Source of the DNA: Escherichia phage vB_EcoM_LNA4 | Sequence record: MZ311864.1 | Reading direction: 5' to 3' (one strand) | DNA length: 64,000 nt | Shown here: positions 1 through 64,000 of the stretch, one piece after another | Numbering within the stretch: position 1 is the first letter of the stretch | How the letters are laid out: the number at the start of each line of letters is the position of its first letter | Made by a program: the position numbers and the translations under genes | Notes under the pieces: generated by a model | What the model was told of the DNA's origin: nothing | The model's database searches: none | Seen by the model: the letters and a program-made list of their open reading frames with translations, nothing else

Positions 1-284
1 ACCGTATGTTTGTTCACAAGAACGTAACTTACATCGAGGATATCTCCAACTACATCCCTGATGGTGAAGCTTACATTCTGCCGCAAGGAATCGACGACAT
101 GTTCCAGATTCACTATGCACCAGCAGATGACGTTCGTGAAGCGAACACTCCTGCACAGGAACTGTACCTGTGGTACAAATCTTCTGCATACCTGCGTGAA
201 GAAAAGGTTGAGTCCGAAACTTCCTTCCTGACTGTTAACACCCGTCCGGAACTGGTTGTTCGCTCTACTGGTACTTTCGCATAA
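1..284 (+). CDS. structural protein, C-terminal fragment (5' end outside window; possibly major capsid protein)
   Basis: ORF open from window edge, ends 284, followed directly by a strong hairpin terminator; sits upstream of the head/tail module. Confidence 0.4.
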   Translation, partial: RMFVHKNVTYIEDISNYIPDGEAYILPQGIDDMFQIHYAPADDVREANTPAQELYLWYKSSAYLREEKVESETSFLTVNTRPELVVRSTGTFA

Positions 285-306
285 GATAGCGTAACTGCTA
301 CCTCTA

Positions 307-347
307 AGAGGGGGAGGTGATTATTCACCTCTCCCTTTTTCTTTTTC
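307..347 (+). terminator. rho-independent terminator
   Basis: GC-rich inverted repeat (gggggaggtga / tcacctctccc) followed by tttttcttttt. Confidence 0.7.
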
Positions 348-417
348 GTCACCTTAATAATAGCCACTTCATCAATGGTGTCAAGTGGTTTTTACTAAGG
401 TAACCAATGGAGATTTT

Positions 418-942
418 ATGGCTAATCAAAACTATCGTATTTTCCCGAACAAAGTAGAACTGTTCAAATTCTTCGGCACTTATGCTCCGGAACTGAATGT
501 TGGTGTTTCCTCACGTCTTCCTCTGAATGGATTTTGTGTTGGAAAAGAGCATAAGGCTTTCCGCAACTCTGTTGAGTTCTTCAAGGCACTAGCAGAGATC
601 TCTGGCCTAGATGTAGATGCTGAACATTCAACGCTGCGTATGGGTACATACATCGTATTTTTCAACAGTGCTCTTCCAAACCCTAACCGTCGCGGTAAGG
701 CAGTTGAGGCGACTGTGGCTCCGAAGGTTGATGCTCCGGTGGTTGAGGTTAAGTCTGCGAGTTATGAAGCAATCCTAACAGAAGCAGAAGCCCTCAATGA
801 TGAATCTGACAAAAAAGGAAGCAAGGATAAACTTGCTGACCTGGCAGCAACCAAAGGCATCACCCTTGCGAAAAACAAATCTTTCGAAAACATGATGGCT
901 GACTTCAAGGCTGCTCTTGAAGAACTAGAGCCTGCAAAATAA
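418..942 (+). CDS. hypothetical structural protein
   Basis: ORF with GGAG 5 nt upstream of ATG at 418 (preferred over ATG at 385); stop abuts next gene. Confidence 0.55.
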   Translation: MANQNYRIFPNKVELFKFFGTYAPELNVGVSSRLPLNGFCVGKEHKAFRNSVEFFKALAEISGLDVDAEHSTLRMGTYIVFFNSALPNPNRRGKAVEATVAPKVDAPVVEVKSASYEAILTEAEALNDESDKKGSKDKLADLAATKGITLAKNKSFENMMADFKAALEELEPAK

Positions 943-951
943 GGGGTAAAA

Positions 952-3573
952 ATGGCAGATTACAATGATAAGGTCGTTAACGCCGAACTGATCCTCCCAG
1001 AGGGCGGTGCGGGGGAGACCTTTGTTGATGATGGTCAATTCCACACGGAAGACACGACCACCGTCACACTTCTCGGTAATGGTACATCCACTACCCCACT
1101 GAAGGCAACTGTTATTGTAGATCCTGCTTCCGGAAACGCACTTGTAGCTGGCTCTGACGGTCTTTCCGTTGGTGTCAGTACAATCAGTGACAACCTGCTT
1201 GTATTGGCGGGTGGAAAGCTGTATGTTGCTCCTCCTCAGATCGTCATCCCAATTTCTACTAAGACTGGAAACACTCTAGTAGAAGTCACCGACCCAGGTG
1301 AAGAGGGGCTATATGTCCCGCCGGGTGAAAAGGGTGATAAAGGGGATCAGGGGCCGCAAGGTGAACCGGGTGTCGGTATTTACATCCAAGGTATTGTTGG
1401 AGATCCATCCCAACTACCGCCTGCATCAACAATGCAGGAAGGCGATACATACGTTATTGGAACACACTACTGGACTGTTGTAAACCAGCAATGGGTTGAC
1501 CTTGGTGACTTCGCTGGTCCACAGGGACAGGACGGTATCGGCTTGGTAATCAAAGGATCTTTCACCGACACTGCATTCCTTCCGCAAGATGGGAACACCG
1601 AAGGTGATACCTACATCATCCAGGAACAGATGTGGGTTTGGACAGGAAATGAAGACGGCTGGCAACCAGTTGGGCAAGTTGGACCAACAGGCCCACAGGG
1701 TGCTACTGGTGCTACAGGCCCACAGGGTCCTCAAGGTTTAAAAGGCGACAAGGGTGACAAGGGTGACCAAGGCCCTCAAGGTATTCAAGGCCTCACCGGA
1801 GAACAGGGTCCTCAAGGACCTAAAGGTGATAAAGGTGAAGATGCTGCCATTGTTAAACTGAAAGGTACTAAAGCCACTGAAGCTGATCTTCCGGCTTTCG
1901 GTAATGCTGTCGCTGATGCTTGGGTTGTACAGGAAAACAACCACGTATGGGTTTGGACATCAGATGGTGCCTGGGAAGATATTGGCCCTGTACAGGGTCC
2001 GAAGGGTGATCAAGGTGATGTTGGCCCTCAAGGACCACAGGGACAGAAAGGCGACCAAGGTCCAATCGGCCCTGATGGTGCCCCTGGCCCAGCAGGTGCT
2101 GAAGGCCCTCAAGGTATTCAGGGTCCAATCGGCCCTAAAGGTGACAAAGGCGATACAGGTCTAACTGGTCCAGTAGGCCCACAAGGTCCAGTTGGACCAA
2201 AGGGTGACCGTGGCGAAACAGGTTATGGTGCTCGCGTTCTTGGTACTAAAGGCTCAACCGTCGATCTTCCAGCTACAGGAACACCTGGTGACGCATGGAT
2301 CATTGTGCCTAACCTTTACGTCTGGAGTCAGTCTGATGCTCAATGGATCAACGTAGGTCCTTATGTAGGACCGAAGGGTGATAAAGGCGATACTGGGGAT
2401 GTTGGTGCAACAGGCCCTAAAGGTGATACTGGCGCTGATGGGCCGCAGGGTCCACAGGGTGATGTTGGCCCCCAAGGACCAGCAGGTGCTGATGGAGCAC
2501 AAGGACCAGAGGGACCTATGGGTGTTGCTCTTGTTCCGAAAGGTACTGTAGCTAGCCAAGCTGCATTGCCGACAGGTGCATCGCACGGGGATTATTACAC
2601 AACTGATGACACCGGGGAAGGCTTTGCTTTTGATGGTTCCGGTTGGATTAATCTTGGTGTTATGAGAGGTCCTCAAGGGGATCAAGGTCCACAAGGGCTA
2701 CAGGGCGACACGGGGCCACAAGGTCCGAAGGGCGACACAGGACTTACAGGACCAACAGGACCGCAAGGCCCTCAAGGTGAAATGGGTCCTGGTGTAGAGA
2801 TCATCGGCAAACTGGACAACAGTTCTGAACTACCTTCAACAGGTACATTAGGCCAGGGATACCTGATCAATGGTGACTTCTGGGGGTGGACAGGAACAAC
2901 CTACGAAAACCTTGGACCTATTCAAGGACCTCAAGGTGATGTTGGTCCAGCAGGACCAACTGGTCCACAGGGTAGCCAAGGGATTCAGGGTGTTAAGGGA
3001 GACCAAGGTACACTTTGGTTAAACTTTGCACGTAACCCAGGCCCTGCTGATGGTCGTGTTGGGGATTACTTCATTAACAAATCTACACTTGAATATTTCC
3101 AGAAAACCTCTGCTACGGTATGGGCTTCTCTCGGATATATGGGTGGTGGTAACGTTTATGATACCTCCTCTACCACACCACAAGCTCGTACAAGTTCAGG
3201 TTGGGTGGATGTTCCAGTTCTTGAAGCACCTACTGATAGCGGTTATTATGTTCGTGTAAACAGCGCATGGAAGAAGCTTGATCGTTACGATCTTCTTGTT
3301 ACCTCCACGACTGGTGCAATGGACGTTAACGTATCACAAGTGTTCAAAGTCGATGGTACTGCAAACAAGACCATGAGCTTTACAAACCTCCCTGCTGACC
3401 GAGCGATGACAATCGTGATCGTGTTTACTGGTTCCGGTGCGTCACTGACGTGGCCTGGAAACCTTGCATGGTCAAACGGTACGTCAGTAACTCTTGGAAC
3501 AACCCGTACAGTGGTGACTATCCTTTGGGATGGCACAAACCTGACAGGTACTACATCCTTAACGGTTAACTGA
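952..3573 (+). CDS. collagen-like repeat protein (Gly-X-Y tracts), putative fibre/decoration protein
   Basis: 873 aa; long GPQGxxGxKGDxG runs alternating with seven Trp-containing modules; AAGGGG RBS. Confidence 0.85.
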   Translation: MADYNDKVVNAELILPEGGAGETFVDDGQFHTEDTTTVTLLGNGTSTTPLKATVIVDPASGNALVAGSDGLSVGVSTISDNLLVLAGGKLYVAPPQIVIPISTKTGNTLVEVTDPGEEGLYVPPGEKGDKGDQGPQGEPGVGIYIQGIVGDPSQLPPASTMQEGDTYVIGTHYWTVVNQQWVDLGDFAGPQGQDGIGLVIKGSFTDTAFLPQDGNTEGDTYIIQEQMWVWTGNEDGWQPVGQVGPTGPQGATGATGPQGPQGLKGDKGDKGDQGPQGIQGLTGEQGPQGPKGDKGEDAAIVKLKGTKATEADLPAFGNAVADAWVVQENNHVWVWTSDGAWEDIGPVQGPKGDQGDVGPQGPQGQKGDQGPIGPDGAPGPAGAEGPQGIQGPIGPKGDKGDTGLTGPVGPQGPVGPKGDRGETGYGARVLGTKGSTVDLPATGTPGDAWIIVPNLYVWSQSDAQWINVGPYVGPKGDKGDTGDVGATGPKGDTGADGPQGPQGDVGPQGPAGADGAQGPEGPMGVALVPKGTVASQAALPTGASHGDYYTTDDTGEGFAFDGSGWINLGVMRGPQGDQGPQGLQGDTGPQGPKGDTGLTGPTGPQGPQGEMGPGVEIIGKLDNSSELPSTGTLGQGYLINGDFWGWTGTTYENLGPIQGPQGDVGPAGPTGPQGSQGIQGVKGDQGTLWLNFARNPGPADGRVGDYFINKSTLEYFQKTSATVWASLGYMGGGNVYDTSSTTPQARTSSGWVDVPVLEAPTDSGYYVRVNSAWKKLDRYDLLVTSTTGAMDVNVSQVFKVDGTANKTMSFTNLPADRAMTIVIVFTGSGASLTWPGNLAWSNGTSVTLGTTRTVVTILWDGTNLTGTTSLTVN
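1285..3010 (+). repeat. Gly-X-Y codon repeat region inside collagen-like gene
   Basis: Repeated ggtccNcaaggt / aaaggtgataaaggcga units visible at DNA level. Confidence 0.7.
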
Positions 3574-3575
3574 CA

Positions 3576-3597
3576 AAAGGGGCTTCGGCCCCTTCTA
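3576..3597 (+). terminator. GGGGC-UUCG-GCCCC stem-loop, weak terminator or RNA stability element
   Basis: Perfect 5-bp GC stem with UUCG loop after collagen-like gene; short T tract (ttct). Confidence 0.45.
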
Positions 3598-3608
3598 AAG
3601 GAGAACAA

Positions 3609-4253
3609 ATGGTAGTATATTCCTACACACCGATGATCAGGTCTTCTGACGGTAAATACCCAGTATATCTTACTGATTTCAGGGCAGACAACCCTAACGT
3701 CAGCATTGGTACTTGGGTTTACTCAGAGAACATTGCAGAGTTCGGATATTTTCCGGTGATCCCTGTGACACCGCCAACTGGTGATGTTGTCATGGAAGGA
3801 CCTCCTGAATTTAACGACCAAACCCAGCAATGGGAACAGACATGGACATCTCGTGATTTCTTACCTGAAGAAATTGCTGCGAATCTCGAATCTGCAAAGC
3901 AGAGTAAGAAAGCAGAGGCACAGAACGTCCTCTCCCGCGATGTTGATTTAGGTATTCCATACCCGGTTGGTAACGTTGAGTATAAAGTCAGAGTGAAAAG
4001 CTTCGACCTCGCAACCCTTCTTACAATCAAATCGGTGCTGGATTCAGATGGTGACCAAAGCTCTGAAGTATATCCGTTCAGATTCCTTGATGGATATAAA
4101 TCAGACTTTACACACGCTGAAATGAAAGACCTTGTGATTCAGGTTTCTCGTGCTCAGTATGGTTTAATGAAGTCTTACTGGGCGTATCTTGATCAGGTCG
4201 AGCAGGCAACTACTCTACAAAATATCCCTGCACTCCCAGATTCATTCCTGTAA
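3609..4253 (+). CDS. hypothetical structural protein
   Basis: 214 aa ORF with AAGGAG RBS, tightly packed in structural block. Confidence 0.55.
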   Translation: MVVYSYTPMIRSSDGKYPVYLTDFRADNPNVSIGTWVYSENIAEFGYFPVIPVTPPTGDVVMEGPPEFNDQTQQWEQTWTSRDFLPEEIAANLESAKQSKKAEAQNVLSRDVDLGIPYPVGNVEYKVRVKSFDLATLLTIKSVLDSDGDQSSEVYPFRFLDGYKSDFTHAEMKDLVIQVSRAQYGLMKSYWAYLDQVEQATTLQNIPALPDSFL

Positions 4254-4262
4254 GGAGTTGTC

Positions 4263-4814
4263 ATGGTAGCTGCAACAACGGGTGTTGGTGGTATAGTTTA
4301 TGGTAGGACTCTTGTTAGCCAAAAAACTGGCAAGAAAATAGATTTTGATGATATTGGTGTGATGACCAGCAGGGTTAAGTCAGAATGTTATTTCACTGGT
4401 CTTAACCTTGTTATTCAAACAACCCCTGTAAATCTGATAAGTCTTATAAAATCTTTACCGCATACAGGTTCGTTATCCCCATTCTTTAATACAACAACCA
4501 ATAAGTTGAATGTTTTTAATGAGGATGCGACCTGCGACTTCAAATTGAACGTTGCCGGATCTTGGGGAGGCTCTACAGGCAATAGAAGCATGACCGTAGA
4601 TTTCCCACAGACAAACGGCAACTCACTGACAAAGACAAGAGATGCTCAAGTAACCTCTGACATCCTTTCTTTCCCTACCTTCTTCAGTGTTGACAAAGGT
4701 GGTAACATTGCGACTAACGGTACAGACATAACAATAGTCTCTAACGGGTCCAATTTTACGATCACATCGCTGTTGATTATAGCTGAACAAATCATACCGA
4801 CCACAATGGTCTAA
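4263..4814 (+). CDS. hypothetical structural/fibre-like protein
   Basis: 183 aa ORF, RBS AAGGAG, Thr/Asn/Gly-rich. Confidence 0.5.
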   Translation: MVAATTGVGGIVYGRTLVSQKTGKKIDFDDIGVMTSRVKSECYFTGLNLVIQTTPVNLISLIKSLPHTGSLSPFFNTTTNKLNVFNEDATCDFKLNVAGSWGGSTGNRSMTVDFPQTNGNSLTKTRDAQVTSDILSFPTFFSVDKGGNIATNGTDITIVSNGSNFTITSLLIIAEQIIPTTMV

Positions 4815-4834
4815 CCTCTAAAGGAGAAATAAAT

Positions 4835-5134
4835 ATGGCAACTTCTGGTGTAGCTGGTCTGCTTTACGCAACTAAACTCATCGACCTCGGTACTGGACAA
4901 TCCATCAGCGTTGCTGATATTATCTCAGGATCTGGTGGCGGTGGTTCAGTAGCTTGGGCCGACATCACAGGTAAACCAACCACTTTCGCACCTGTGGCAG
5001 CAACCACAAGCGTAGTTGGTGGTGTTAAGATGGCAGCAACCCAGGCAAACAGCACAGCAACTGATGCCGCTGGTCTGGTTACTGACTTCAACGCCTTGCT
5101 TGCAAAACTTAAAGCCGCTGGTATTATGGCGTAA
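4835..5134 (+). CDS. Gly-rich small fibre-like protein
   Basis: 99 aa; AAGGAG RBS; motif WADITGKPTTFAP resembles fibre proteins. Confidence 0.5.
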   Translation: MATSGVAGLLYATKLIDLGTGQSISVADIISGSGGGGSVAWADITGKPTTFAPVAATTSVVGGVKMAATQANSTATDAAGLVTDFNALLAKLKAAGIMA

Positions 5135-5138
5135 TCAA

Positions 5139-5164
5139 GAGGCCCTTCGGGGCCTTTTATTTTA
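5139..5164 (+). terminator. rho-independent terminator (UUCG loop)
   Basis: GGCCC-TTCG-GGGCC followed by ttttatttt. Confidence 0.7.
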
Positions 5165-5561
5165 GGAGTGGCCTAACACCCGCTTCCATGTTCACGTTTA
5201 CCATTGGCTCTTTACCATCTTTGTAATATGTGCAGATGTATGCCCCCTTAAAACCTTGGGTCCCATACAGGATTGCAACATCATTCAAATATTGATACCC
5301 CTCTGTTTGTTCCGTGATTTCATTCATCTCTCCGGTCTGCACTACAGATACACCGGGTTTAAATGCCTTACGAAATGCTTGATCGCAAGAGAGCCGCACA
5401 AGACGATGAATGCTCGCTGTCTTTTCTTCTTTTGATAACCAGCTTGTCTCGATAGATCTTAGGTTGTCTTGGTCTGGGTGCTTCATGATATAGGTGGTAG
5501 TGACCAAAGCTGCAACAACAGCACCAACAACCAATGCAACAATTCCCTTAGTATTCTTCAT
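5157..5561 (-). CDS. membrane-anchored protein encoded opposite to the structural genes (moron-like)
   Basis: 134 aa ORF on minus strand with N-terminal hydrophobic helix (IVALVVGAVVAALV), flanked by terminator and AT-rich promoter region. Confidence 0.5.
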   Translation of the reverse strand: MKNTKGIVALVVGAVVAALVTTTYIMKHPDQDNLRSIETSWLSKEEKTASIHRLVRLSCDQAFRKAFKPGVSVVQTGEMNEITEQTEGYQYLNDVAILYGTQGFKGAYICTYYKDGKEPMVNVNMEAGVRPLLK

Positions 5562-5630
5562 AAAATGTTCTCCTGTATTCGTTAATTACCATTACGATAA
5601 CACGTTAGATCAGTCTGTCAAGCGTTTTTA

Positions 5631-5659
5631 ATGACAAATAGAATCTTTTATGATAAGAT
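5631..5659 (+). promoter_or_regulatory. sigma70-like promoter candidate (ATGACA-N17-TAAGAT with TG extension)
   Basis: -35 TGACA, 17-nt spacer, TGaTAAGAT extended -10, about 40 nt upstream of gene at 5696. Confidence 0.4.
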
Positions 5660-5695
5660 ATTGATTAATAGAAGAGCAATCCAACAGGAGCGAAA

Positions 5696-6214
5696 ATGAC
5701 AGACCAAGAAATTATTGATTACATTCGACTGCTCCTTGGGTCAATTCCTCCAGAGGTCTTGCCTGATGAAACCATTTTGGCATTCCTTGCAATCGAAAAG
5801 GTAAAGGCTAATTGGCCTAACCCTGATGCAACCCCTTGCGACATGTGGCGTGTTATTTATAACACAATGGTCGATGTCGTTCGTTGGTTAATTCTGCAAG
5901 AAGTTAACTCTGGTGAAGCATCTATCACAGAACGTCTGGAAAAGATCGGTGACGAAACAATCCAGGTTAAGGGTGGTTCCACATACCAGAACTGGAAAGA
6001 CTTCCTGGACTGGCTGCAAGCTAACCCTGATTATGTGAATGATTGCCTCAGCGCGGTATCAAGTTTAGTCATTGTTGGCGGTGTCCGTCAAGATGAATAT
6101 CTTCGCGTTAAAAGGAATCCAAACTCAAGAGGTCCTTTCGATGTTGCAGGCATTGTACCCCAGACTGGTGTACCGGGAATCCCTCGTAGATACCCTCACC
6201 GCTGGCCTCGTTAA
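5696..6214 (+). CDS. hypothetical head-tail joining region protein
   Basis: 172 aa ORF, CAGGAG RBS. Confidence 0.55.
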   Translation: MTDQEIIDYIRLLLGSIPPEVLPDETILAFLAIEKVKANWPNPDATPCDMWRVIYNTMVDVVRWLILQEVNSGEASITERLEKIGDETIQVKGGSTYQNWKDFLDWLQANPDYVNDCLSAVSSLVIVGGVRQDEYLRVKRNPNSRGPFDVAGIVPQTGVPGIPRRYPHRWPR

Positions 6215-6232
6215 TTATCCTTCGCTTGATCG

Positions 6233-6261
6233 TTGATTTTGCTAAGATAATGTGGTAAAAT
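6233..6261 (+). promoter_or_regulatory. sigma70-like promoter candidate (TTGATT-N17-TAAAAT, extended -10 TGg)
   Basis: Read directly; lies in the 59-nt gap before the gene at 6274. Confidence 0.45.
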
Positions 6262-6273
6262 ACCTAAACGGAT

Positions 6274-6756
6274 GTGGCTATGAGACCAAAATTCACAAGT
6301 AAGCAAGATCTGAGCCAGTTAGAGAACTTCTTCAAAGCTACCAAAGTGCTTGATTATCGTCAAGTATCATATGGTTACTACGACGACCCTCACTACTCAG
6401 GTCTTAATACTGCGACTCTCGCAGCGATTCACCAAGAGGGCTGGAACGGGCTACCTGCTCGCACATTTATGACCAGCGCCGCAGTTGCTTTCAATAAGGA
6501 ACTGAACAAACTACAACAAGATCTGTTTGCATATCTCGCAATGGGCGGTCAGAACCTGACCCCGATTCTCAACAGGATCGGTAAAGCCGGGGCGAGAAAA
6601 ATCCAATTCGTGATCGATACCGGACTATTCCCTCACAACACAGTATCTGATGCCTGGGCTGATGTCAAGGGATTCAAAGAGGCTATGTTCCACTATGGAG
6701 ACCTCAAAGAGTCCACAACATTCAGAATTTCAAAAGGTAAGGATTCGGGGGTATAA
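6274..6756 (+). CDS. hypothetical protein (head-tail module)
   Basis: 160 aa ORF (GTG at 6274 or ATG at 6280). Confidence 0.55.
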   Translation: MAMRPKFTSKQDLSQLENFFKATKVLDYRQVSYGYYDDPHYSGLNTATLAAIHQEGWNGLPARTFMTSAAVAFNKELNKLQQDLFAYLAMGGQNLTPILNRIGKAGARKIQFVIDTGLFPHNTVSDAWADVKGFKEAMFHYGDLKESTTFRISKGKDSGV

Positions 6757-7190
6757 TGGCAGGTTACAAACTTATTGGTAAGAACAAACTGATCCCACGC
6801 CCAACATTTGTTGGACGACACAGAGAATACGCCAAAGTGGATATGGACAACCCGTTTGAAAACCAAGGCATCCAAATCAACTATGAAGAGTTCGATGTCC
6901 TTGAATGCGTTGTTCAGCCGCTTACTGGTAAGGCCGCACGAGACTATACTTCTCAACTGATGCAGGAAGGTGGGAGACAATATGACTCCTTCACCGTGTA
7001 TTCCTCAGTGATGTTACGTGGCCCGGTAGAGGGTTCTAATGAACTTGCTGACCAAATTAAGCTGATGAATTCCCGTGGGGAAATGGTGTGGTTCACCGTG
7101 ATAAAGTCTGATCCCTATCAGACCACAGGTGTTGCACGTTTCCGCGCTTACGTGGTGTCTGTTCCTGAAGGGACAAACGGAGGAATTTAA
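6756..7190 (+). CDS. hypothetical protein (head-tail module)
   Basis: 144 aa ORF, start overlaps upstream stop. Confidence 0.55.
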   Translation: MAGYKLIGKNKLIPRPTFVGRHREYAKVDMDNPFENQGIQINYEEFDVLECVVQPLTGKAARDYTSQLMQEGGRQYDSFTVYSSVMLRGPVEGSNELADQIKLMNSRGEMVWFTVIKSDPYQTTGVARFRAYVVSVPEGTNGGI

Positions 7191-7720
7191 TGGCAGGATT
7201 CACCAATTCCGATGAGATCTTTGATGCCCTGACAAAAACTGTAGGTTCTTTCTGCAAAGAAACAACAGGCCGAAAAGTTGTACTGGCAGGTGAAGATGAG
7301 ATCCCAAAAATTGATGGTGAATTCATTCTTGTAGACCTTACAGCAGTTGACCAGATTGACTGGCAGGCTGATGAAGGTTTGGATGCTAACGGCAATGCAA
7401 CGACGATTCACAACTATGAGGTTGTGTATACGCTCACAGCATATCGTGGAAAAGCTCCAAGCGCTCTTAGTAGGGTTTTACAGGCGATGAACTTACCATT
7501 CATTTACGATAAATATTTTCCGACCAATTCTCCTTTTGCATACTCATCCTCTTCGACGATTTCTCGTCTGAGAGTGCCTCTGAATGTGCAGAAGTTCGAA
7601 AACCGTGCTGTGGTGCTGATTACGTTCAACGTATGCTTCATCGAAACAGACACCGGAGCTTTCGAGGACCTGGAGAAGATCAACGCTCAACTCGTTTATC
7701 ACTTTCCGGATCAAGACTAA
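7190..7720 (+). CDS. hypothetical protein (neck/tail completion region)
   Basis: 176 aa ORF, start overlaps upstream stop. Confidence 0.55.
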   Translation: MAGFTNSDEIFDALTKTVGSFCKETTGRKVVLAGEDEIPKIDGEFILVDLTAVDQIDWQADEGLDANGNATTIHNYEVVYTLTAYRGKAPSALSRVLQAMNLPFIYDKYFPTNSPFAYSSSSTISRLRVPLNVQKFENRAVVLITFNVCFIETDTGAFEDLEKINAQLVYHFPDQD

Positions 7721-7768
7721 AGAAAACCACTCGGTTATTGATAAGCATTCGCTTATTAGTGATCGTAT

Positions 7769-7788
7769 AAGAGGGCTTCGGCCCTCAT
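7769..7788 (+). other. GAGGGC-UUCG-GCCCUC stem-loop without T tract
   Basis: Perfect hairpin with UUCG loop upstream of sheath gene; no U run, so likely processing/stability element rather than terminator. Confidence 0.4.
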
Positions 7789-7850
7789 AATACAGCACAA
7801 AGAGGTGCTGGTCAATAACTGTATGTACAGAAATAAAGAAGAGGAAACCG

Positions 7851-9263
7851 ATGGCTTATAATGATAAGGTGGTTGACGTTACGGTCACGCTTGGTACTCA
7901 ACCAATCGACACCAAAGGGTTTGAAACCCCGCTGTTCCTGGCTATCCACAACGTCTTCCCTGAACGTTTTCGCGCCTATACCGAACTCGATCAGCTAGTA
8001 GATGATGGATTCGCTCCAGGTTCCCCAGCTTATGTCTTCGCAACAAAAGCATTCGCTGGTACATTCCGTCCTCAGTACCTGATGGTTGGTCGTCAAGGCT
8101 TCACTAATACCATCGTGGACTTCACTGGACAGGTAAATACCGACCCTGAAGCGCCTGTAGCCCTGAACGTAGTTTCCGGTGCTTATCAGACCAGCGTTAT
8201 CGTGGCGGTAACTGGTGCATCCACCCCAACCAGTATTGCTACCGCTCTGGCAGCATCTCTGAATGGTGATGCAACACTGACCACTGTTTTAACTGCAACC
8301 GCCAGCGCAGGTGTGGTAACAATCGCTCCTAAGAATGGTGGTGCATTCAGCGTCGGTCGCGATAGCGGAAACATGACTATCAGCAACACCTCTGGTGAAA
8401 CTGTGTCCTCTGTTCTTCCTCAGATCCTGACTGCAACTGAGAACTGGTACTTCCTGAGCACCGAGTCTCACACCAACGCATCCATCCTGGCTGCTGCTGC
8501 ATTTGCTTCTGCTAACTACAAGCTGCATGTGTATGCAACCGCCGATGAACTGGTTAAAACTGCTGGTAGCAACTCCATTGCTAACCAACTGAAAGCCCTC
8601 CAGTACGATACTTCTATCGGTATGTATGATCCGCTTGCGGATAGCGCATTCTCTGAAGGTGGTATCATCGGTGCAATGGCTTCCAACGATCCTTCTTACG
8701 GTGACTCTATTCACCTGAAGACAATGGAAGGTGTGATTGCTCCTACCCTGAGCGCTACCGACCGTATGACCATTTGGGGACAAAACTTGAACTTCTACCG
8801 TATGATTAACGGTGTTGGTTCCTTCTACGAAGGTAAGTGTGCTTCTGGCAACTACGTAGACGTTGTTCGTTTCGGTCACTGGCTGAAGTTCCGCACAGAA
8901 GAGAGCGTGTTTGGTTACATGTCTCGTCGTTCTAACATGGGTCTCTCCATGAAGATGAGTGATGACGATCTGCCAAACCTGAAGTCCGTGATGATGAACA
9001 ACCCAATCAACGTTGGCATCACCAACGGCTCTATCCTGACGGGATATGATGACGTAAACAAAGTGTTCTACGATCCGGTGATCACAATCCCGCTTCGTGC
9101 AAACATCCCGACTAACGATCTGGCTGCTCGTACTCTGAACAATGTGAAAGTGGAACTTGTGTACAACACACCACTGCACTTCGTTAAGATCCGCATGACC
9201 GTTCTGTTAGATAAAACAGGGTCTAGTTCCGGAAACGGTCAGACTGTAACAGCAGGAGTGTAA
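7851..9263 (+). CDS. tail sheath protein
   Basis: 470 aa ORF first in the order sheath-tube-chaperone-tape measure typical of myoviruses. Confidence 0.6.
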   Translation: MAYNDKVVDVTVTLGTQPIDTKGFETPLFLAIHNVFPERFRAYTELDQLVDDGFAPGSPAYVFATKAFAGTFRPQYLMVGRQGFTNTIVDFTGQVNTDPEAPVALNVVSGAYQTSVIVAVTGASTPTSIATALAASLNGDATLTTVLTATASAGVVTIAPKNGGAFSVGRDSGNMTISNTSGETVSSVLPQILTATENWYFLSTESHTNASILAAAAFASANYKLHVYATADELVKTAGSNSIANQLKALQYDTSIGMYDPLADSAFSEGGIIGAMASNDPSYGDSIHLKTMEGVIAPTLSATDRMTIWGQNLNFYRMINGVGSFYEGKCASGNYVDVVRFGHWLKFRTEESVFGYMSRRSNMGLSMKMSDDDLPNLKSVMMNNPINVGITNGSILTGYDDVNKVFYDPVITIPLRANIPTNDLAARTLNNVKVELVYNTPLHFVKIRMTVLLDKTGSSSGNGQTVTAGV

Positions 9264-9266
9264 TAA

Positions 9267-9740
9267 ATGAATACAGCTATCCTAACACCGTATGCTTACG
9301 ACCCTAAAAAAGTCAAGCTATACCTGATGACTCAGCGTGTTACTGGATTTGCCGCAGATACCAAGATCGTCGTTGCTCGTAACGAAGATAACATCATCCC
9401 CCACATGGGGGTTGATGGTGAGCTATCCGCTGCACTGTCCCGTAACCAATCTGGTGTTATGACAGTTTCCCTCCAGAACACCGCTTCTTGGAACGGAAAC
9501 TTCGCAAACTGGCAGAAACAAGCCTCCATCACCGGGCTGATCTTCTTCCCTGTCCTTCTTGAAGGTTCTCAGGGTATGGGTCTCAGCACTATCGGTTGGA
9601 TTCAGAAACAACCAGACCTGACCTACGGTACAGAAGTGGGCCAGATGGACTGGGAAATCGGTATCCTCGACGCTTGGTTAAGCCCAGATACTCTGTCTTC
9701 CGCAGGCTTCGGTCTTGCTGGTCTTGCAGGTATCGTATAA
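9267..9740 (+). CDS. tail tube protein
   Basis: 157 aa ORF immediately after sheath gene, GGAG RBS. Confidence 0.55.
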   Translation: MNTAILTPYAYDPKKVKLYLMTQRVTGFAADTKIVVARNEDNIIPHMGVDGELSAALSRNQSGVMTVSLQNTASWNGNFANWQKQASITGLIFFPVLLEGSQGMGLSTIGWIQKQPDLTYGTEVGQMDWEIGILDAWLSPDTLSSAGFGLAGLAGIV

Positions 9741-9815
9741 GTGTTTCGTGTGCCACATGGACGTGGCCTTTCACACACGTAAGGATCTCTCAATCTCAAA
9801 GACGCAGGAGCGTAC

Positions 9816-10289
9816 ATGAATATCAGACCAACAACTGAAATCGACCTCGCAGGTCACAACTTTGTTATCACGCACTGGTCTCCTTCCAAGGTTATGAAAA
9901 ACCTTCCGAAGATCGGTCGTTATGTAGCAGTCCCTATGGCAACCATCTCTGGTTCCATGATGACTGGAGGCCAGAACCTATCTGACGCCCTCCCAACTGC
10001 TATTCTATACCTCTTTGAACAGATGGAGCAAGATGATATCGAAAAACTTTTCGCATTGATTCTTGAGGATGTATCCGTTGATGGTATGGCGGGTAAAGTA
10101 GATATTGACGCTCTGTTCCAAGATAAAATGTTAGACCTCATTAAGCTTGTTGCTAAAGTTCTGGAGATTAACTACGGCTGTTTTTTCACGAAAGACGGTT
10201 TCGCAGACCTTCAGGGACTTCTGGGACGCCTGGGACAGACCCATCAAGTGAATACGGTGGATCAGGCGACGGAAGTGGCAGCGGAGTAA
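9816..10289 (+). CDS. tail assembly chaperone (G-like, zero-frame product)
   Basis: 157 aa ORF just upstream of tape measure gene; contains slippery heptamer near 3' end. Confidence 0.6.
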   Translation: MNIRPTTEIDLAGHNFVITHWSPSKVMKNLPKIGRYVAVPMATISGSMMTGGQNLSDALPTAILYLFEQMEQDDIEKLFALILEDVSVDGMAGKVDIDALFQDKMLDLIKLVAKVLEINYGCFFTKDGFADLQGLLGRLGQTHQVNTVDQATEVAAE

Positions 10290-10567
10290 CACCGTCCAAA
10301 ATTTCGAAAGTCGTCCTGAGAGCTATGGAGTATGCAAAGAAAAATAGCTCACTGACTTGGTTCGATTACTTGTGGTGTCGTGCTCTGAAAAATTTCAAAG
10401 GGGAATCTTATATGTCCCTTGAACATGCGGATATGGCCTATCTGCTCAGGCTGAATGAATTTCTTGATGTGGAAGAGTTTGTCAACGATGTCCACGAGAG
10501 AGAGGAAGATAGTAAAGCAAAAGCTGCTCAAGCCGCTAACAAGCCGCGCCGTGGTAGAAGAGGTTAA
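10172..10567 (+). CDS. -1 frame extension of tail assembly chaperone (GT-like fusion product, about 250 aa)
   Basis: Frame is open 150 nt upstream of its first ATG (10325), overlapping the chaperone 3' end; ATG at 10325 lacks a good RBS. Confidence 0.5.
   Translation, partial: LRLFFHERRFRRPSGTSGTPGTDPSSEYGGSGDGSGSGVTPSKISKVVLRAMEYAKKNSSLTWFDYLWCRALKNFKGESYMSLEHADMAYLLRLNEFLDVEEFVNDVHEREEDSKAKAAQAANKPRRGRRG
10181..10187 (+). other. candidate -1 programmed ribosomal frameshift slippery site T_TTT_TTC
   Basis: X_XXY_YYZ heptamer in frame 0 of chaperone gene; -1 frame open from 10172 to 10567. Confidence 0.5.
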
Positions 10568-10570
10568 TCT

Positions 10571-10609
10571 CAAGCCGGGTTCCTTTTCGGGAACCTGGCT
10601 TTTTTATTG
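10571..10609 (+). terminator. rho-independent terminator
   Basis: aagccgggttcc-ttttc-gggaacctggctt hairpin followed by tttttatt. Confidence 0.7.
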
Positions 10610-10620
10610 AGAGGAAATCA

Positions 10621-13014
10621 ATGGCGAACATTATTGTTACCCAGACAGTCAACAAGGTTGTTTGGGATGTTGATAAGACATCCTACGGACGCGCTCTGAA
10701 AGCCGTCAAGTCTTTGAAGACAGAATGGGAAAAAGCTGGTAAGGCGTTCTCTGCCAGCAAGTCCGACCCCGCAGCAGCACTAAAGCGTTCAGCAATGCAA
10801 GCTCGCCTTGTCAACAAAAGACTGCAACAGACTGAACGTGCTGAACAAGCAAAGACCACAGCCCACAATATCGCGATGGCGAAGAAAGAGGCTCGTGCTC
10901 GTGAAGCAATTGATAAGATCCAAAGAGCACGTAGGAAACAAGCTGTAGCCCAGCTTACAGCAAAACGCTCACCAGAGTCTCAGGCTGATTATAATGGACT
11001 AAAAGCTCGTCTGCGTCAAATGGAAAAAACAGGGGGTGGTTACGGTACTAATCCTGCAATTTCCGCTGCACGTCAAGCTGCACTGCAAGAAGAACTGGCT
11101 CGCCGTTCTAAATCAGGAAACGCTTCAGGTATGGTTGGTAGTGGTACTGCCTCTGATCCGGCACTGATTGCTCGTCAAAACCGTGCAATGCAACAGCAGG
11201 TCCAGCGTCAACAGCAGAAAGCATCCAGAGAGCAACTTCGTGCTCGTGAACAAGCTCGTAAGAAACAAGAGGCAGAAGACCTTCGTTACTCTCGTTATCT
11301 TGCAGGTAAAGAATCTACCGTAGCCAACGCTGCTGTACGTCTTCGTGCAAAATATGGTGATAACTACGCAACGAAACTCAAGGGTTTCGACTCCTTGAAA
11401 GAAAGATTCCTTGACAGCAACACAATGAAGTCTTCTAACTTCCGTGCTGAACTTGCTGCTATGGAGACCGGGCTTCGTAAAGCAAATCAGAACACCCTCT
11501 CCCTGACAGATGGGCTGAAGAACCTGCGTAGCACACTAGTCAGTGTCACTGCTGCTTACGGAGCATTCAACGCTGCTGCAAGTGTTGTAAGAACAGGTCA
11601 GTTCTTCCAGGGTATGGAGGCCACTATGTTGATGGTTTCTGATAACTCAGAGGAGGCTGGTAAGCGCATGAAGTTTGTCCGTGACCAGTCCTACCGTTTA
11701 GGTCTTGATCTTAAGGTAGCGGCACAGGGTTACACGCAGATGGCTATCGCTGCTGACGGTGTTCTGAGTAAATCACAGAACGATGAGTTGTTCAAGTCTT
11801 TCTCTGAGTATGCAACAGCCCTACAGGTTGACCCGGTTAAATACCAACGTGGTATTACCGCGATTCAACAGATGATGGGTAAGGGTCAGATCATGGCTGA
11901 AGAACTTAAGCAACAACTTGCGGAAGGTATTCCGGGTTCTTTACAGGTGTTCATTAAGGCTTCTCAAGAAGCATTCAATGACTCCACCATCGACGTAACC
12001 AAGATGCTCGACATGATGCAGAAGGGTGAGTTGAAGGCTGCTAAAGTTCTACCGTTCGTTGCCAAGTATTACTCTCAAGCTGCAAATAAGGGTGGCGCTC
12101 TACAGACCGCTCTGAAAGGTAACCGTGTTGCAATGCAGCGCCTGACGCTGACATGGATGGACTTCCAGAACAAGGTGTTTGCAAGTGGTTTTGGTGACTC
12201 ATTAACTGAAGCTTTCAACGAACTCTCAAAAATTCTTGACTCCAACGGGCCTTTGGCTCAGAATCTGGGTCAATTCTTCAAGGGGTTCACTGATGGGTTC
12301 ATGTTTATGGTCTACACTGTCTACAACACCTTTGTCCTCATCCAGGGGATCATGGAGCGCTACATCCCGATCTTCCGTAAAAACGGTGAAGAACTTTCCT
12401 CTGCATGGAAATGGGTTGGATGGGGTCTTGGTGCTCTGTTCTTTGCTTCTGCACTTTTCCGTGTGTTCAACATTCTATCCAAAATTGCTGGCCTTTCCGG
12501 AGCACTCGGCTTCCTGAAGACCATCTTTGGTGGCCCTGATGATGAGGAAGGCGGTGGCGGCGATGGTAAGAACAAGAATCGTAAAGGCCCTCGTTTCGGT
12601 AAGTTTGGTAAGGCTGCTCGCTGGTTTGGTCTTTACGGACTAATTGCCGGGGAGAGTATGCTTGCTGGTGATTGGGTGTTCGACCAAGCCCAGGACTACA
12701 GCGACAAGACCTACGGAACTGAGACCACCGCAGGTGGTAACCTTAAGAAAAACTCTTGGATGGGTCAGACGTGGGACTTCATCACAGGACAGAGATCAAT
12801 GACTGACCAGCGCAGACTTGATTATCTGAACCAGAATGGTATGGTTCCTGGACCAGCAGGGGCAGCAACACCTCCGATGGTCATTCCGACAGAACCTGTT
12901 AACGGTGAGATTACGATCAAAATCGACGCAGGCGAAATGAAGAACATGATTGACCAGCAGATTGAAGCTGCGAACATGGGTAACATCAACCTAATCCTTG
13001 GTGTTCCTCAATAA
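10621..13014 (+). CDS. tail tape measure protein
   Basis: 797 aa; Ala/Gln/Arg-rich coiled-coil N-terminus, hydrophobic Gly-rich segment, position after chaperone pair. Confidence 0.8.
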   Translation: MANIIVTQTVNKVVWDVDKTSYGRALKAVKSLKTEWEKAGKAFSASKSDPAAALKRSAMQARLVNKRLQQTERAEQAKTTAHNIAMAKKEARAREAIDKIQRARRKQAVAQLTAKRSPESQADYNGLKARLRQMEKTGGGYGTNPAISAARQAALQEELARRSKSGNASGMVGSGTASDPALIARQNRAMQQQVQRQQQKASREQLRAREQARKKQEAEDLRYSRYLAGKESTVANAAVRLRAKYGDNYATKLKGFDSLKERFLDSNTMKSSNFRAELAAMETGLRKANQNTLSLTDGLKNLRSTLVSVTAAYGAFNAAASVVRTGQFFQGMEATMLMVSDNSEEAGKRMKFVRDQSYRLGLDLKVAAQGYTQMAIAADGVLSKSQNDELFKSFSEYATALQVDPVKYQRGITAIQQMMGKGQIMAEELKQQLAEGIPGSLQVFIKASQEAFNDSTIDVTKMLDMMQKGELKAAKVLPFVAKYYSQAANKGGALQTALKGNRVAMQRLTLTWMDFQNKVFASGFGDSLTEAFNELSKILDSNGPLAQNLGQFFKGFTDGFMFMVYTVYNTFVLIQGIMERYIPIFRKNGEELSSAWKWVGWGLGALFFASALFRVFNILSKIAGLSGALGFLKTIFGGPDDEEGGGGDGKNKNRKGPRFGKFGKAARWFGLYGLIAGESMLAGDWVFDQAQDYSDKTYGTETTAGGNLKKNSWMGQTWDFITGQRSMTDQRRLDYLNQNGMVPGPAGAATPPMVIPTEPVNGEITIKIDAGEMKNMIDQQIEAANMGNINLILGVPQ

Positions 13015-13017
13015 TTT

Positions 13018-13043
13018 AAAGGGGCTTCGGCCCCTTTTTTATT
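13018..13043 (+). terminator. rho-independent terminator (GGGGC-UUCG-GCCCC)
   Basis: Perfect hairpin followed by tttttt. Confidence 0.8.
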
Positions 13044-13070
13044 GTTTTATCTCAAGATTTATGATAAAAT
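13043..13070 (+). promoter_or_regulatory. sigma70-like promoter candidate (TTGTTT-N16-TAAAAT with TGa extension)
   Basis: Motif tatgataaaat shared with the promoter candidate at 22299. Confidence 0.45.
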
Positions 13071-13095
13071 CGTAACATGTATAATGGGAGGACTT

Positions 13096-13968
13096 ATGGC
13101 ATTTGTATCCAACAACCAGTCCAAACCGCAACAGGGCAAGGCCACGGCTAACGTCGAGAAAAAGGTCAGTACAGCCCAGGAAGCCAGCGGTGAGGTGCAA
13201 TATACGCTCTTCGCCAGTGGTCTTAACTACGGCGGTAGAAACGTAGAGCTAAAGGACAAAAACTACACCAACGACCTCGCGATCATTTTCGACGTTGTTG
13301 AACAACACTCTTACACACGCACAGTTGATAAGACATCGTATGCTGTTGAAGAAAAGGTAAAATTCAGTGACCACGGTGTTATTGAGGATGGTAAATTCTC
13401 TTTCAGTGCCAGAGTTAACTCATCTCCTGTTTACCTGATCGAAAACAACTACCTTGACAAAGATACTGACGATCAAAACCCGGTTGCATCTCGTCGTCCA
13501 GAGAAGGCTCTGGAGATCCTTGAGAGACTGATTACTGACCGTCAGATTGTTACCCTTGTCACTGAAGACAAAATCATTGAGAACTATATCCTTACCTCGA
13601 TGGAGGCCGCTCGCAGCAACTCTGATGGTGCTGCTCTGGTATTCCAGCTTGAATTTACAGAGTTCCGTACATTCACCCTCGGTAAGACAGCCCTCGCAAC
13701 GGTGTACTCAGACCCTAAAAAGTCTGGTGGTAAGACCAAGCAGAAGGGTTCTCAACAATCTTCAGCAACAGACAACGAGGTTGAAGTAACAGCCCGACGC
13801 ACTAACTTTGCAGGCCCAAACAAAGATGGCTGGCAGAAGATTGCAGAGGGAATGGACTCAGGCAACTTCACCAAACAAGACCAGGTTATCGGCACACTTA
13901 CCCCGGATGGTAAAATCCGTGGTGCTGACGGGTCTATCATGGACTACAACAAAGCAGTGGGGAACTAA
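13096..13968 (+). CDS. tail/baseplate-associated protein
   Basis: ATG at 13096 with GGGAGG RBS preferred over ATG at 13042, which would overlap the promoter. Confidence 0.5.
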   Translation: MAFVSNNQSKPQQGKATANVEKKVSTAQEASGEVQYTLFASGLNYGGRNVELKDKNYTNDLAIIFDVVEQHSYTRTVDKTSYAVEEKVKFSDHGVIEDGKFSFSARVNSSPVYLIENNYLDKDTDDQNPVASRRPEKALEILERLITDRQIVTLVTEDKIIENYILTSMEAARSNSDGAALVFQLEFTEFRTFTLGKTALATVYSDPKKSGGKTKQKGSQQSSATDNEVEVTARRTNFAGPNKDGWQKIAEGMDSGNFTKQDQVIGTLTPDGKIRGADGSIMDYNKAVGN

Positions 13969-14318
13969 TGTCAGCTATTACTTTCTCATGGGACATTGAC
14001 GGGTTCGCTGACCAGACCATGCGTGTGGTTCTGGACAGTCAGACCTATGAAATGCGCTTCCAATGGAACGAGCGAGATGAGTCTTGGCTCGTTTCCTTTG
14101 GTGATGTTGGTCAAACGCCAACAATCTCTTTTAAACTCACAACAATTTTCGACATCTTTGCCCCTTTTAAATATCTGGAGAACATCCCCTCCGGGCAACT
14201 GCGTGTCTTTTCTTTTACACAGTCAACCAAACGCGTTGGTAGATACAATATCGGATTCCTGTCTGACTTGCAACTCCTTTATTCATCTCCTGACGAAGAG
14301 TTAACTGGCGAGGAGTAA
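13968..14318 (+). CDS. hypothetical tail/baseplate protein
   Basis: 116 aa ORF, start overlaps upstream stop. Confidence 0.5.
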   Translation: MSAITFSWDIDGFADQTMRVVLDSQTYEMRFQWNERDESWLVSFGDVGQTPTISFKLTTIFDIFAPFKYLENIPSGQLRVFSFTQSTKRVGRYNIGFLSDLQLLYSSPDEELTGEE

Positions 14319-14320
14319 TC

Positions 14321-15310
14321 ATGCCTTCTTACAGAACACGAACATTCAAACTCACAATCGGCAAGCCCGTGTACATCGGGCAAAAGCCGACTAACATCTC
14401 TGACTACACCAACCAAAACACGAAAGATGCGTATGTCGTTAGTAATGAAACTGGCGCTGCAAACATCGAGTTTGAGGTGAAGAAAGATAACTCAAAAGAC
14501 CCTAACAAGGGGTATGTTACCCTTTACAACCTGTCTGATGAAACAGTAAGTTATCTCGATGCTAACCAGCGTGAGTCAATTGCCATTGTTCTGGAGGCAG
14601 GTTTTGATGGGGAAAACCAGACAATCTTTTCCGGGACAGTTGAATTTGTTCAGGATAAGTGGGATGGTCATACTCGCCAGACGAAGATGATCCTTGGTGA
14701 TGCAACGACCAACATTATGACGGCTAAGACTGCGAGATCTTACAAGAAGGGTACACCTATGGACACGGTGCTTAATGACCTTATTTCCGACTTGAAACTC
14801 CCTATTGGTAAGGTGGTTAAGTTCGGTAATCAAACTCTCCAGCAGTCAATGGCTTTTACCGGGAACGCTGCAAACAACCTTGAACGCTTGGCAAAGAACA
14901 CAGGTTCTACTTTCAGCGTTCAGGACGGTGCTGTGTATTGGACCACACAGGGGAAGCGTTTCCGTAATGCTGTTTTTGAAATCAGCGCGGAATCTGGGAT
15001 GCACGACTCACCAACCCCACAAAACCCGGAACCAGCAAAGCGCCGTCTTGAGAAAAAGAAGAAGTCTAAGAGCAAGCCAAAGACTAATAAGGGTCCTAGC
15101 CGTGCTGAGATCAAGGAAGACGCAGGTCTTGTTGTGGTAACAGAACTGAACGGTGCGATCATTCCTGAAAGCACGATCTATTTAAAAAGCCAGAAGTACA
15201 CAGGCTTCTACAAGGTAGTTTATCTTACCCATAAAGGCCAACTTGAAGGTGGTGATTGGGTGTCTGAAATCGGCCTTGCTGAAACCCGTGGCGGCATTGT
15301 GGAGGAATAA
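14321..15310 (+). CDS. putative baseplate hub protein
   Basis: 329 aa ORF in baseplate block; Lys-rich segment; assignment by position only. Confidence 0.45.
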   Translation: MPSYRTRTFKLTIGKPVYIGQKPTNISDYTNQNTKDAYVVSNETGAANIEFEVKKDNSKDPNKGYVTLYNLSDETVSYLDANQRESIAIVLEAGFDGENQTIFSGTVEFVQDKWDGHTRQTKMILGDATTNIMTAKTARSYKKGTPMDTVLNDLISDLKLPIGKVVKFGNQTLQQSMAFTGNAANNLERLAKNTGSTFSVQDGAVYWTTQGKRFRNAVFEISAESGMHDSPTPQNPEPAKRRLEKKKKSKSKPKTNKGPSRAEIKEDAGLVVVTELNGAIIPESTIYLKSQKYTGFYKVVYLTHKGQLEGGDWVSEIGLAETRGGIVEE

Positions 15311-16011
15311 TGGCATCAATTCAACGTATGGATGCTGCACTAAACCAATGGTTTGCTCGTCAGGCTCGTGATATCCACACAGGCCTGAGAGCCAGGGTTG
15401 TGGATGTGGATTATAATGTACCATCAGCAACCGTACAACCACTGGCTTCAACTAACTTCGATGATGGCACCGTAGACGCTTATCCTGCTGTTTTTGACGT
15501 CCCCCTGTCCATGCCTTCGGCTAACGGGGGAAAGGCTCGCCTGACGCTTCCTGTGAAGCCTGGTGATGTTGTAGGACTATCATTCTCTGAACGTAATGAG
15601 GGTGATGCAAATGACACGACAACCCACGGACTTTTTCCTGGTTGGTCAATCATTGGTGTACACAGTGATGGAAACGCGATGACCATTCACCCGGACAACG
15701 TGGAGTTATGGAACGACACTGTTCATTTCTCAATGACTCCGGAGGGGGACTTTACTTTAACAGGTCCACAAGGGACTTTCAAGGTAGATAAATCTGGTCA
15801 AATGCAATTCACAAACGGTGCTGCAACCTTGACAGCAAAGAGTGATGGGAATATCGAAATGAATGGTGCAAAGATCACCCCTGACGGGAACTTAATCACC
15901 GCCCGTGGTGTTAACATGAACGATTTCTATGATTACTTCATGCGACACACCCACCACTACACCTGGACGGACGGCTCTGGTCAGAGCGATACTGCCCGAC
16001 CTAACGCATAA
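15310..16011 (+). CDS. putative baseplate spike/assembly protein
   Basis: 233 aa ORF preceding the gp25-like gene. Confidence 0.4.
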   Translation: MASIQRMDAALNQWFARQARDIHTGLRARVVDVDYNVPSATVQPLASTNFDDGTVDAYPAVFDVPLSMPSANGGKARLTLPVKPGDVVGLSFSERNEGDANDTTTHGLFPGWSIIGVHSDGNAMTIHPDNVELWNDTVHFSMTPEGDFTLTGPQGTFKVDKSGQMQFTNGAATLTAKSDGNIEMNGAKITPDGNLITARGVNMNDFYDYFMRHTHHYTWTDGSGQSDTARPNA

Positions 16012-16020
16012 GGGGAATAA

Positions 16021-16638
16021 ATGGCAACTCTTTATTCTGACCTTCTAATGGACCCGGTTACTGGAGACCTTGATGTCTCCACGGGTCTTCAGATCATTGA
16101 GTCCAACCAGACAAGCCTCCGTCAAAGACTATGGCTTCGCTTCAACATCTGGGCTGGAAACTGGTATTTCGATGAGACTTTTGGTTTCCCATACCGAACA
16201 TATCTGAGCAAGAAGGTAATGAAAACTGTCCTTGACAACAAGATCAAGGAAGTGACCCGTCTTGAGCCTGACGTGCTTGAGATCACCTCATTCCACTCTT
16301 CAATGGATCGTACAACACGTAGTTACCAGGCCTTCTTCGAAGTAACAACTAAAGAGCAAGAGGTTGTAAGACTTGCTTTCGTAGGGCAGGATGAGTATTA
16401 TTACCCAATCCCTGATGAAGGTGCAACGGTTCTTTGTGACGACGATGGTTGGATTACGTGGGCTAACAAGCTTTACTACCTGATCAACTTCCGTCTGCCT
16501 CGCACTGGCGATGCTACATGGTGGAACACTTGGGCTGGTACGGATATTGATAACCCAATTCCGGTCGGTAGCCTGATGGATGACAAGAACAACGTCATCA
16601 CCACTGAAGATGGCAAGTCCATTAACCGTAACCACTAA
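16021..16638 (+). CDS. baseplate wedge protein (gp25/W-like)
   Basis: N-terminal pattern GDLDVSTGLQIIESNQTSLRQRLWLRFNIWAGNWYFDETFGFPY resembles gp25/W-family baseplate proteins. Confidence 0.5.
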   Translation: MATLYSDLLMDPVTGDLDVSTGLQIIESNQTSLRQRLWLRFNIWAGNWYFDETFGFPYRTYLSKKVMKTVLDNKIKEVTRLEPDVLEITSFHSSMDRTTRSYQAFFEVTTKEQEVVRLAFVGQDEYYYPIPDEGATVLCDDDGWITWANKLYYLINFRLPRTGDATWWNTWAGTDIDNPIPVGSLMDDKNNVITTEDGKSINRNH

Positions 16639-16648
16639 GGGGTAAATA

Positions 16649-17323
16649 ATGGCAGATGTTGCATTTCCAACAGTGAAGGTCTCTGACCTTCCTACTGCCG
16701 TCACCGTTTCCGGTGGCGATTTTGTTGTTACCGATCAGTCAGACACAACCAGAAAAGCTTCGCTGGACACAATTGTTTCCAAAATGAGCTTGACAAGAGT
16801 TGTGTTTTTTGCTGAGGGGGGTTATCTTGAGTCCAAAAAAGACCTCGCCTTCTTCGCAACTGATGGAAAATATTACACATGGAATGGGACTTACCCGAAG
16901 ACAATTCCAATGTCTTCATCCCCTGCGACAACCGGGGGAATTAGTTCTAATGCTTGGCAAGAGTTTGGTGCAAGTGGTGGAGGTAGCTCTACAGGTAAGG
17001 TTGTTAATTTAGGGAGCGTCCAGGGGACTGCAACCTGTAACCTTTCTCTTGGAGATACTTTCGTTGCTAATCTTACCTCCGGGCAGTGTGTGGTTGGTAT
17101 CACCAACCCATCTACCGCCCAAGGTATTTCCCAGACTTTCCAGTTATCTTTGACCCAAGGGACAGGTGCAAATCTCGTTTCATGGCCTAGTAACATTAAG
17201 TGGAACTATGGGCGAGAGCCAGTTCTTTCATACAAAACCGGAGTACGAGACATCTTCCAGTTCGTCACCTATGACGGGGGGAATACGTGGTTCGGCTCCC
17301 TCATTATGGCAGGAGTTGAGTAA
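16649..17323 (+). CDS. tailspike N-terminal anchor-domain protein
   Basis: First ~100 aa homologous to N-terminus of the 20122 tailspike (PTVKVSDLPTA...GDFVVTDQSD.TRK...WNGTYPK). Confidence 0.55.
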   Translation: MADVAFPTVKVSDLPTAVTVSGGDFVVTDQSDTTRKASLDTIVSKMSLTRVVFFAEGGYLESKKDLAFFATDGKYYTWNGTYPKTIPMSSSPATTGGISSNAWQEFGASGGGSSTGKVVNLGSVQGTATCNLSLGDTFVANLTSGQCVVGITNPSTAQGISQTFQLSLTQGTGANLVSWPSNIKWNYGREPVLSYKTGVRDIFQFVTYDGGNTWFGSLIMAGVE

Positions 17324-20112
17324 TGGCAAAGTTAAGCCACAACATTGATAATGTGTTTCAGTTGATCGACGGACACATTCAGTTTCTTCAGAGAAACACC
17401 GGAGAGACAATCGATCCTACGGTTCAGCACTATATCCTGAACTTACAAAATGTTCTGGCTAACAACCGCCACTTCATCAACTGGACGGCGCAGGAAGCCC
17501 AACCAAATGGTGACGCAACAACCGAGGGTCAGTCAGTGCTGATCCTCGGCTGTGCTTATGCGTATCTCGCGTCTAATGACCCGAAATACCTTGAACTCGC
17601 AGAGGCCTATTGGCAGGCATATATCGACTGGTTCTTTGCGGGTCAGCCAATTCCTGATCCCCCTGCGGTATATCGCCCTAACTGGATCATTAATGGAAAA
17701 GAACCCCGCCTTGCTCACTACCCTCTTACCGATGATGGGTATCCAACCCACGGTGGTTTTAAGGGAAGTGTAATGTCATGGACAAACGGAAGAACCCTGA
17801 TCCCGCATGGCGCTCCTAATTGGGGTGAGTACCTTGACAAAGCTTGGTTTGCTTTTGACGGCAACCTTGGGTGGAACTCTGTCAACGCCACGGTGTATAA
17901 AGAAAACCCAGATGGAAGCACCAACTGGAATGAGTACGGTTCACAGTGGGATGTAGACTGGATCATTGATCGTCTGGGACGCAAGGTTGACTGGGATGGT
18001 AACATTCTCGAAGAGGGTCTTCCTGAATCCCAGTGGGGAACTGTTCAACTGAAGGATACCACAATCACGGGCAATTACAAGTTCAACTATGCGACATGTA
18101 ACCCTGTTGAGCATGGTGGATATCTGATGGGTAGAAATACCATGTGGCACAACCGCCCGGTTAACGTACCTATTGAAATGGGCTTCCAGGATAATGCCTC
18201 TGACGCAGAAACTTGGTGGTGCGATGCAAACTACGTGATGTATCAGATCACCGGGGAAAGAAAATACTGGCTTTGCTGGCAGTCTTCACTAATCGTCTGT
18301 GATAACTATTCAGATATCGACCGTTTTGACAAGTTCTTCCGTAAGTCAACATTCGCGACAATCCCATTCACCGACGGGATCAGTTATGACTACTCATATC
18401 CGTCAACGGCAATTCCTCAGTATTCTCGTGATTCTGATGGGTATATCGGTATTCGCCAAACTGTAGCAGCGCAAACTACCCTTGAGCAACAGGCAATCTG
18501 GTTCCGTGTTGACGGCACTTCAAAGCTCCGTGTTCAGTTCTCAGGGAAAGATGATGCTGGCAATGGGCTGCTATTCAGGCCAGAGCTTGATCTTAATAAA
18601 ACAAAATCTGAAACCGGAAGAGTAACCTATCGTTGTGGTCTTCCACGCGGTACAGACTCTATCGTTTCTATGGATATCCCCCTCTCAAACTTCGTGAGAC
18701 TAACCCCTCCGGGGGGCGGCAGTTACATTGTAGCAGACCCGCGTATTGTTGTTGATTGGGGATCTAACACGGTTATTGACTTCCAGTACCAGACAGGTAT
18801 CCTTGGAAGAATCAATGACCAAGCTTGTACGCTTGTGACCGATGCAGATGGTGGATGCACTATTGGTTTCTGGTTAACAGATACCGAGACCGCCGATCTT
18901 TCAGCGTTCACATACCGTTCTTATGCAGACAATTTTAACATTACCATCACCGACGACAACCTGTGGAGATGGTGGGCTATGGTTCCTGCGACCAACGGGG
19001 ATTGGACAACGCTCCAGTTGTCTCCGTCAAACTTTGTACTCAGCAGTTACCAACCCGACCACCCGGAAACAGATCCTAAACCAAACCAGATCAGTCTTCA
19101 CAATCTGAAGCAGATCAACTTGGCACCGGACACAGATCCGGTTGATGGTGTTAGCGCGAAGATCGACTGGTACTGTATCAACGCAGTTCCTGAGTTATAC
19201 ACCTCCACAGGTGGTGATGACTACACGATGTATTTCCGTATCACCGTGTCCGGGGACAACGCGTACAATGCTAAACTGGGCGACTGCACGATCATCGACT
19301 ACAAGACTAACAGCCTGTATTACACCCCAGGGTTGATTCCATTCTCTAACATTAGTGACCCTAACACGGCACTTTATGATGGGTGGCGAGGTCTTCCATA
19401 CCCAGGATATCAGTACCCAACCCTGTACTGCTTCAAAGGCCAGAATATCGACTGGACAAGGTTGAATAGTACGATTGATTTCCTGTACGACTCACAGATG
19501 TGGTTTTATAACACATTCCACCCTGTTATGCCGGGGCCTATGGCACAGGCATTTGTATGGGATCGATGGGATGCCCGTAAATATGGTCAACCAAACACCT
19601 TCACCATGAAACACTGGAACGAGAAGGCTTGGGACGGCTATGAGGCTCGTGCTTTCTTCTGTGTGTGTCGTTGCATCTATGAACTCTCTCAGCGTGGTGA
19701 GTCCATTCCTAGCAAGCTATTTACTGTTGCGAAGAACTGGGTTGATTATCTGAAGTGGTTCCAAGACAACAACGAGGGCCGTACCCCAACAATCTTTAAC
19801 CCTGACGGTACTGTTCTGGCACCAGAGGATGACTTTACAAGCCACATGTCAGCGTTGTTCATGGGTGGTTGCTCCATCCTCGGAATGGCGGGGATGCGTA
19901 ACCGTATTCCTAATATTGACATTGTGGCGGAGCGTTGTTTCAGTCTGATCCAAGAGAACTACATCATTCTTACTGCCAATCACCCTATGAATGGTAGCTG
20001 GTCTGTTGCCCCTCGTGCAGATACTGACAATGGGATGTTCTTTGGCTTCCATGCTGGGGAACTGTTACGAGGATTTGGACTGTATGCTATGTACAGAAAC
20101 CTTACAAGATAA
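17323..20112 (+). CDS. large tail-associated protein, possible polysaccharide-degrading receptor-binding protein
   Basis: 929 aa; ATG overlaps stop of anchor-domain gene (TAATG); Trp/Tyr-rich. Confidence 0.55.
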   Translation: MAKLSHNIDNVFQLIDGHIQFLQRNTGETIDPTVQHYILNLQNVLANNRHFINWTAQEAQPNGDATTEGQSVLILGCAYAYLASNDPKYLELAEAYWQAYIDWFFAGQPIPDPPAVYRPNWIINGKEPRLAHYPLTDDGYPTHGGFKGSVMSWTNGRTLIPHGAPNWGEYLDKAWFAFDGNLGWNSVNATVYKENPDGSTNWNEYGSQWDVDWIIDRLGRKVDWDGNILEEGLPESQWGTVQLKDTTITGNYKFNYATCNPVEHGGYLMGRNTMWHNRPVNVPIEMGFQDNASDAETWWCDANYVMYQITGERKYWLCWQSSLIVCDNYSDIDRFDKFFRKSTFATIPFTDGISYDYSYPSTAIPQYSRDSDGYIGIRQTVAAQTTLEQQAIWFRVDGTSKLRVQFSGKDDAGNGLLFRPELDLNKTKSETGRVTYRCGLPRGTDSIVSMDIPLSNFVRLTPPGGGSYIVADPRIVVDWGSNTVIDFQYQTGILGRINDQACTLVTDADGGCTIGFWLTDTETADLSAFTYRSYADNFNITITDDNLWRWWAMVPATNGDWTTLQLSPSNFVLSSYQPDHPETDPKPNQISLHNLKQINLAPDTDPVDGVSAKIDWYCINAVPELYTSTGGDDYTMYFRITVSGDNAYNAKLGDCTIIDYKTNSLYYTPGLIPFSNISDPNTALYDGWRGLPYPGYQYPTLYCFKGQNIDWTRLNSTIDFLYDSQMWFYNTFHPVMPGPMAQAFVWDRWDARKYGQPNTFTMKHWNEKAWDGYEARAFFCVCRCIYELSQRGESIPSKLFTVAKNWVDYLKWFQDNNEGRTPTIFNPDGTVLAPEDDFTSHMSALFMGGCSILGMAGMRNRIPNIDIVAERCFSLIQENYIILTANHPMNGSWSVAPRADTDNGMFFGFHAGELLRGFGLYAMYRNLTR

Positions 20113-20121
20113 GAGGAATTA

Positions 20122-22260
20122 ATGGCAGAACTATTACCTACCGTCAAGATTTCGGACCTGCCGACTGCGACGGATTCTTTCGAGGGAGATTTTCTGGTTG
20201 TTGACCAATCGGATGCTACACGTAAATCCACATGGTCAAGCCTGTTTTCCCGCTTCGGTGTTATGCGTATGTTCTCATTCCAGGATGGTGGTACGCTGAC
20301 CTCCGCTAAGGACCAGGTAATTGACCGAACAACCAACAAGGTATACCAGTGGACGGGGACTTACCCTAAGCTGGTCCCTGCTAACTCAACCCCGGAAAGC
20401 ACCGGGGGTGTTGGCACCGGAGGGTGGTCAGTTAACGATCCTTCTCTCCGTGGAGACCTTGCCGGGATCAACGGATCAACCTACGTTGGTGGCCCTGCGG
20501 GTACGGTGGCACAATCCCTTGATGGGTTTGTAACACCCTCTCAGTTTGTTGGGAAATACCCATCAACAAGTGAAGCAGTAACTGCAATGGTTGCTTATGC
20601 GAAAACCAACAAGAAAGCTATTCTGGCTTGGGGCTGGGAACTGACACTAGAGACAAGTGTTTACATCGACGGTGTAGAGTGGTATGGTGGTGCATTCAAC
20701 CAGTCCGGCGGTAACCGCTATATGTACTTGTCAAACAGTACATTCCGTTGGACTACCTTTACTGGGGTTTGTACCCGCCACTACGGTGGGCGACTGATCA
20801 TCACTGATTCTGCTTGGTTAAACAACACAAACACAGCAGCAATGCTGATTCAGGCACTCCCTGTTGATGGTACAATTGACATTCTTGACAGTGATTTCCG
20901 TGGGTGTAAATACGGTATCCTGCAACAAGGTACTGGCGCTCTGATCACCCGTGCTCGTTTTGCTCGACTGAACTTCAATGATTTGACAGGCGATGCGATT
21001 GAGTGTAACGTTGTTAACCGTCACTACAAAGCGGGTGGTTTGACAATCGAAGATATCAACATTGACAATATCAACAACACAGACAACTCTCCTAACTGGG
21101 GTATCGGTATCGGTGTTGCTGGTCAGGGTCCATACGGTGCCAACGCTTCCGATGACCAGTACGTCAGTGGGATCATCATTCGTAACGTCAAGATGCGCCG
21201 TGTACGTCAGTGTATCCACTTCGAACTTTGCCGAGATTTCAAGGTAGAGAACGTAGAGGTTTACCCGGACGCTTCCGTTTCTAACGGTACACTTCTGGCA
21301 TCGGGCGGTGTTGTTTGCTACGGCTCTAAAGACTTCATCATTGATGGTGTTCGTGGAGAGATGGTTAATGGTGCAACACGCTTCATTTACTTTGGTTGGG
21401 GTGTTAACGCCGGAACATATGCTGCTCCGTGTCGTGACTTTACGTTGAGAAACGTTAGAACCCACACTGGGCTGGTAGACATCCCTGTGAGTGCCAGAGA
21501 TGACTGGACTAACACTGTGACGGTTGAGGATGTCGAGTGCGACACCTTCAAATACCGTGGTCTTGTTTCACGTCTTCGTCTTGCAGACATCCGTTGCAAT
21601 CTCTTTGATGGTATCGGTGACTACGAGGCAGGCCAAGGTGAGGCAGGTGGGGCTATGAAACGCTGGGCTTGGTGTTCTGCCGAGATCCTGAATATCAACA
21701 GCCTTGATGCTAACGGTGTTGCGAACGGTAGTTTTGGACAGGTTGGCTTCGACCATGTTACGACATACGGTTGTAACTTTGACGTAGTTCAACACTCCAA
21801 GACAAATGGTAACCGTGGTGTTACACTGTTGAACGCTGGGAACATTTACATCGCTGATAACGACCTTTTCCCACAAGGTAAAGAGTTCGTGAAAGGTGAC
21901 ATCATTCTTAAAAAGACTGGTGGTTTATTCGTTGTTGAAACTGGAGGTTCCTACATTGAAGCAAATGACTTTATCCGTGCTACAACAGTCGGATCTAAGA
22001 CCATTCAATGTGCTGCCGATTCCGGAGTAAGTCAGCCTTGGGCGACTCGTGCGTTTAAATCCGCAGGTCTCCAGTTGACCATCCCAGGAGCAGGCGCTGG
22101 AGGTACAGACCTGAAGACAACCGTCATTCGCGCTCCATATCAAAACGGGGCCTGGACAACACCGTTCTATCTGGATATTGCTGATCCTATTCAGACAGCC
22201 ACTCCTGATAATACGGCTCTTGTTTCAACAAACCCGGTAGTATACAGCGAAAGGACTTAA
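20122..22260 (+). CDS. tailspike protein with beta-helix-type repeats
   Basis: 712 aa; conserved N-terminal anchor domain then Asn/Gly/Val-rich repeats typical of parallel beta-helix depolymerases. Confidence 0.65.
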   Translation: MAELLPTVKISDLPTATDSFEGDFLVVDQSDATRKSTWSSLFSRFGVMRMFSFQDGGTLTSAKDQVIDRTTNKVYQWTGTYPKLVPANSTPESTGGVGTGGWSVNDPSLRGDLAGINGSTYVGGPAGTVAQSLDGFVTPSQFVGKYPSTSEAVTAMVAYAKTNKKAILAWGWELTLETSVYIDGVEWYGGAFNQSGGNRYMYLSNSTFRWTTFTGVCTRHYGGRLIITDSAWLNNTNTAAMLIQALPVDGTIDILDSDFRGCKYGILQQGTGALITRARFARLNFNDLTGDAIECNVVNRHYKAGGLTIEDINIDNINNTDNSPNWGIGIGVAGQGPYGANASDDQYVSGIIIRNVKMRRVRQCIHFELCRDFKVENVEVYPDASVSNGTLLASGGVVCYGSKDFIIDGVRGEMVNGATRFIYFGWGVNAGTYAAPCRDFTLRNVRTHTGLVDIPVSARDDWTNTVTVEDVECDTFKYRGLVSRLRLADIRCNLFDGIGDYEAGQGEAGGAMKRWAWCSAEILNINSLDANGVANGSFGQVGFDHVTTYGCNFDVVQHSKTNGNRGVTLLNAGNIYIADNDLFPQGKEFVKGDIILKKTGGLFVVETGGSYIEANDFIRATTVGSKTIQCAADSGVSQPWATRAFKSAGLQLTIPGAGAGGTDLKTTVIRAPYQNGAWTTPFYLDIADPIQTATPDNTALVSTNPVVYSERT

Positions 22261-22263
22261 ATA

Positions 22264-22288
22264 ACAAGGGGCTTCGGCCCCTTTTCTC
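22264..22288 (+). terminator. rho-independent terminator (GGGGC-UUCG-GCCCC)
   Basis: Hairpin followed by ttttctc. Confidence 0.75.
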
Positions 22289-22298
22289 ATTATAAGCC

Positions 22299-22327
22299 TT
22301 TATAATTAAATCACAATATGATAAAAT
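22299..22327 (+). promoter_or_regulatory. sigma70-like promoter candidate (TATAAT and TGaTAAAAT -10-like elements)
   Basis: AT-rich region between terminator and GTG-start gene. Confidence 0.4.
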
Positions 22328-22368
22328 AGCAACATCTTAGAGCAAAAATCTAGCAAGAGGAGGCGTTC

Positions 22369-23862
22369 GTGGCTGCTCAATATGGATTAAACGACTACGG
22401 CTTTGCGATCCCATCCCTTGATGATCTAATCGCAGATACAAAGCAGTCACTAATCCGAACTTTCGGTGAGAACTTCAACACACAGTCAAACACTATTGTT
22501 GATAAGCTTACCACAATTTTGAATGAAAGGGAGTACCAGTTAATCCTTCTGGCTGCGGCTGTGTATTCTGCACAGACCCTTGCAGGTGCTGAAGGTATTT
22601 ACCTGGATGAACTGCTTGGTCGTCGTGGTATTTATCGTCGTGGGAAAACAAGAGGCTCCGGTACGGTACAGATGGTTGTAAACAACACTGTGCCATACAA
22701 CATGATCTACAGTGCTGCAACATATAGCATCGACAGTGGCAACTTCGTACTTAACCAAGACACCCCGGTAGCTGGTAATATCCTTGCACAGCAAATCCTG
22801 AACCCGGACTGGGTGCTTGGTAACTACACCTTCCAGATGATGAACCAGAATGATGGTACAACTAAGACAATGGCCCTGACCCTGAGCAACAAAACGCCTA
22901 ACAGCGCTCAGATGAATGCCTTTATGTCTTCCATCAAAGACTTTATCATCCAGAACACCACGCAGTTAAACGAAGACAGAATCTTCATTGATTCTGCCAA
23001 CGGTGCTCTGTATATTGGTTATGATGCCAACAAAAAAATGATCGGTCTTAACAGCCGTGTTGATTTTCGTTCCTCCCCAGTTATCGGGCAGAGAACGATC
23101 ACGATGGATGTTATTGCCGCTGAAGCTGGTGAGATCTCTCGTGAAGCAAACACCGTAACAAACATCAGCCCAACCCCAAGTGGCTTTATCAGTATGACGA
23201 ACATGGCTGCATTTAACGATGGGTCAGACGTTGAAACCGATACAGACTACAAGGTCCGTGCTGCTAACAGTACAGCCGCTGGCGCTGCTGCTACCCGTCC
23301 TGCTGTCATCTCTGCTGTTCTTAACGTAGAGGGTGTCAGCAAGGTCCGTGTGTTCTCTAACAACACCGGATCAACGGATCAGTATGGTGTGCCTGCATAT
23401 AAGTTCGAAACTGTTGTGTATGGTGGTTCAACTGAGGATATCAGTCAAGCGCTTTATAACACAATTGCATTATCCAACGCAACCTATGGTAATGTCTTCT
23501 ATGATATCACCACAGAGGATGATCAGACAGAACGAATTTTCCACAGTAAGGCTCAGGCCCGTGAACTCGCACTTCGCGTTCGTTACAAAGGGAAACTTCT
23601 CTCAGTCACAGAGCAAAACACAATCAAAGATGCTTTGAAGGCAGTTGTTGATCCTTTAAACATCGCAGACACCCTGTACAACATTCAGTTGGTATCTGCG
23701 GTAGGTTCTTCAATCTCTCCTGGTCGATTCACTCAACTGTTTGTTGATGTAAAGAATGTTGGTCAACCAGACAGTTCCTACACAAACAGCGATGTGGTGG
23801 CCGGGATGACACAAGTCTTCGCACTGGATACAGACGACATCACCTTCCAGCAAATCATCTAA
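22369..23862 (+). CDS. baseplate J-like protein (gp6/gpJ family)
   Basis: GTG start with AGGAGG RBS; segment AEGIYLDELLGRRGIYRRGKTRGSGTVQMVV matches baseplate J-type pattern. Confidence 0.55.
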   Translation: MAAQYGLNDYGFAIPSLDDLIADTKQSLIRTFGENFNTQSNTIVDKLTTILNEREYQLILLAAAVYSAQTLAGAEGIYLDELLGRRGIYRRGKTRGSGTVQMVVNNTVPYNMIYSAATYSIDSGNFVLNQDTPVAGNILAQQILNPDWVLGNYTFQMMNQNDGTTKTMALTLSNKTPNSAQMNAFMSSIKDFIIQNTTQLNEDRIFIDSANGALYIGYDANKKMIGLNSRVDFRSSPVIGQRTITMDVIAAEAGEISREANTVTNISPTPSGFISMTNMAAFNDGSDVETDTDYKVRAANSTAAGAAATRPAVISAVLNVEGVSKVRVFSNNTGSTDQYGVPAYKFETVVYGGSTEDISQALYNTIALSNATYGNVFYDITTEDDQTERIFHSKAQARELALRVRYKGKLLSVTEQNTIKDALKAVVDPLNIADTLYNIQLVSAVGSSISPGRFTQLFVDVKNVGQPDSSYTNSDVVAGMTQVFALDTDDITFQQII

Positions 23863-23872
23863 CGAGGTAAGC

Positions 23873-24505
23873 ATGGCAGATTATCTAAAGGATGTCAACC
23901 ACATCCATACTCTGCCAGATTTCGTACAGGGTGGTATTGATTACCTCCCTGGCGATTTTCTGAAAGAGAAAGAAAACCTTGTCAAGTTCATGACGGTATA
24001 TCTCGAAAGACTTAAAGCAATTGACGAAATGTGGGTCAATCTGTCTGAAGGTAGATTACTGAAGAATGCAACTGGTGTCAACCTCGATGAGATTGGCAAG
24101 CAGGTGGGGATTGAGCGTAACGGTCTTAGCGATATGAACTATCGTGCGATCATCATCATCCTCCTTGCGAGTGCTGCGAAGCACGGTACAAGACCAGAGG
24201 TTATTGACACACTTGACCAACTGTTCGGGACAGGAAATTTCACCACGTATAAGGGTGACAACTACCGTTTCGACATTAACATTTCAAAGACGTGTTTTGA
24301 ATTGGAGACAGCCCTCCAGGAAATCCAAGACATGTTGCCTATGCCTACCCACCTGAGACTCACAGAGTCCAGCGGTACGGCTTTTGGTTTCTCAGGCGAT
24401 AAGTATGCACTTGGGTTTGGTTCAGTCCACTCAGGTGGTCGTACAGGTGAAGGTGGCCTTGCACACCTGACATATACGTCTGATGAAGAGAATACCTTGA
24501 TTTAA
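23873..24505 (+). CDS. putative baseplate wedge protein (P2 gpI-like position)
   Basis: 210 aa ORF between baseplate J-like gene and tail fibre gene. Confidence 0.4.
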   Translation: MADYLKDVNHIHTLPDFVQGGIDYLPGDFLKEKENLVKFMTVYLERLKAIDEMWVNLSEGRLLKNATGVNLDEIGKQVGIERNGLSDMNYRAIIIILLASAAKHGTRPEVIDTLDQLFGTGNFTTYKGDNYRFDINISKTCFELETALQEIQDMLPMPTHLRLTESSGTAFGFSGDKYALGFGSVHSGGRTGEGGLAHLTYTSDEENTLI

Positions 24506-24516
24506 GGGAGATAGCA

Positions 24517-25629
24517 ATGGCAGCGCCAACAGTACCTATTGAAATTTGGGCCTATGGGAACATTGTCCTCCCTAATACCCACGAGTTAAACAAATCCCGT
24601 CCTATTGATGACCTTTGGAACAAAGGTTGGGACATGGGTGAAAAACCTTCTTGCGAAGAGTTCAACTATGTGCTAAACATGGTTACGGCATGGGCCAAGT
24701 ACATCACTGGTGAACAGATCCCCGCTCTTGATAGCCGATTCCTACGTGTTACTCAGAACTTGGCTGATGTACCCAACAAGGCCACTGCTCGTACAAACCT
24801 CGATGTGTGGAGCAAGGGAGAGTCCGACACGCGTTATGTGAATGTGTCTGGTGACACCATGACCGGGAACCTTTCTGTTCCTCGTTTAGATTTGCAGGCA
24901 TCTTCTTCTGACTTTGCCTACATCACCACAACTAACCCAGCATCTGACTGGACATACTTTGATTTTGTTCTTGGTGATAATCCAGGGACGGCAGGGTCTT
25001 CCGGTGTTGATACAATGCGTTTCCGCTTCACACCTTCTGGTGGCAGCATCTTTAACATGATGGAGCTGAACGCTATCAGCGCCACTGCTGCCCTGTGTCG
25101 TGTAACAGGTAACATCATCGCGAGCGGAAGTATTCAGGGTTCTTCAATGACAGCAACCTCTGCAACTTTCACGAACGGTACAGTAAGCAACACCTGGACG
25201 GTAAACACCCTCCAGTCAACAACAACCCGTGCGACCAACGTTGTGGCTACAAACAACGTATCCACCGGGACACTGAACGTAAGCTCAACAACCACAACTG
25301 CTAACCTTGTTGTCCAGAACAACAGTGCAACGGTTGGTGGTCGTCACGTTGTCCGTGCTGTGAACGGTAACACTGCTGATGGTAACGGTAACGTAACAAT
25401 CTCCCTGCCTCCGCAAGGTGTTCAGGATGTTCGTCTGGGTTCAGAGATCTCTACGAACCGTTATTCTCTTGGTGGTGAATCCTTTGTGTATCGTGCGCCT
25501 GGGGGATGTGTTGTGACAGGTTTCAACATCTGGTCAAAATCTGGTAACAACGATGAATTCCGCGATATGTATTCTCGCCCAATCCAGAAGTATATCAACG
25601 GCGGTTGGTACACAATCGGACAGCTCTAA
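24517..25629 (+). CDS. tail fibre protein
   Basis: 370 aa; N-terminal fibre-type motif (DDLWNKGWDMGEKP...EEFNYVLNMVTAWAKYI), Thr/Asn/Val-rich shaft. Confidence 0.6.
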   Translation: MAAPTVPIEIWAYGNIVLPNTHELNKSRPIDDLWNKGWDMGEKPSCEEFNYVLNMVTAWAKYITGEQIPALDSRFLRVTQNLADVPNKATARTNLDVWSKGESDTRYVNVSGDTMTGNLSVPRLDLQASSSDFAYITTTNPASDWTYFDFVLGDNPGTAGSSGVDTMRFRFTPSGGSIFNMMELNAISATAALCRVTGNIIASGSIQGSSMTATSATFTNGTVSNTWTVNTLQSTTTRATNVVATNNVSTGTLNVSSTTTTANLVVQNNSATVGGRHVVRAVNGNTADGNGNVTISLPPQGVQDVRLGSEISTNRYSLGGESFVYRAPGGCVVTGFNIWSKSGNNDEFRDMYSRPIQKYINGGWYTIGQL

Positions 25630-25640
25630 CAGGAGGCTAA

Positions 25641-26156
25641 ATGGTACACCTTAAGAATGTGGAGATCTATACTCCTGAGAAAGTACCTGAAGAACTCGCA
25701 ACCTACGGGGTGATGTTCTTTAGATCTGAGGATGGTCAGGATTTCTACGAGGCCATCAAAGACATGAAAGAAGACACAATGAAGGTCTTATACGCAGATG
25801 GTATTGTAACAGGGTTTTCCCTTGATGCAAGCTCTCTGTATCCACCGGGTGCCTCTCTCGTTGAGGTCCCTCTGGATAAAGTCCCTGCGGATCTTGAACT
25901 TGGTCGGAAATATCTCTTTGATGCAAAGACTCTCAAATTCAAAGTCAACCCTGACTTCTTGACAAGAGATCTTGACATCCAGAAGCAAAACCTACTGGCG
26001 CTGGCGAACGATAAGATCGCCCAGTATCAGGATAAGGTGGATCTGGAGACCGCTACCAAGGGAGAGGTAACCGCCCTTAAGAACTGGAAAGCCTATAGAA
26101 TCAAAGTTCGTGAAGCGACTGACGTGGGTTCTCTACCAAAACAACCACGCGTGTAA
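25641..26156 (+). CDS. tail fibre assembly protein (Tfa-like)
   Basis: 171 aa after fibre gene; C-terminal pattern ALKNWKAYRIKVREATDVGSLPKQP typical of Tfa chaperones. Confidence 0.6.
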   Translation: MVHLKNVEIYTPEKVPEELATYGVMFFRSEDGQDFYEAIKDMKEDTMKVLYADGIVTGFSLDASSLYPPGASLVEVPLDKVPADLELGRKYLFDAKTLKFKVNPDFLTRDLDIQKQNLLALANDKIAQYQDKVDLETATKGEVTALKNWKAYRIKVREATDVGSLPKQPRV

Positions 26157-26165
26157 GGAGCTACC

Positions 26166-26480
26166 ATGTCCATTGATCTATTTGCTATCCTGAAAGCTGT
26201 CTGGGGCGTTGTCACGTTTGTCCTGATTGGTGTCCTTAGAATCACATACTCCGATTACAAAAAAACGCAAGAACGCCTTGATGAACTTGATAAAGATATC
26301 ATAAGGATTAAGGCAGAGATGGTCACAAAAGAGAAACTGGATGAGATTCTGGATAAGAAACTCAAGACTGTTCGTGATGACGTTTCAGAATTGCGTAAGG
26401 ACATCAAAGAAGACGTGGGTGATCTGAGAGCAGACCTGAGCAATCAGTTTAAAATGCTCATGGAGCGTCAACTTAGATGA
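26166..26480 (+). CDS. membrane protein with coiled-coil domain
   Basis: 104 aa; N-terminal helix LFAILKAVWGVVTFVLIGVL then charged coiled coil. Confidence 0.5.
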   Translation: MSIDLFAILKAVWGVVTFVLIGVLRITYSDYKKTQERLDELDKDIIRIKAEMVTKEKLDEILDKKLKTVRDDVSELRKDIKEDVGDLRADLSNQFKMLMERQLR

Positions 26481-26950
26481 TAAGTTCAGCACTGTATTTT
26501 ATTTGCTTTGCAGTGCTGCTGCTTAACGCTGACAAGGGAATACGGATCATGTCGATTTTTGGTATGATCCATATTCTTTTAGAGAATGCACTGTACTGGT
26601 GGTTCTCTGCTCACGGCGTTTATTTTGATTTGTCGTTGTATATGACCCTGTGTTGGTTGCTCGACATCGCCCTTTTATTCGGTACAGCGTGTGTATTGTC
26701 GGGATGGAAGAAGAAGTTGACACTTTCAGTGTCAGTTCCGATACTCTTCTGCCAGATAATAGTCATGCAATTTCCATTCCTCTTACCCTTTGCATTGAAC
26801 TTTGTCATCAACTCGTCATATCAGTCCTTAATGGAAGTGCTGATCCTTTGCGCCTCTTTCAAGGATAACACAATCAAAGAGTGGATAAAAACTGCAACAG
26901 TGGTAAGCCTCGTGGTTCTTGCAAGGTTCCTACCCATGTTAGTTCATTGA
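26477..26950 (+). CDS. polytopic membrane protein
   Basis: 157 aa with 4-5 hydrophobic segments; ATGA overlap with upstream gene. Confidence 0.5.
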   Translation: MISSALYFICFAVLLLNADKGIRIMSIFGMIHILLENALYWWFSAHGVYFDLSLYMTLCWLLDIALLFGTACVLSGWKKKLTLSVSVPILFCQIIVMQFPFLLPFALNFVINSSYQSLMEVLILCASFKDNTIKEWIKTATVVSLVVLARFLPMLVH

Positions 26951-26965
26951 GAATCTTGAGGAAAT

Positions 26966-27235
26966 ATGTTAAAATCAATAATGAAATTTTTGAAGGATCT
27001 CGTTAGGTCACCAGTTGATCCGGCGAAGGCCTCACACACAAAGTTCTGGAGCAATATCGGCCTGGCATCTATGACCGCAGTATTCCTCTATTGGGGATTC
27101 AAAGGCACGTTGACAGAGTGGTACATGTGGGTTTATGCACCCACTGTTGCTGCACCGCAACTTATCAGCAAACTCATCTCTCTCCGCTGGGGCGTAACAG
27201 AAGCCCAGCGCGAAGATCAAAAGTCAGACCAATAA
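26966..27235 (+). CDS. small membrane protein
   Basis: 89 aa with hydrophobic segments. Confidence 0.45.
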   Translation: MLKSIMKFLKDLVRSPVDPAKASHTKFWSNIGLASMTAVFLYWGFKGTLTEWYMWVYAPTVAAPQLISKLISLRWGVTEAQREDQKSDQ

Positions 27236-27245
27236 GGAGACTCTT

Positions 27246-29054
27246 GTGGCAGATATGACTCAATTTGAACAGGCTGTTGATCAGGTCATCGAAGACTCTG
27301 AACGCCTGCACAAAGTTGTCAACGGAACGGCTTCTGAAACTGTTGTTACTGAAGATGGTAGCACCATCCCAACAGTTCGTAAAGCACTTCTCGACAACTT
27401 ATTTTTCAAGACACCGCCTATTCCTTGGGTAGCCGGGTCTCAGGCAACGGTCTTTAACCAGCTTTACGCATTCAACGGTACAAATGGTATCCAGTGGTGG
27501 TATGCACCTGGTGCAACAGCAACCACCCCTGTAACCCTGCCTGCAAACCCATCTACCAGTGTAAGCTGGAGACTGTATAATGATGCGGCTGCGATGGCTT
27601 CCATCTATGCCCCTATCAACAGCCCGATCCTGACTGGTAACCCGCAGGCACCTACCCCTGCTGCTAACAGCAACAGCACCACGATTGCAACAACAGCCTT
27701 TGTGACAACAGCAATTGCAAGCGCACTGTCCAGCATCTCTGGTGGTAGCGTTACTTTTGCAAACGTAACTGTCTCTGGGGCAACAACACTGAATACCCTT
27801 ACCGTCAACGGCACAACTACGTTAAACGGTCCGGTGAACGCAGACAACTCTACGGGTCGTTTCCAGAACCTGATCTTGACTAAGCAGGCCTCCAGCCTGA
27901 CATTTGTCTACACAGATGCTGCTAACCCGACATTCTTCAAGACACGTCTTGATCCTTACGCGATCCAGACCCATAACCTGCAAACAGACATTATTGTCAA
28001 CGGTACAGTTTCCGCTGATGACACCACAATGTCAATGACGGGTGTTGGTAACAACGTCTTCGATTATGTTTATATTCGCGGTAATAACGCGAAAGATATC
28101 TCTGCTCCACGACTGAAAGTTTCAGGGATGACTGAGGTAGAGAACCTTCACATCACAGGCTCTGTAACTGGTTTAAGCTTCAGTGTAAATGGCTTAGATA
28201 TCAGCCCTAACTCTGTAACAACCACAGCAGGTATCACCGTAGGTTCCGATCTGCAAGTGAACGGGTCTGCAACGCTGGGGAACACCACGGTTTCAAGTCT
28301 TGAAGTGATCAATACCCTGAAGGTAGATGGTTCTACAACGCTTGTTGACTTCACAGCTTCAAGTGGTACAATCACAGGGCCTTTCACTGTCGGGGGACTA
28401 AGCAACCTGAATGGTGGTTTCACTACAGGATCAGCCAACGGTACAATCGGCGGCAACCTTTCTGTAACCGGATCAACAGAGCTTCTTTCTGGTCTGAATG
28501 TAACTGGCGATGTTGCGATCACTGGTAACCTATCAGCGACTGGCGATGTCAACCTGAATAACGGTTCCGGAACAACAACTGTCAACAACCTTGTGATCCA
28601 AGGTACTGTGACAGGGCTTACTGTTGACCTGACCGGACAATCCATCAGTGTGGCATCCTTGACCGCAACAGGATCTGTGACGACAGCAACACTGACTGTT
28701 CAGGATAGTGCAGACCTTCCTAATGCCCGTGTTGGATTCTTGACGCTGGTTGCGGAAGATGTTGAGAGTTCCACTGCGAACTGGACCCCAAGCGGGACAT
28801 CCAACATCTATACGGTTCTGGTTGACGCAGACCTGACAATCGGTGCATGGCCTTCTCCACCTAACGCATTCTCTGCAATGATTTACCTGACGCAGGATGC
28901 AACCGGAGGACACACGGTAACACTCGACCCTAACTATCTGGTGCTTAACAGCGAAACAATTAACCAGACAGCAGGGTCTGTGACTATTCTTCAACTTACC
29001 TACAACGGGGTTGAAGATGGGGTTATCGACACAGTGATTGTTCGTCGTCCATAA
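27246..29054 (+). CDS. long tail fibre protein
   Basis: 602 aa; GTG start with AAGGAG RBS; fibre repeat motif SPILTGNPQAPTPAANSNSTTIATTAFV; Thr/Asn/Gly-rich. Confidence 0.7.
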   Translation: MADMTQFEQAVDQVIEDSERLHKVVNGTASETVVTEDGSTIPTVRKALLDNLFFKTPPIPWVAGSQATVFNQLYAFNGTNGIQWWYAPGATATTPVTLPANPSTSVSWRLYNDAAAMASIYAPINSPILTGNPQAPTPAANSNSTTIATTAFVTTAIASALSSISGGSVTFANVTVSGATTLNTLTVNGTTTLNGPVNADNSTGRFQNLILTKQASSLTFVYTDAANPTFFKTRLDPYAIQTHNLQTDIIVNGTVSADDTTMSMTGVGNNVFDYVYIRGNNAKDISAPRLKVSGMTEVENLHITGSVTGLSFSVNGLDISPNSVTTTAGITVGSDLQVNGSATLGNTTVSSLEVINTLKVDGSTTLVDFTASSGTITGPFTVGGLSNLNGGFTTGSANGTIGGNLSVTGSTELLSGLNVTGDVAITGNLSATGDVNLNNGSGTTTVNNLVIQGTVTGLTVDLTGQSISVASLTATGSVTTATLTVQDSADLPNARVGFLTLVAEDVESSTANWTPSGTSNIYTVLVDADLTIGAWPSPPNAFSAMIYLTQDATGGHTVTLDPNYLVLNSETINQTAGSVTILQLTYNGVEDGVIDTVIVRRP

Positions 29055-29057
29055 TAT

Positions 29058-29088
29058 CAGGGGCTGTCTTCGGACAGCCTTTTCTTTA
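29058..29088 (+). terminator. rho-independent terminator (UUCG loop)
   Basis: GGCTGTC-TTCG-GACAGCC followed by ttttcttt. Confidence 0.75.
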
Positions 29089-29098
29089 GGAGGTTTTA

Positions 29099-30802
29099 AT
29101 GTTTCCTATTCCAAGCCTGTTCCTGCTAATGGCGGGTGGTGGTACAACACCCCTACCTCCTGGCGGGGTGAAAAAGATCGCTTTCTCCAGAGAACAAACA
29201 ACTGGTGTAAAAAGGTCTATGGCTATTCTTCTAACAGACGGAAGACTATACACCCAAGGTGATAACGCGTGGGGTGAATGTGCAGACGGAACAACAAGCC
29301 CGTTCTACGACCACTGGAAACTCGCTGCAAGTAATGTAGCAGATGTTTTCGGTGTTGGGAAGGCTTTTGTAGTAAAATATAATAATGGTGGCTGGCAGTA
29401 TGCGGGGGACCAAGGACAATTTACAGGTGTCACCTCTAACATGATGGCGTGGACAAGTTTCCCATCCTCAATCACAGGGACTGTGAACCTTGCAAACCTC
29501 TCCAGTGTTATTGGTGGGGGTGGTAACACGTTGTGGTTGATGAACAATGGAACGCTGTATGGTAGCGGGTCCAATGCGAATGGGTGCCTTGGGTCAGGAA
29601 ACAGTAACTCAATCTCTATCCCAAGAACCATCAGCACCTCTTGTGTCAGGGCATACGGTCTACAGGCCTGTACTACATACCTCAACAACGTCGGTGTTCC
29701 TCGTGTCTGCGGTTCTCCATACGGGATCAATGGCTCGTTTGTTGCTATTATGAGTTATGCAAACGTAACGTTCCCAGGTGCCACAGGAACAATCTACGCA
29801 AAAGAGTGGATGTGTAACGAATCAAACACCATCGCCATTGCCTCCACCGGGGCATCAGACACAGATCACTATCTGTATACTCGTGGTATCACAACCAGTA
29901 ATGGTGCATACGAGAAAGTTGCCGGGTTTGGGCCTTTCACAACCTTCCGTGTGATCGAGGGCGGTCAGTCAAGATTCTTTATCGCTGATGATGTTTTATA
30001 TGCTCTTGGTGATTCACAGCGTACCCTTGGGCTTGGAGACACCACAACAGCGGTAACTGTGCCGACTGTTATCCCTGTGCCTACCGGGGCAGATTGGGAC
30101 CTTAGCAAGCTGACTTACGTGGCTGACATGAAAGGCGATAACCTGTCACAAGGTGGGACTATCGGGCACTGGATAGTTTATGATGGGAACCTATTCTACA
30201 CTGGGAGCGCAAAAGGATTCTTCGGGACCACAACCTCTGTCGGTAAGTTCACCAACGTTCCAGAGAACTCTTTCGAGGGTATCCGTGCCGACTCTATCAC
30301 AACAGGATCAATTGGCGTGGCGATTGTTGGTACTACGAAACAGCTTACGTGGTCTATTGATCCACCGGGGGCTGAAATCTATGACCTACAGTTTAGCTCA
30401 AGTCATCCAGAGTTTGCAACAATTGATGCGAATGGGCTTATGACCTTCGTTGCTGAGGGGGGTTTTGACATCACCATGACGGCGAAGACAGGGACAAGCG
30501 CAACAACCTTGACAGATACTTCAGGGGGTTATGCTTCAACACTTGGAATGGCTACTGATAGCCTTTCTGCGATGACTGTCGGTGAGACAAAACAGCTTGT
30601 TTATACGGTAACACCAGCGGGTGTTGAGAACCTTGACGGGTACTCTATCTCCTTCTCCAGTGAAGACCCAACGGTTGCGACAGTAAGCTCTACCGGGCTG
30701 ATCACAGCAGTTGCTGATGGTGGGACTCGTATCCATGCGACGGCAGCGGTCCAGACCGTAACAGCAGACGATAGCTCTTATCTGTCAGTGAACGCACCAT
30801 AA
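29099..30802 (+). CDS. RCC1-like repeat protein with two C-terminal Ig-like (Big_2-type) domains
   Basis: 567 aa; repeats like YTQGDNAWGECADG and LYGSGSNANGCLGSG; two similar Ig-like modules at C-terminus; AGGAGG RBS. Confidence 0.55.
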   Translation: MFPIPSLFLLMAGGGTTPLPPGGVKKIAFSREQTTGVKRSMAILLTDGRLYTQGDNAWGECADGTTSPFYDHWKLAASNVADVFGVGKAFVVKYNNGGWQYAGDQGQFTGVTSNMMAWTSFPSSITGTVNLANLSSVIGGGGNTLWLMNNGTLYGSGSNANGCLGSGNSNSISIPRTISTSCVRAYGLQACTTYLNNVGVPRVCGSPYGINGSFVAIMSYANVTFPGATGTIYAKEWMCNESNTIAIASTGASDTDHYLYTRGITTSNGAYEKVAGFGPFTTFRVIEGGQSRFFIADDVLYALGDSQRTLGLGDTTTAVTVPTVIPVPTGADWDLSKLTYVADMKGDNLSQGGTIGHWIVYDGNLFYTGSAKGFFGTTTSVGKFTNVPENSFEGIRADSITTGSIGVAIVGTTKQLTWSIDPPGAEIYDLQFSSSHPEFATIDANGLMTFVAEGGFDITMTAKTGTSATTLTDTSGGYASTLGMATDSLSAMTVGETKQLVYTVTPAGVENLDGYSISFSSEDPTVATVSSTGLITAVADGGTRIHATAAVQTVTADDSSYLSVNAP

Positions 30803-30836
30803 CAAAAAGGCTCCCAATCGGGAGCCTTTCTTTTTA
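30803..30836. terminator. bidirectional rho-independent terminator
   Basis: aaaaa-GGCTCCC-aatc-GGGAGCC-tttctttttat between converging + and - transcription units. Confidence 0.8.
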
Positions 30837-31265
30837 TACAGCGTTCTTTGCTTCGCCGTGTTGCCTGTGCCACTCTTCATGATGAATAGGGCATAGCCAC
30901 ATAACCTCTAAAGGTTTATCATAATCACAATGATGAGCCTGTACATCTTCACTTCCGCAAACCCCACAGGGCTGTTTTAATAGCTTGCCGTCACGGATTG
31001 CGTTACCTGTTTTTATATGCACAGATCTCTTCTTCGGATTCTTCTCAATATACTTCCGTTTTGCACGAGTCGCAGCCTCTTTCCCGATACCTTTAACGTA
31101 TCGCTCTTTCATTGCTTTACGCTCAGGATTTTGGTCCCTTACCCGATCACGCTCTCTGAGACAAACCCTACACGAAGCGGTTAAGCCATCTCTCGATGCT
31201 GCCCTTTTTCCAAACTCTTGCGGGGATTTAAGCTCCCCGCAATTGCTACAATGCTTATAAGTCAT
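30834..31265 (-). CDS. HNH endonuclease
   Basis: 143 aa; Cys pairs and HH motif (CGVCGS...AHHCDYD...WLCPIHHEEWH). Confidence 0.75.
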   Translation of the reverse strand: MTYKHCSNCGELKSPQEFGKRAASRDGLTASCRVCLRERDRVRDQNPERKAMKERYVKGIGKEAATRAKRKYIEKNPKKRSVHIKTGNAIRDGKLLKQPCGVCGSEDVQAHHCDYDKPLEVMWLCPIHHEEWHRQHGEAKNAV

Positions 31266-31270
31266 TGATT

Positions 31271-32407
31271 CTAAAAGGGAATATCGTCATCGAAGTCCAT
31301 TGGGGGAGTGTCGTCGAAGTCAACAGGCGGTGCCTGAACTGTACCGCTCAGAGGCTCCTGTACGGGCTGTGACGGCTTCTGACCTTCTTCCTGTGCAGTT
31401 GCACTAGCATAGGCATAGAACGTCGCTGCAAGGGCATACGCTTCGCGTGTTGCCTTCTCAAGTTCATCTGCGTCGATAGTCTTGCCTTTAACAGCAATTG
31501 TCGTTACAGCAAACTTAACCGCATTGCCAACTGTCTGGCCTACATCCTTACCTTCAACCTCTGACAGTTCTTTAATCAGCTTGGTTGTGACATCATGTAC
31601 CACCTTACCAGCAGCCTCTACATCACCTTTAAAGCCGGAAAGCTTCAGGTTAACGAGGGCATTCATGGCATGACCAGCAGACACACCGACAGGATCATAA
31701 GGTGTACGCTTACCTTTTCCCCCTGCTCCACCACCCTGACCAGCAGGGCCATAGGCCTTGAAGCTGTTGATGATGTTACCAGTTCCCAGATCAACGAATG
31801 CCGCCAGACGACCACCTACAGATACCTCTGCCAGTTGCTCATCAGAGAGAACTACACGACCCTCACCTTGTTTCTCATCGTTCACAACTGCAACGTTGCC
31901 TTCGATAGACAGGATTTCGCCGTAGATCTTAGCACCCTTTCCACCACCAACCTGTGCAGGAGCACTTGACTGCGGAGGTGCGGCATCTGCCGGGGCATCA
32001 ACCAGGATCTTGATGTCCTTCTTCTTACCCTGATAAGAGGTATTGGTTTTGCCGTCTTTCTCATAGGTCTGTTTCTGGACCGGGTAGATGGAGATCTCCG
32101 CACCCGGTAACAGGTCTTTATAGCTACCGTCAGCCTGCTTCACCTGGAACTGGTTTTCGTATTTCAGGTTCTTAACTTCACCTTCACCGAAAGACACAAA
32201 CTCATCAACGCCACCTGCGGTAAGCAGGATAGAGTAACGGTGAGTTGAGGAAATAGTTTTCCCCGCATTAGGACCCTTGTTGATGTGGGTAACCTTGGCA
32301 GAACCATCAGCGTTGATACGCTTGATGAATACACGCTTGATCACGCCTTTAGCTTTCAGTGCAACGGAATCATCAGCCGGGTTCACTACTTCAGTAATTA
32401 CGCTCAT
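31271..32407 (-). CDS. SSB-like replication protein with host-SSB-type acidic C-terminal tail
   Basis: ATG at 32407 with AAGGAG RBS; Gly-rich linker; C-terminus ...VDFDDTPPMDFDDDIPF. Confidence 0.6.
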   Translation of the reverse strand: MSVITEVVNPADDSVALKAKGVIKRVFIKRINADGSAKVTHINKGPNAGKTISSTHRYSILLTAGGVDEFVSFGEGEVKNLKYENQFQVKQADGSYKDLLPGAEISIYPVQKQTYEKDGKTNTSYQGKKKDIKILVDAPADAAPPQSSAPAQVGGGKGAKIYGEILSIEGNVAVVNDEKQGEGRVVLSDEQLAEVSVGGRLAAFVDLGTGNIINSFKAYGPAGQGGGAGGKGKRTPYDPVGVSAGHAMNALVNLKLSGFKGDVEAAGKVVHDVTTKLIKELSEVEGKDVGQTVGNAVKFAVTTIAVKGKTIDADELEKATREAYALAATFYAYASATAQEEGQKPSQPVQEPLSGTVQAPPVDFDDTPPMDFDDDIPF

Positions 32408-32420
32408 TCTCTCTCCTTTA

Positions 32421-32768
32421 TTACTTAGTTTCTTCAGTCTGGGTTTCAGCATTCACACCCAGAAGTCTATCAACAATCAGGTCTTCAACCTGGCTCAACA
32501 GGTTCATCGCGAAGGACGATGCACCGTTCAGTTGCAGCAGGTTGTTACGATGACCACGAACCCATGCTAAAGCCTCTTCAACAGTGCCGTACTGACCACT
32601 GTTGATAACTTTTAGCATTTCATCACGCATACGATCAGACCCGATGAATTGGCTCATCTGAGCGCCAGCGCTTGAAAGGAATACAACAGTTCCAAACTGA
32701 GCCTCATCGAGGTCAAGGAAGTGTAGTTGTTCAGGTTGTTTGTCGATAGGGGTTACTTCTTCAGTCAT
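32421..32768 (-). CDS. hypothetical protein
   Basis: ATG at 32768 with GGAGG RBS; acidic 115 aa. Confidence 0.5.
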   Translation of the reverse strand: MTEEVTPIDKQPEQLHFLDLDEAQFGTVVFLSSAGAQMSQFIGSDRMRDEMLKVINSGQYGTVEEALAWVRGHRNNLLQLNGASSFAMNLLSQVEDLIVDRLLGVNAETQTEETK

Positions 32769-32830
32769 CAATCCTCCATTTATGAGTGAACGGGTATCTT
32801 ACCCGTTTACACTCGGTATGTCAATAGCTT

Positions 32831-33037
32831 TTAGCGATTTTTCTTCAGCTTTTCAATGATGCTCGAAACACCAGCCACCCCAAAAACACCAAGGATGAAG
32901 AGCACGATCACACCAACAATAAAGGCAATACCGAAATAGAGCGGTAGAAGAACAAGCCACCAAGACCAGGTGATCACACCACACAGTTTTAGTGTGATGA
33001 ATACCAGCGCTAATAGCGCCATAAAACCAATTTTCAT
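32831..33037 (-). CDS. small membrane protein (two hydrophobic helices)
   Basis: 68 aa, strongly hydrophobic. Confidence 0.45.
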   Translation of the reverse strand: MKIGFMALLALVFITLKLCGVITWSWWLVLLPLYFGIAFIVGVIVLFILGVFGVAGVSSIIEKLKKNR

Positions 33038-33052
33038 TTTATCTCCCGTAGG

Positions 33053-33274
33053 TTATGAGTGCATCCACGATGGTATGGCTGAAGAGCCACCCATGAATAC
33101 AGTGCCTGAAGCAGCAAATGTGTCCAGTGTGCTATCGAGGCCGTTATCAAAATCAACAGCCTGTGGCTTATGCGTCGTCGCTGGAAGCCCACAACATGAG
33201 CATTCAAGTGTTGATACATAGCCCTCAACCACAGCGTCTGTCTTATGTCCGTGAGGACACCAGAACGATGTCAT
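33053..33274 (-). CDS. small Cys-rich protein
   Basis: ATG at 33274 chosen to avoid overlap; CxxH and CSCCG motifs. Confidence 0.3.
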   Translation of the reverse strand: MTSFWCPHGHKTDAVVEGYVSTLECSCCGLPATTHKPQAVDFDNGLDSTLDTFAASGTVFMGGSSAIPSWMHS

Positions 33275-33279
33275 CTGTT

Positions 33280-33786
33280 TCAATCGCAACTCCCACTGAA
33301 AGAAGAGCTTGAATCGCAAGACGAATACGAGTCGTGACTACTTGATGAATGACTCGGTGTATGATGGGAATACGTGTCGCTGATCGTTGTTGTGTTGATG
33401 AACACAGCATCATCATTTCGACGACGATAACTATCATCATCAGAAACAACACGACTCCGTGGTGGTGCCGGAGGAGCAGGTGGTCGGCTCTTAGACGCAG
33501 TTACTGCCCTCTTCAACTCTTCTGCCTTCAATGGCTTTGCATTGGGTCCAGGAGATGTCTTCGCAGGTGATCGTTCCACAGCAATAGCTTTGGTAACGAT
33601 CTTCTGTTCTGCAACAGTATTCACGGCTTTTGTTGCAATCTCCGAGATCTCTTCCTTTGTCAGGGGAGGGATCTTTGTGACCGTTGTGGTTGTTTGCGAA
33701 ACAAACGTTGTGTTGCCGTTACCGACAGTTACAACCGTGTTGTCGGAAGAAAACAGACTCGCCAACCATTTGAAAAATTTACGCAT
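33280..33786 (-). CDS. hypothetical protein with Ser/Pro-rich low-complexity tail
   Basis: 168 aa ORF. Confidence 0.4.
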   Translation of the reverse strand: MRKFFKWLASLFSSDNTVVTVGNGNTTFVSQTTTTVTKIPPLTKEEISEIATKAVNTVAEQKIVTKAIAVERSPAKTSPGPNAKPLKAEELKRAVTASKSRPPAPPAPPRSRVVSDDDSYRRRNDDAVFINTTTISDTYSHHTPSHSSSSHDSYSSCDSSSSFSGSCD

Positions 33787-34057
33787 AAAATTCCTCCAGT
33801 ACCTTCCAGATTGTGTTCAGTTCCCCGCCAGACATCAGGCTCCAGATCACCATGTCCTGATAACCCTTTCGGCAAACATCCGTCTGACGGAATGCTTTGT
33901 GGAAGCTCGTTGGATTATCCCAATCAACCGGGAGATCGTCAACGTTCTTTTTGAAATAAGAGAGAACGAGTTTCTCTTCCATGTTTGGATTTTCACCCAA
34001 ACTCGCTTCGTACATCTCTACAAACTTCTGCCCGGTACGTTCTGACTTCATAACCAT
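33779..34057 (-). CDS. hypothetical protein
   Basis: 92 aa ORF. Confidence 0.45.
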   Translation of the reverse strand: MVMKSERTGQKFVEMYEASLGENPNMEEKLVLSYFKKNVDDLPVDWDNPTSFHKAFRQTDVCRKGYQDMVIWSLMSGGELNTIWKVLEEFYA

Positions 34058-34419
34058 TCGCCAGTCTCCATTTGTTTTGGTGTCAGGGTTTTAACCTGGT
34101 TGTCGTCAACTGGTGCGAACCCAACCACAGGTTTGAAGCAACGCTCTTTCTGTGCATCGAACACATAGAACGCCTCTACCGCCGCTGGCTTGGTACACGT
34201 TGTCCAGTGACGCTTATACATCCCGTACCCGTCAAGGTATGTTGAAAGGTAGTTAAATAGCGTACCGCCACCACCAACCATAAGTGCAATAGCGATCACA
34301 TAGGTCTTCCATGAAGATCTGAAAGAAATAACCAGCGCCCAGATCAACATCATTACATACATCATAACCGCTGGAACCCAGTTATTGTGCATGGTAAGCC
34401 ATTCCCAAAATCCAATCAT
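34048..34419 (-). CDS. membrane protein
   Basis: 123 aa with 2-3 hydrophobic segments. Confidence 0.45.
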   Translation of the reverse strand: MIGFWEWLTMHNNWVPAVMMYVMMLIWALVISFRSSWKTYVIAIALMVGGGGTLFNYLSTYLDGYGMYKRHWTTCTKPAAVEAFYVFDAQKERCFKPVVGFAPVDDNQVKTLTPKQMETGEWL

Positions 34420-34422
34420 TCC

Positions 34423-34992
34423 TTACCCTCCAAAAGATGAGCGACTGCTCACAGAGCTACCAAAACCACCACGAGAAGATGTGGTGCTACGAGAAACCGT
34501 TGTACGAGGAGACTGCACTGTCGGCTTTGCAGCAGAGCTTGTCACCTTGAACGTTTGACCAGGACGTGCATTGTAGCTACGGAACTTATTGTCCATATAC
34601 TGCCCTGAACGATCCTGATACAGCGGTGCTGAATGATAACCGGAGTTCATGCTGTTACCCATCATGTACCCCATCATCAACGGCATCCATGAAGAACCGC
34701 TGTCTGAACTGCTTGGGTTGTGTCGGCACTGATCACCGAACTCAGCGTAGCAGTCAGAGTAAGTAGCATAGCGTGGCGCTGTTTCATTTGCAACCTTTTC
34801 TGCTTCCTGTCTTGCTGCACGACACTGATCTGGTTTGTGCGTATCTGCAATACACTCATCAACATTTTTGTACATCTTCATGTCGATGTCTGCTTGCTCA
34901 CAACCTGCAACTGTGATTGCTACCGCAAAAGGCAGGGCATAGCGCCCCACCTTCCGGAAAGCATTCTTATTGATATGCTTTGTTCTTTTCAC
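34423..34992 (-). CDS. lipoprotein, YgiB/DUF1190-like
   Basis: Signal peptide with lipobox TVAGC; motifs APRYATYSDCYAEFGDQC, SWMPLMMGYMMG, RGGFGSSV. Confidence 0.45.
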   Translation of the reverse strand: MKRTKHINKNAFRKVGRYALPFAVAITVAGCEQADIDMKMYKNVDECIADTHKPDQCRAARQEAEKVANETAPRYATYSDCYAEFGDQCRHNPSSSDSGSSWMPLMMGYMMGNSMNSGYHSAPLYQDRSGQYMDNKFRSYNARPGQTFKVTSSAAKPTVQSPRTTVSRSTTSSRGGFGSSVSSRSSFGG

Positions 34993-35182
34993 TTATCCAC
35001 CTTTACCTAAACTAACGAGGGCATCACTGCAACCAGTGCGCCTGCGACCATCCCGATAAACATTCCGCCACCAACTAACCAACCAAAATCCCCTGTTCCA
35101 AACTTGAGGCCACCGCAAAATGCTGTAAGCACAGAACAGACAGTGATTAAAAGAAATACACTTATGAATACCAGTACCTGTT

Positions 35183-35890
35183 TCATTTTGATTCCTCTTT
35201 ACGCCACTTGTAAGCACCATACACAGAGTTTAGCAGGAAAGTGACCCACATTGCAAGGTTTGCTGCTCCAGCACCTTCGTGGTGTAACGTCAGGTTAACC
35301 CACATACCTACCGCAACGATATTCACAATGATCCACACATACCACTGTTCAGCATAACGAGTCATCATTAAGTATGTTGCCAGTACAGACAGGATAGCTG
35401 TCGCTGCATCTGGACCTGGAAGTGAGCCTTTCAGCAGGGAGATCCCTTCGGCATACAAACCAATCACAATCAGTGTACTAATACCCACCAACCAACGTTG
35501 TTTTGTGGTCAGATAGTTCTTGATGACATCTGCACGTTCACCGTCAGCAGAAACGTTCAGCTTACGCGCCCAGATAATACCACCAATGACCTGCATAGGG
35601 GTGAATAGGACGGTGTACATGATCGTTTCGCCATACAGTTTATATGTGAATGACACATACGCATACAGCACTGTCGCGATGAAGCCCCAATAGTAGCTGG
35701 AAAGTTTACCTTTCGCAACCAAAATTGCACCGACGATACCTGTCACGGAAGAGATAAACTCCACCATAGTACCACCAGTGACGATAGAAACTGTCGCGAT
35801 GGATGCGGAACAGATCAGAAGCCAGAGGTATTCGAGTTTTGTCCAACCATAGAAGTCTGTCCAGGTTGTTTTTACGTATAGATTCATCAT
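35183..35890 (-). CDS. pnuC: nicotinamide riboside transporter PnuC-like
   Basis: 235 aa polytopic membrane protein; C-terminal LMMTRYAEQWYVWIIVNIVAVGMWV matches PnuC signature region. Confidence 0.75.
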   Translation of the reverse strand: MMNLYVKTTWTDFYGWTKLEYLWLLICSASIATVSIVTGGTMVEFISSVTGIVGAILVAKGKLSSYYWGFIATVLYAYVSFTYKLYGETIMYTVLFTPMQVIGGIIWARKLNVSADGERADVIKNYLTTKQRWLVGISTLIVIGLYAEGISLLKGSLPGPDAATAILSVLATYLMMTRYAEQWYVWIIVNIVAVGMWVNLTLHHEGAGAANLAMWVTFLLNSVYGAYKWRKEESK

Positions 35891-35914
35891 GTAATCTTTT
35901 CTCCTGTGCCTAAT

Positions 35915-36142
35915 TTATAAGGTTACTTGCTCTAACGTTAAAGAGGTTAACCCATATTTTTCTGGTTGTCCAGCAAATTCTTCTTCTGTGTAAGAAAAAG
36001 ACCAGGAACTCCCACGAGCGTCAAACATATCGAACCGTGCAGTGTTCATGTCCGGTGCTTCGATGCAGACGTAGAAGTTGCCGAGAGACATTCCATCCTT
36101 CGTCTGTTGGTTCATCCCGAAGGTGAAGTAGTATTTGTTCAT
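35915..36142 (-). CDS. hypothetical protein
   Basis: 75 aa ORF. Confidence 0.4.
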   Translation of the reverse strand: MNKYYFTFGMNQQTKDGMSLGNFYVCIEAPDMNTARFDMFDARGSSWSFSYTEEEFAGQPEKYGLTSLTLEQVTL

Positions 36143-36387
36143 AGAATGCTCTCCAGCCTTTTCAGAAGCACTTCGATCTTTGGATTCGCTGCACCGTTAC
36201 CGTACAACTTATACTTAAGATCCAGTACAGCGTCAAGCAATTCTGGTGCTGCTGCGATCAGTTTTGCATTTGCACGGGCCTCTTCGTAATCCGTCCCGTA
36301 ACACTTAGCAACCTTCACATCATGCAGAATACCAGTCCCGACTTCTGTGCCGTCATTAGTCCAAGGACCAGGGGAATATTTAACCAT
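36139..36387 (-). CDS. Ead/Ea22-like small protein
   Basis: Motifs SPGPW and ANAKLIAAAPELLDAV. Confidence 0.4.
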   Translation of the reverse strand: MVKYSPGPWTNDGTEVGTGILHDVKVAKCYGTDYEEARANAKLIAAAPELLDAVLDLKYKLYGNGAANPKIEVLLKRLESIL

Positions 36388-36718
36388 TTTGGCTCCTTTG
36401 TTTAGCCCATTCAATTGCCGCAAGTATCACATCGCAATGACATGCTACTTCTTTGTTCGGCTGTTTACAAAAGCATACAAGGTCTTTACCGTCCAAGTCA
36501 AGCAGATCTTGAATAGTTATTTTGCCTGCGCGGATCTGTTGCCATAACCAGACACGATATCTTTCAATTGTGGCCCCACGAGGCTCATCCTTCGACAACT
36601 TATATGGGTTAGCGAATTTAGACTGCTTCAGACCAAGGTGGGGCATTGCTCGCCCCATGTACTCAGCATTCTCAGGTATCACTTTACCGATGTGGTAGAA
36701 GTTGAGCACCTTAGCCAT
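36380..36718 (-). CDS. DUF4326-like protein
   Basis: 112 aa; pattern FYHIGKV...YMGR...NPY...ERYRVWL...GKDLVCFC...CHCDV. Confidence 0.45.
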   Translation of the reverse strand: MAKVLNFYHIGKVIPENAEYMGRAMPHLGLKQSKFANPYKLSKDEPRGATIERYRVWLWQQIRAGKITIQDLLDLDGKDLVCFCKQPNKEVACHCDVILAAIEWAKQRSQNG

Positions 36719-37143
36719 TAGAAATCCATCCTACTATGAAGCTCCGCTGACATCTCCTTCACCCACTGGGTGATTGGAATATCCTCGTAAACATCGTCGA
36801 GCAAAGAGTCCGTCAGCAACCAAATGATCGCATTGCGAAGATGCTCATCCGACATGCGGGTGATCCGGACAACATTACCTTCCTGTGTTTTCCAGACGAG
36901 AATCTGCTCTTTCTTTTCAGGCCTTGGAAGCATATCATACCCAGCAGGAGCAATCATAATACCATTACAACCGCACAGGCAACGTGTGATCATCTTTTCC
37001 CGTTCTAGGAACATCAGGGCATTATCAACCACGTCAGTGCTTAGGTTCAACGCCTCTTCGATCACGTAGTGAAAGGTCCATGCCTCAGTTCTCTCCAAAT
37101 CCTCACTCAGGAACTGTAGGATTGCCAGATTAGTTTGATCCAT
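36718..37143 (-). CDS. hypothetical protein
   Basis: 141 aa ORF, start overlaps upstream stop. Confidence 0.45.
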   Translation of the reverse strand: MDQTNLAILQFLSEDLERTEAWTFHYVIEEALNLSTDVVDNALMFLEREKMITRCLCGCNGIMIAPAGYDMLPRPEKKEQILVWKTQEGNVVRITRMSDEHLRNAIIWLLTDSLLDDVYEDIPITQWVKEMSAELHSRMDF

Positions 37144-37495
37144 CTTTATCCCCTTTCAGGTACGAGATAATCCAGTCTGCCGCCTCTTCGTACTTCTCAT
37201 AACCAAAGTATTTACGACGAGAAAAATATGTGTCGTCATCAGGAACATTGGTCTGATAGTTGAAGTTCCCTGGTTGTCCCCAGTACACATTGATCTGGTC
37301 ACTGTTACGGCATTCAGAGAAAGAAACTTGCTTCGAAAGATCATTCTCACAACTGTGATTCCATTTGGTGATGGAGAACCCTTGTTCACGACAGTTTGCG
37401 TATGCCTGAAGTCCTTCTGATAACTCTGGGGCCTTTTCCAGAATAACCTTCAAGATTCCAAAAGCCTGCTTCATGCTTGAATTACTTACGTTCAT
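37130..37495 (-). CDS. hypothetical protein
   Basis: 121 aa ORF. Confidence 0.45.
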   Translation of the reverse strand: MNVSNSSMKQAFGILKVILEKAPELSEGLQAYANCREQGFSITKWNHSCENDLSKQVSFSECRNSDQINVYWGQPGNFNYQTNVPDDDTYFSRRKYFGYEKYEEAADWIISYLKGDKDGSN

Positions 37496-37496
37496 C

Positions 37497-38570
37497 TTAT
37501 TCTCCTTTGATATTCAGCAAGTTACGGACAGCTTCTTCGGCCTTTTGAATACGATCTTCGTAATCACTGCCGGAGATAACCACCACCTTGCTTGTATCGT
37601 AAGATGCTCTGATCATTGTGTCAAGCAAAGAATGTGTTTCTTTACGCTTTTCTGGAGTATCCTGCAAGCGAAGAGGATCAGCAACCCACGGAACCTCTGG
37701 GGTGAGGAACAAGAACAAGTCATAGAAATTGTAGCCCTCTTCACGGCTCAGTGTCCGGAACAGCAGATCTGAGTAATCGATCTTGTCTGCACAAACACCA
37801 GAGAAGTGTGTGATCAGATTTGTGGTGTCGGAGAACATTACCCCACGGTCACCCCAACCTGCCACCTCCATCTCCTTCAGGCGGTGCTCCATTGCAATAC
37901 GCAGGTAATCCTCACGGGTCATTGCAAACTCGCTTGAATGATACTCACGCTCACAGATCAGCCTTCCGATCTCAGGAATCCAGGCAGCACCGAACGTGTG
38001 TGCCAAGTGTTCGGTCATGGTCGTTTTTCCTGTGCTCTCTACACCAATGATAGCCACCTTCTTAATGAAGCGCTTACGTGCAGGCCACGACAAGTGGTAG
38101 AAATTCTTGTACGGGTCATTACGGATCATTGTGGCTGAGACAGGAACAGCTTTACGTTCTGCGTCGATAACAACATGCTTCGCTTCAGGGAAGAACTCAC
38201 TGAAGTAAGACTCGTACTCCGGCTCAGAAGAGAAAGCAAAGTCGTACTTAACGAAAGGTTGTTTTTCACGGATCAGTTTTGCATAAGCAGCACCGCCTTC
38301 AGGGTATCCGGGGATATTCGACTCATCAACGTAGTCAACCTTCACGTTATCCAGACCCTCATCGGCAATAACATCCAGCAGGTCACGATAGCGGTCAGCA
38401 AGGCCCAACTTTGGACGAATCCACTCTGGTTGAGCGTCAACAAATTTCTGGTCATACGACAGGAACAGATACAGGCAACTTACCTGCGAGGCCGCCTGGC
38501 GAATGAACTCAATATGCCCGTTGGTCAGCGGTGCAAATTTTCCGAAGATAAGGCCGCGAGTCATAGTCAT
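37497..38570 (-). CDS. nadR: NadR-like bifunctional NMN adenylyltransferase / ribosylnicotinamide kinase
   Basis: ATG at 38570 with AGAAGG RBS; nucleotidyltransferase motif GKFAPLTNGHIEFI; P-loop IGVESTGKTT in C-terminal half. Confidence 0.75.
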   Translation of the reverse strand: MTMTRGLIFGKFAPLTNGHIEFIRQAASQVSCLYLFLSYDQKFVDAQPEWIRPKLGLADRYRDLLDVIADEGLDNVKVDYVDESNIPGYPEGGAAYAKLIREKQPFVKYDFAFSSEPEYESYFSEFFPEAKHVVIDAERKAVPVSATMIRNDPYKNFYHLSWPARKRFIKKVAIIGVESTGKTTMTEHLAHTFGAAWIPEIGRLICEREYHSSEFAMTREDYLRIAMEHRLKEMEVAGWGDRGVMFSDTTNLITHFSGVCADKIDYSDLLFRTLSREEGYNFYDLFLFLTPEVPWVADPLRLQDTPEKRKETHSLLDTMIRASYDTSKVVVISGSDYEDRIQKAEEAVRNLLNIKGE

Positions 38571-38571
38571 A

Positions 38572-38892
38572 TTATTGATCCTTCTGGCATTTGTAGACTT
38601 GTGACACACGGGTCACAGACTTTTTGGTTGGGTTGATAGATGACCCCTGATACCAGCGAGACTCTTCGCTCAGAACATTCCCCACCTGAGCATCCTTTTT
38701 AGGGATCACTGTGTCGATGCAGGTCTCACCCATACTATCCTTCATATGGGACCAAATGCTCAGAGAAAAACGCTCGATCTTGTTGCACACCTCGACCTTG
38801 CACATAGGTTCGGTCTGGAAATCATCATCTTCTTCCGCATGGGCGGCTCCAACAAAAGCCATAGCCAGCAGAGCAATCGTTAATTTTTTCAT
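38572..38892 (-). CDS. secreted small protein
   Basis: Signal peptide MKKLTIALLAMAFVGAAHA; several Cys. Confidence 0.5.
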   Translation of the reverse strand: MKKLTIALLAMAFVGAAHAEEDDDFQTEPMCKVEVCNKIERFSLSIWSHMKDSMGETCIDTVIPKKDAQVGNVLSEESRWYQGSSINPTKKSVTRVSQVYKCQKDQ

Positions 38893-38925
38893 TTGAATCT
38901 CCTCTTGAGATTATTTGTTCAGGAT

Positions 38926-39132
38926 TTAGTAACGAGACCACTTCACGCGACCACCGTCGCAGATCAGTTTGTTCTCAACGACAACACCATCAGCACTGTT
39001 TGCGAGGCGTTGTTCACCGTTAGGCTTACAATTATGGGTGACGGTATCTGCGATGTCAACAACAATAAACACCGCAACAACAATTATTCCGACAACCACC
39101 AAGGGTTTAATCCAAGGCATGTGACCACGCAT
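38926..39132 (-). CDS. small membrane protein
   Basis: ATG at 39132 with GGAGA RBS; one hydrophobic helix. Confidence 0.4.
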   Translation of the reverse strand: MRGHMPWIKPLVVVGIIVVAVFIVVDIADTVTHNCKPNGEQRLANSADGVVVENKLICDGGRVKWSRY

Positions 39133-39142
39133 TTTATTCTCC

Positions 39143-39337
39143 TTACCAGTTTGAGGCATCAACAATCATTGCACCGAAAATCAGCACAAAGACTTCAAAC
39201 ATGAACATACACAATCCGCCGCCCAGAATGTCGTTAGTTTGTTGCTGGTAGTCTGCTGTATAAGCAAGACCAAGCGTGGTGAGCATTGTCAGTGCCATAA
39301 GGCACAGGACGGCACAAATAAAGTGCGAAAGTTTCAT
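39143..39337 (-). CDS. small membrane protein
   Basis: ATG at 39337 with GGAGG RBS; two hydrophobic helices. Confidence 0.4.
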   Translation of the reverse strand: MKLSHFICAVLCLMALTMLTTLGLAYTADYQQQTNDILGGGLCMFMFEVFVLIFGAMIVDASNW

Positions 39338-39403
39338 AGGTCCTCCGTTATTAACTCCCATAACAATAAAGCCCCTCAACCGTGAAGTCAAGGGGCTTTA
39401 AAA

Positions 39404-39802
39404 TTATTTTTTCAATCCAACAATCCAAGTTAACACGTTGTCTGGTAATTTGGTGATGGTTTTGTACATCTTCACTTCGTCCTTAGTGAGGACACGGATA
39501 TTCTCATCAACACCCACATTATTGTGGTAATCGAAATCAGCATCTCTCTCAATTAAGGTTAGATAATTCCCCTCGCCGGACTCTGGAACATTTCGATGAT
39601 GTTTAGACCAGTAGCGTTCAGCGATAAATAGATCCCCTTTTCGATCCCCCGCTAACTTGACGATAAACTTATTCATAAGCTTATCACGAAGAATTATAGA
39701 CAGGGCATGGGGGTCCAAACTATCAGCCACCCGGAGGACCTCAGCATCGCCCAGCTCCACATCCACGGTTTGCACCGTGGTTTGTGTGCCTTTTACCTTC
39801 AT
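39404..39802 (-). CDS. hypothetical protein
   Basis: 132 aa ORF. Confidence 0.45.
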   Translation of the reverse strand: MKVKGTQTTVQTVDVELGDAEVLRVADSLDPHALSIILRDKLMNKFIVKLAGDRKGDLFIAERYWSKHHRNVPESGEGNYLTLIERDADFDYHNNVGVDENIRVLTKDEVKMYKTITKLPDNVLTWIVGLKK

Positions 39803-39999
39803 GCCTTATCTCCAAGCAGACCTGGGGGGACAGGAAGGTCCTGCCAGTGTGTGACTGTGAGATTATTTCTGAAATCCCCATCATCCCAGCGTCCATCTTC
39901 TGAGCGGAAGGCGATCCACAGGTTCTCACCATCAGTGACCAGAACGTATTTACCCACTGAAGGCAACCAAACTTTGCATGAAACCCAATCAGTAAACAT
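39799..39999 (-). CDS. hypothetical small protein
   Basis: 66 aa, start overlaps upstream stop. Confidence 0.35.
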   Translation of the reverse strand: MFTDWVSCKVWLPSVGKYVLVTDGENLWIAFRSEDGRWDDGDFRNNLTVTHWQDLPVPPGLLGDKA

Positions 40000-40001
40000 A
40001 A

Positions 40002-40475
40002 TTAAATCCTCGCTTTGTTATTTACAATAGTGGAGATAACCGACTGATTAACTCCGTATAACCTTGCTAACGCTCTCGTTCCACGATCCCTTGAATACGG
40101 AACATATGCATCTCTGATCTCAGCCACTTGTAAATCTGTAAGCTTATGATGAGGATGCTCCTCATTCTTAACAGGCTTCAAAAGTCCGGTCTCTGAGGCA
40201 TGTTCCATATTCTCTTTTACGGTTGACCATTCGAGATTATCAACATGGTTGTTCTCTTTGTTACCGTCCTTGTGATTAACAAAGGGTTTGTCATCAGGGT
40301 TGGGAATATACTGCATTGCTACCAGTCTGTGAACAAGAAAGTTCCTAATCTTCCCATCTATAGTTGTATGAACCTTCATGTACCCATTTTTAAGACGGGT
40401 TTGTTTTATGACATTGCCCGTCTTTACCCTGGTAACAACCTTTCCGTCAACACTAACAACGAACAGGCTGTTCAT
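40002..40475 (-). CDS. HNH homing endonuclease (HNH_3-type)
   Basis: HRLVAMQYIPNPDDKPFVNHKDGNKENNHVDNLEWSTVKEN; C-terminal HTH-like region; AAGGAG RBS. Confidence 0.75.
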   Translation of the reverse strand: MNSLFVVSVDGKVVTRVKTGNVIKQTRLKNGYMKVHTTIDGKIRNFLVHRLVAMQYIPNPDDKPFVNHKDGNKENNHVDNLEWSTVKENMEHASETGLLKPVKNEEHPHHKLTDLQVAEIRDAYVPYSRDRGTRALARLYGVNQSVISTIVNNKARI

Positions 40476-40501
40476 AAAACTCCTTATAAATCAATAACCT
40501 G

Positions 40502-43216
40502 TTAATGGCACTCGGCCCAGTTGCGGCCTGTTAAGTAAGCCCCAGTAATCATGACCGGAGAACCCATCATCTTAGCGGCTTTCTCGACACATTTCACAAC
40601 CATCTCACCAACAGGGCAATACTGGATCTTGATCTTGCCGTCTTCACCAAAGATACCTTCGTAAACGGTGTTGCCTTCAGCATCTTTGACCTTTTCCCCA
40701 TTCTCATCCTTGACAGCTTTTCTCCACTCGTGACCGTCGAATACACGGCCCTTTGCTTCCCACTCTGTGACAAAGGCGGTAGCCTCTTCAAGAGTATCGA
40801 ACTTCCATTTCTTCAGGTACTTTTTAGGGACCTGAAGCTGGTATTCATCGTGGTAGTAAATCAGGCGACGAACATCGTCATCATACCATCCACGCTTGAT
40901 CAGTTCCCAGTGCAGCAGGATACCAACCAAGTCGAACAGAGAAGCACCACCATTCTGCTGGTAAGCATTCAGAAGTGAGTGCTTGGAGCGGGTCCAGATT
41001 TTACGACCATCTAAACCAGGAATGTAACGTTTTCCGGTTGCTTCCCAGAAGTTTTCAAGCCACTCTTTACGACCTTTCAACCCAAAGTTACTATCCCAGA
41101 AAGCATCAATTACCGCCTGTGCTTTGTCAAGCGAGATGTTCAGCATTGCTGCAATCTTCGCTGCCTGAGCACCGTACATGATACCGTATGTTACACCCTT
41201 ACCACCGTTACGAGTAACGAGAGTTCCGGACGCTTTGGTGTACGCCTCGGCGTTTCGTGCGTGAGCATCTCCACTTTCCATGATGCGGAGATATTCACCG
41301 CCGTCAAATTGATATGCACCCCATGCGGCGATCATACCTTCCAGGTTGGAACCGTCAATACCTACCTGATAGTATTCATCGGTGACACCCCAAAGCCCTC
41401 GCATCTCTTTACCCAGCAACACCTTAGGATCAGGTTTAGGCATGTTTGCACAAATGGTGTGCTTACAGCGGCCTGTGTTCGTGATCCCAGAGAACCTTGC
41501 TGGAAGTTTACCATCAATCGCCAGGCGAGGGTGGTTCAACAATCCAGTGTCGTTCTTATCCTCGTCGATAGGGTCGAGAACAGAGCGACGGTTACGCAGT
41601 GACAGCCACTTAACAATCTGTTTAGCCAAGTGAACATCAATGCGTTCAAGGTTCGGACATAGCTTACCAAAGTTATCCTTCAACTGTGGTGAGGTAGGCA
41701 ACTGTCGTGCCTTACGTCTGAACTTCTTGAATACCTCAGCATAACCCTTATCAGAGGCATGACGCAAGTCAAATTTTCGCTCAGAGATATTAAATTTTTC
41801 ATCAGAGTTATTCAAGTGCTCAAGGATCAAAGACTTGTACTCAGATTCAGCAAGCTCTTCGATGTATTTACGAACTAGTTCATCCTGTTCCTCATCAGAA
41901 CGGGCTTTTTTGAACTGGTCCTTGGACACATCCTTCACACGCCACAGCGTAGGCTTCCAGCCTGCGTCCCTGATCAGGTATTTCTTGATGTCGTCCTGGT
42001 TAGAGATCTTCATCGGAACCATCAGGTCAGGCATCTTCCCGTTTCGCAAATCCTCTTTAGCCTTCTCCATCAGGTCAGGAGGCAACGGAACAAGGGTGTT
42101 TTCCTTGTTAAGTTGAGACCGGATGAAGTCTGCAAAGTGCATAGGGTCTTCAACACCATTTGCAATGCAGTAGCGCTCTCCCGCTGCACTCACTTCTCCG
42201 TTGGTCTTAAAGGCGGTCTTAGGTGGTCCTTTGAACTCCAAAGCTTCACGATTTACCGGATAACCCAACTTGAATTCTAGCCAGTTCCAGCCGTGGTGTG
42301 AGATGTTTCCTGCACCATCAAACGGGTTAGCTGGGAACTTTGGCTGTTGAGATTTTGTCATCTCTTTCATAGGAAGTAAAGGTTCAACCTCCTCTTCGAT
42401 CTCGTGCATCATAACATCAATGCGATCACGAAGTTTCTCAGCCTCATGCTTGTTGAACGGAACACCCTGAATCTCTTGCTCAATCATCAGGTAATCCGTC
42501 AGCATACGGCGACGAAGAGCGTTTTTCCAGTTAATCTGACGCATACCTTCGGGTTTATCCGTATACATAAACTGCTTATCATCAGGCCAACGAGCACCAG
42601 TGGATTCATCAATCAATGCTTTCCACGTCAGTTCGTTGATCAGAACGTCTTCCCACACACGGTTAACGTACTCCCAGAGTGGTTGGTTACGCCAGTCATC
42701 AATCTGAACTTTCTTGTTCGCTACACGATAACCCCATGCAAGTAAGCCATGCGGCCCCACACGGTCACGCTTCCCTGTCACAGGGTTCAGTACAGAATCA
42801 GGACAACCATTTGGTAACGGGCGGTCTGGGTACAGAACACGACTCATTGACAACGTATCGTACAGGTTGACCTGGGTGTCCCCGATAGTCCCCAGGCACT
42901 TAGGGTCTTTGAACATATCGTATTCAATGCCGGACAGCTTCTTCCAGAGGCGCAGGTCGTAACCAAAGAGGTTATGACACGCAATCCCACGGCAAGTTTT
43001 AAGGAACGCCTCAAGCTCGTCATAAGAGCGGATCGTGAGATTGGCTTCCGTCTTGCTTCGTGCGTATGTTACCGCACTTTCGTACTCTGGGTGTGCAGGA
43101 TCTAAAAACAGATTCCAGTTGTTAACACCATACTCCTTTAACAGGGTGCAGTGGTACTTCGTTACCTCTTCTAACAGGCCATCGGCCTCGTTATCGAGTA
43201 TAAATAAACCTTTTAT
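40502..43216 (-). CDS. DNA polymerase, family A, T7 gp5-like with 3'-5' exonuclease domain (non-canonical start)
   Basis: Motif A DGSNLE, motif B RNGGKGVTYGIMYG, motif C YHDEYQ; frame open upstream of first ATG (42916) and encodes ILDNEADGLLEEVTKYHC Exo I region after an AGGAGG RBS. Confidence 0.8.
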   Translation of the reverse strand: MKGLFILDNEADGLLEEVTKYHCTLLKEYGVNNWNLFLDPAHPEYESAVTYARSKTEANLTIRSYDELEAFLKTCRGIACHNLFGYDLRLWKKLSGIEYDMFKDPKCLGTIGDTQVNLYDTLSMSRVLYPDRPLPNGCPDSVLNPVTGKRDRVGPHGLLAWGYRVANKKVQIDDWRNQPLWEYVNRVWEDVLINELTWKALIDESTGARWPDDKQFMYTDKPEGMRQINWKNALRRRMLTDYLMIEQEIQGVPFNKHEAEKLRDRIDVMMHEIEEEVEPLLPMKEMTKSQQPKFPANPFDGAGNISHHGWNWLEFKLGYPVNREALEFKGPPKTAFKTNGEVSAAGERYCIANGVEDPMHFADFIRSQLNKENTLVPLPPDLMEKAKEDLRNGKMPDLMVPMKISNQDDIKKYLIRDAGWKPTLWRVKDVSKDQFKKARSDEEQDELVRKYIEELAESEYKSLILEHLNNSDEKFNISERKFDLRHASDKGYAEVFKKFRRKARQLPTSPQLKDNFGKLCPNLERIDVHLAKQIVKWLSLRNRRSVLDPIDEDKNDTGLLNHPRLAIDGKLPARFSGITNTGRCKHTICANMPKPDPKVLLGKEMRGLWGVTDEYYQVGIDGSNLEGMIAAWGAYQFDGGEYLRIMESGDAHARNAEAYTKASGTLVTRNGGKGVTYGIMYGAQAAKIAAMLNISLDKAQAVIDAFWDSNFGLKGRKEWLENFWEATGKRYIPGLDGRKIWTRSKHSLLNAYQQNGGASLFDLVGILLHWELIKRGWYDDDVRRLIYYHDEYQLQVPKKYLKKWKFDTLEEATAFVTEWEAKGRVFDGHEWRKAVKDENGEKVKDAEGNTVYEGIFGEDGKIKIQYCPVGEMVVKCVEKAAKMMGSPVMITGAYLTGRNWAECH

Positions 43217-43242
43217 GATTCCTCCTATGCAAGGCTGCTTGA

Positions 43243-43866
43243 CTATACTGTCGCAGCGTCTTGTCTCATTTTATAAGCAATGCCTTTTAATCTCGCAACA
43301 AGATCGGGATTGGCATAATCCTTCTCTTCGTATTCCTCAACCATCTCGGCCAGCAATTTAGATTTTGCTAGCAACCATGCTTTATGGGCCTCCAACGCAG
43401 TCGAAAATCTACCCAGTGTTTTGGAAGATATCTGTGCTCGATAAAGCCCCCTATCTAAAGAAACACCCATTGGCAATCCATTCTTACTTATGGAACAGTT
43501 AACCAATAAGGAATTTAGTTTTTTAGGGACAAAGACACAAGTATCTGGACCATAGACCTTGTTTCCCTCCACCAAGAGGTCTTTATCAAGGTCTAATCCT
43601 TCTCCGTTGAGCCATGCCTCGTGGCATGGTTGTAACTGGACCCACTTTTTAAAACGCGAAAATACTAACCACTCTTCACAGACATAGACATCGGCATATG
43701 TTTTCCTCCTGGTTTTGAATTTTTTAGAAATACCCCTTTCCAACATACTCCTCCAAAGAGTGTGGTACGGGCATCTCCACAAGGTTACCTTTTTTCCCTC
43801 TATTGTTACTGATTTGGTAACGGGATAGTCAGCATCGTTTATACCCATGCCACACTTATTGGTCAT
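43243..43866 (-). CDS. AP2-domain protein, putative homing endonuclease
   Basis: AP2-like segment GVSLDRGLYRAQISSKTLGRFSTALEAHKAW; lies between primase-helicase and polymerase genes. Confidence 0.5.
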   Translation of the reverse strand: MTNKCGMGINDADYPVTKSVTIEGKKVTLWRCPYHTLWRSMLERGISKKFKTRRKTYADVYVCEEWLVFSRFKKWVQLQPCHEAWLNGEGLDLDKDLLVEGNKVYGPDTCVFVPKKLNSLLVNCSISKNGLPMGVSLDRGLYRAQISSKTLGRFSTALEAHKAWLLAKSKLLAEMVEEYEEKDYANPDLVARLKGIAYKMRQDAATV

Positions 43867-43877
43867 AATAATCGTCC

Positions 43878-45893
43878 TTAGAACGGGGTATCATTCTCGA
43901 ATTCTGCGGGGTTAGGAAGCTGAACAGGAGAATCCATAACAGGCGCTGGCACGTTGACCTTGCCTACCGGAGTCTCAAGTTGCAGAGATTGAATCATACC
44001 TTCAGGGCGGAGCATAACCACCCCATCAAGTTTGAACATCCCGTCTTCCCATACCCAACCAGACGCATCAGTGAATTGTCCGTTTTCATCCATGATCATA
44101 GTGTCAGCAACACCAAGTTTTTTGTGTGGGCGGTTCTTCATTACAACCACACGCACACGTCCACGAGAACGGTCTGGCAGTTCTTCTGGTTCAACACCTA
44201 ATACAATCCAGGATAATTGCTCCAGTGCAGCAGAACCACGCAGGTCTTCTTTACGTACAGGATACCAGAAAGGCAACATGTTGCCGTCTTTGTCCTTCGG
44301 TAGCTGAAGTTCCTTACGCTTCATGTGGCTAATGCTGAGAATGAACACATCGTACTGCTTACAGAATGCCGCAAGCTCGGTCATGATGTTGTCCAGATCT
44401 CGACGTTCGTTATCCGACTTAAGGCCAGAGATAACCATGCTGAGGTGGTCAAGGATAATCCACTTACAACCATCCAGGAATACCATCTGCTTCAGCTTCT
44501 GAATCAACTGGTCCGTAGGGATAGAGCCGAAGTGATCAAAGATCTTGATCTTGTCTTCCTTAATCCATCGTTGGTGAATCTCCAGGTGCTGCTCTTCGGT
44601 CAGGAACTGCTCAGGGTCTGCCACGAAAGCTTTAGGGTCAACCTTCAACTCCTCAGCGTACAAGCTGTTTACAGATTCTTCCTCGTCCTCTTCCAGACGG
44701 ATGATCGCAACCTTTTCATGTTCAGTCCAACCATCAAGACGAGGGATGCTCATATCTCGAAGGTAGTTCACAATGGCATACTCGATCTTACGTGAGATTG
44801 TTGACTTACCACCACCAGAAGGGCCAGTTAGTGTCCACAACTCACCAGTACGAGGACCTTTTGTTAACTCATAAAGACGAGGCATACCAGGTAACGGGAC
44901 ACCATCTTTCTTCTTCTTGCGAAGGTTTTCGATGGTAATGTTGCTCAGGCTGATCAGTTTGTCAGGGACATAGCGATCTTCTGCCTTGGAGAACATGTTC
45001 CAGATCTCACGACCCTTACCCGCATCGTACATGTCACGAACGTCTTTAACCCCGGAAGGATCATTTCGTTCATTGGGGTAACGTGCCACAAAGATGTTGT
45101 CTGTCAGCAGGAATGCTGCCACATCGTCTGTTGCTTCTTTACCTTTCTTGACCTTACGTTCCTTTTCCAGAGCGGTTGCTTCATCGTTATCAAAACCGAG
45201 AACAACCTTCTCATAGCCACGAATGAACTTCTCGTTATTGGCAAAGGTATCTACTGCGTTGGCTGTGCCACAGTTTAATCCGACAAACGGTAATGTCGGA
45301 ACACCTGCAATCTCTTCACCGTTCTGAATAGAGGCGATACCTTTCAGAACGCTTGCAGCCCAATCCTTAACACCCTTCGGTGCATTAGGGCTTGCTTGCA
45401 GAGCTTTCACGAACTCAAAACCTGCCTGCCAACCAGCGGTAACATCCCCCTCGCCCTCTACAATGAAGATCTGTTTACGACCTGCGCCCATAGCGGCTTC
45501 GTGTTGACCGAAGAACTGTGAAGCGGCCTTAACAGTCCCCACAACAGAAAAGTGACCTTTCTTCTCTTTCGGCAGGGTCCAGTCACGTTTTTTATATCCA
45601 GTCAGCTTACCGTACTTGTCGTAATATGGCAAATAGGTGGCTGTGATCGTCACACCGTCACTTGGGGATACGGATGAACGGATCTTAAAATACTTTGCTG
45701 CGTCGAGAGAGAGGCTCATTTCAGGAACTGGCAGAATGCGGGTGCCATTGACTACAGATTCCAGGGTCTCTTCTTCACGTTGCTGATAACTCACTCTTCC
45801 TCCACGATTGCCTTTACTTCCAAAATTCTGCGCTTTCGGGTTCTCCTGTCCACCTTGTCGGTAAGCAGCCCAATCCGGACCATTTCCCATCAT
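43878..45893 (-). CDS. DNA primase/helicase (TOPRIM + DnaB-like, T7 gp4-like)
   Basis: TOPRIM IFIVEGEGD and GFDNDEA; Walker A TGPSGGGKST; Walker B WIILDHLS; C-terminal ...EFENDTPF. Confidence 0.85.
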   Translation of the reverse strand: MMGNGPDWAAYRQGGQENPKAQNFGSKGNRGGRVSYQQREEETLESVVNGTRILPVPEMSLSLDAAKYFKIRSSVSPSDGVTITATYLPYYDKYGKLTGYKKRDWTLPKEKKGHFSVVGTVKAASQFFGQHEAAMGAGRKQIFIVEGEGDVTAGWQAGFEFVKALQASPNAPKGVKDWAASVLKGIASIQNGEEIAGVPTLPFVGLNCGTANAVDTFANNEKFIRGYEKVVLGFDNDEATALEKERKVKKGKEATDDVAAFLLTDNIFVARYPNERNDPSGVKDVRDMYDAGKGREIWNMFSKAEDRYVPDKLISLSNITIENLRKKKKDGVPLPGMPRLYELTKGPRTGELWTLTGPSGGGKSTISRKIEYAIVNYLRDMSIPRLDGWTEHEKVAIIRLEEDEEESVNSLYAEELKVDPKAFVADPEQFLTEEQHLEIHQRWIKEDKIKIFDHFGSIPTDQLIQKLKQMVFLDGCKWIILDHLSMVISGLKSDNERRDLDNIMTELAAFCKQYDVFILSISHMKRKELQLPKDKDGNMLPFWYPVRKEDLRGSAALEQLSWIVLGVEPEELPDRSRGRVRVVVMKNRPHKKLGVADTMIMDENGQFTDASGWVWEDGMFKLDGVVMLRPEGMIQSLQLETPVGKVNVPAPVMDSPVQLPNPAEFENDTPF

Positions 45894-46054
45894 CTCTCCT
45901 TAAAATGGCTTAACTACCACAGCTACATACCAATTACCGTCAACGGTGATTCCACCACTAATGTGGTAACCCTTTTCAAAATAGGCATTCAGTCGGTCTT
46001 CAAGATCCTTGATGTCACGACACTGAAGGATTTGTACATTTTTCAACTACCCTC

Positions 46055-46747
46055 CTACTTGTTTTCTTGATAGAAAGCCTCTGCAAAACCACGAGGCGTA
46101 CAGCTACGGATGTTCTTAGTCTTGATAGACTTGCCACCACACTTCTTCCATCCGGGATTATCTTTGTGCAATTCCTTCACAGGAAGCTTTGTGGGCTGTT
46201 TTGCACCATTACCCATCCAAATACACGTCTTCTTGTTGTAAGCGTCTTGTGGAGGGTATACATGCGGATACAGAGGGTGTACGTCATCAGGAGGAAGATA
46301 CCCGCCGTAATCCTTTGGATCAAACATGTAATCTGGTTTGCGATACATCGACGAGAGAACTCCAACCGGGTTCTCAAAAGCCCAAGGAACGCCGCATTCA
46401 TTACCCAATTTCTCTACCAGCAGGCATAACTCCATCGCTTCCTTCTGGAAGTTAGGGTTAGCGGCGCGTTTTTTAGCCCAATGTCTTGAACCTGCATTGG
46501 TTAGGTGAGTACACTCTGGGAAGCCAAAGACGAGGTGAACACCTTCACCAACCATCTCTGCGATCTCTGATGCTTGTTCGTTGGTTTTGTCATGGAAAAA
46601 CCACATACCAACCTTAACCAGATTCCCTTCCCGGTGAATGCCGGGGGAATGCTGACCATCAAATGTCCAGACTTCATAGCCAGCCCTTAACCAGGGCTGT
46701 GCCATTACAGAGGTGTAATCATAAAGAATTATGATCTTCTTTGTCAA
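46055..46747 (-). CDS. C5-cytosine methyltransferase-like protein (divergent, function uncertain)
   Basis: GFPEC (cf. motif IV GFPCQ) and AFENPVG (cf. motif VI ENV) at MTase-like spacing; no glycine-rich motif I. Confidence 0.35.
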   Translation of the reverse strand: MTKKIIILYDYTSVMAQPWLRAGYEVWTFDGQHSPGIHREGNLVKVGMWFFHDKTNEQASEIAEMVGEGVHLVFGFPECTHLTNAGSRHWAKKRAANPNFQKEAMELCLLVEKLGNECGVPWAFENPVGVLSSMYRKPDYMFDPKDYGGYLPPDDVHPLYPHVYPPQDAYNKKTCIWMGNGAKQPTKLPVKELHKDNPGWKKCGGKSIKTKNIRSCTPRGFAEAFYQENK

Positions 46748-46757
46748 TCAACCTCCA

Positions 46758-47021
46758 TCAATGAAGAACTCGGACAACAGTCCCGTTCTCAATTTTATAT
46801 TTTGCCTCTGCGGTAACCTGATGGTCTGGCTCGCCATTGATCATCATCGCGATGTTATGGGTTGTTCTGACTAGGGTGTAGTTCAGATACCCGTCTGCTT
46901 CATGCTGTGATACGATGGTAAAACCTTCGTCCAGCAGTTCAGCCAATTCTGATTCGATATCCGCTTTTTCTCGCTCACTGATCTTGAACTCAACCAGACG
47001 GACAGTGTTCTTTCCAGCCAT
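46758..47021 (-). CDS. hypothetical protein
   Basis: 87 aa ORF. Confidence 0.45.
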   Translation of the reverse strand: MAGKNTVRLVEFKISEREKADIESELAELLDEGFTIVSQHEADGYLNYTLVRTTHNIAMMINGEPDHQVTAEAKYKIENGTVVRVLH

Positions 47022-47302
47022 TAAAAGCTCTCCTCTCGTTCAAAGCAACCTTCAATTTCTGCATTACGCAGATGTTCACGTAGGTGATGGTACAGGACAT
47101 CATTTGGAATGTCAACGTAGATCTGGGCGGTGCTTTTGAATACAGCATAATACTCTAAATCCTGAAAACCGTTATAGTCCCAGTCGCTCTCTTTACTGTA
47201 GAAATCTGGCTTCTGAACAGTATAAAGTGCTTCGACCACCACAGCACCGTGATCAGGATGATCGTACTCAAACTCAATCTCTACTTTCTGTGGTTTAATC
47301 AT
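47021..47302 (-). CDS. hypothetical protein
   Basis: 93 aa ORF, start overlaps upstream stop. Confidence 0.45.
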   Translation of the reverse strand: MIKPQKVEIEFEYDHPDHGAVVVEALYTVQKPDFYSKESDWDYNGFQDLEYYAVFKSTAQIYVDIPNDVLYHHLREHLRNAEIEGCFEREESF

Positions 47303-47796
47303 ATTGCCATCTCCAGATCTGACTTCAGTTGCTCATTCTCTTCAATCAGTGCCTTGATGAAGTAAATCAGGTGAGTTGCTGCACTGTTGCAACCATCCCG
47401 GTTAAGCTCGTCGCTTACTCGTTCTTTTACTTCCTTCCCGTATCCGCTGAGGTCTTCCTTTAAATAGGTACTCACAGCCTTCCACGCATTGCTTTGGCTA
47501 ACGCGAGAGTCTAACTCTTTCAGCAAACGCAAGATATTCTCAGGACAAGCCGTGGCGATGTAGGTTGCATCAACATCGTTATTCCACTGGGACAGATTAC
47601 CTGTGCTCGCATGACGTACAGCAGGCCCCATGTTCGGATCAGTAATGAAGACAGTCTCCATATTCTTATCATCGGAGAAAGCCACCATTGAATGACCGTG
47701 CGAATCGATCCACCACTGCCCCGGTGTTGCATCCTTTGCCAGACGCTCAAGGTCTTCACGGAGCTTCTCGATTGAACGTTCCTTATTCATTATCAA
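47299..47796 (-). CDS. Ead/Ea22-like protein
   Basis: N-terminal coiled coil then ATPGQWW motif. Confidence 0.4.
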   Translation of the reverse strand: MIMNKERSIEKLREDLERLAKDATPGQWWIDSHGHSMVAFSDDKNMETVFITDPNMGPAVRHASTGNLSQWNNDVDATYIATACPENILRLLKELDSRVSQSNAWKAVSTYLKEDLSGYGKEVKERVSDELNRDGCNSAATHLIYFIKALIEENEQLKSDLEMAI

Positions 47797-48106
47797 CGCC
47801 CTCGTAACGGGACATCGTTAATTGTGTGATGCCAAGAGCCACAGGCTCAGTAGTATCCACCACGAAGGTAACAGTCAGGTTATCTGTAGATTTAGAATCA
47901 CTCAGATCCACAACGATAAAGTCACCCACTTCCGGTGCGTCAGCGCCCATGTCGAGGAAAACAACAGCCTCAGCATATTCACCATCACCGATCACACGGA
48001 GCGTGATATCGTTACCAGGCCCACGGGTGGTAAAGTCGTATACACGCACCTGCTTAGGCGCTTCATCTTCTTTGGCAAACAGCCAGTTAAACAGCTTTTT
48101 CAGCAT
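47783..48106 (-). CDS. hypothetical protein
   Basis: 107 aa acidic ORF. Confidence 0.45.
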   Translation of the reverse strand: MLKKLFNWLFAKEDEAPKQVRVYDFTTRGPGNDITLRVIGDGEYAEAVVFLDMGADAPEVGDFIVVDLSDSKSTDNLTVTFVVDTTEPVALGITQLTMSRYEGVDNE

Positions 48107-48267
48107 TCTTCCGCTCCTTCAGTTCATTCTCGATATCGTTCAAACGATTCCATGCCTCAAGCTCTGCCTGTTGCATCTCGTCGTGATAATCGCGAGCAAC
48201 GTCACGCAGTTTTAATAGCTTCTCTGTGGAAACCTTGCTCAGGTCAGTAAAGTCTTCAACCTGCATT

Positions 48268-48777
48268 TTATTCTCCTTCTTTGTTTACAAGACCATCATC
48301 AAATGGAATACCGAAGTATTCACTATTCAGGTCATCGCAGAATTCTACCCATTTCTTCTGGGATTTAATACCGCTACCATCGTTGCCCCATTTCTTGTCA
48401 CGCTGGATAGCGACTTGCTGGACAATGCGGTTAGTCAAGGCGAACGCCATACGATTGCTCATACGACGAAGTGGGTTGCCACGATAATCACCAGCATTGT
48501 GCATATGCACCGCATCTTCCAAGGAAAAGTGCATCGGAAGAGAGGTGATATCGTTGTTGAATGCACGGACGTAGCCGAAACGACCATCGGTGATGTTTGG
48601 GTACTCAGGCAAGCGACGAGGGACGTAACCAAAGGCAGACATCATCTCGTCAAGAGAGGCCATTTGGATGTGAACGGTGTCCATTGCCTTTTCTGCACGG
48701 AGACCGGACATTGAGTTCCAGTCTTCAATTTCCTTACGGAATTTTTTAGCCAACTCTAAACGAGAAAATGATGCCAT
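48268..48777 (-). CDS. hypothetical protein
   Basis: 169 aa ORF. Confidence 0.5.
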   Translation of the reverse strand: MASFSRLELAKKFRKEIEDWNSMSGLRAEKAMDTVHIQMASLDEMMSAFGYVPRRLPEYPNITDGRFGYVRAFNNDITSLPMHFSLEDAVHMHNAGDYRGNPLRRMSNRMAFALTNRIVQQVAIQRDKKWGNDGSGIKSQKKWVEFCDDLNSEYFGIPFDDGLVNKEGE

Positions 48778-48788
48778 GATTTTATCTC

Positions 48789-50096
48789 CTATTTGCCAGG
48801 GAAAGTTCTTTCGTAGAAGTCTACAATACGTTGGTCAACAATGATATCTTTTTCTTTGACCTTACGCAAGAGTCTTAAACCGTTTGCAGTCGTAGCACGG
48901 CTAAAGGCGACGTATGCCATACCGGGTGCGAATGCTCCATACCCAAAGTCTACATTAAGGAGCGGCAATGTCAAGCCCTGTGCCTTATGAATTGTCACCG
49001 CCCATCCTAAACGGATAGGGAGTGCTCGATATTCACCAATGGTGATCTTCTCAAGCTCTTCGGTGATAGTCCCATCAGTATTACGGACCTTGATCGGGTT
49101 GTACTCAACGTTCTCCCACACATGCGGTTCAACATCAACAACTTTACCACACTCAAGGCGCACCTTAACACTCTCTTTTCCAAGCTCAATCACCTCACCG
49201 CGCGAGCCGTTAACATACTCTGGCTCTTCAAACCCCTTCGGGTCGTTCACGGTGATCATTACCTTGGCACCCTCCTTCAGATATAACTCCTCCGGGACAG
49301 GTTTTTGGGTGAAATCGCCAGTCTTTTTCGCAGAATAAAGCACAGGAAGTCCCGGAATTTCTTCAAAGCGCTTCTTGTTTACCTTATCCGCAGCAGCGTT
49401 GGTGGATGTGATCGTAATCGCATCTGGGATTGCCTGACCACCACGGTAACAGACACCGTTAAGTTCCCTCACAATATCAGGAATACGCTGTCCACGACGA
49501 AGACAGTTAAGCAACCCTGAGAAACGCGTGCTGTTCTGGCGATAAACCTTCTCAAGAATAACCGGGTAAGGGTTAAGCTCTTGCCACGTATCGGAGAAGC
49601 AACACAATTCCGTTGGGTGGAACTGGAAGTACATTTCCTTTTCCGCCTCTGTGAGGACAGGTGGGTTCTGGAAGAAGTCCCCAAACATGCAAATCTGCAA
49701 ACCACCGAAAGGTTTGTTTGGTTCTCTACGTGCAATACGGCACTTCATATCCATTTCCCAAAGCTTATCAGCACGAAACATACTGATCTCATCAATGATT
49801 ATGATCTTTAATGCTTTGCTTTTCAAAAGTTTTTTTACTTTAGGCTTTAATTCTTCCGCTTCTTTCTTTGTCGCAACACCCATTGATAATCTAAACGCAC
49901 GGTGAGCCGTCATACCATCAACGTTAATGGCAGCAGCCCCCGTAGGGGCTACAGTTAGAACGGAACCTGCGTAAAGAGATTGGATGGTCTTAATGGTGTA
50001 GCTTTTGCCACTACCTCCGGGACCCGTAACGAATACGTTGTCACCGGACATGATAGCACCAAGGGCTGCTTCAACGCCCACGCCAAAATCAGACAT
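48789..50096 (-). CDS. SF1 DNA helicase, Dda/RecD-like
   Basis: Walker A VTGPGGSGKS; Walker B IIIDEISM; GDFFQNPPV; motif VI TIHKAQGLT; ATG at 50096 with GGAGG RBS. Confidence 0.8.
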   Translation of the reverse strand: MSDFGVGVEAALGAIMSGDNVFVTGPGGSGKSYTIKTIQSLYAGSVLTVAPTGAAAINVDGMTAHRAFRLSMGVATKKEAEELKPKVKKLLKSKALKIIIIDEISMFRADKLWEMDMKCRIARREPNKPFGGLQICMFGDFFQNPPVLTEAEKEMYFQFHPTELCCFSDTWQELNPYPVILEKVYRQNSTRFSGLLNCLRRGQRIPDIVRELNGVCYRGGQAIPDAITITSTNAAADKVNKKRFEEIPGLPVLYSAKKTGDFTQKPVPEELYLKEGAKVMITVNDPKGFEEPEYVNGSRGEVIELGKESVKVRLECGKVVDVEPHVWENVEYNPIKVRNTDGTITEELEKITIGEYRALPIRLGWAVTIHKAQGLTLPLLNVDFGYGAFAPGMAYVAFSRATTANGLRLLRKVKEKDIIVDQRIVDFYERTFPGK

Positions 50097-51376
50097 CAAT
50101 CCTCCTTAGTTTCTTCTTCCAGGTAGATTTGTTCCAAGATTTCACCTGCTGCACCAATTACCAGAATATCTGGTGCGCCCACTGGCTTGTCCACACCCGT
50201 CAACACCTCATAACGACAGCAACGGCACTTCTGCTGGTTGTAGTCGTAAGGAACACTTACAACGTCAGCCGGGTTAACAGCTACCTCGATAAGGCTGTTA
50301 CCAACAAAGCCGCCTGCGTATTCCAGAGAGGCAATGTGCAGACCTTGGCTACAGGAGACACTTGGATTATCTTCAACCATGTTTCGTGGCATAGAAATAA
50401 TCTGGCCTTTGTAGTTTGGAACCTTCTTGGTGCGGGTATCGCGAGGACCATCAGCAGTGTTGGTGATCTTCTTGTACGCCTTAACGTCACCATTTTCAAG
50501 GATCTCAAGGTCGTTGTGCTGAATAAAATCATACAGCATCTTCACAGAGGCATAAGACGGGTTGTGCATCAGCTTCTGCATGAACTTCACATAACGCTCA
50601 TCGAAAGTATCATTGTTGATATCGTTGAGGATACGTTTTGCAAGAGTGGTCTCTTGCTTCTGCCCGTGCCAGTACAGAACACCATCCAATAGCTTCAGGT
50701 CTGGACCGAGATCAACGACCTTCTCTGCCTTCGCTTCCTTCCCTGCTTCGATCAGGGCGATAGCCCCATCAATGTCGCCCTCAATCAACAGCAGACCGAC
50801 ATCCGGGAAGATATCGTTGTCACGGTTAATCGTGTGCTGAGTACCATCAGGCATAGAGATGCAGACGTTACCGGGAGTCATGATGACCACAGGGTCTTTC
50901 TTCTCGGTGACCTCTTCGTCGAAATATGTTTTCGGTGCAGACTCTTCAACAACCACACTCACAGGGACCTTGTAAGGCTCCGGCAATAGTGTGACCGTTG
51001 CTTCGATATGCAGGTCGGTTACTTCGAAAGTGACTTCCCAGCGTTTTCCCTGCTTACCAAGATCCTTAACAACACCGTAGTTTACCCCCCGGTCACCCTG
51101 GGCGTGGTCAATAATCTTAGCATTCTTTTTGCCCTTTGCAAAGTCACGGGCCTCACCACGACTTCCGAAGAACATAGAAGACCGAGCAGGAACGGCTTCA
51201 GAGGTGAAGCTCATGTCAACTTCTGGGGGCTTAGAAGCCCCTTGACTATCTTTTGGTACAACCATCCAACGGCCTTCTGCCAGCACCGCTGGTGATACAC
51301 CACGGTCTACAACCTTCATACCGTTGAGGGATGCGTACTCACGCGCCTTACTGCGGGATTCAAAAAGATTACTCAT
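50096..51376 (-). CDS. rIIB: rIIB-like protein (tentative)
   Basis: 426 aa ORF translationally coupled (ATGA) downstream of the rIIA-like gene; assignment by synteny only. Confidence 0.4.
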   Translation of the reverse strand: MSNLFESRSKAREYASLNGMKVVDRGVSPAVLAEGRWMVVPKDSQGASKPPEVDMSFTSEAVPARSSMFFGSRGEARDFAKGKKNAKIIDHAQGDRGVNYGVVKDLGKQGKRWEVTFEVTDLHIEATVTLLPEPYKVPVSVVVEESAPKTYFDEEVTEKKDPVVIMTPGNVCISMPDGTQHTINRDNDIFPDVGLLLIEGDIDGAIALIEAGKEAKAEKVVDLGPDLKLLDGVLYWHGQKQETTLAKRILNDINNDTFDERYVKFMQKLMHNPSYASVKMLYDFIQHNDLEILENGDVKAYKKITNTADGPRDTRTKKVPNYKGQIISMPRNMVEDNPSVSCSQGLHIASLEYAGGFVGNSLIEVAVNPADVVSVPYDYNQQKCRCCRYEVLTGVDKPVGAPDILVIGAAGEILEQIYLEEETKED

Positions 51377-53367
51377 TTATTTTCTCCTTTGCTATCAATA
51401 AGTTGTCTATACTCAACCATCTCTGGTGAGTTAAAGTACTTCAGGTCAATGTATTTCAGAAGAGGATATTTTGCCTTTTTAGCAGCAAGCAAATTCTTCC
51501 CGATTCGCATACGTGCCTTGACGATGCGCTCCGCTTTTCTTTCAATATCATAGTAACCCATGATGTTAGAGAGGGCTGAAGACATATTGACCTTTTGTAC
51601 ATATTCAGGGTCTTCTTTCACTCCAATCCCAAAGACAGCAAGACAACTTACCATGTACCGATAATCAGTTGTCTTAGTAAATTGTTTGAGATGATACTCC
51701 ATAAGATTTGTTTTAGCAAGCTCATAAAGGTCATCACGGTCAATGATTCGCGTTTCTTCTGGCAACCAACCTGAACGATTCAATGGAACGATGTACAGTT
51801 TTCCTGTTACACCAAGTTCTTTCAGGAAGGTTTCAGACTGTGTATAGCGATGAGTCAGCGAGGAAACAGACCCCAGTGGACAATCACCTTTCACCTGACC
51901 ACCGCTGTAAATCATAGCTGCGTCAATGTCATCAAACTGAGCACGAGAAATCCTTGTTTTGTGGACAGACCCATCTTGTTCAATAATCCAAACAGCGTGA
52001 CCAGGCTCATACAGGCTGTAGCCACCATACTTTCTATCACCCTTCTCTACAGGCCGTTTTTCAAGCTCTGATAACTTAAAGACCATTCCCTCGAAGAAGG
52101 GATCTTTCAGAATATCTAAGGCTTCATAGCGTTCAGTAACAAATACACGCATATTTCTTTTTTCAGACAACCACTGACACTTAGACCGGATGCACCTATG
52201 ATCATCATCATAAACCAAAGGGTATCCGTTCATAAGCTCAGAATAGCCGTAATTTTGTTCTTTTAGCCGTTTGCTACCTTTTCCACCAAAGGTGATGCAG
52301 TCTTCTATTCTGAATGTTCCAAAATGCTCTTTGAACTTGTCAGCGATGAAACCAGAACCAAATCGGTTAGAGAAATATCCGCCGACACGGTTCATATAAT
52401 CCAAAACTTCTTTTAGGGTCGTGAATTGTTGAAGTTCTTTAACCACCTGTTCCCCACGCTTTTCAATTGCCTGGGTAACAAATCTCTCAAGGCGGTCACG
52501 AAATCCGCGATCATTCTTACCTTCAATAGTCCATTCACGCCCAGGGTTTACGTCACAATCCCCAATAGGAATGGAAACCATCATCATAGGCCATTCTTTG
52601 TTAGTGGACAGGAAATTAGACAGATAAGGTTGTTGCCCCATAACCACAACGCTGTCGGAGTTTTTGGATACAGACCCATACATTTCCAGCAGCCAACCAC
52701 TATCTTTATCTTCATAACGGTACTGCACCGGGTAGGTACGGTCGTTAAGTTCAGACGTGACGAATGGGTCATTGATCTCAAACGGAAACTTAGCGTAACG
52801 CAGGCATTTTACAATGGCCTGACGATATTTGTAAGTCTCAGAAGGATCGACGTTGAATTTGATTTCAACACCATTTTCTTCTTCTGTTTGTGATTCGTGC
52901 AGAGGAACAACCTCCGGGATACCCTCGTTTTTGTGGACAGAGTAAACAGTTTTAATTCCGTCCTTAATCGACGTGACCGTAAACATATCCGTCACAGTAA
53001 ACGGGGCTTTAGACCCGATACCTTTTGCGCCAATCAGATCGTTAGAATCACGCTTGGTGGAAGACCCCAACATCATAAAGGTCTGGGTGACCATATTGAA
53101 ATCCATACCAAGCCCTGAATCACGCACAGAATACCACGGTTCGAGATCGGTTGGAGAGTGGATGACAATCGCTTTCTCACGGCACCCAGCCTCCGTGTGT
53201 GAGTCTACAGCGTTGAACAGCGGTTCACGCACCGCAGCCAGAACTTTATCATTGTAAATACCGTCGATCAGGATGCTGAAAGTCTCAGCATTGATTGCGA
53301 TCCCTGCCTGATAGCGCTGTACGCTACCCGTTACCTGGACCTTCTCTTCGGCACGTTGGATTATCAT
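51373..53367 (-). CDS. rIIA: rIIA-like protein with GHKL-type ATPase domain
   Basis: 664 aa; N-box AVREPLFNAVDSH, G1 VRDSGLGMD, G2 GAKGIGSKA; no TOPRIM; followed by coupled second gene. Confidence 0.55.
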   Translation of the reverse strand: MIIQRAEEKVQVTGSVQRYQAGIAINAETFSILIDGIYNDKVLAAVREPLFNAVDSHTEAGCREKAIVIHSPTDLEPWYSVRDSGLGMDFNMVTQTFMMLGSSTKRDSNDLIGAKGIGSKAPFTVTDMFTVTSIKDGIKTVYSVHKNEGIPEVVPLHESQTEEENGVEIKFNVDPSETYKYRQAIVKCLRYAKFPFEINDPFVTSELNDRTYPVQYRYEDKDSGWLLEMYGSVSKNSDSVVVMGQQPYLSNFLSTNKEWPMMMVSIPIGDCDVNPGREWTIEGKNDRGFRDRLERFVTQAIEKRGEQVVKELQQFTTLKEVLDYMNRVGGYFSNRFGSGFIADKFKEHFGTFRIEDCITFGGKGSKRLKEQNYGYSELMNGYPLVYDDDHRCIRSKCQWLSEKRNMRVFVTERYEALDILKDPFFEGMVFKLSELEKRPVEKGDRKYGGYSLYEPGHAVWIIEQDGSVHKTRISRAQFDDIDAAMIYSGGQVKGDCPLGSVSSLTHRYTQSETFLKELGVTGKLYIVPLNRSGWLPEETRIIDRDDLYELAKTNLMEYHLKQFTKTTDYRYMVSCLAVFGIGVKEDPEYVQKVNMSSALSNIMGYYDIERKAERIVKARMRIGKNLLAAKKAKYPLLKYIDLKYFNSPEMVEYRQLIDSKGENK

Positions 53368-53378
53368 CCGTTTCTCCT

Positions 53379-53552
53379 CTATTTGCAGTTATTTATGGGG
53401 TTTCTTTTGCGAGCCTTCCGCACGATGTAGATACCTGCCAGCAGGCCAAGAGCGTAAGCTCCAGACACTTGCTCCCAGAACATCCATTGAGTTAAAGACA
53501 GTATCACAAGATATGGGATAATGCAAACACAAAGTAGCAAAATACTCTTCAT
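53379..53552 (-). CDS. small membrane protein
   Basis: ATG at 53552 with AGGGAG RBS; hydrophobic. Confidence 0.35.
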   Translation of the reverse strand: MKSILLLCVCIIPYLVILSLTQWMFWEQVSGAYALGLLAGIYIVRKARKRNPINNCK

Positions 53553-53556
53553 ACGT

Positions 53557-54087
53557 TCAGGCTCCCTGGGATTCAGGCTTTTCTTTGTAGAAAATGTGGT
53601 TATCAATCCTTACAGTGCGAATCATAACTTTCGTCCAGTATGGCTTAACCTTCTTTGAGTGATAATACGTAGAACCCTTAGTGATGTCAAGGGCATCGTA
53701 AACAATTTTATTGGTCGTGTGGACTTTGATCAGAAATGAGGCGAACTCCTTTGCCTTTTCCCAGCGTTCCTTTTCATACACTTTGAAAGAAGAACTTCCG
53801 GATGTCCAGGAGAATTGTCCAGACTGATAAACGATCTTCTTCACGGTGTGTGGGAACTTATCGTTGTCCTTGCGGTTCAGGGTAACAAAGGCGATAGACA
53901 TCATCCCAGAGTCGCTCTCACCACGGGCTTCACGATACATATTACATGCCAAGATATTTACCGCTGAGTCATCTTTTTTGCAGAGATGAATCACCTTGGG
54001 CTTCTTTGCGTTGTCTTTAGCCAGTACAGGCGTGGTGGCTAGAGAAAAAGCACAGGCGGTTGCCAGAATAAGGTTCTTTACTTTCAA
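53557..54087 (-). CDS. secreted SleB/CwlJ-like cell wall hydrolase (candidate endolysin)
   Basis: TTG start at 54087 with GGAG RBS; signal peptide KVKNLILATACAFSLATTPVLA; motif NMYREARGE...MMSIAFVTLNR...YQSGQFSWTSG. Confidence 0.65.
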   Translation of the reverse strand: MKVKNLILATACAFSLATTPVLAKDNAKKPKVIHLCKKDDSAVNILACNMYREARGESDSGMMSIAFVTLNRKDNDKFPHTVKKIVYQSGQFSWTSGSSSFKVYEKERWEKAKEFASFLIKVHTTNKIVYDALDITKGSTYYHSKKVKPYWTKVMIRTVRIDNHIFYKEKPESQGA

Positions 54088-54101
54088 ATTACGCTCCAAA
54101 T

Positions 54102-54124
54102 TAAAAAGCCCCAGGGTAGGGGCT
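54102..54124 (-). terminator. rho-independent terminator (minus strand)
   Basis: AGCCCC-tacccu-GGGGCU followed by UUUUU on the minus-strand transcript. Confidence 0.6.
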
Positions 54125-54129
54125 ATCAA

Positions 54130-54486
54130 TTAACGGCGGGAGATGTCGCCTGAGACAGTTTTTACATTGCCTTCTATTGTTTTTGCAAGTACATCTCCGG
54201 ACACAGTGGTAACGTCACCAAGTGCGCCGTTTTCGACATGAACATCACCAGAGGTGGTTTTGATATTACCAGCTACTGTGCCGTATACGTTGACATCGCC
54301 AGATACCGTGCTGACCCCTTTAACGTCGCCGTTAATCACGACAGTGATGTTCTTTTCTTGTGTGGTGTGGATGATCTGTCCGTTAAGGATAATGTTATCC
54401 CCGTCAGACGTGATATGAACATCCCCGGCCACAATACTACCATTGAGAATCTTGCCGTTAATGGTAATAACATTAGAGTTTACCAT
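54130..54486 (-). CDS. bactofilin-like beta-helix repeat protein
   Basis: ATG at 54486 with AGAGGAG RBS; periodic SGDV.V.G / V.G.V repeats across about 110 aa. Confidence 0.45.
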   Translation of the reverse strand: MVNSNVITINGKILNGSIVAGDVHITSDGDNIILNGQIIHTTQEKNITVVINGDVKGVSTVSGDVNVYGTVAGNIKTTSGDVHVENGALGDVTTVSGDVLAKTIEGNVKTVSGDISRR

Positions 54487-54514
54487 ATTTTCTCCTCTTA
54501 ATAAATCCTTAAGC

Positions 54515-54694
54515 TTATCCACGCATCGGAACAATTGGCTCTAAATCCTCTTCTGGGTACAACCGCCAGCCCAGCATATCAAAAGAATAACACCAACCAT
54601 CTTGCCATTGCACATCGGTGATTCTCATAACCCTGCCAGTGTGTTTGTCACGAACAAAGTGATTAACTTCGAACTTCGGTTGTGTCTGCTGCAT
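54515..54694 (-). CDS. hypothetical small protein
   Basis: ATG at 54694 with GAGGA RBS. Confidence 0.35.
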   Translation of the reverse strand: MQQTQPKFEVNHFVRDKHTGRVMRITDVQWQDGWCYSFDMLGWRLYPEEDLEPIVPMRG

Positions 54695-54848
54695 GAATGA
54701 TCCTCGCTTTTTGAACTGAGAAGACAAACGTACCATGTTCCTCTACGTATTGTCTACCCATTTCTTCATCTTCGAAGATAAGAGTATCAACCTCAGACTT
54801 CACTGGCCTGTCCTTAACAGGCCGTGAGGTGCATACGATTAGCGCCAT
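54663..54848 (-). CDS. hypothetical small protein
   Basis: ATG overlaps RNA ligase stop (TAATG coupling). Confidence 0.35.
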   Translation of the reverse strand: MALIVCTSRPVKDRPVKSEVDTLIFEDEEMGRQYVEEHGTFVFSVQKARIIHAADTTEVRS

Positions 54849-55894
54849 TACAGAGGACTCTCGTTCAGCTTCTGCATGTACCAACCACGAGATTTGTTGC
54901 TGATGAACTTCGCAACATCCTTCATGGTCAGGGAGTTAGCTTCCAGAACATCGCCTTCTTCCTTGTTGATGTCACGGCTAACCCAGGCAATGAACTCACC
55001 GATCTTAGATTGGTCGAGACCAACTTCACCAAGAGCCTGCTCAAGGCGGTTCTCAGTCACAGCGTACTCAACGAACTCACGCATGTTCTGGAGCCGTACC
55101 GGGTCAACCTCTGCCAGGGTTTTAACCTTGGATACAGAGTGCTTCTCACCCTTCACTTTGAACCACAGGCCGGAGTCTTTAGCCAGTTCTGGTTGCAGCG
55201 GGGACCAAACGATACCCTCACCTACACCCTCAACACCAAAGTGTTTACCAACCGGGCAGGATGCTTCCACCTGCATCGTCAGGGTTGTCAGATCGTTCTG
55301 TACCTGCTCAGGTTCATTGAACGGAATATTCACGGACCAGAAACCAAAGTCAAGAACACTGAAGATCCGCTCTTGTGGCAGGCCAATGCCGTACTGGAAG
55401 TTTGGTGGCATCCAGTTCAGGGCGTTGCCCTCTTCATTGCGACCAACAGCAACACGGAAGATCGTGAAGAAAGGTTCAACCTCACTTACAGCCACACCTT
55501 TCTGGATACCACGACCAGCCCACTCACCAGCGATCTCAACCGGGAAGGAGAACGGTGTGCCGTTGCATTCGCATAGGTATTTAACCTGCTCCAGAAGTTC
55601 TTTGGTATCTTTACGCACCATGAACGCAGCAAAGCCGTTGTTGTCGTCACCGACTTGGACGATACGTTCTTTGGACTGGAAAACAACCTCATCTTCAGAG
55701 TGGAAGACAATGCTGCCATTGGTCCCGTGGATCTTAACCGTACCAATGTACGGGATCAGGTACTGATCCGGCGCAACAACCTTACGCTTGATGTTACCAT
55801 TCTCATCAATCCCGTCAAAGGTCAGACGATCATGGATTGCCTTAATCACTTGGCGGAACTGGTGAGTGCTTGGGTATTTAATAGGTTTAGTCAA
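54848..55894 (-). CDS. ATP-dependent RNA ligase, Rnl2 family
   Basis: Motif I KIHGTN, motif FGEWAGRGIQKGV, motif V WFKVKGEKH; TTG start at 55894 with AAGGAG RBS 7 nt upstream. Confidence 0.75.
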   Translation of the reverse strand: MTKPIKYPSTHQFRQVIKAIHDRLTFDGIDENGNIKRKVVAPDQYLIPYIGTVKIHGTNGSIVFHSEDEVVFQSKERIVQVGDDNNGFAAFMVRKDTKELLEQVKYLCECNGTPFSFPVEIAGEWAGRGIQKGVAVSEVEPFFTIFRVAVGRNEEGNALNWMPPNFQYGIGLPQERIFSVLDFGFWSVNIPFNEPEQVQNDLTTLTMQVEASCPVGKHFGVEGVGEGIVWSPLQPELAKDSGLWFKVKGEKHSVSKVKTLAEVDPVRLQNMREFVEYAVTENRLEQALGEVGLDQSKIGEFIAWVSRDINKEEGDVLEANSLTMKDVAKFISNKSRGWYMQKLNESPL

Positions 55895-56276
55895 CTTTAG
55901 ACTCCTTTTTAGGTGCAATCGCTTGTGTGATCAGGTTGTCGATGTCGTCAACCCACTCTGGGGTGCGTAGGAACAGCATCAGATTCATTGTCTGAAGCAA
56001 ATACGCACTGTTTTGTGTGATCGCATAGATATCGTAACCATCTACCAGCAGTCGTTCAACTGTCGATGTACGGATGGGCTTATTATCAAAGCCACGGCCT
56101 TGATGATCACGACCATCTAAAAAACCACAAATACAACGAGGCCAGACCTCTACGTGGGGACGGGCATTAACCACCACCCCAGCAAAGAGCTTACCACCGA
56201 TGAATTTTGGTTCAGGAACAGTCTGTGCCAGACGAATTGGATCACCAACACCAACCTCAGATTTACTCATTGTCAT
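55887..56276 (-). CDS. hypothetical protein
   Basis: ATG at 56276 with GAGGGG RBS. Confidence 0.4.
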   Translation of the reverse strand: MTMSKSEVGVGDPIRLAQTVPEPKFIGGKLFAGVVVNARPHVEVWPRCICGFLDGRDHQGRGFDNKPIRTSTVERLLVDGYDIYAITQNSAYLLQTMNLMLFLRTPEWVDDIDNLITQAIAPKKESKVD

Positions 56277-56535
56277 TACTTTTCCCCTCAAATATGTATC
56301 GTACAAGAAGTTCACTAATCTGAACTATGACATAACGCGTTTGTTCATCGAACTTAACCTTCACCGGGCGATCCCCGTTATTCGGATCATAGACAGTCTT
56401 GGAGCAAAGATTCCATGCGTTCTTAGCCGCCCCGGTGGTGACCCACCCAATCTTTGTACCGTTCGAGTTCCAAAGCTTACCCTCTTGAGTATCGTATATG
56501 ACGAATACTGAGTCAAGGTGTTTTTTAGACTTCAT
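56263..56535 (-). CDS. small protein, paralog A of tandem pair
   Basis: Shares ...G.AK.A......KF.EQTR..IV... pattern with adjacent ORF. Confidence 0.4.
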   Translation of the reverse strand: MKSKKHLDSVFVIYDTQEGKLWNSNGTKIGWVTTGAAKNAWNLCSKTVYDPNNGDRPVKVKFDEQTRYVIVQISELLVRYIFEGKSNDNE

Positions 56536-56767
56536 GAGCAACAATTCCGTCTGGTGTGATCGCCACCCGGACAATCTTAAAGCGTGTTTGCTCACCGAAC
56601 TTACAGCGAAGCGGATTCTTCGCACTGGAAGAAAATGCGGTCTTAGCAATCCCAGAGGATGAATATGCTACACGGTTCATACCAGAGAACCAGAAAGAGT
56701 TGCTTTCAGTATCAAGAATAGCAAATAGCTCTTTCTGTTGCTCTGCGGATTTATGCTTGTAGTACAT
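56525..56767 (-). CDS. small protein, paralog B of tandem pair
   Basis: 80 aa; similar to paralog A. Confidence 0.4.
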   Translation of the reverse strand: MYYKHKSAEQQKELFAILDTESNSFWFSGMNRVAYSSSGIAKTAFSSSAKNPLRCKFGEQTRFKIVRVAITPDGIVAHEV

Positions 56768-56967
56768 TATTCCTCCAGTTTCCAGCCGCGTTTATTAAGC
56801 CACTCGTCGATTTGAATCCCGTTGCCATCACCACTTGGCTTCTCAGCACCAAGCAATAACACAACAAAACTCTGTCCACGAGGGGCTGTATATGAGAACA
56901 CTGTGTTCCCAACATGAAGATCGATCTTTTTGGTATGTGCAACCATACCGTCTTTTAGTTCAATCAT
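56767..56967 (-). CDS. hypothetical small protein
   Basis: ATG at 56967 overlaps upstream stop (ATGA). Confidence 0.35.
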   Translation of the reverse strand: MIELKDGMVAHTKKIDLHVGNTVFSYTAPRGQSFVVLLLGAEKPSGDGNGIQIDEWLNKRGWKLEE

Positions 56968-57149
56968 TTCCAGTTCCCATTGAAAAGCCGCAGCACCAAG
57001 AGGTTCATGAAGTACAGGGGCCAAAGCAGGCCCATGAACACACCACCAAGAAGATCCATAGTGTCTAATCTCCAGAATTGCTGCGCTCTTTTCATGAAGA
57101 TATAAAACCCTACAAATGCGAACAGAAGATAGGTAATCCCAACCATCAC
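56964..57149 (-). CDS. small membrane protein
   Basis: 61 aa, two hydrophobic helices. Confidence 0.35.
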   Translation of the reverse strand: MMVGITYLLFAFVGFYIFMKRAQQFWRLDTMDLLGGVFMGLLWPLYFMNLLVLRLFNGNWK

Positions 57150-57637
57150 TTTTTCTCCGGAAGGATATAAACTGTTACATCACAATCCCAGAAAACAGAT
57201 TTGATCATCGCTTCAATGACGTTCCAGTCACCACCTGCAAGACCAGCACCGATTTTCGGGAAGCCGATTTTGTAGTCAGCCATAGAGCCGTCTGTAAAGC
57301 TCTGTAAGGCCTTCTTCATCTGATCCAACGAATCATACAGGGCATTGTAATCGAGGTCACGTAGGCCCTGTTTACGGCGATTATAACCATATTGCGAATA
57401 CAGATTAAATCCTGCGAGAGATCCGTCCTTCATGAAGGCCACAGTGAAGGTCCCAAGTTTGGCTTTATCACCTTTCTCGGTCTTCAGATCCGCAGCGTAC
57501 ATTTTAGGGAACGCTTCTTTGATCAGTGGAGCTATACCGCTACCCATTGTGCAATAACAATTGCAGCCATGCGCAAAAACATTAACCTCACCAGATTTCA
57601 CAGCCTCAATTAGGTCGCCTACTTTATACTTAAGCAT
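57146..57637 (-). CDS. macrodomain protein, TARG1/DarG-like ADP-ribosyl hydrolase family
   Basis: NVFAHGCNCYCTMGSGIAPLIKEAFP and KIGFPKIGAGLAGGDWNVIEAMIKSVF resemble TARG1-type macrodomain core motifs; GGAGGA RBS. Confidence 0.6.
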   Translation of the reverse strand: MLKYKVGDLIEAVKSGEVNVFAHGCNCYCTMGSGIAPLIKEAFPKMYAADLKTEKGDKAKLGTFTVAFMKDGSLAGFNLYSQYGYNRRKQGLRDLDYNALYDSLDQMKKALQSFTDGSMADYKIGFPKIGAGLAGGDWNVIEAMIKSVFWDCDVTVYILPEKK

Positions 57638-58140
57638 CAGTCCTCCACTATAATATCATGAATCGTTTTTACGTATGCTTGATAACATTCACTCGCTTCC
57701 TCAGCGGAGTCGAATGTTCCAAGGTGGATCTTACTATACACAGCATGGTATCTTAACCTAGTCCACCTTTTGTCTACGAATACACCACGGAATCCTGTTT
57801 GGTTCTTCTTTCCTCTGCTGTAATTGTAGACGTTTACAAACTTCTGGACATCCCTGAGGTTAGTAATACGATTGTTATCTTTTTGTCTGTCCTTGTGGTC
57901 AATAAAATAAGTGGGCCACACGCCGTAATAAAAAGCCCAGGCCACTCTGTGTGCCAAGAAGTAAAAACCTTTACCTTCAATCTTAACACCAAGCCTTACG
58001 TAACCGTCTTTTCTTTTTGTGCCTGCAACCTTTCCAAAATGACGACGAGCGAGAGGATTGATACACGTAAACAAACCTGTCTCAGGGTCATATGAGAAGG
58101 AAGATTTAAGCGCCTGTAATGCCTCTTCACTCTCCTTCAT
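57637..58140 (-). CDS. HNH endonuclease with AP2 domain
   Basis: LAHRVAWAFYYGVWPTYFIDHKDRQKDNNRITNL plus AP2-like GFRGVFVDKRWTRLRYHAVYSKIHLGTFDSAEEA. Confidence 0.75.
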   Translation of the reverse strand: MKESEEALQALKSSFSYDPETGLFTCINPLARRHFGKVAGTKRKDGYVRLGVKIEGKGFYFLAHRVAWAFYYGVWPTYFIDHKDRQKDNNRITNLRDVQKFVNVYNYSRGKKNQTGFRGVFVDKRWTRLRYHAVYSKIHLGTFDSAEEASECYQAYVKTIHDIIVED

Positions 58141-58358
58141 CAGTAATCCTCTTTCAGTATACTCATGATAGGCTCGATAAGATATTGAGCCTTAACCTTT
58201 TTATAACCACCAGGGTCAGGAACCTTCATTGTGATAACGTGATGTTCGCCAATGATCTCTATATCAAAGTCATCACATGAGAATGTTGCAACCCGCCCAA
58301 CAACTGTCAGGATTGATACCTGTTTTGGTCTTGAATCATCAAGAATCGTCATGCACAA
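58140..58358 (-). CDS. hypothetical small protein
   Basis: 72 aa ORF, start overlaps upstream stop. Confidence 0.4.
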   Translation of the reverse strand: MCMTILDDSRPKQVSILTVVGRVATFSCDDFDIEIIGEHHVITMKVPDPGGYKKVKAQYLIEPIMSILKEDY

Positions 58359-58579
58359 CTCCTTTCTATGAAAGCAGTCATGCTCTCACGAGCTTCTGCT
58401 TTGGTTTTAGCACAGACAACGAACACTCGATGCCCTTTATAGGTGTATCCTCCCATAACAATGTTGGCGGTGTCAAGCCACCAACGCTCGTTTAGTTCAG
58501 ATTTTGGGAATTTAAACTTAGCCATTAGCGATTGTACCATGCAACATGTGTGGCCCACTCTGGACGTGGTTTCCAGCAA
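58349..58579 (-). CDS. hypothetical small protein
   Basis: 76 aa ORF. Confidence 0.4.
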   Translation of the reverse strand: MLETTSRVGHTCCMVQSLMAKFKFPKSELNERWWLDTANIVMGGYTYKGHRVFVVCAKTKAEARESMTAFIERSCA

Positions 58580-58722
58580 CTTAGGTTCGACTCATACTTG
58601 TCGTTTTTGCACCAGTAACCGTCCCCATCGTCAGGGATGAATGCCCCGACCCTAACACAGTTTGTCCAGTCCTCCACGGACATAACATCAGCATAGTCCG
58701 GGATGGGTTTGAATTCTACCAT
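58525..58722 (-). CDS. hypothetical small Trp-rich protein
   Basis: 65 aa ORF. Confidence 0.35.
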   Translation of the reverse strand: MVEFKPIPDYADVMSVEDWTNCVRVGAFIPDDGDGYWCKNDKYESNLSCWKPRPEWATHVAWYNR

Positions 58723-59009
58723 AACTCCCCCTTCATTAAGACAATATGGTTGCGTTGAGCAAAGTCACGAACAAAGTGAACATACTCTTTGTCGTGTTCA
58801 GAAATCTTAGCCAGAATCGCCCCGGCAGATTCACCAGCAGTCCAAGAAGACTGGCAGAAACCACTGTCTTCTCGAATGTGACAGTTCTTTGCATCAGGAC
58901 CGTACTGGTCTTTCACGTAGTCGATATCGAGGGAGCCAAGACGAACAAGGCGATCATCGCCCTCTTTATCAACGATGTAAATATAACCGAAACCAGGTCT
59001 ACGACTCAT
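58716..59009 (-). CDS. hypothetical protein
   Basis: 97 aa ORF. Confidence 0.4.
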   Translation of the reverse strand: MSRRPGFGYIYIVDKEGDDRLVRLGSLDIDYVKDQYGPDAKNCHIREDSGFCQSSWTAGESAGAILAKISEHDKEYVHFVRDFAQRNHIVLMKGELW

Positions 59010-59154
59010 GCTTTGCTCTCCACGTAATATGGTAGGCGTCTGATCAGGTCTTCAGGAGCACCGTTCTCTGTCCAGGTAAGGCCCTGGTCACCAGACACAT
59101 AGCCTTTCCCGTTGACAAACTTGCGCCAGACATTGCGGAACTGGTTTTTGTAGA

Positions 59155-59376
59155 TCATTCGATCACGCTCCAGCCTTCATCCTGCCAGGATTCTCCACGA
59201 TACCAACCTGCCATAGGGCAACCGTCTTCTGCGTAGATACGACCACCAACCATTTCAAACCACTCATCACTGGTGAAATATTGGTTGCGTACACGCTTAC
59301 CTTCGCGCATGGCCTGCTGTGCTTCTTTCCAGGTTAATTTAGACACGGAATTGCCCCTTCTTGTTCTTGAAGCCAT
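59155..59376 (-). CDS. DUF2829-like small protein (possible Tad2-type sponge; tentative)
   Basis: 73 aa; pattern LTWKEAQQAMREGKRVRNQYF...GWYRGESWQDEGWSVIE recalled as resembling DUF2829. Confidence 0.35.
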   Translation of the reverse strand: MASRTRRGNSVSKLTWKEAQQAMREGKRVRNQYFTSDEWFEMVGGRIYAEDGCPMAGWYRGESWQDEGWSVIE

Positions 59377-59680
59377 TAGAGATCTTCTGACCAGCCAAGA
59401 ATTTCGGATTTGTCAGACGAGATTCAAAAGACTGACGGACCTTGTGTGCCAGCTTAGAGCAGTAATCCACATCGGACAGTGCTTCTTGGTTCGCTTTAAC
59501 ACGGATACGCTTCACACTCGGAACGATGGTCAGACCACCAAAGCCGTCAACGTAATAGAACTCGACCTCATAACCGTCAGTGGTCAGTTCGTTGAAGATT
59601 GGGAATGTCTGTTGCAGTGCCTCTTTATGTGCAAGAGACATCAGACGTTGTTGGTCGTTCAAAGTTTCAGTGATTTGCAT
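59339..59680 (-). CDS. hypothetical protein
   Basis: ATG at 59680 with GAGGA RBS. Confidence 0.4.
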   Translation of the reverse strand: MQITETLNDQQRLMSLAHKEALQQTFPIFNELTTDGYEVEFYYVDGFGGLTIVPSVKRIRVKANQEALSDVDYCSKLAHKVRQSFESRLTNPKFLAGQKISNGFKNKKGQFRV

Positions 59681-59738
59681 TGAGTTTATCCTCGTTTTGT
59701 TTGGTATGCACAAAGATTAACAGCCTCCGAAGAGGCTG

Positions 59739-60428
59739 TCAAATGTTTTTCGCAGGTTTTTTAGATGATCCTCGGTTGTAGGGTATTCCTCCCCACTCCA
59801 TGTTCTCAATTATATATCCATTGAAGCATGTCTCATCCCCACACTCGTGCTGTGTTTTTGTCAGGAATGTTATGTAATTTCGATCTTCTGTTACCATGTG
59901 TACACTGTACATTTCCCTGAACCTGTCACATCGCAAGATAGTTCCGGGGATGCTTACCTTATCCCTTGAAGGTTTGTAATAATTAGCCCGATCCTGGATA
60001 GACAGGTACGCACCAAGACAGGCGGCCTTCAGAGAGCAAGAGACCTTCAGATTATCAAAATCACCCCCGCTGATATACCACAGCAGGAGGGGTGGAGGAC
60101 AATCCTCAAACGCAACACCCGCCCATTCACCGAAGGGGAATATTCCCCTTTCGATAAAATTGAGGTGCCTGCGCTGTGTGTCTGTCTCCACATCAACATA
60201 ACTTCTTTTCTGCTTCAGGTCTATGCTTCTGTCGTAACTCTCCTCTCCCAACAAAGGTAAAGACCTTTTAAAGTAGTCTTCAGCAGCAAATTCAGGACTG
60301 TAGCTCTCCGAACCAAGGGAGATAACAGAGGCATAAGCCCATTCATCTCCACTGTTGATGCAGAGTTTAAGCTCATAAAACCCAAGCTCATGTTGTTGAC
60401 GATACAGAATCCAGCGATCTACAGACAC
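59739..60428 (-). CDS. hypothetical protein
   Basis: 229 aa ORF immediately downstream of AAA+ ATPase gene. Confidence 0.5.
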   Translation of the reverse strand: MSVDRWILYRQQHELGFYELKLCINSGDEWAYASVISLGSESYSPEFAAEDYFKRSLPLLGEESYDRSIDLKQKRSYVDVETDTQRRHLNFIERGIFPFGEWAGVAFEDCPPPLLLWYISGGDFDNLKVSCSLKAACLGAYLSIQDRANYYKPSRDKVSIPGTILRCDRFREMYSVHMVTEDRNYITFLTKTQHECGDETCFNGYIIENMEWGGIPYNRGSSKKPAKNI

Positions 60429-60437
60429 AAAGCCCCC

Positions 60438-61646
60438 TTAGTTCACGATTGCATCAACACCATCAGAGAAGTTCTTACGGTATTCTGTGATGATCTCCAT
60501 GACAACCGGGTATTTCTGGAGCAGTTTAGCAGGTAAACGCTCACGGTTCCCGGACATTAAGATCGCTTTACCGAAGGAGTTCTCCTGGATGAACGACATG
60601 AACACAGAACTAACGAAGTCGCGGTTGGATGCCGTATCATGCTGACCGAAGTTATCATACATATACTTCAGGAAGTTCGCAGCGAACGCGATTACCTCAT
60701 CGTCGGTATACTCTTTGTTCTGGATCGCCTTGCGTAACCAGATAGACCCCTGAGAGCCTAGAGTCCACAGGATATCCGAAGAGTCAGCACCCGTATGTTT
60801 GGTGAGTTTGCCACTCATAACATCTTGGATAGAGACCATTTTGGAGATACGGGTATGGTATTCCCACAGTTCGTTAGCCAGAGGCTTACCGATACTGCCC
60901 TGCAACGATGCCAGAGCCAGACGAGCAGACAACAGGCCAGCGTCATAATCGTACAGAATATCACTTGCCGTTACCCAGGTGCGTGGTGTGGCGTATGAAG
61001 GGGAGTTAATCTCCAGCATCTCTTCATAGTTCTCAATCTTACCTGGGTTTGCGCTCACAAAACCAACAACCGATGGATGGACATCGTTGTGCATGGCGTA
61101 GTCCTGCAACCAGACAGTCGTGTCGTAATCCAGTTCGACGAGGATCATACGGTTAGCTAGCGGAGCTTCCAGCATACTTACCGCAGTACCATCACCAGGG
61201 CGGTTGCCTGCACCTGCAAACACCGCACCTGCCGGGAATTTGTATGTACCGATCTTGTGATCAAGCATGATCTGATAGGCAACTTTCTGGAGATATGGTT
61301 CCGCGTGTAGCAATTCATCCAGGAATACAATACCCTTCCAGTTCGGGTCATCAGGCCAGAAGCTTGGAATAGCATACACAGTGCGTGTAATACCATTGTC
61401 GTCGGTTACGGGGATCTGCACCCCAACAACGTCAGACGGTTCTTTATCCGCAAGACGGAAGTCGATCAGGTTATCGTCGCGGTCACCAAACATCATGTTG
61501 GCTACCTGCTTCATTGCCTGGCTCTTGCCAAGACCTGCACCGCCAAACATCATCAGGGCGCGTCCACGACGCTGACAGAACTTCATCAGATCAGGCACAT
61601 CCCGAAGCGTGATACGGTTCTCGTCAAAAATGTTACGACTCGACAT
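60438..61646 (-). CDS. AAA+ ATPase (MoxR/AAA_5-like)
   Basis: Walker A MMFGGAGLGKSQ; Walker B IVFLDELLHA; ATG at 61646 with AAGGAG RBS. Confidence 0.6.
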   Translation of the reverse strand: MSSRNIFDENRITLRDVPDLMKFCQRRGRALMMFGGAGLGKSQAMKQVANMMFGDRDDNLIDFRLADKEPSDVVGVQIPVTDDNGITRTVYAIPSFWPDDPNWKGIVFLDELLHAEPYLQKVAYQIMLDHKIGTYKFPAGAVFAGAGNRPGDGTAVSMLEAPLANRMILVELDYDTTVWLQDYAMHNDVHPSVVGFVSANPGKIENYEEMLEINSPSYATPRTWVTASDILYDYDAGLLSARLALASLQGSIGKPLANELWEYHTRISKMVSIQDVMSGKLTKHTGADSSDILWTLGSQGSIWLRKAIQNKEYTDDEVIAFAANFLKYMYDNFGQHDTASNRDFVSSVFMSFIQENSFGKAILMSGNRERLPAKLLQKYPVVMEIITEYRKNFSDGVDAIVN

Positions 61647-61875
61647 TAGTTTGTCTCCTTTGTTCAAGATAGTTTTCGATTATCCCCTCTACATCTCCGG
61701 GGTCGATATCATTGTATAGGGTATGGATTCTCTCTGCAAGGTCTTTCGGCAATAACTTATCTGTTTGATGCACCCTACCAGCACCAAAAACCACATACCA
61801 TGCACGACGACTCAGGCGGTGCCGTTGACGAGGAACGTCCCTGTTAAAATCTAAAGGCTTCACTTCTCCACCCAT
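61633..61875 (-). CDS. hypothetical small protein
   Basis: 80 aa ORF. Confidence 0.35.
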   Translation of the reverse strand: MGGEVKPLDFNRDVPRQRHRLSRRAWYVVFGAGRVHQTDKLLPKDLAERIHTLYNDIDPGDVEGIIENYLEQRRQTNVES

Positions 61876-62231
61876 ACTCGATTCTCATCACACCAGTTGT
61901 AAAGATCTTTCATGATGTCGTTGAACTCCCGCATCGGTGTATAATGCCGGATCGGATCTGCATCATGCCCCTCTGCCTCACATTCCGCAATGGAAGCCTG
62001 CCACTCAAGATATGTAGGGACATCCCGGAAATAGATTATAATATCAACAAGGTCTGCATCACACTGAACGCTGTCGTAGCTTGCCTTGTTCGGGAATTTA
62101 AATTCCAGACGACGAGCAATCTCTTTCGCAAGCTCATGAACTGTTTTATCAGTCCAATCTTCAGGGCCACACTCGCCGTTTCGCTTTCTCCACACATCAT
62201 CAATGCGGAGGGTTTGTTTCCACTCAGCCAT
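61860..62231 (-). CDS. hypothetical protein
   Basis: 123 aa acidic ORF. Confidence 0.45.
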   Translation of the reverse strand: MAEWKQTLRIDDVWRKRNGECGPEDWTDKTVHELAKEIARRLEFKFPNKASYDSVQCDADLVDIIIYFRDVPTYLEWQASIAECEAEGHDADPIRHYTPMREFNDIMKDLYNWCDENRVWVEK

Positions 62232-62712
62232 TGGTTATTTTCCTCAATTCAAATTCGTCACCATACCCGATCATATGCCCTTTGGCAGTGATCACCTTTT
62301 CTCCGAACACGCTGCCAGTGCATTTACCAATGAAAACTTCCGGCATATCTTCCTCAGACAGGAGAATATCTACCTTGAACTTGCCTTGATAATGTCTAGC
62401 ATTGTAATGTGGCCCTTTATCATCTGTCTTGTGCCAGCATTTGCCGTTCCAGCGATATTTATTGTGCTTGTACCATGTATATGATACCCAGTTATCCTGC
62501 GCTATATGGTCCACCTGAACAGTAATCAGTCGTCCTGTGCTGCGAAGTAGATCGTCATATTGCTTTTCGTATAACTTCGCACGATTTTTCATATCGTTGT
62601 AATACTGTTGATAGCGATCCGCCCTGTTGACCATAACCTTGAGGATACTCTCGATTGGTGTGCCTTTCTCAAGATGTTCTTCATAAAGCTGTTTGCTTGA
62701 TTTGATATTCAT
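62224..62712 (-). CDS. hypothetical protein
   Basis: 162 aa; AAGGAG RBS. Confidence 0.5.
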   Translation of the reverse strand: MNIKSSKQLYEEHLEKGTPIESILKVMVNRADRYQQYYNDMKNRAKLYEKQYDDLLRSTGRLITVQVDHIAQDNWVSYTWYKHNKYRWNGKCWHKTDDKGPHYNARHYQGKFKVDILLSEEDMPEVFIGKCTGSVFGEKVITAKGHMIGYGDEFELRKITNG

Positions 62713-62921
62713 TTAAGCTCCTTAATGGATTCCAGGTCAAGGTAGTCATCACCACCCACCACTTTCCCGTCAGTTTTGCGATACTTTACGACTTTTCCGG
62801 TCTCTGAATGCTGGTAAGACATCCAGTAACGAGGCGTTTCGCGAAGTTTCTCAGTCCACGCCCAGCCGAGGCGGGGTTTTTTGACTGTACCTTTGTGGGT
62901 GTAACCTTGATTTCTGGACAT
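62709..62921 (-). CDS. hypothetical small basic protein
   Basis: 70 aa; AGGAG RBS; stop overlaps downstream start (ATGA). Confidence 0.45.
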   Translation of the reverse strand: MSRNQGYTHKGTVKKPRLGWAWTEKLRETPRYWMSYQHSETGKVVKYRKTDGKVVGGDDYLDLESIKELK

Positions 62922-63142
62922 TCTTTGCTCCTGTATAGAGTCACTTTGTAAAGATTCTGATCGTAAATCAAAAAAGGCCTTGACACCGGACCGACAGACC
63001 TGTATCTACGATTCACCTGAATGTAGCCGCGCTCCTCCAACTTGAGAACGAGCTTACTTACTTTCCATGAAGGAATTCCCAGCAGGAACCCCATCTGTTT
63101 CTGAGTATACTTGTTTGTGCGGAGCAGTGTCAATAGATTCAT
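62786..63142 (-). CDS. putative HTH DNA-binding protein (3' extent uncertain)
   Basis: N-terminal helix-turn-helix-like segment LRTNKYTQKQMGFLLGIPSWKVSKLVLKLEERGYI; C-terminal half overlaps another ORF. Confidence 0.35.
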   Translation of the reverse strand: MNLLTLLRTNKYTQKQMGFLLGIPSWKVSKLVLKLEERGYIQVNRRYRSVGPVSRPFLIYDQNLYKVTLYRSKECPEIKVTPTKVQSKNPASAGRGLRNFAKRLVTGCLTSIQRPEKS

Positions 63143-63648
63143 AATTGCGACAGCATGTTGATTGCTTCGTGATGTTCTTTCATCTTTGTCAGACGAAGAT
63201 ACATGTCATGGTACTTACGAATACGAAGCAAGTCTTTATCGCTAAGTCCTTTCAGACGACGAACATCAGAGTTGTGTCGCAGGTCTGCGAGCTTAACACG
63301 GATTGCATCGTAGTTTCTTGCAATACCCTGGAAATACTCCTCCGGTGTCTGATTTGGTGTTTTCGTCAAAAGAACCACAGCATCTTTAACACGATTAGAG
63401 AAGCCCAACAGCACTAGGTCAGCAGCCGTCACATCGGTATCTTCCACCACATCGTGAAGAGCCGCGATAGCCATAAGCTGAAAATCATCGCTCTTCAGGT
63501 AGTGCATCACCTTTAGCGGGTGGAGGATGTAGGGGTTACCACCCTTATCTTTCTGATTCAGGTGTCCTTCTGCTGCAATCTTGATAGCCAGGGCAAGTTC
63601 TTGCGCCGGGGTTAAAACTGGAATCGTGGAATTGTAAGTTCGTACCAT
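63139..63648 (-). CDS. HD-domain small alarmone hydrolase (SpoT/Mesh1-like (p)ppGpp hydrolase family)
   Basis: EGHLNQKDKGGNPYILHPLKV...AIAALHDVVEDTDVT matches HD-domain ppGpp hydrolase pattern; GGAG RBS. Confidence 0.65.
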   Translation of the reverse strand: MVRTYNSTIPVLTPAQELALAIKIAAEGHLNQKDKGGNPYILHPLKVMHYLKSDDFQLMAIAALHDVVEDTDVTAADLVLLGFSNRVKDAVVLLTKTPNQTPEEYFQGIARNYDAIRVKLADLRHNSDVRRLKGLSDKDLLRIRKYHDMYLRLTKMKEHHEAINMLSQL

Positions 63649-63986
63649 CTTTGTTGCTCCATCATGTTAAAAGGTTTGATCTTGAGTGTATCAAAACCAT
63701 CAATGTTGTCAAGCCAGAATTCATCTTTATATCCAGCCATTTCCATCATCATTAACTCTTCCGGGCTGGGTGTCTCCCCTGCCATCATGTTTCTGAGTCT
63801 TTCATCCCAGCGGAAAGTGAATAATGTCTCATTTTTATTGCAAATTAATAGTGCTTCACGGGCATTTTTAATCTTAACACTACGATCACGTAGATGAAAC
63901 ACACTGTGACCAATGTGATTACACTGGACATCAAAGTTATCCCTGTCTCTGAAGTCACAAAACACCAGGAGATCACCGATAGACAA
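63612..63986 (-). CDS. hypothetical protein (start uncertain)
   Basis: 124 aa ORF overlapping start of hydrolase gene. Confidence 0.35.
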   Translation of the reverse strand: MSIGDLLVFCDFRDRDNFDVQCNHIGHSVFHLRDRSVKIKNAREALLICNKNETLFTFRWDERLRNMMAGETPSPEELMMMEMAGYKDEFWLDNIDGFDTLKIKPFNMMEQQRWYELTIPRFQF

Positions 63987-64000
63987 GGATATACCGAGAA

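Follow-up and report, generated by a model that had tools for sequence, protein, structure and literature searches.

A stand-alone Tk.4/AdfM-type macrodomain in a Seunavirus phage, a candidate eraser of DarT2-made DNA ADP-ribosylation

A minus-strand gene in the 64,000-nucleotide stretch of DNA analysed here (the window) encodes a macrodomain protein of 163 residues. By analogy with published relatives, we consider it likely that this protein is an ADP-ribosyl glycohydrolase of Tk.4/AdfM type, similar to an orphan antitoxin, which would remove DarT2-made ADP-ribose from thymidines of single-stranded phage DNA by the route proposed for SCO6735. The gene, the fold and class of its product, the composition of the active site, the homology to Tk.4 and purifying selection are directly supported by our data. 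The gene and its immediate surroundings are the following:

57146..57637, minus strand: gene of the stand-alone macrodomain protein (Tk.4/AdfM-type, 163 aa), an ATG to TGA open reading frame
57641..57646, minus strand: Shine-Dalgarno-like GGAGGA, 3 nt 5' of the macrodomain gene ATG, read directly from the sequence
57637..58140, minus strand: HNH_3 endonuclease whose C-terminus has a weak AP2-like DNA-binding domain; immediate upstream neighbour of the macrodomain gene (TGATG overlap)
56964..57149, minus strand: predicted membrane protein of 61 aa, its start overlapping the macrodomain stop codon

The start codon of the macrodomain gene overlaps the TGA of the upstream frame (TGATG) and its stop codon overlaps the start of the downstream 61-aa frame, so the gene lies within a tightly packed, translationally coupled run on the minus strand. 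Comparison with four orthologs from Vequintavirinae gave dS of 0.6-1.1 and dN of 0.05-0.09. The resulting dN/dS of 0.057-0.085 shows that purifying selection acts strongly on 57146..57637, which is a real gene. A promoter scan brought no excess (7 found, 9.2 expected in shuffled sequence). Farther upstream, a strong terminator-like hairpin with an 11-bp stem, TTCG loop and T-rich tail (59717..59742, minus strand) is positioned between the frames 59739..60428 and 59339..59713; the transcription unit to which the macrodomain gene belongs probably starts here.

The preliminary description had recognized the protein by two core blocks, and both are found verbatim at residues 23-36 and 128-149. The Pfam Macro family (PF01661) matches residues 23-140 with 25.9 bits against a gathering cutoff of 22, and PHROG 335 matches with 1.3e-62. 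Another Pfam match, to HBS1_N, is spurious (16.9 bits, cutoff 26.4). When a profile made from 67 homologs was compared with the PDB, it matched exclusively ALC1/TARG1-like macrodomains: BT1257 (E-value 3.7e-21), SCO6735 (5.7e-18), TARG1 (2.1e-15), Poa1p (1.3e-10) and DarG (3.8e-09). Fold prediction had been named beforehand as a test that could refute the assignment, and its outcome is macrodomain-like. The AlphaFold2 model (pLDDT 94.6, pTM 0.90) contains the three-layer alpha/beta/alpha macro fold, and Foldseek ranks TARG1 first among its neighbours (E 4.7e-12, TM 0.74-0.87). In both structure and sequence, the protein is nearer to TARG1, DarG, Poa1p and SCO6735 than to the MacroD, PARG and macroH2A classes. 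On sequence and predicted model, we assign it to the ALC1/TARG1/DarG-like class of macrodomains.

Residue equivalences were taken from a MAFFT sequence alignment with TARG1, two DarG macrodomains, PhiKZ gp104, SCO6735, BT1257 and T4 Tk.4, and conservation was counted in 121 phage and metagenome homologs. Four segments are referred to below:

57530..57571, minus strand: residues 23-36, HGCNCYCTMGSGIA, with H23, N26 and the G32-S-G34 loop (alignment and conservation)
57449..57490, minus strand: residues 50-63, DLKTEKGDKAKLGT, with the family-specific D50, T53, K60 and G62 (invariance and alignment)
57359..57409, minus strand: residues 77-93, FNLYSQYGYNRRKQGLR, a strand end with Q82 followed by the long basic "mobile loop" R87 R88 K89 (alignment and conservation)
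57191..57256, minus strand: residues 128-149, KIGAGLAGGDWNVIEAMIKSVF, the phosphate-binding loop G130-A-G132-L-A134-G-G136 and the next helix (alignment and conservation)

N26 is the distal-ribose asparagine and aligns with N27 of SCO6735 and N23 of PhiKZ gp104. Q82 shares its column with TARG1 K84, DarG K80 and SCO6735 Q85; this placing agrees with a structure-based alignment that likewise pairs Gln85 of SCO6735 with the catalytic lysines (PMC9411070). The column of TARG1 D125 is occupied by A134, and G130 and G132 correspond to G126 and G128 of SCO6735. All 121 homologs keep N26, G34, Q82 and G136, while H23 is present in 116, G130 in 117 and G132 in 118 of them. The loop following Q82 has 14 residues in 105/121 homologs, at least three lysines or arginines in 95/121 and R88 in 110/121; according to the alignment, that of the 163-aa protein is 6 residues longer than the DarG or TARG1 loop. 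Position 24 is less uniform (G in 76 homologs, C in 33, Q in 12), and the glycine found here stands against V25 of SCO6735.

These features are to be read against what was established for SCO6735. Enzymes of its type carry Gln at the position of the catalytic Lys, stabilised by a conserved Asn (PMC9411070); their basic mobile loop is about 5 residues longer than that of DarG/TARG1, and the backbone of Val/Ile25 positions the proposed catalytic water. In SCO6735, activity is lost or almost lost in the mutants Q85A and N27S and reduced in G128E, and the mobile-loop mutation K89E lowers activity on DNA (PMC9411070). For equivalents of the N26 region, mutational data exist in SCO6735 and also in PhiKZ gp104 (PMC13309987). 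As judged from the alignment, the 163-aa protein has every SCO6735 residue that is important by mutagenesis, with the exception of V25. The role proposed for V25 is backbone-based, and the different side chain at G24 may be unimportant. Because the catalytic lysine is replaced by Q82, and the aspartate of TARG1 by A134, the lysine chemistry of TARG1 (a Schiff-base mechanism) and DarG cannot apply. By its composition, the predicted active site is of the Gln type, as in SCO6735 and Tk.4. In addition, D50, T53, K60 and G62 are invariant in the 121 phage and metagenome homologs, in 80/80 bacterial homologs and in T4 Tk.4, and the alignment finds D50, T53 and K60 missing from SCO6735, BT1257, TARG1 and DarG. 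The Gln-type site common to Tk.4 and SCO6735 and the family-specific D50/T53/K60 motif are the modest new points of this comparison.

The connection to DarT comes from published relatives. The gene tk.4 alone emerged when T4 was put through a transposon screen on a host with DarTG2. Its clean deletion made T4 sensitive to DarTG2, and it received the name adfM, for anti-DarT factor Macrodomain (bioRxiv 10.1101/2025.11.20.689424, a 2025 preprint whose evidence is genetic only). The macrodomain gp104 of PhiKZ, independently named AdfM, frees a TNTC oligonucleotide of the ADP-ribose attached by DarT2; it also relieves the toxicity of DarT2, and the phage needs it in hosts with DarTG2 (PMC13309987). 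SCO6735 cleaves thymidine-linked ADP-ribose on DNA and protects against DarT, although it has no DarT partner (PMC9411070). TARG1 also removes thymidine- and uracil-linked ADP-ribose. The results on Tk.4, gp104 and SCO6735 lend support, by analogy, to the preliminary suggestion that a phage copy could reverse DarT-type DNA ADP-ribosylation. The literature already contains the eraser idea for a homolog, and annotations of the gene family exist as well.

From these relatives we infer the substrate, biological target and chemistry of the 163-aa protein. The gene would be expressed early, as suggested by its place in a rIIA-proximal cluster of small genes. In a host with the DarTG2 defence, thymidines of phage ssDNA would be ADP-ribosylated by DarT2. 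The modified strand would be clamped by the basic loop (R87, R88, K89). Of the ADP-ribose, the diphosphate would rest in the G130-G136 loop and the adenine against D8, and the distal ribose would be engaged at its ring oxygen by Q82, locked there by N26. A water positioned by the backbone would then protonate thymine, and the N-glycosidic bond between ribose and thymine would be hydrolysed, which is the route proposed for SCO6735. Removal of ADP-ribose would restore replicable DNA, and replication could continue on DarTG2 hosts. It is conceivable, too, that the protein works mainly without catalysis and either binds and blocks DarT2 or sequesters an immune signal derived from ADP-ribose; to this we give very little credence.

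SCO6735 also hydrolyses protein (Glu) ADP-ribosylation on PARP1 E988Q (PMC9411070) and acts on U-ADPr in ssRNA, so DNA thymidine need not be the sole or the main substrate of the 163-aa protein. Its main substrates might be Glu/Asp-linked ADP-ribose on proteins, or U-ADPr on RNA, and its opponents other ADP-ribosyltransferase toxins or defences. Such a broader or different macromolecular eraser would be in line with that versatility of a Gln-type enzyme, with the extra invariant D50/T53/K60 motif of the family, and with the 80 closest bacterial homologs, stand-alone genes around which a one-query search over about 5 kb detected no DarT2. Nevertheless, we find it unlikely. Among family members, a phenotype is reported only for T4 Tk.4, and it is directed against DarTG2; we know of no bacterial defence based on a uracil ADP-ribosyltransferase. 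T4 carries Tk.4 and is still strongly restricted by CmdTAC, an mRNA ADP-ribosyltransferase. SCO6735 leaves 2'-OH RNA ADPr untouched, and 5'-phosphate-linked ADPr as well in the reported assays; on the latter point, the discussion of the source paper is worded differently. Reversal of CmdTAC was itself weighed and rejected as a function, both for the restriction of T4 and because the adenine-ADPr mark is described as irreversible.

Removal of DarT2-made ADP-ribose, the reading we favour, has further to be seen in the context of the phage lineage. Over the 3 kb around the macrodomain gene, identity is 93.6% with GAP31, a phage of Cronobacter, and 84-86% with the phages 4MG of E. coli and PVP-SE1 of Salmonella; the three belong to genus Seunavirus, subfamily Vequintavirinae. 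By this sequence similarity, the source phage of the window is classified as a GAP31/PVP-SE1-like Seunavirus. The position of the macrodomain gene is conserved, between RNA ligase 2 and a MoxR-like ATPase and downstream of rIIA. Two more genes of the window belong to this part of the description:

54848..55918, minus strand: RNA ligase 2 (RnlB-type, PF09414), 1.2 kb downstream of the macrodomain gene, with five small frames without family matches in between
40002..40475, minus strand: second HNH_3 frame, adjoining the DNA polymerase gene

The HNH_3 endonuclease directly upstream of the macrodomain gene has its counterpart in gp231 of PVP-SE1. GAP31 and 4MG have an unrelated gene of 170 aa in its place, Klebsiella phage DP lacks it, and the endonuclease is probably a mobile homing-endonuclease insertion. 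On the other side, a small gene follows at the equivalent place in PVP-SE1 (gp233, with two TM helices), GAP31 (GAP31_012) and 4MG (gp088), in each case annotated as a membrane protein; Klebsiella phage DP has an unnamed 58-aa frame there. By gene order and overlap, the predicted 61-aa membrane protein is a conserved, translationally coupled partner of the macrodomain gene.

In Seunavirus genomes, the orthologs are labelled "phosphatase" or "putative phosphatase", and the annotation of PVP-SE1 already records similarity to "Tk.4" of a T4-like phage. The label brings to mind a small-molecule hydrolase, either an ADP-ribose-1''-phosphate phosphatase, as the wording implies, or an O-acetyl-ADP-ribose deacetylase, which would serve RNA repair or NAD+ recycling. 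The label derives from the name of the A1pp domain and not from an assay, and we correct it here. The genome annotation of GAP31 contains no ADP-ribosyltransferase, KptA (Tpt1) or 2H phosphoesterase, which weakens the reading as Appr1p phosphatase in RNA repair and, equally, the thought that the protein reverses the action of an ADP-ribosyltransferase of the phage itself. Ligation of Rnl2 type leaves no 2'-phosphate, and the basic mobile loop fits a nucleic-acid substrate. We therefore regard a small-molecule hydrolase as quite improbable. The relatives also encode RNA ligase 1 and a tRNA nucleotidyltransferase elsewhere in their genomes.

The favoured removal of DarT2-made ADP-ribose from DNA can also be viewed beside the NAD+ genes of the phage. 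Two of them lie within the window:

35183..35890, minus strand: PnuC-like NMN transporter (PF04973, 3e-37)
37497..38609, minus strand: NadR-like bifunctional NMN adenylyltransferase/ribosylnicotinamide kinase (PF01467 and PF13521)

GAP31 and PVP-SE1 encode a NADAR protein, NAMPT, PRPP synthetase, NadR-like NMNAT and PnuC; in GAP31, the genes of NAMPT, PRPP synthetase and the NADAR protein lie outside the stretch which matches the window. NADAR is the class of T4 AdfN, which counters DarTG1 (PMC11825919). Genes of the window and of GAP31 combined look like a toolkit for NAD+ reconstitution, as used by phages against NAD+-depleting defences. With its macrodomain, the salvage genes of the window and the NADAR proteins of the relatives, this lineage is heavily equipped for conflicts over NAD+ and ADP-ribose.

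The family is by no means restricted to these phages. Homologs were found in 2969/50,697 phage records, among them Tevenvirinae, Vequintavirinae and phages of Pseudomonas, Vibrio and Acinetobacter. An exhaustive HMMER search returned 6,414 representatives of 50%-identity clusters at E <= 1e-3 (2,414 at E <= 1e-10), and the best 150 of them are mostly 150-170 aa long. In a minority (P0185, P0187, P0262, P0250 and P0258), the macrodomain forms the N- or C-terminal part of a larger protein of 320-400 aa. A search of GTDB genomes gave 466 stretches with relatives, of which the best 80 (L010-L089) come from many phyla, share 39-48% identity and are single-domain genes with a median of 151 aa; H23, G24, N26, D50, T53, K60 and Q82 are kept in all of them. 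No DarT2 was detected within about 5 kb of these 80 genes by tblastn with a single query, a search of limited sensitivity, which argues that the family is not simply captured DarG. For these nearest bacterial relatives, an origin of the Tk.4-type clade from an intact DarTG operon was rejected on the same one-query search. No conserved neighbours emerged across the 80 loci, where the best cluster was an AraC-like regulator in 9/80. NADAR/YbiA-like neighbours (e.g. 6502..7113 of L042; recognized by motif inspection only) and NadE-type NAD+ synthetase-like neighbours occur in 5/80 loci each.

We may speculate that Tk.4-type proteins form a separate and very widespread family of stand-alone macrodomains, marked by Gln in place of Lys and by Asp50-x-x-Thr53...Lys60, whose substrates are wider than or different from DarT2-modified thymidine, for example other base-linked ADP-ribose on DNA or RNA. 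This is a doubtful proposal at present. If it is true, the phage macrodomain would work against more than a single ADP-ribosylating defence.

Comparison with known systems places the 163-aa protein closest to Tk.4 of T4 (NP_049723), with BLASTP E of 1e-28 and 36% identity over 150 of 163 residues. The model of tk.4 from Acinetobacter phage 133 matches with TM of 0.83. Both Tk.4 and our protein are phage-encoded, stand-alone, about 155-163 aa long and placed among small early genes; they have in common the signatures HGCNC...MGSG, AD..T...KLG, NLYxQ and GAG..G.W, and both lineages, T4 and Seunavirus, possess a NADAR protein. The parallel has its limits, among which we count the modest identity and the mobile loop of Tk.4, shorter by 6 residues (QPGP against YGYNRRKQGLR). 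Further, Tk.4 has GIGKG where our protein has GLAGG, it comes from Tevenvirinae and not Vequintavirinae, and a phenotype is reported for Tk.4 alone (in the preprint). Another anti-DarT factor, AdfB of ICP1, was dismissed as a relative, as it is not a macrodomain.

SCO6735 (Streptomyces coelicolor, PDB 5E3B) and BT1257 (Bacteroides, PDB 2FG1/2AFC) are Gln-type ALC1-like macrodomains as well, and their subclass is the nearest one with solved structures. They share 24-27% identity with the 163-aa protein, which has G24 for V25 and alone has D50/T53/K60; both are encoded on bacterial chromosomes and induced by DNA damage, whereas ours is a phage gene. Human TARG1/OARD1 (PDB 4J5S) is likewise a single domain, with 139-146 residues in solved chains against 163 here, but its K84/D125 dyad is replaced by Q82/A134. 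As far as the alignment goes, the protein is not TARG1 because this dyad is absent.

DarG (PDB 5M3I, 5M31, 7OMU) and PhiKZ gp104 carry the catalytic Lys of FPTK where the 163-aa protein has Q82, its NLYSQ being aligned with NFPTK of DarG. The DarT-binding C-terminal domain of DarG is missing from our protein; correspondingly, the DarG equivalog of NCBIfam (NF048014) reaches only 34.7 bits against a cutoff of 250 and covers only profile positions 2-145 of 338. The PADLOC model of DarG gives 132.9 bits to PhiKZ gp104, which is Lys-type, DarG-like and 17-20% identical to the 163-aa protein, compared with 39.6 bits for the latter and 36.0 for Tk.4. A tblastn search of the window with DarT2 of P. 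aeruginosa 505 (PMC13309987), again a single query of limited sensitivity, gave no match (best E 5.5). Since it lacks the catalytic Lys and the C-terminal domain and no DarT was detected nearby, the protein is not DarG. Of the preliminary TARG1/DarG-like label, the class therefore stands, in fold as well as sequence, and strict identity with TARG1 or DarG falls with the missing catalytic Lys, Asp and C-terminal domain.

Taken together, the sequence comparisons indicate that the 163-aa protein fits the phage Tk.4/AdfM family and a Gln-type, SCO6735-like mechanism. Active sites of phage AdfM proteins appear to be of two types, with Lys in PhiKZ gp104, as in DarG, and with Gln in T4 Tk.4 and the protein described here, as in SCO6735. 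The distinction matters for inhibitor design, for prediction of substrates and for predicting which phages escape DarTG2. If the analogy holds, AdfM counter-defence would extend from T4-like and nucleus-forming jumbo phages to Vequintavirinae, which are broad-host-range phages of Enterobacteriaceae used in biocontrol.

Follow-up and report, generated by a model that had tools for sequence, protein, structure and literature searches.

What is the product of the short open reading frame (ORF) at 59155..59376 in the Escherichia phage vB_EcoM_LNA4 sequence (MZ311864.1), and does it take part in countering host immunity? A preliminary description of the 64,000-nucleotide stretch of DNA analysed here (the window) had tentatively likened the product to DUF2829, the family of the Tad2 anti-Thoeris sponges. 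We propose here that the protein is a minimal, insertion-less Tad2-like member, consisting of the alpha1 helix and the antiparallel beta-sheet core that form the gcADPR pocket in Tad2. What this core binds is a separate matter, on which the evidence is more evenly divided.

The extent of the gene has to be settled before its product can be compared with anything. The ORF of the preliminary description is present, on the minus strand, and from its ATG it encodes 73 residues (MASRTRRGNSVSKLTWKEAQQAMREGKRVRNQYFTSDEWFEMVGGRIYAEDGCPMAGWYRGESWQDEGWSVIE). That length is probably wrong, the likelier start being the GTG at 59346, which gives a protein of 63 aa (MSKLTWKEAQQ...; predicted mass 7.5 kDa, pI 4.87, net charge -3.5). 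We moved the start to this GTG on the strength of four features: the Shine-Dalgarno-like site ahead of it (Table 1), where the ATG has merely a weak AGAAGA; an 8-nt overlap with the upstream ORF that is identical in Cronobacter phage GAP31, between GAP31_022 and GAP31_021, the latter annotated as 63 aa; the lengths of homologues in the databases (58-72 aa, mostly 63-65 aa); and the extent of PHROG 3474, whose 64 positions cover residues 13-73 alone of the 73-aa form. The overlap itself suggests that translation of the two ORFs may be coupled. The ten-codon extension ahead of the GTG is probably untranslated, since it is absent from nearly all homologues and lies outside the conserved profile.

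The ORF is a real gene, as its protein-level conservation, confidently predicted fold, ribosome-binding site and coupled start attest. By tblastn, 455 phage records encode a homologue (35-98% protein identity, 441 of them near full length), the closest protein match being that of Enterobacter phage FENT2 at 98%. The hosts are chiefly Klebsiella (169 records), Escherichia (109) and Salmonella (74), with Citrobacter, Erwinia, Campylobacter, Pseudomonas and Aeromonas also represented, and the carrier genomes, of ~48 to ~174 kb, include rV5-like, T4-like (Klebsiella/Citrobacter), T5-like and Felix-O1-sized phages. In an exhaustive search with the family profile, 311 cluster representatives (50% identity) matched at E<=1e-3, mostly of 58-70 aa. 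Nearly all homologues among the matches listed are annotated 'hypothetical protein'. The window holds no paralogue of the gene, no publication was found when the literature was queried by accession, locus tag and PHROG id, and the supplements of Tal et al. 2025 (the Sequestin/Lockin paper) contain no match to the subfamily motif.

LNA4 is a Seunavirus-type phage (Vequintavirinae, rV5-like), and between 57000 and 62000 of the window its nucleotide identity is 94% to GAP31, 93.5% to Enterobacter phage EC152 and 89% to Escherichia phage 4MG. The mini Tad2-like gene belongs to a long series of small genes on the minus strand. Downstream of it, besides the macrodomain and HNH endonuclease genes, are five small ORFs without Pfam matches; upstream are ORFs of 113-124 aa, 229 aa and 409 aa, the last with a GAP31 counterpart annotated as an ATPase similar to MoxR ATPase. 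A promoter scan gave a count no higher than the shuffle expectation. The preliminary description had set the gene in the same arm as NAD+ salvage and macrodomain genes; all do lie on the same strand, but the macrodomain gene is the only near neighbour, the NAD+ salvage genes being far more distant (Table 1).

Table 1. Positions in the window of the mini Tad2-like gene, its start signals and pocket segments, and the surrounding features
Feature	Position	Strand	Remarks
Probable mini Tad2-like coding sequence	59155..59346	minus	63 aa, GTG start; stop codon (59155-59157) included
Shine-Dalgarno-like AAGGGG	59354-59359	minus	7 nt upstream of the GTG at 59346; read from the sequence
Start/stop overlap of 8 nt, GTGTCTAA	59339..59346	minus	shared with the upstream ORF 59339..59713; read from the sequence
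In-frame N-terminal extension MASRTRRGNS, 10 codons	59347..59376	minus	probably untranslated; within the upstream ORF, at its 3' end
QYFTSD, codons 22-27	59266..59283	minus	opening six residues of the loop 22-29 between beta1 and beta2
EDG, codons 40-42	59221..59229	minus	beta3-beta4 loop, from hhalign mapping and conservation
WYRGESWQDEGW, codons 48-59	59170..59205	minus	contains W48, S53 and W59
Terminator-like hairpin	59717-59742		just upstream of the two-gene unit (upstream ORF and mini Tad2-like gene)
Macrodomain protein gene	57146..57637	minus	1.5 kb downstream; GAP31 counterpart annotated 'phosphatase'
HNH endonuclease gene	57637..58140	minus	downstream
PnuC-like NMN transporter gene	35183..35890	minus	21-24 kb away
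NadR-like NMN adenylyltransferase/kinase gene	37497..38609	minus	21-24 kb away

In other phage groups the surroundings are different. The homologue in the T5-like Salmonella phage SB6 lies ~9 kb from the left end and 5 kb from gene A2, and that in the T4-like Citrobacter phage Merlin lies in a small-gene cluster between nrdH and gp55. Two copies of the homologue occur in one T5-like record. Together with the left-end position in SB6, these copies would fit a location in the terminal-repeat, pre-early region of T5-like phages. A conserved two-gene module with the coupled upstream ORF was considered and rejected, the upstream genes in SB6 and Merlin being unrelated. As the neighbours differ among phage groups, the gene moves singly, in which it resembles sponge genes and other accessory genes.

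Does the protein belong to DUF2829 at all? A DUF2829 profile search had been put forward as a check on the assignment, and it returned nothing for the protein itself: Pfam hmmscan of both the 73-aa and the 63-aa forms gave no family at E<=10, PF11195 (DUF2829) included, and phmmer against PDB sequences gave a chance trigger-factor match alone. The relatives of the protein do match. PF11195 is hit by one of 15 close homologues (E 0.016) and by 71 of 147 family representatives (counted at E<=1; best E 2.4e-7), and no other family approaches that count among the 147. The mini-Tad2 clade is at or under the detection limit of the Pfam model. As for the pattern quoted in the preliminary description, TWKEAQQAMREGKRVR is exact, whereas the C-terminal part (GW-YRGES-WQDEGWSVIE) has five residues from GW to W, not three.

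For the comparison of profiles, 14 Tad2 proteins listed by Hadary et al. 2025 (their Table S2) served as reference (alignment A3: SPO1 Tad2, MoTad2, HgmTad2 and eleven screened homologues). With hhalign, a 120-sequence alignment of the family domain matched A3 at 96.8% probability (E 2.6e-10) over 65 columns that span both proteins full-length with a single large deletion, and the alignment of close homologues matched it at 91.8% over the N-terminal 28 columns. The reversed template gave 3.2% and 20 column shuffles at most 1.0%, with scores of at most 15.7 for these controls vs 50.7 for the true alignment. When family profiles were run against PDB sequences, ModTad2, the Tad2 chain 8v3e and SptTad2 were among the top matches, at E 0.3-1.7; these matches, confined to the N-terminal helix-strand motif, are suggestive but not significant.

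Structure prediction, also named beforehand as a check, agrees. AlphaFold2, run on a 15-sequence alignment, gave a model with pLDDT 90.4 and pTM 0.74, in which an N-terminal alpha1 packs on an antiparallel beta-sheet followed by a short C-terminal helix, that is, a Tad2-like core. In a Foldseek search of the PDB the top nine matches were all Tad2 (probability 0.72-0.97, query TM 0.60-0.70) and comprised SPO1 Tad2 (8wje/8sme/8smf/8smg), SptTad2 (8wjd) and ModTad2 (9eib), the tenth falling to a probability of 0.12 and TM 0.32. The nearest models in BFVD are uncharacterised family members, and after them come UniProt 'DUF2829 domain-containing' proteins of 60-63 aa and several 'Thoeris anti-defense 2-like' proteins. 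Membership of the Tad2-like (DUF2829, PF11195) superfamily is well supported by the PF11195 matches of the relatives, the hhalign result and the Foldseek matches taken together, and we regard it as highly probable, with the protein a very distant relative of Tad2. The resemblance first noticed from the sequence has thus been borne out by remote methods, though not by direct Pfam search.

How, then, does this small protein differ from the Tad2 proteins of known structure? SPO1 Tad2 has alpha1 followed by five strands (beta1-beta5), and its alpha2 and alpha3 are held in the long loops that join beta2 to beta3 and beta4 to beta5; V-shaped dimers form via alpha2 and beta2, and two dimers interlock along alpha1 into a tetramer (Yirmiya et al.). 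The gcADPR pocket sits between two non-dimeric protomers, one supplying the beta1-beta2 and beta3-beta4 loops and strand beta4, and the other the beta1-beta2 and beta4-alpha3 loops and helix alpha3 (Yirmiya et al.). The beta2-beta3/5 insertion makes a separate cyclic-dinucleotide pocket in HgmTad2 and SptTad2 (Li et al.). It is this beta2-beta3 insertion, with alpha2 and the cyclic-dinucleotide site, that the present protein does without: the single hhalign deletion falls over SPO1 Tad2 residues ~38-61, and in the model a tight three-residue turn (residues 33-35, V-G-G) joins strands 30-33 and 36-39. With alpha2 gone, and with it part of the Tad2 dimer interface, a tetramer is not assured. The protein is accordingly short, at 63 aa against 88-89 aa for SPO1 Tad2 and MoTad2, 101 for the PDB chain of SptTad2 and 151 for HgmTad2.

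The pocket appears to have been remodelled in part. In SPO1 Tad2 the contacts are W25, N26, W73 and D79, with I63, T65 and T78, and water is coordinated by D67, H71 and S76 (Yirmiya et al.); in HgmTad2, W21A/N22A and S90A/T92A/D93A abolish gcADPR binding (Li et al.). Residues were mapped by the hhalign sequence-profile alignment and are given in the numbering of the 63-aa form, the W48-W59 gap being ambiguous by one position. Both ligand-stacking aromatics have aromatic counterparts (W25 as F24, W73 as W48), and I63 (I37), D67 (D41) and the invariant W85 (W59) are retained. Of the polar contacts, N26 has become T25 and D79 has become S53, the latter in a column that varies within the subfamily, and T65, H71, S76 and T78 correspond to A39, M45, G51 and E52, with E52 adjoining S53. 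On this mapping, the pocket keeps its hydrophobic floor and an aromatic at each stacking position, and has other residues at its two main polar contacts; the GWNG motif of Tad2 becomes YFTS.

Weighted conservation across 120 family members shows what the subfamily has kept and what it has made its own. The most conserved positions are A9 (98%), G16 (97%), W59 (96%), E28 (95%) and E40 (92%), followed by F24 (88%), G58 (87%), position 21 (84% His, with Asn in the clade of the protein studied here), G42 (83%) and M13 (71%). Of these, A9, G16, F24 and W59 match the conserved A10, G17, W25 and W85 of canonical Tad2, whereas H/N21, E28 and E40 are conserved in the subfamily only. H/N21 directly precedes the beta1-beta2 loop, E28 lies within that loop and E40 in the beta3-beta4 loop, and in Tad2 the counterparts of both these loops form part of the pocket lining. 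Conservation along the surface of alpha1 (E8, A9, A12, M13) is only suggestive of a homotetramer.

Set beside Tad2 as a whole, the protein shares the N-terminal motif x-EA-xx-A/L-M/L-K-x-G-K-K-V, the C-terminal G/D-W-x-I/V, an aromatic at both ligand-stacking positions, the character of a small, acidic, stand-alone phage gene product and almost the same charge (pI 4.87 and -3.5, against pI 4.9 and -3.4 for SPO1 Tad2). It departs from Tad2 in length, in the lost insertion, in the pocket motif, in the D79 position, in its own conserved H/N21, E28 and E40 and in escaping detection by Pfam.

In light of this fold, what might the protein do? The reading that we prefer, and to which we give about an even chance, is that it is an oligomeric sponge for an ADP-ribose-derived immune signal, possibly with altered specificity; signal-sponge function in the broader sense stands at much the same level. 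The protein would be expressed early from its stand-alone accessory gene, assemble into a homo-oligomer via the conserved alpha1 surface and sequester an immune signal of nucleotide origin between its subunits, in a pocket homologous to that for gcADPR/His-ADPR. That pocket would be lined by F24/T25 of the beta1-beta2 loop, E28, E40/D41 of the beta3-beta4 loop and W48, and capture of the signal would keep the host effector inactive. Among possible ligands, a Thoeris signal based on ADP-ribose would be the best candidate. As the polar residues of the pocket are not those of canonical Tad2, the ligand may not be 3'cADPR, and we consider canonical 3'cADPR specificity unlikely at best.

Several points appear to favour a sponge: the kept aromatics, polar residues in or near the pocket loops, and a charge and size like those of known sponges. 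The position of a stand-alone gene among small accessory genes, with macrodomain and PnuC/NadR genes in the same arm, may also be counted as sponge-like. The Tad2 pocket is plastic, Tad2 homologues binding 3'cADPR, His-ADPR, N7-cADPR and cUMP/cCMP. In Tad2_79, which is active against type I and type IV Thoeris (Hadary et al.), N26 and D79 correspond to Ser and Glu, so that these positions tolerate change.

On the other side stands Tad2_80, one of the short Tad2 homologues screened by Hadary et al. 2025 (bioRxiv 10.1101/2025.08.24.671296). It has 73 aa and, like the present protein, a short hairpin in place of the long beta2-beta3 insertion. It is the only insertion-less homologue tested, and neither type I nor type II Thoeris was inhibited by it, several other assays having failed at transformation (10.1101/2025.08.24.671296). 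[quoted passage not shown] More widely, all 18 tested Tad2 proteins score at most 16 bits against the subfamily HMM and none is a member, members scoring 40-106 bits in the database search. The loss of alpha2, the replacement at N26 and D79 and the inactivity of Tad2_80 against type I and II Thoeris would argue against a sponge. With no member of the clade among the tested proteins as well, carrying the role of a cyclic ADP-ribose isomer sponge over directly from Tad2 is not supported.

The main rival is that the DUF2829 fold serves here without being a sponge, as a module that binds a host or phage macromolecule or a non-immune metabolite, the likeness to Tad2 reflecting ancestry only. We hold this to be possible, if on balance doubtful. 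It would account for the replaced polar contacts and for the near-invariant H/N21, E28 and E40 that are the subfamily's own, and a DUF2829 protein, AcrIIA7, has been reported with a non-sponge mechanism. The domain also occurs as tandem repeats, one natural tandem-domain relative, P0102, giving an AlphaFold2 pLDDT of 39, and in fusions with several kinds of C-terminal module (a basic KGKGHNKLQKRKKK-type tail, a SEC-C motif, peptide deformylase). Such fusions to unrelated modules fit a more general binding module, and we count them against a sponge. However, the conserved positions cluster in or beside the loops of the Tad2 small-molecule pocket, the alpha1 oligomerisation helix is conserved, and size, charge and stand-alone early-gene context are like those of known sponges; moreover, the DUF2829 proteins with a demonstrated ligand in the literature covered all bind nucleotides or RNA.

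A sponge for a signal outside Thoeris, such as Pycsar cCMP/cUMP or CBASS cyclic oligonucleotides, would have precedents in MoTad2, Tad2_70 and the second site of HgmTad2. Tad2 family members bind cUMP/cCMP and cyclic dinucleotides, and the pocket chemistry here is unlike that of the canonical gcADPR site. In HgmTad2, however, it is the beta2-beta5 insertion that makes up the second site, inside the dimeric unit, and that insertion is absent here; the second site of MoTad2 is at the same A-C interface. Use of the second Tad2 site by a sponge against Pycsar or CBASS is unlikely because the site depends on the missing insertion, and we judge a non-Thoeris signal decidedly improbable overall.

Far less probable still is an RNA binder of the AcrIIA7 type, in which the positive groove of a tetramer would capture a structured RNA (e.g. 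tracrRNA) and block RNA-guided defence. In the enterobacteria that these phages infect, type II CRISPR-Cas9 is not known to be typical, which we count against this idea. The likeness lies in the shared DUF2829 core. pdAcrIIA7 has head and extended domains and a basic groove that binds tracrRNA (Lee & Park 2026, PMC13133391), whereas the present protein is acidic and has the core only. The structure deposited as 'AcrIIA7' (PDB 8kbi) is apo-HgmTad2 according to Li et al., who saw no anti-Cas9 activity for it. Last, a chance or mis-called ORF without a product, which its shortness and the overlap of its 5' end with the upstream ORF might bring to mind, has next to no probability given the 455 records from several unrelated phage groups, the 311 representatives, the confident fold and the coupled start with its ribosome-binding site.

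Other phage sponges, namely Tad1, Acb2, Acb4, Sequestin, Lockin and TadIV-1, share the logic that we propose, being small oligomeric phage proteins that sequester immune nucleotides; their folds are unrelated (TadIV-1, Acb2 and Sequestin are two-helix structures) and none is among the structural matches to our model. A protein of the TadIV-1 type, after the T4 N7-cADPR sponge, was rejected as a candidate: that sponge is a 92-aa two-helix dimer with a pocket formed by a flexible N-terminal loop, and our model is mainly beta-sheet with one helix.

Returning to the sponge reading, could the insertion-less proteins form a sponge lineage of their own? We think it unlikely, though worth stating, that the mini-Tad2 clade is a distinct lineage capturing a signal unbound by canonical Tad2. 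Its members would then form a dimer or an alternative oligomer without alpha2, with a remodelled pocket of H/N21, F24, E28, E40 and W48, and the signal might possibly be a new one in Enterobacteriaceae. The clade, whose signature is M-T-x-x-E-A...G-K-K-V-x-H/N-x-Y-F-T-x-D-E...E-D-G...G-W, is present in at least 455 phage genomes.

Thus, rather than a new kind of system, the gene represents a known anti-defence family in a minimal, divergent form. That related proteins of 60-63 aa carry DUF2829 labels in UniProt was already known; what appears to be new, judging from sequence comparison, is an abundant insertion-less clade with a remodelled pocket. The signalling defences known to be neutralised by Tad2 sponges are Thoeris of types I, II and IV, Pycsar and some CBASS systems, and the specificity of a sponge is retuned by changes at single residues. 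A compact branch without the insertion would show how little of the fold is needed to bind a ligand, and could reveal a new ligand specificity. The clade is common in well-studied groups of enterobacterial phages, including therapeutic-candidate phages of Klebsiella, Salmonella and E. coli and phages of the BASEL collection, and recognising it would improve the anti-defence annotation of phage genomes. If its members are not sponges, the DUF2829 label should not default to 'anti-Thoeris'.

Two genes of the window form a pair for nicotinamide-riboside uptake and NAD+ salvage, one encoding a PnuC-like nicotinamide mononucleotide transporter and the other a NadR-like protein, and together they could counter NAD+-depleting defences. 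A macrodomain gene lies 1.5 kb downstream of the mini Tad2-like gene, its counterpart in the closely related Cronobacter phage GAP31 carrying "phosphatase" as its sole annotation. ADP-ribose derivatives are ligands or hydrolysis substrates of macrodomains, and the macrodomain protein could therefore also affect ADPR-based signalling or ADP-ribosylating defences. Elsewhere on the same strand is an HD-domain protein, for which nucleotide second messengers could be substrates; in GAP31 the corresponding gene has the annotation metal-dependent phosphohydrolase.

Features of the window, and a homologue of the mini Tad2-like gene in a T5-like phage
Feature	Coordinates	Strand	Details
RCC1-like/Big_2 protein	29099..30802	+	567 aa; RCC1-like repeats, plus a pair of Big_2 Ig-like domains at the C-terminus
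PnuC-like transporter	35183..35890	-	PF04973, E 3e-37
NadR-like protein	37497..38609	-	cytidylyltransferase-like and AAA_28 domains
HNH_3 homing-endonuclease-like ORF	40002..40475	-	
Macrodomain protein	57146..57637	-	163 aa; PF01661, E 1e-5
HNH_3 homing-endonuclease-like ORF	57637..58140	-	additional weak AP2 domain match
GC-rich hairpin	59717..59742	both	strong; 11-bp stem, GAAG/CTTC loop
ORF, GAP31 counterpart "ATPase"	60438..61667	-	409 aa
HD-domain protein	63139..63648	-	169 aa; HD_4, E 2.5e-4, under Pfam's cut-off
Homologue in Salmonella phage SB6	L002 (SB6 locus) 5001..5201		

Closer to the mini Tad2-like gene, the hairpin separates a 229-aa ORF (59739..60428) from the ORF immediately upstream of the gene, and looks like an intrinsic terminator for the minus strand. 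The GAP31 record behind the name "ATPase" refers to a similar protein, the MoxR ATPase from phage PVP-SE1; a Pfam search with the 409-aa ORF returned no family at E<=0.01, and hence this label has weaker similarity behind it than its name implies. Both HNH_3 ORFs are probably mobile insertions within the early-gene arm. The RCC1-like/Big_2 protein, which falls within a block of large plus-strand ORFs, may be a fibre or decoration protein.

Among its protein relatives, the mini Tad2-like domain is found in several architectures. Six of these relatives (P0020, P0021, P0027, P0033, P0036, and P0138) carry a fused C-terminal extension that finishes with a strongly basic, conserved tail (…YKGKGHNKLQKRKKK), and further architectures are seen in P0078, P0080, P0151, P0059, P0060, P0102, and P0132, the last of which joins the domain to a peptide deformylase (PF01327, E 2.7e-36). 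Within this second set, three proteins have the domain fused to a SEC-C zinc motif, and others have it duplicated in tandem inside a single chain.

In T5-like phages, gene A2 is close to the homologue, which lies approximately 9 kb in from the end of the genome, and one record (KU927497.2) holds two copies of the homologue. Taken together, this position and the paired copies suggest that the T5-like homologue is sited in the terminal repeat, which is the first-step-transfer (pre-early) region.

Follow-up and report, generated by a model that had tools for sequence, protein, structure and literature searches.

The 64,000-nt stretch of DNA from Escherichia phage vB_EcoM_LNA4 analyzed here (sequence record MZ311864.1; hereafter the window) encodes a stand-alone HD-domain hydrolase of the RelA/SpoT (RSH) superfamily, i.e., a small alarmone hydrolase (SAH). 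We consider, with good confidence, that the whole of our results is best explained by a stand-alone SAH of the PbcSpo/Aph1-like kind, which would cleave adenosine 3′-pyrophosphates and thereby undo the products of toxic small alarmone synthetases (toxSAS). A preliminary description of this gene, made from the sequence, had already proposed a stand-alone phage HD-domain SAH, and this reading is borne out by PHROG, PDB, residue and fold matches. It is supported and correct, but the hydrolase has been known since 2020 through its orthologue in Salmonella phage PVP-SE1.

The open reading frame was recovered at exactly the coordinates and the length given in the preliminary description (Table 1), on the minus strand and with a GGAG ribosome-binding site; its start and stop codons are the ATG at 63648-63646 and the TGA at 63141-63139. 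No further in-frame ATG, GTG or TTG was read in the hydrolase ORF ahead of Met48. The product is a single-domain protein in which the HD domain covers residues 14-168, without synthetase, TGS or ACT domains. Note that public databases already contain an identical protein sequence, encoded on a 147,613-bp contig.

Table 1. Positions of the hydrolase gene, of its diagnostic codons and of other features discussed in the text (numbering of the window)
Feature	Position	Strand	Remarks
SAH coding sequence (stop included)	63139..63648	-	169 aa; ORF list and translation
Shine-Dalgarno GGAG	63657..63660	-	8 nt 5′ of the hydrolase ATG; read from the sequence
Codons H29-H43 (Q32, D34, first metal ligand H43)	63520..63564	-	Alignments to Aph1 and RelSeq
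Codons H65-D66-V-V-E69-D70 (HD metal ligands and ED catalytic pair)	63439..63456	-	RelSeq H77, D78, E81, D82; Aph1 H53, D54, E57, D58
Codons D122-Y146 (last metal ligand D122, ribose-contact N126, Aph-signature D128, R131, K145, Y146)	63211..63285	-	Aph1 D110, N114, D116, R119, K133, Y134; all invariant (58 sequences)
HTH-like ORF, 118 aa	62786..63142	-	ATG 63142-63140 overlaps the hydrolase TGA as ATGA; context, no conserved partner
Upstream gene, 3′ part (PVP-SE1 gp219 homologue)	63612..64000	-	Cut by the window end; 37-nt overlap with the hydrolase start; same leftward operon
NadR-like adenylyltransferase	37497..38609		

The family assignment was obtained from profile, sequence and structure searches. 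PHROG 990 ('metal-dependent phosphohydrolase') matches the hydrolase at E = 2e-67, and NCBIfam TIGR00691 (spoT_relA) gives a partial match at E = 4.5e-15 across the first 85 positions of the profile; 4092 relatives were found in the databases at E ≤ 1e-5. When all PDB chains were searched with phmmer, the best match was 7SMG (Aph1, the '(p)ppApp hydrolase' of Bacteroides caccae), with E = 4.5e-26 and 94.7 bits over residues 18-159, followed by the hydrolase domains of Rel, RelA and SpoT at about 1e-10 (43 bits or less) and by MESH1 at about 1e-7 (34 bits, versus 95 for Aph1). The PHROG and 7SMG matches and the number of relatives far exceed what chance would give. A family profile built from 58 relatives gave 129.9 bits for Aph1 versus 61 for the best (p)ppGpp hydrolase, RelSeq, and its full-length match spans residues 4-148 of Aph1. 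The Pfam HD_4 profile (PF13328), a search that the preliminary description had put forward as a check, stayed below its gathering score (21.3 versus 27.2 bits, E = 2.5e-4), with residues 21-75 alone being aligned. Many relatives at 54–68% identity carry a precomputed PF13328 match, and we attribute the shortfall to the divergence of the C-terminal half and not to an absent domain. In view of the agreement between the PHROG, NCBIfam, PDB and fold searches, this sub-threshold score was not counted against the family call.

The catalytic residues lead to the same superfamily. The histidine and aspartate pattern claimed from the sequence is found at H29, H43, D54/D55, H65-D66 and E69-D70, with D122 and N126 further on, and pairwise alignment with RelSeq (1VJ7) matched H43, H65, D66, E69, D70, D122 and N126 to H53, H77, D78, E81, D82, D144 and N148, respectively. 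Every catalytic residue of RelSeq is thus present, whereas the preliminary description had named a lack of the catalytic His and Asp residues on alignment as a ground for refutation. Across the 58-sequence family alignment, H29, Q32, D34, H43, H65, D66, D70, D122 and N126 are invariant, and E69 is conserved in at least 90% of the sequences.

The AlphaFold2 model computed from the alignment of the 58 relatives (mean pLDDT 93.7, pTM 0.89) predicts an all-helical HD domain, in which DSSP recognized 9 helical elements, one of them of 4 residues. In the Foldseek comparison of this model with the PDB, the four Aph1 chains of 7SMG came first (target-normalized TM 0.90–0.92, rmsd of ~ 2 Å, 33–34% identity), then MESH1 (TM ~ 0.65), and then PaSAH, Rel, SpoT and RelH; each of the top 39 PDB matches (E ≤ 2.5e-3) is the structure of an RSH hydrolase domain. 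The Aph fold is compact and devoid of the extra N- and C-terminal helices found in (p)ppGpp hydrolases, and here the model gives a mixed picture: its TM is 0.92 to Aph1, versus ~ 0.65 to MESH1 and PaSAH, but its last helix, at residues 137-168, is longer than the Aph1 counterpart.

The next-best folds after Aph1 are MESH1 structures with NADPH and PAPS, and the true substrate could accordingly be looked for among other 3′-phosphorylated adenosine compounds (NADPH, PAPS or pAp), as reported for MESH1, in which case the enzyme would serve the NAD or nucleotide metabolism of the phage instead of defense evasion. NAD salvage genes do occur in the phage lineage (NAMPT, PRPP synthetase, NMN adenylyltransferase, PnuC and Sir2), and a NadR-like adenylyltransferase lies in the window (Table 1). 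We nevertheless regard such a role as very unlikely: MESH1 matches much more weakly than Aph1 (34 versus 95 bits, TM 0.65 versus 0.92), the hydrolase gene is not next to the NAD genes, and the phenotype demonstrated for the PVP-SE1 orthologue is toxSAS neutralization.

The reading of an enzyme acting on adenosine 3′-pyrophosphates draws on the comparison with Aph1, which of all solved structures matches best in sequence, profile and fold. Aph1 forms a tetramer, hydrolyses pApp, ppApp and pppApp and displays no detectable ppGpp activity; its signature comprises D24, R96, D116, R119, K133 and Y134, of which R96 was placed by the authors away from the active site and the other five near it, and the residues shown to set its specificity are D24 and R119, as ppGpp is hydrolysed once both are mutated (D24R/R119A) (Ahmad et al. 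2023, PNAS 120:e2213771120, PMC10083569). Five of these six residues are kept in the window protein (D24, D116, R119, K133 and Y134 of Aph1 being D34, D128, R131, K145 and Y146) and are invariant in the 58 relatives, while R96 is not kept and corresponds to G108. Moreover, D34 sits where R44 of RelSeq, or R43 of TtRel, contacts guanine; this Arg is absent from the family, and Asp34 is invariant in it. The query by which Ahmad et al. defined the Aph family was the C-terminal segment Y90-E143 of Aph1, with the HD motif excluded, and the C-terminal segments of Aph1 and of the window protein share 47% identity over 34 residues (BLASTP, E = 2e-8). On the basis of the signature residues, D34 and this C-terminal match, the protein was filed as Aph-like and is predicted from its residues to be specific for adenosine. 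Its likely substrates would be adenosine 3′-pyrophosphates, namely (p)ppApp and tRNA with a pyrophosphorylated CCA end. When 12 Aph1 homologues were purified, all 12 hydrolysed ppApp and 2 had modest ppGpp activity (Ahmad et al. 2023, PMC10083569); because of these 2 homologues, ppGpp hydrolysis may also exist as a side activity of the window protein.

The 'SpoT/Mesh1-type' label of the preliminary description is consequently accurate as far as an RSH-type HD hydrolase is meant, but the protein is Aph1-like, with 130 versus 61 bits in the profile search and Asp34 in place of the guanine-contacting Arg. The same description had suggested that the protein could blunt the host stringent response, that is, that it would be chiefly a (p)ppGpp hydrolase lowering host ppGpp during infection. 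The window protein indeed shares the superfamily, the HD fold and the H..HD..ED..D..N catalytic constellation with the hydrolase domains of Rel, SpoT and metazoan MESH1; the partial spoT_relA match and the modest ppGpp hydrolysis by 2 of the 12 Aph1 homologues go in the same direction, and some relatives are named '(p)ppGpp synthase/HD superfamily hydrolase' in their source databases. However, the similarity to Rel, SpoT and MESH1 is much lower than that to Aph1 (at most 43 bits with the single sequence, at most 61 bits with the profile, TM of about 0.6–0.7), the family profile is more than two times closer to Aph1 than to any (p)ppGpp hydrolase, and the window protein, unlike Rel and SpoT, has neither synthetase nor regulatory domains. 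In addition to Asp34 at the position of the guanine-contacting Arg, R131 corresponds to Aph1 R119, whose removal together with D24R is needed before Aph1 hydrolyses ppGpp; both D34 and R131 are invariant in the family, and Aph1 itself is without detectable ppGpp activity. A main role against the stringent response therefore appears unlikely to us.

The preference for an enzyme that reverses toxSAS products comes from the PVP-SE1 orthologue. The window protein and PVP-SE1 gp220 (YP_004894027) are identical at 157 of 169 positions (93%, full length). Using the family profile in an unfiltered hmmsearch of all six-frame ORFs of PVP-SE1, gp220 alone was retrieved (E = 1.4e-81, the next ORF having E = 1.9), and tblastn pointed to one place in the PVP-SE1 genome; the same profile search returned one SAH-like ORF from the six-frame ORFs of the window. 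As the sole SAH-like ORF of PVP-SE1, gp220 is therefore the 'PVP-SE1 SAH (PbcSpo)' tested by Jimmy et al. (2020, PNAS 117:10500, PMC7229694), who showed that its co-expression in E. coli neutralizes five toxSAS (CapRel, PhRel2, FaRel2, PhRel and FaRel). Both stand-alone phage SAHs tested in that study neutralize all five, and the authors proposed that incoming phages encoding such hydrolases might bypass alarmone-based defense (Jimmy et al. 2020, PMC7229694). What the preliminary description had offered as a possibility, that the protein could neutralize toxSAS modules, has thus been shown experimentally for an orthologue at 93% identity. The window hydrolase would likewise belong to the PbcSpo subfamily (Atkinson/Hauryliuk nomenclature, in which subfamilies are assigned by HMMs and phylogeny; Atkinson 2011, Jimmy et al. 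2020), an assignment inherited from that given by these authors to the PVP-SE1 protein. The 12 substitutions between the two proteins include none at catalytic or signature positions, where every residue is identical, and the operon order is also alike (gp219 homologue, SAH and 118-aa HTH-like ORF, with the same 4-nt overlap), whereas the genes further downstream differ as annotated. In the literature searched, co-expression rescue is reported for gp220 and its in vitro substrate specificity is unreported; this literature also yielded neither a phage SAH raising plating efficiency on a toxSAS-bearing host nor the phenotype of a phage knock-out.

The products removed by such enzymes include modified tRNA. 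[quoted passage not shown] 2021). CapRel from phage SJ46, Enterobacter chengduensis and Klebsiella pneumoniae protects E. coli from phages via tRNA pyrophosphorylation, and the CapRel-bearing Enterobacter and Klebsiella are host genera of the phage clade to which the window belongs. ATfaRel, the type IV antitoxin of the FaRel toxSAS of Cellulomonas marina, which we compared by description and not by alignment, is a PbcSpo member like the PVP-SE1 enzyme; it neutralizes the same five toxSAS and, in vitro, makes FaRel2-pyrophosphorylated tRNA fit for aminoacylation again. In contrast to the window gene, which has no adjacent toxin, it lies inside a three-gene toxin-antitoxin operon beside its toxin. 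The SAH of Salmonella phage SSU5, a common laboratory detoxifying tool, is also a stand-alone phage SAH neutralizing all tested toxSAS, but it belongs to the PaSpo subfamily and not to PbcSpo, and SSU5 is a temperate phage-plasmid.

Megablast of positions 62000-64000 against phage genomes (56 records matched) placed the window in Seunavirus, as a PVP-SE1/4MG/GAP31/EC152-like myophage. The best match was Enterobacter phage EC152 (92% identity over 97% of the query), and identities were 90.6% for Cronobacter phage GAP31, 88.6% for Salmonella phages PVP-SE1 and SSE121, and 85.3% for Escherichia phage 4MG; the top-matching phages are all Vequintavirinae, of the genus Seunavirus or its neighbors. 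The hydrolase is gene 2 of a leftward operon whose gene 1 is cut by the window end. The start of this operon is beyond the window end, and its promoter is thus outside the view; promoter-like sites at 59–64 kb were no commoner than in shuffled sequences in the promoter and terminator scan. Further on, the leftward block encodes a MoxR-like ATPase, a macro-domain protein, an RNA ligase, SleB, rIIA/rIIB, helicases and DNA polymerase A. The upstream gene carries the PHROG label 'thymidylate kinase' and was considered as a functional partner of the hydrolase; because this label has no Pfam or PDB sequence support, no conclusion on such a partnership was drawn.

The gene neighborhood also bears on a role as an immunity enzyme, by which the hydrolase would protect the phage against a (p)ppApp-synthetase toxin of its own, a role known precisely from its nearest relative of solved structure, Aph1, which counters the MuF-fused Apk2 of a Bacteroides prophage. 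Aph1 and the window protein have in common the HD metal site, the Asn at N114/N126, five of the six signature residues, an apparently compact single HD domain and a phage origin. They differ in that their identity is 33–34%, that the R96 equivalent is not conserved, and that the window protein exceeds Aph1 by 26 aa and has 13 additional N-terminal residues and a longer last helix. The Aph1 gene belongs to a temperate phage and adjoins Tis1 and the cognate MuF-Apk2 toxin; the window gene stands alone in a lytic myophage. The genes flanking the hydrolase are not toxin-like, the annotation of the whole PVP-SE1 genome lists neither an RSH synthetase nor a MuF protein, the PVP-SE1 enzyme was called a 'stand-alone' phage SAH by Jimmy et al., and just 0.4% of Aph homologues have a MuF gene nearby (Ahmad et al. 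2023, PMC10083569). A phmmer search with the E. coli RelA synthetase domain against the six-frame ORFs of PVP-SE1 and of the window gave a best E of 2.8; this search has low power and is weak as a test, since the degenerate HD domain of RelA likewise failed to find the SAH. A type IV antitoxin or Aph1-type immunity gene is therefore not supported, with no RSH-synthetase toxin adjacent (the neighbors being the gp219 homologue and the HTH-like ORF) or annotated in PVP-SE1, and we hold this explanation to be extremely improbable.

Returning to an SAH directed at the products of host toxSAS, a mechanism can be proposed from the Aph1 and RelSeq comparisons. The all-helical and apparently compact HD domain would hold one divalent metal (Mn2+ or Mg2+) via H43, H65, D66 and D122, and E69/D70 together with N126 would complete the catalytic site, while D34, D128, R131, K145 and Y146 would line the pocket as in Aph1 and favor adenine over guanine. 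The enzyme would remove the 3′-pyrophosphate of (p)ppApp originating from toxic alarmone synthetases and very probably also that carried by A76 in tRNA which toxSAS of the CapRel, FaRel2 and PhRel types have pyrophosphorylated. Expressed, presumably early, from a leftward operon of non-structural genes, it would allow a lytic Seunavirus to reverse what toxSAS abortive-infection systems produce and so may act in counter-defense during infection; Enterobacter, Klebsiella and the Salmonella/E. coli phage-plasmid SJ46 are known to carry systems of this kind.

A narrower version of this mechanism can be put forward tentatively, and we judge it slightly more apt to fail than to hold. The enzyme would, in infection, be strictly adenosine-specific and leave ppGpp untouched, its physiological substrate being host and phage tRNA with an A76 3′-pyrophosphate from CapRel-type toxins of Enterobacteriaceae, so that it would be a dedicated tRNA 3′-end 'de-pyrophosphorylase' beside the RNA-end repair genes of the lineage. 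These other genes comprise a CCA-adding enzyme with an HD domain, an RlaP-family nucleotidyltransferase, two RNA ligases and ~ 24 tRNAs; the tRNA scan found no tRNA genes within the window, the tRNA cluster of the lineage being outside it. The de-pyrophosphorylase role has been proposed in the literature, in which no demonstration for a lytic phage in an infection setting was found.

The preliminary description had also noted a coupled HTH-like gene immediately following the hydrolase. The ATGA overlap is real here, but the pairing is confined to the phage clade of the window and often broken, and does not form a conserved two-gene module. Weak winged-HTH profile matches were obtained for the 118-aa ORF (HTH_Crp_2, TrmB and MarR_2, E = 0.015–0.026, all under threshold), and its homologue in phage 4MG is annotated as HTH; as the AlphaFold2 single-sequence model of this ORF was unusable (pLDDT 41.7), the HTH call rests on these three matches and on the 4MG annotation. 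Substitutions in the ORF fall mostly at third codon positions over the first 74 codons but not over the last 44–45. Among phage records, the HTH-like ORF occurs in 34 versus 265 for the hydrolase; several Klebsiella phages with the hydrolase have a shortened HTH-like ORF of which only the tail matches, and in phage EC152 the two genes are separated by an inserted hydrophobic ORF of 88 aa. This distribution, with its truncations and the EC152 insertion, ruled out an SAH and HTH pair as a conserved module.

Altogether, phage SAHs are the simplest known viral way to erase the toxSAS product, be it (p)ppApp or pyrophosphorylated tRNA. The PVP-SE1 orthologue has already been used to establish this erasure, and the window gene, as another copy, therefore adds no new principle. 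Its practical value would lie instead in the residues, which predict specificity for adenosine over guanosine for a gene that the genome annotations of its relatives still label 'metal-dependent phosphohydrolase'.

The HTH-like ORF (62786..63142) that follows the small alarmone hydrolase gene shares its 3' end with a second, 70-aa ORF read in a different frame, codons 1-45 of the latter being superimposed on the final 44-45 codons of the former (62786-62921, minus strand). Both ORFs were intact in four of four phages, i.e., the window, Escherichia phage 4MG, Salmonella phage PVP-SE1 and Enterobacter phage EC152, and variable sites were counted by codon position across this same set. Within the overlap, the third codon position of the 70-aa frame coincides with the second of the HTH frame, and 13 of the 18 variable sites fell there. 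In the part of the HTH-like ORF ahead of the overlap, third positions of the HTH frame accounted for 29 of the 41 variable sites. By this comparison, the 70-aa ORF is the constrained frame in the overlap, and the tail of the HTH-like ORF looks like unconstrained read-through.

Features of the window around the hydrolase gene and in the NAD salvage set
Feature	Position	Strand	Remarks
70-aa ORF	62709..62921	minus	phrog_6990; own AGGAG-N7-ATG
Upstream gene, 3' part	63612-64000, cut by window end	minus	full-length PVP-SE1 homologue at 38790-39818 of sequence L006
Promoter-like site TTGACA-16-TACACT with upstream TG	63685-63712	minus	within upstream gene
NadR-like protein (cytidylyltransferase-like and AAA_28 domains)	37497-38609	minus	matches PVP-SE1 NMN adenylyltransferase

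Note that the annotation of this region has gaps in the relatives. The conserved 70-aa ORF is without annotation in PVP-SE1 (sequence L002, 2998-3258), in which gp222 is drawn longer, upstream. In EC152, the HTH-like gene is not annotated, and an additional 88-aa hydrophobic ORF (sequence L003, 10139-10405) separates it from the hydrolase gene.

On the other side, the start of the hydrolase gene is overlapped over 37 nt by the upstream gene, which both RefSeq and PHROG 10920 label 'thymidylate kinase'. For the full-length PVP-SE1 homologue (342 aa), however, searches yielded no Pfam match, nor any PDB sequence at E<=0.1, and this label is unsupported. The promoter-like site lies ~40 nt ahead of the hydrolase start, but the hydrolase region contains sites of this type no more often than shuffled sequence does.

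Regarding the wider gene content, the NadR-like protein of the window belongs with a NAD salvage set, of which NAMPT, PRPP synthetase, PnuC and Sir2 are found elsewhere in the lineage. Moreover, the genes of the window include one for an RNA ligase and one for a macro-domain protein (54848-55918 and 57146-57637, minus strand), and elsewhere the PVP-SE1 genome encodes an HD-domain CCA-adding enzyme, an RlaP-family nucleotidyltransferase and RNA ligase 1 (loci listed: gp159, gp166, gp105 and gp239), together with 24 tRNA genes. This RNA-end repair and modification gene set is a notable trait of the lineage and is consistent with a tRNA-protecting role of the hydrolase, although the connection is only circumstantial.
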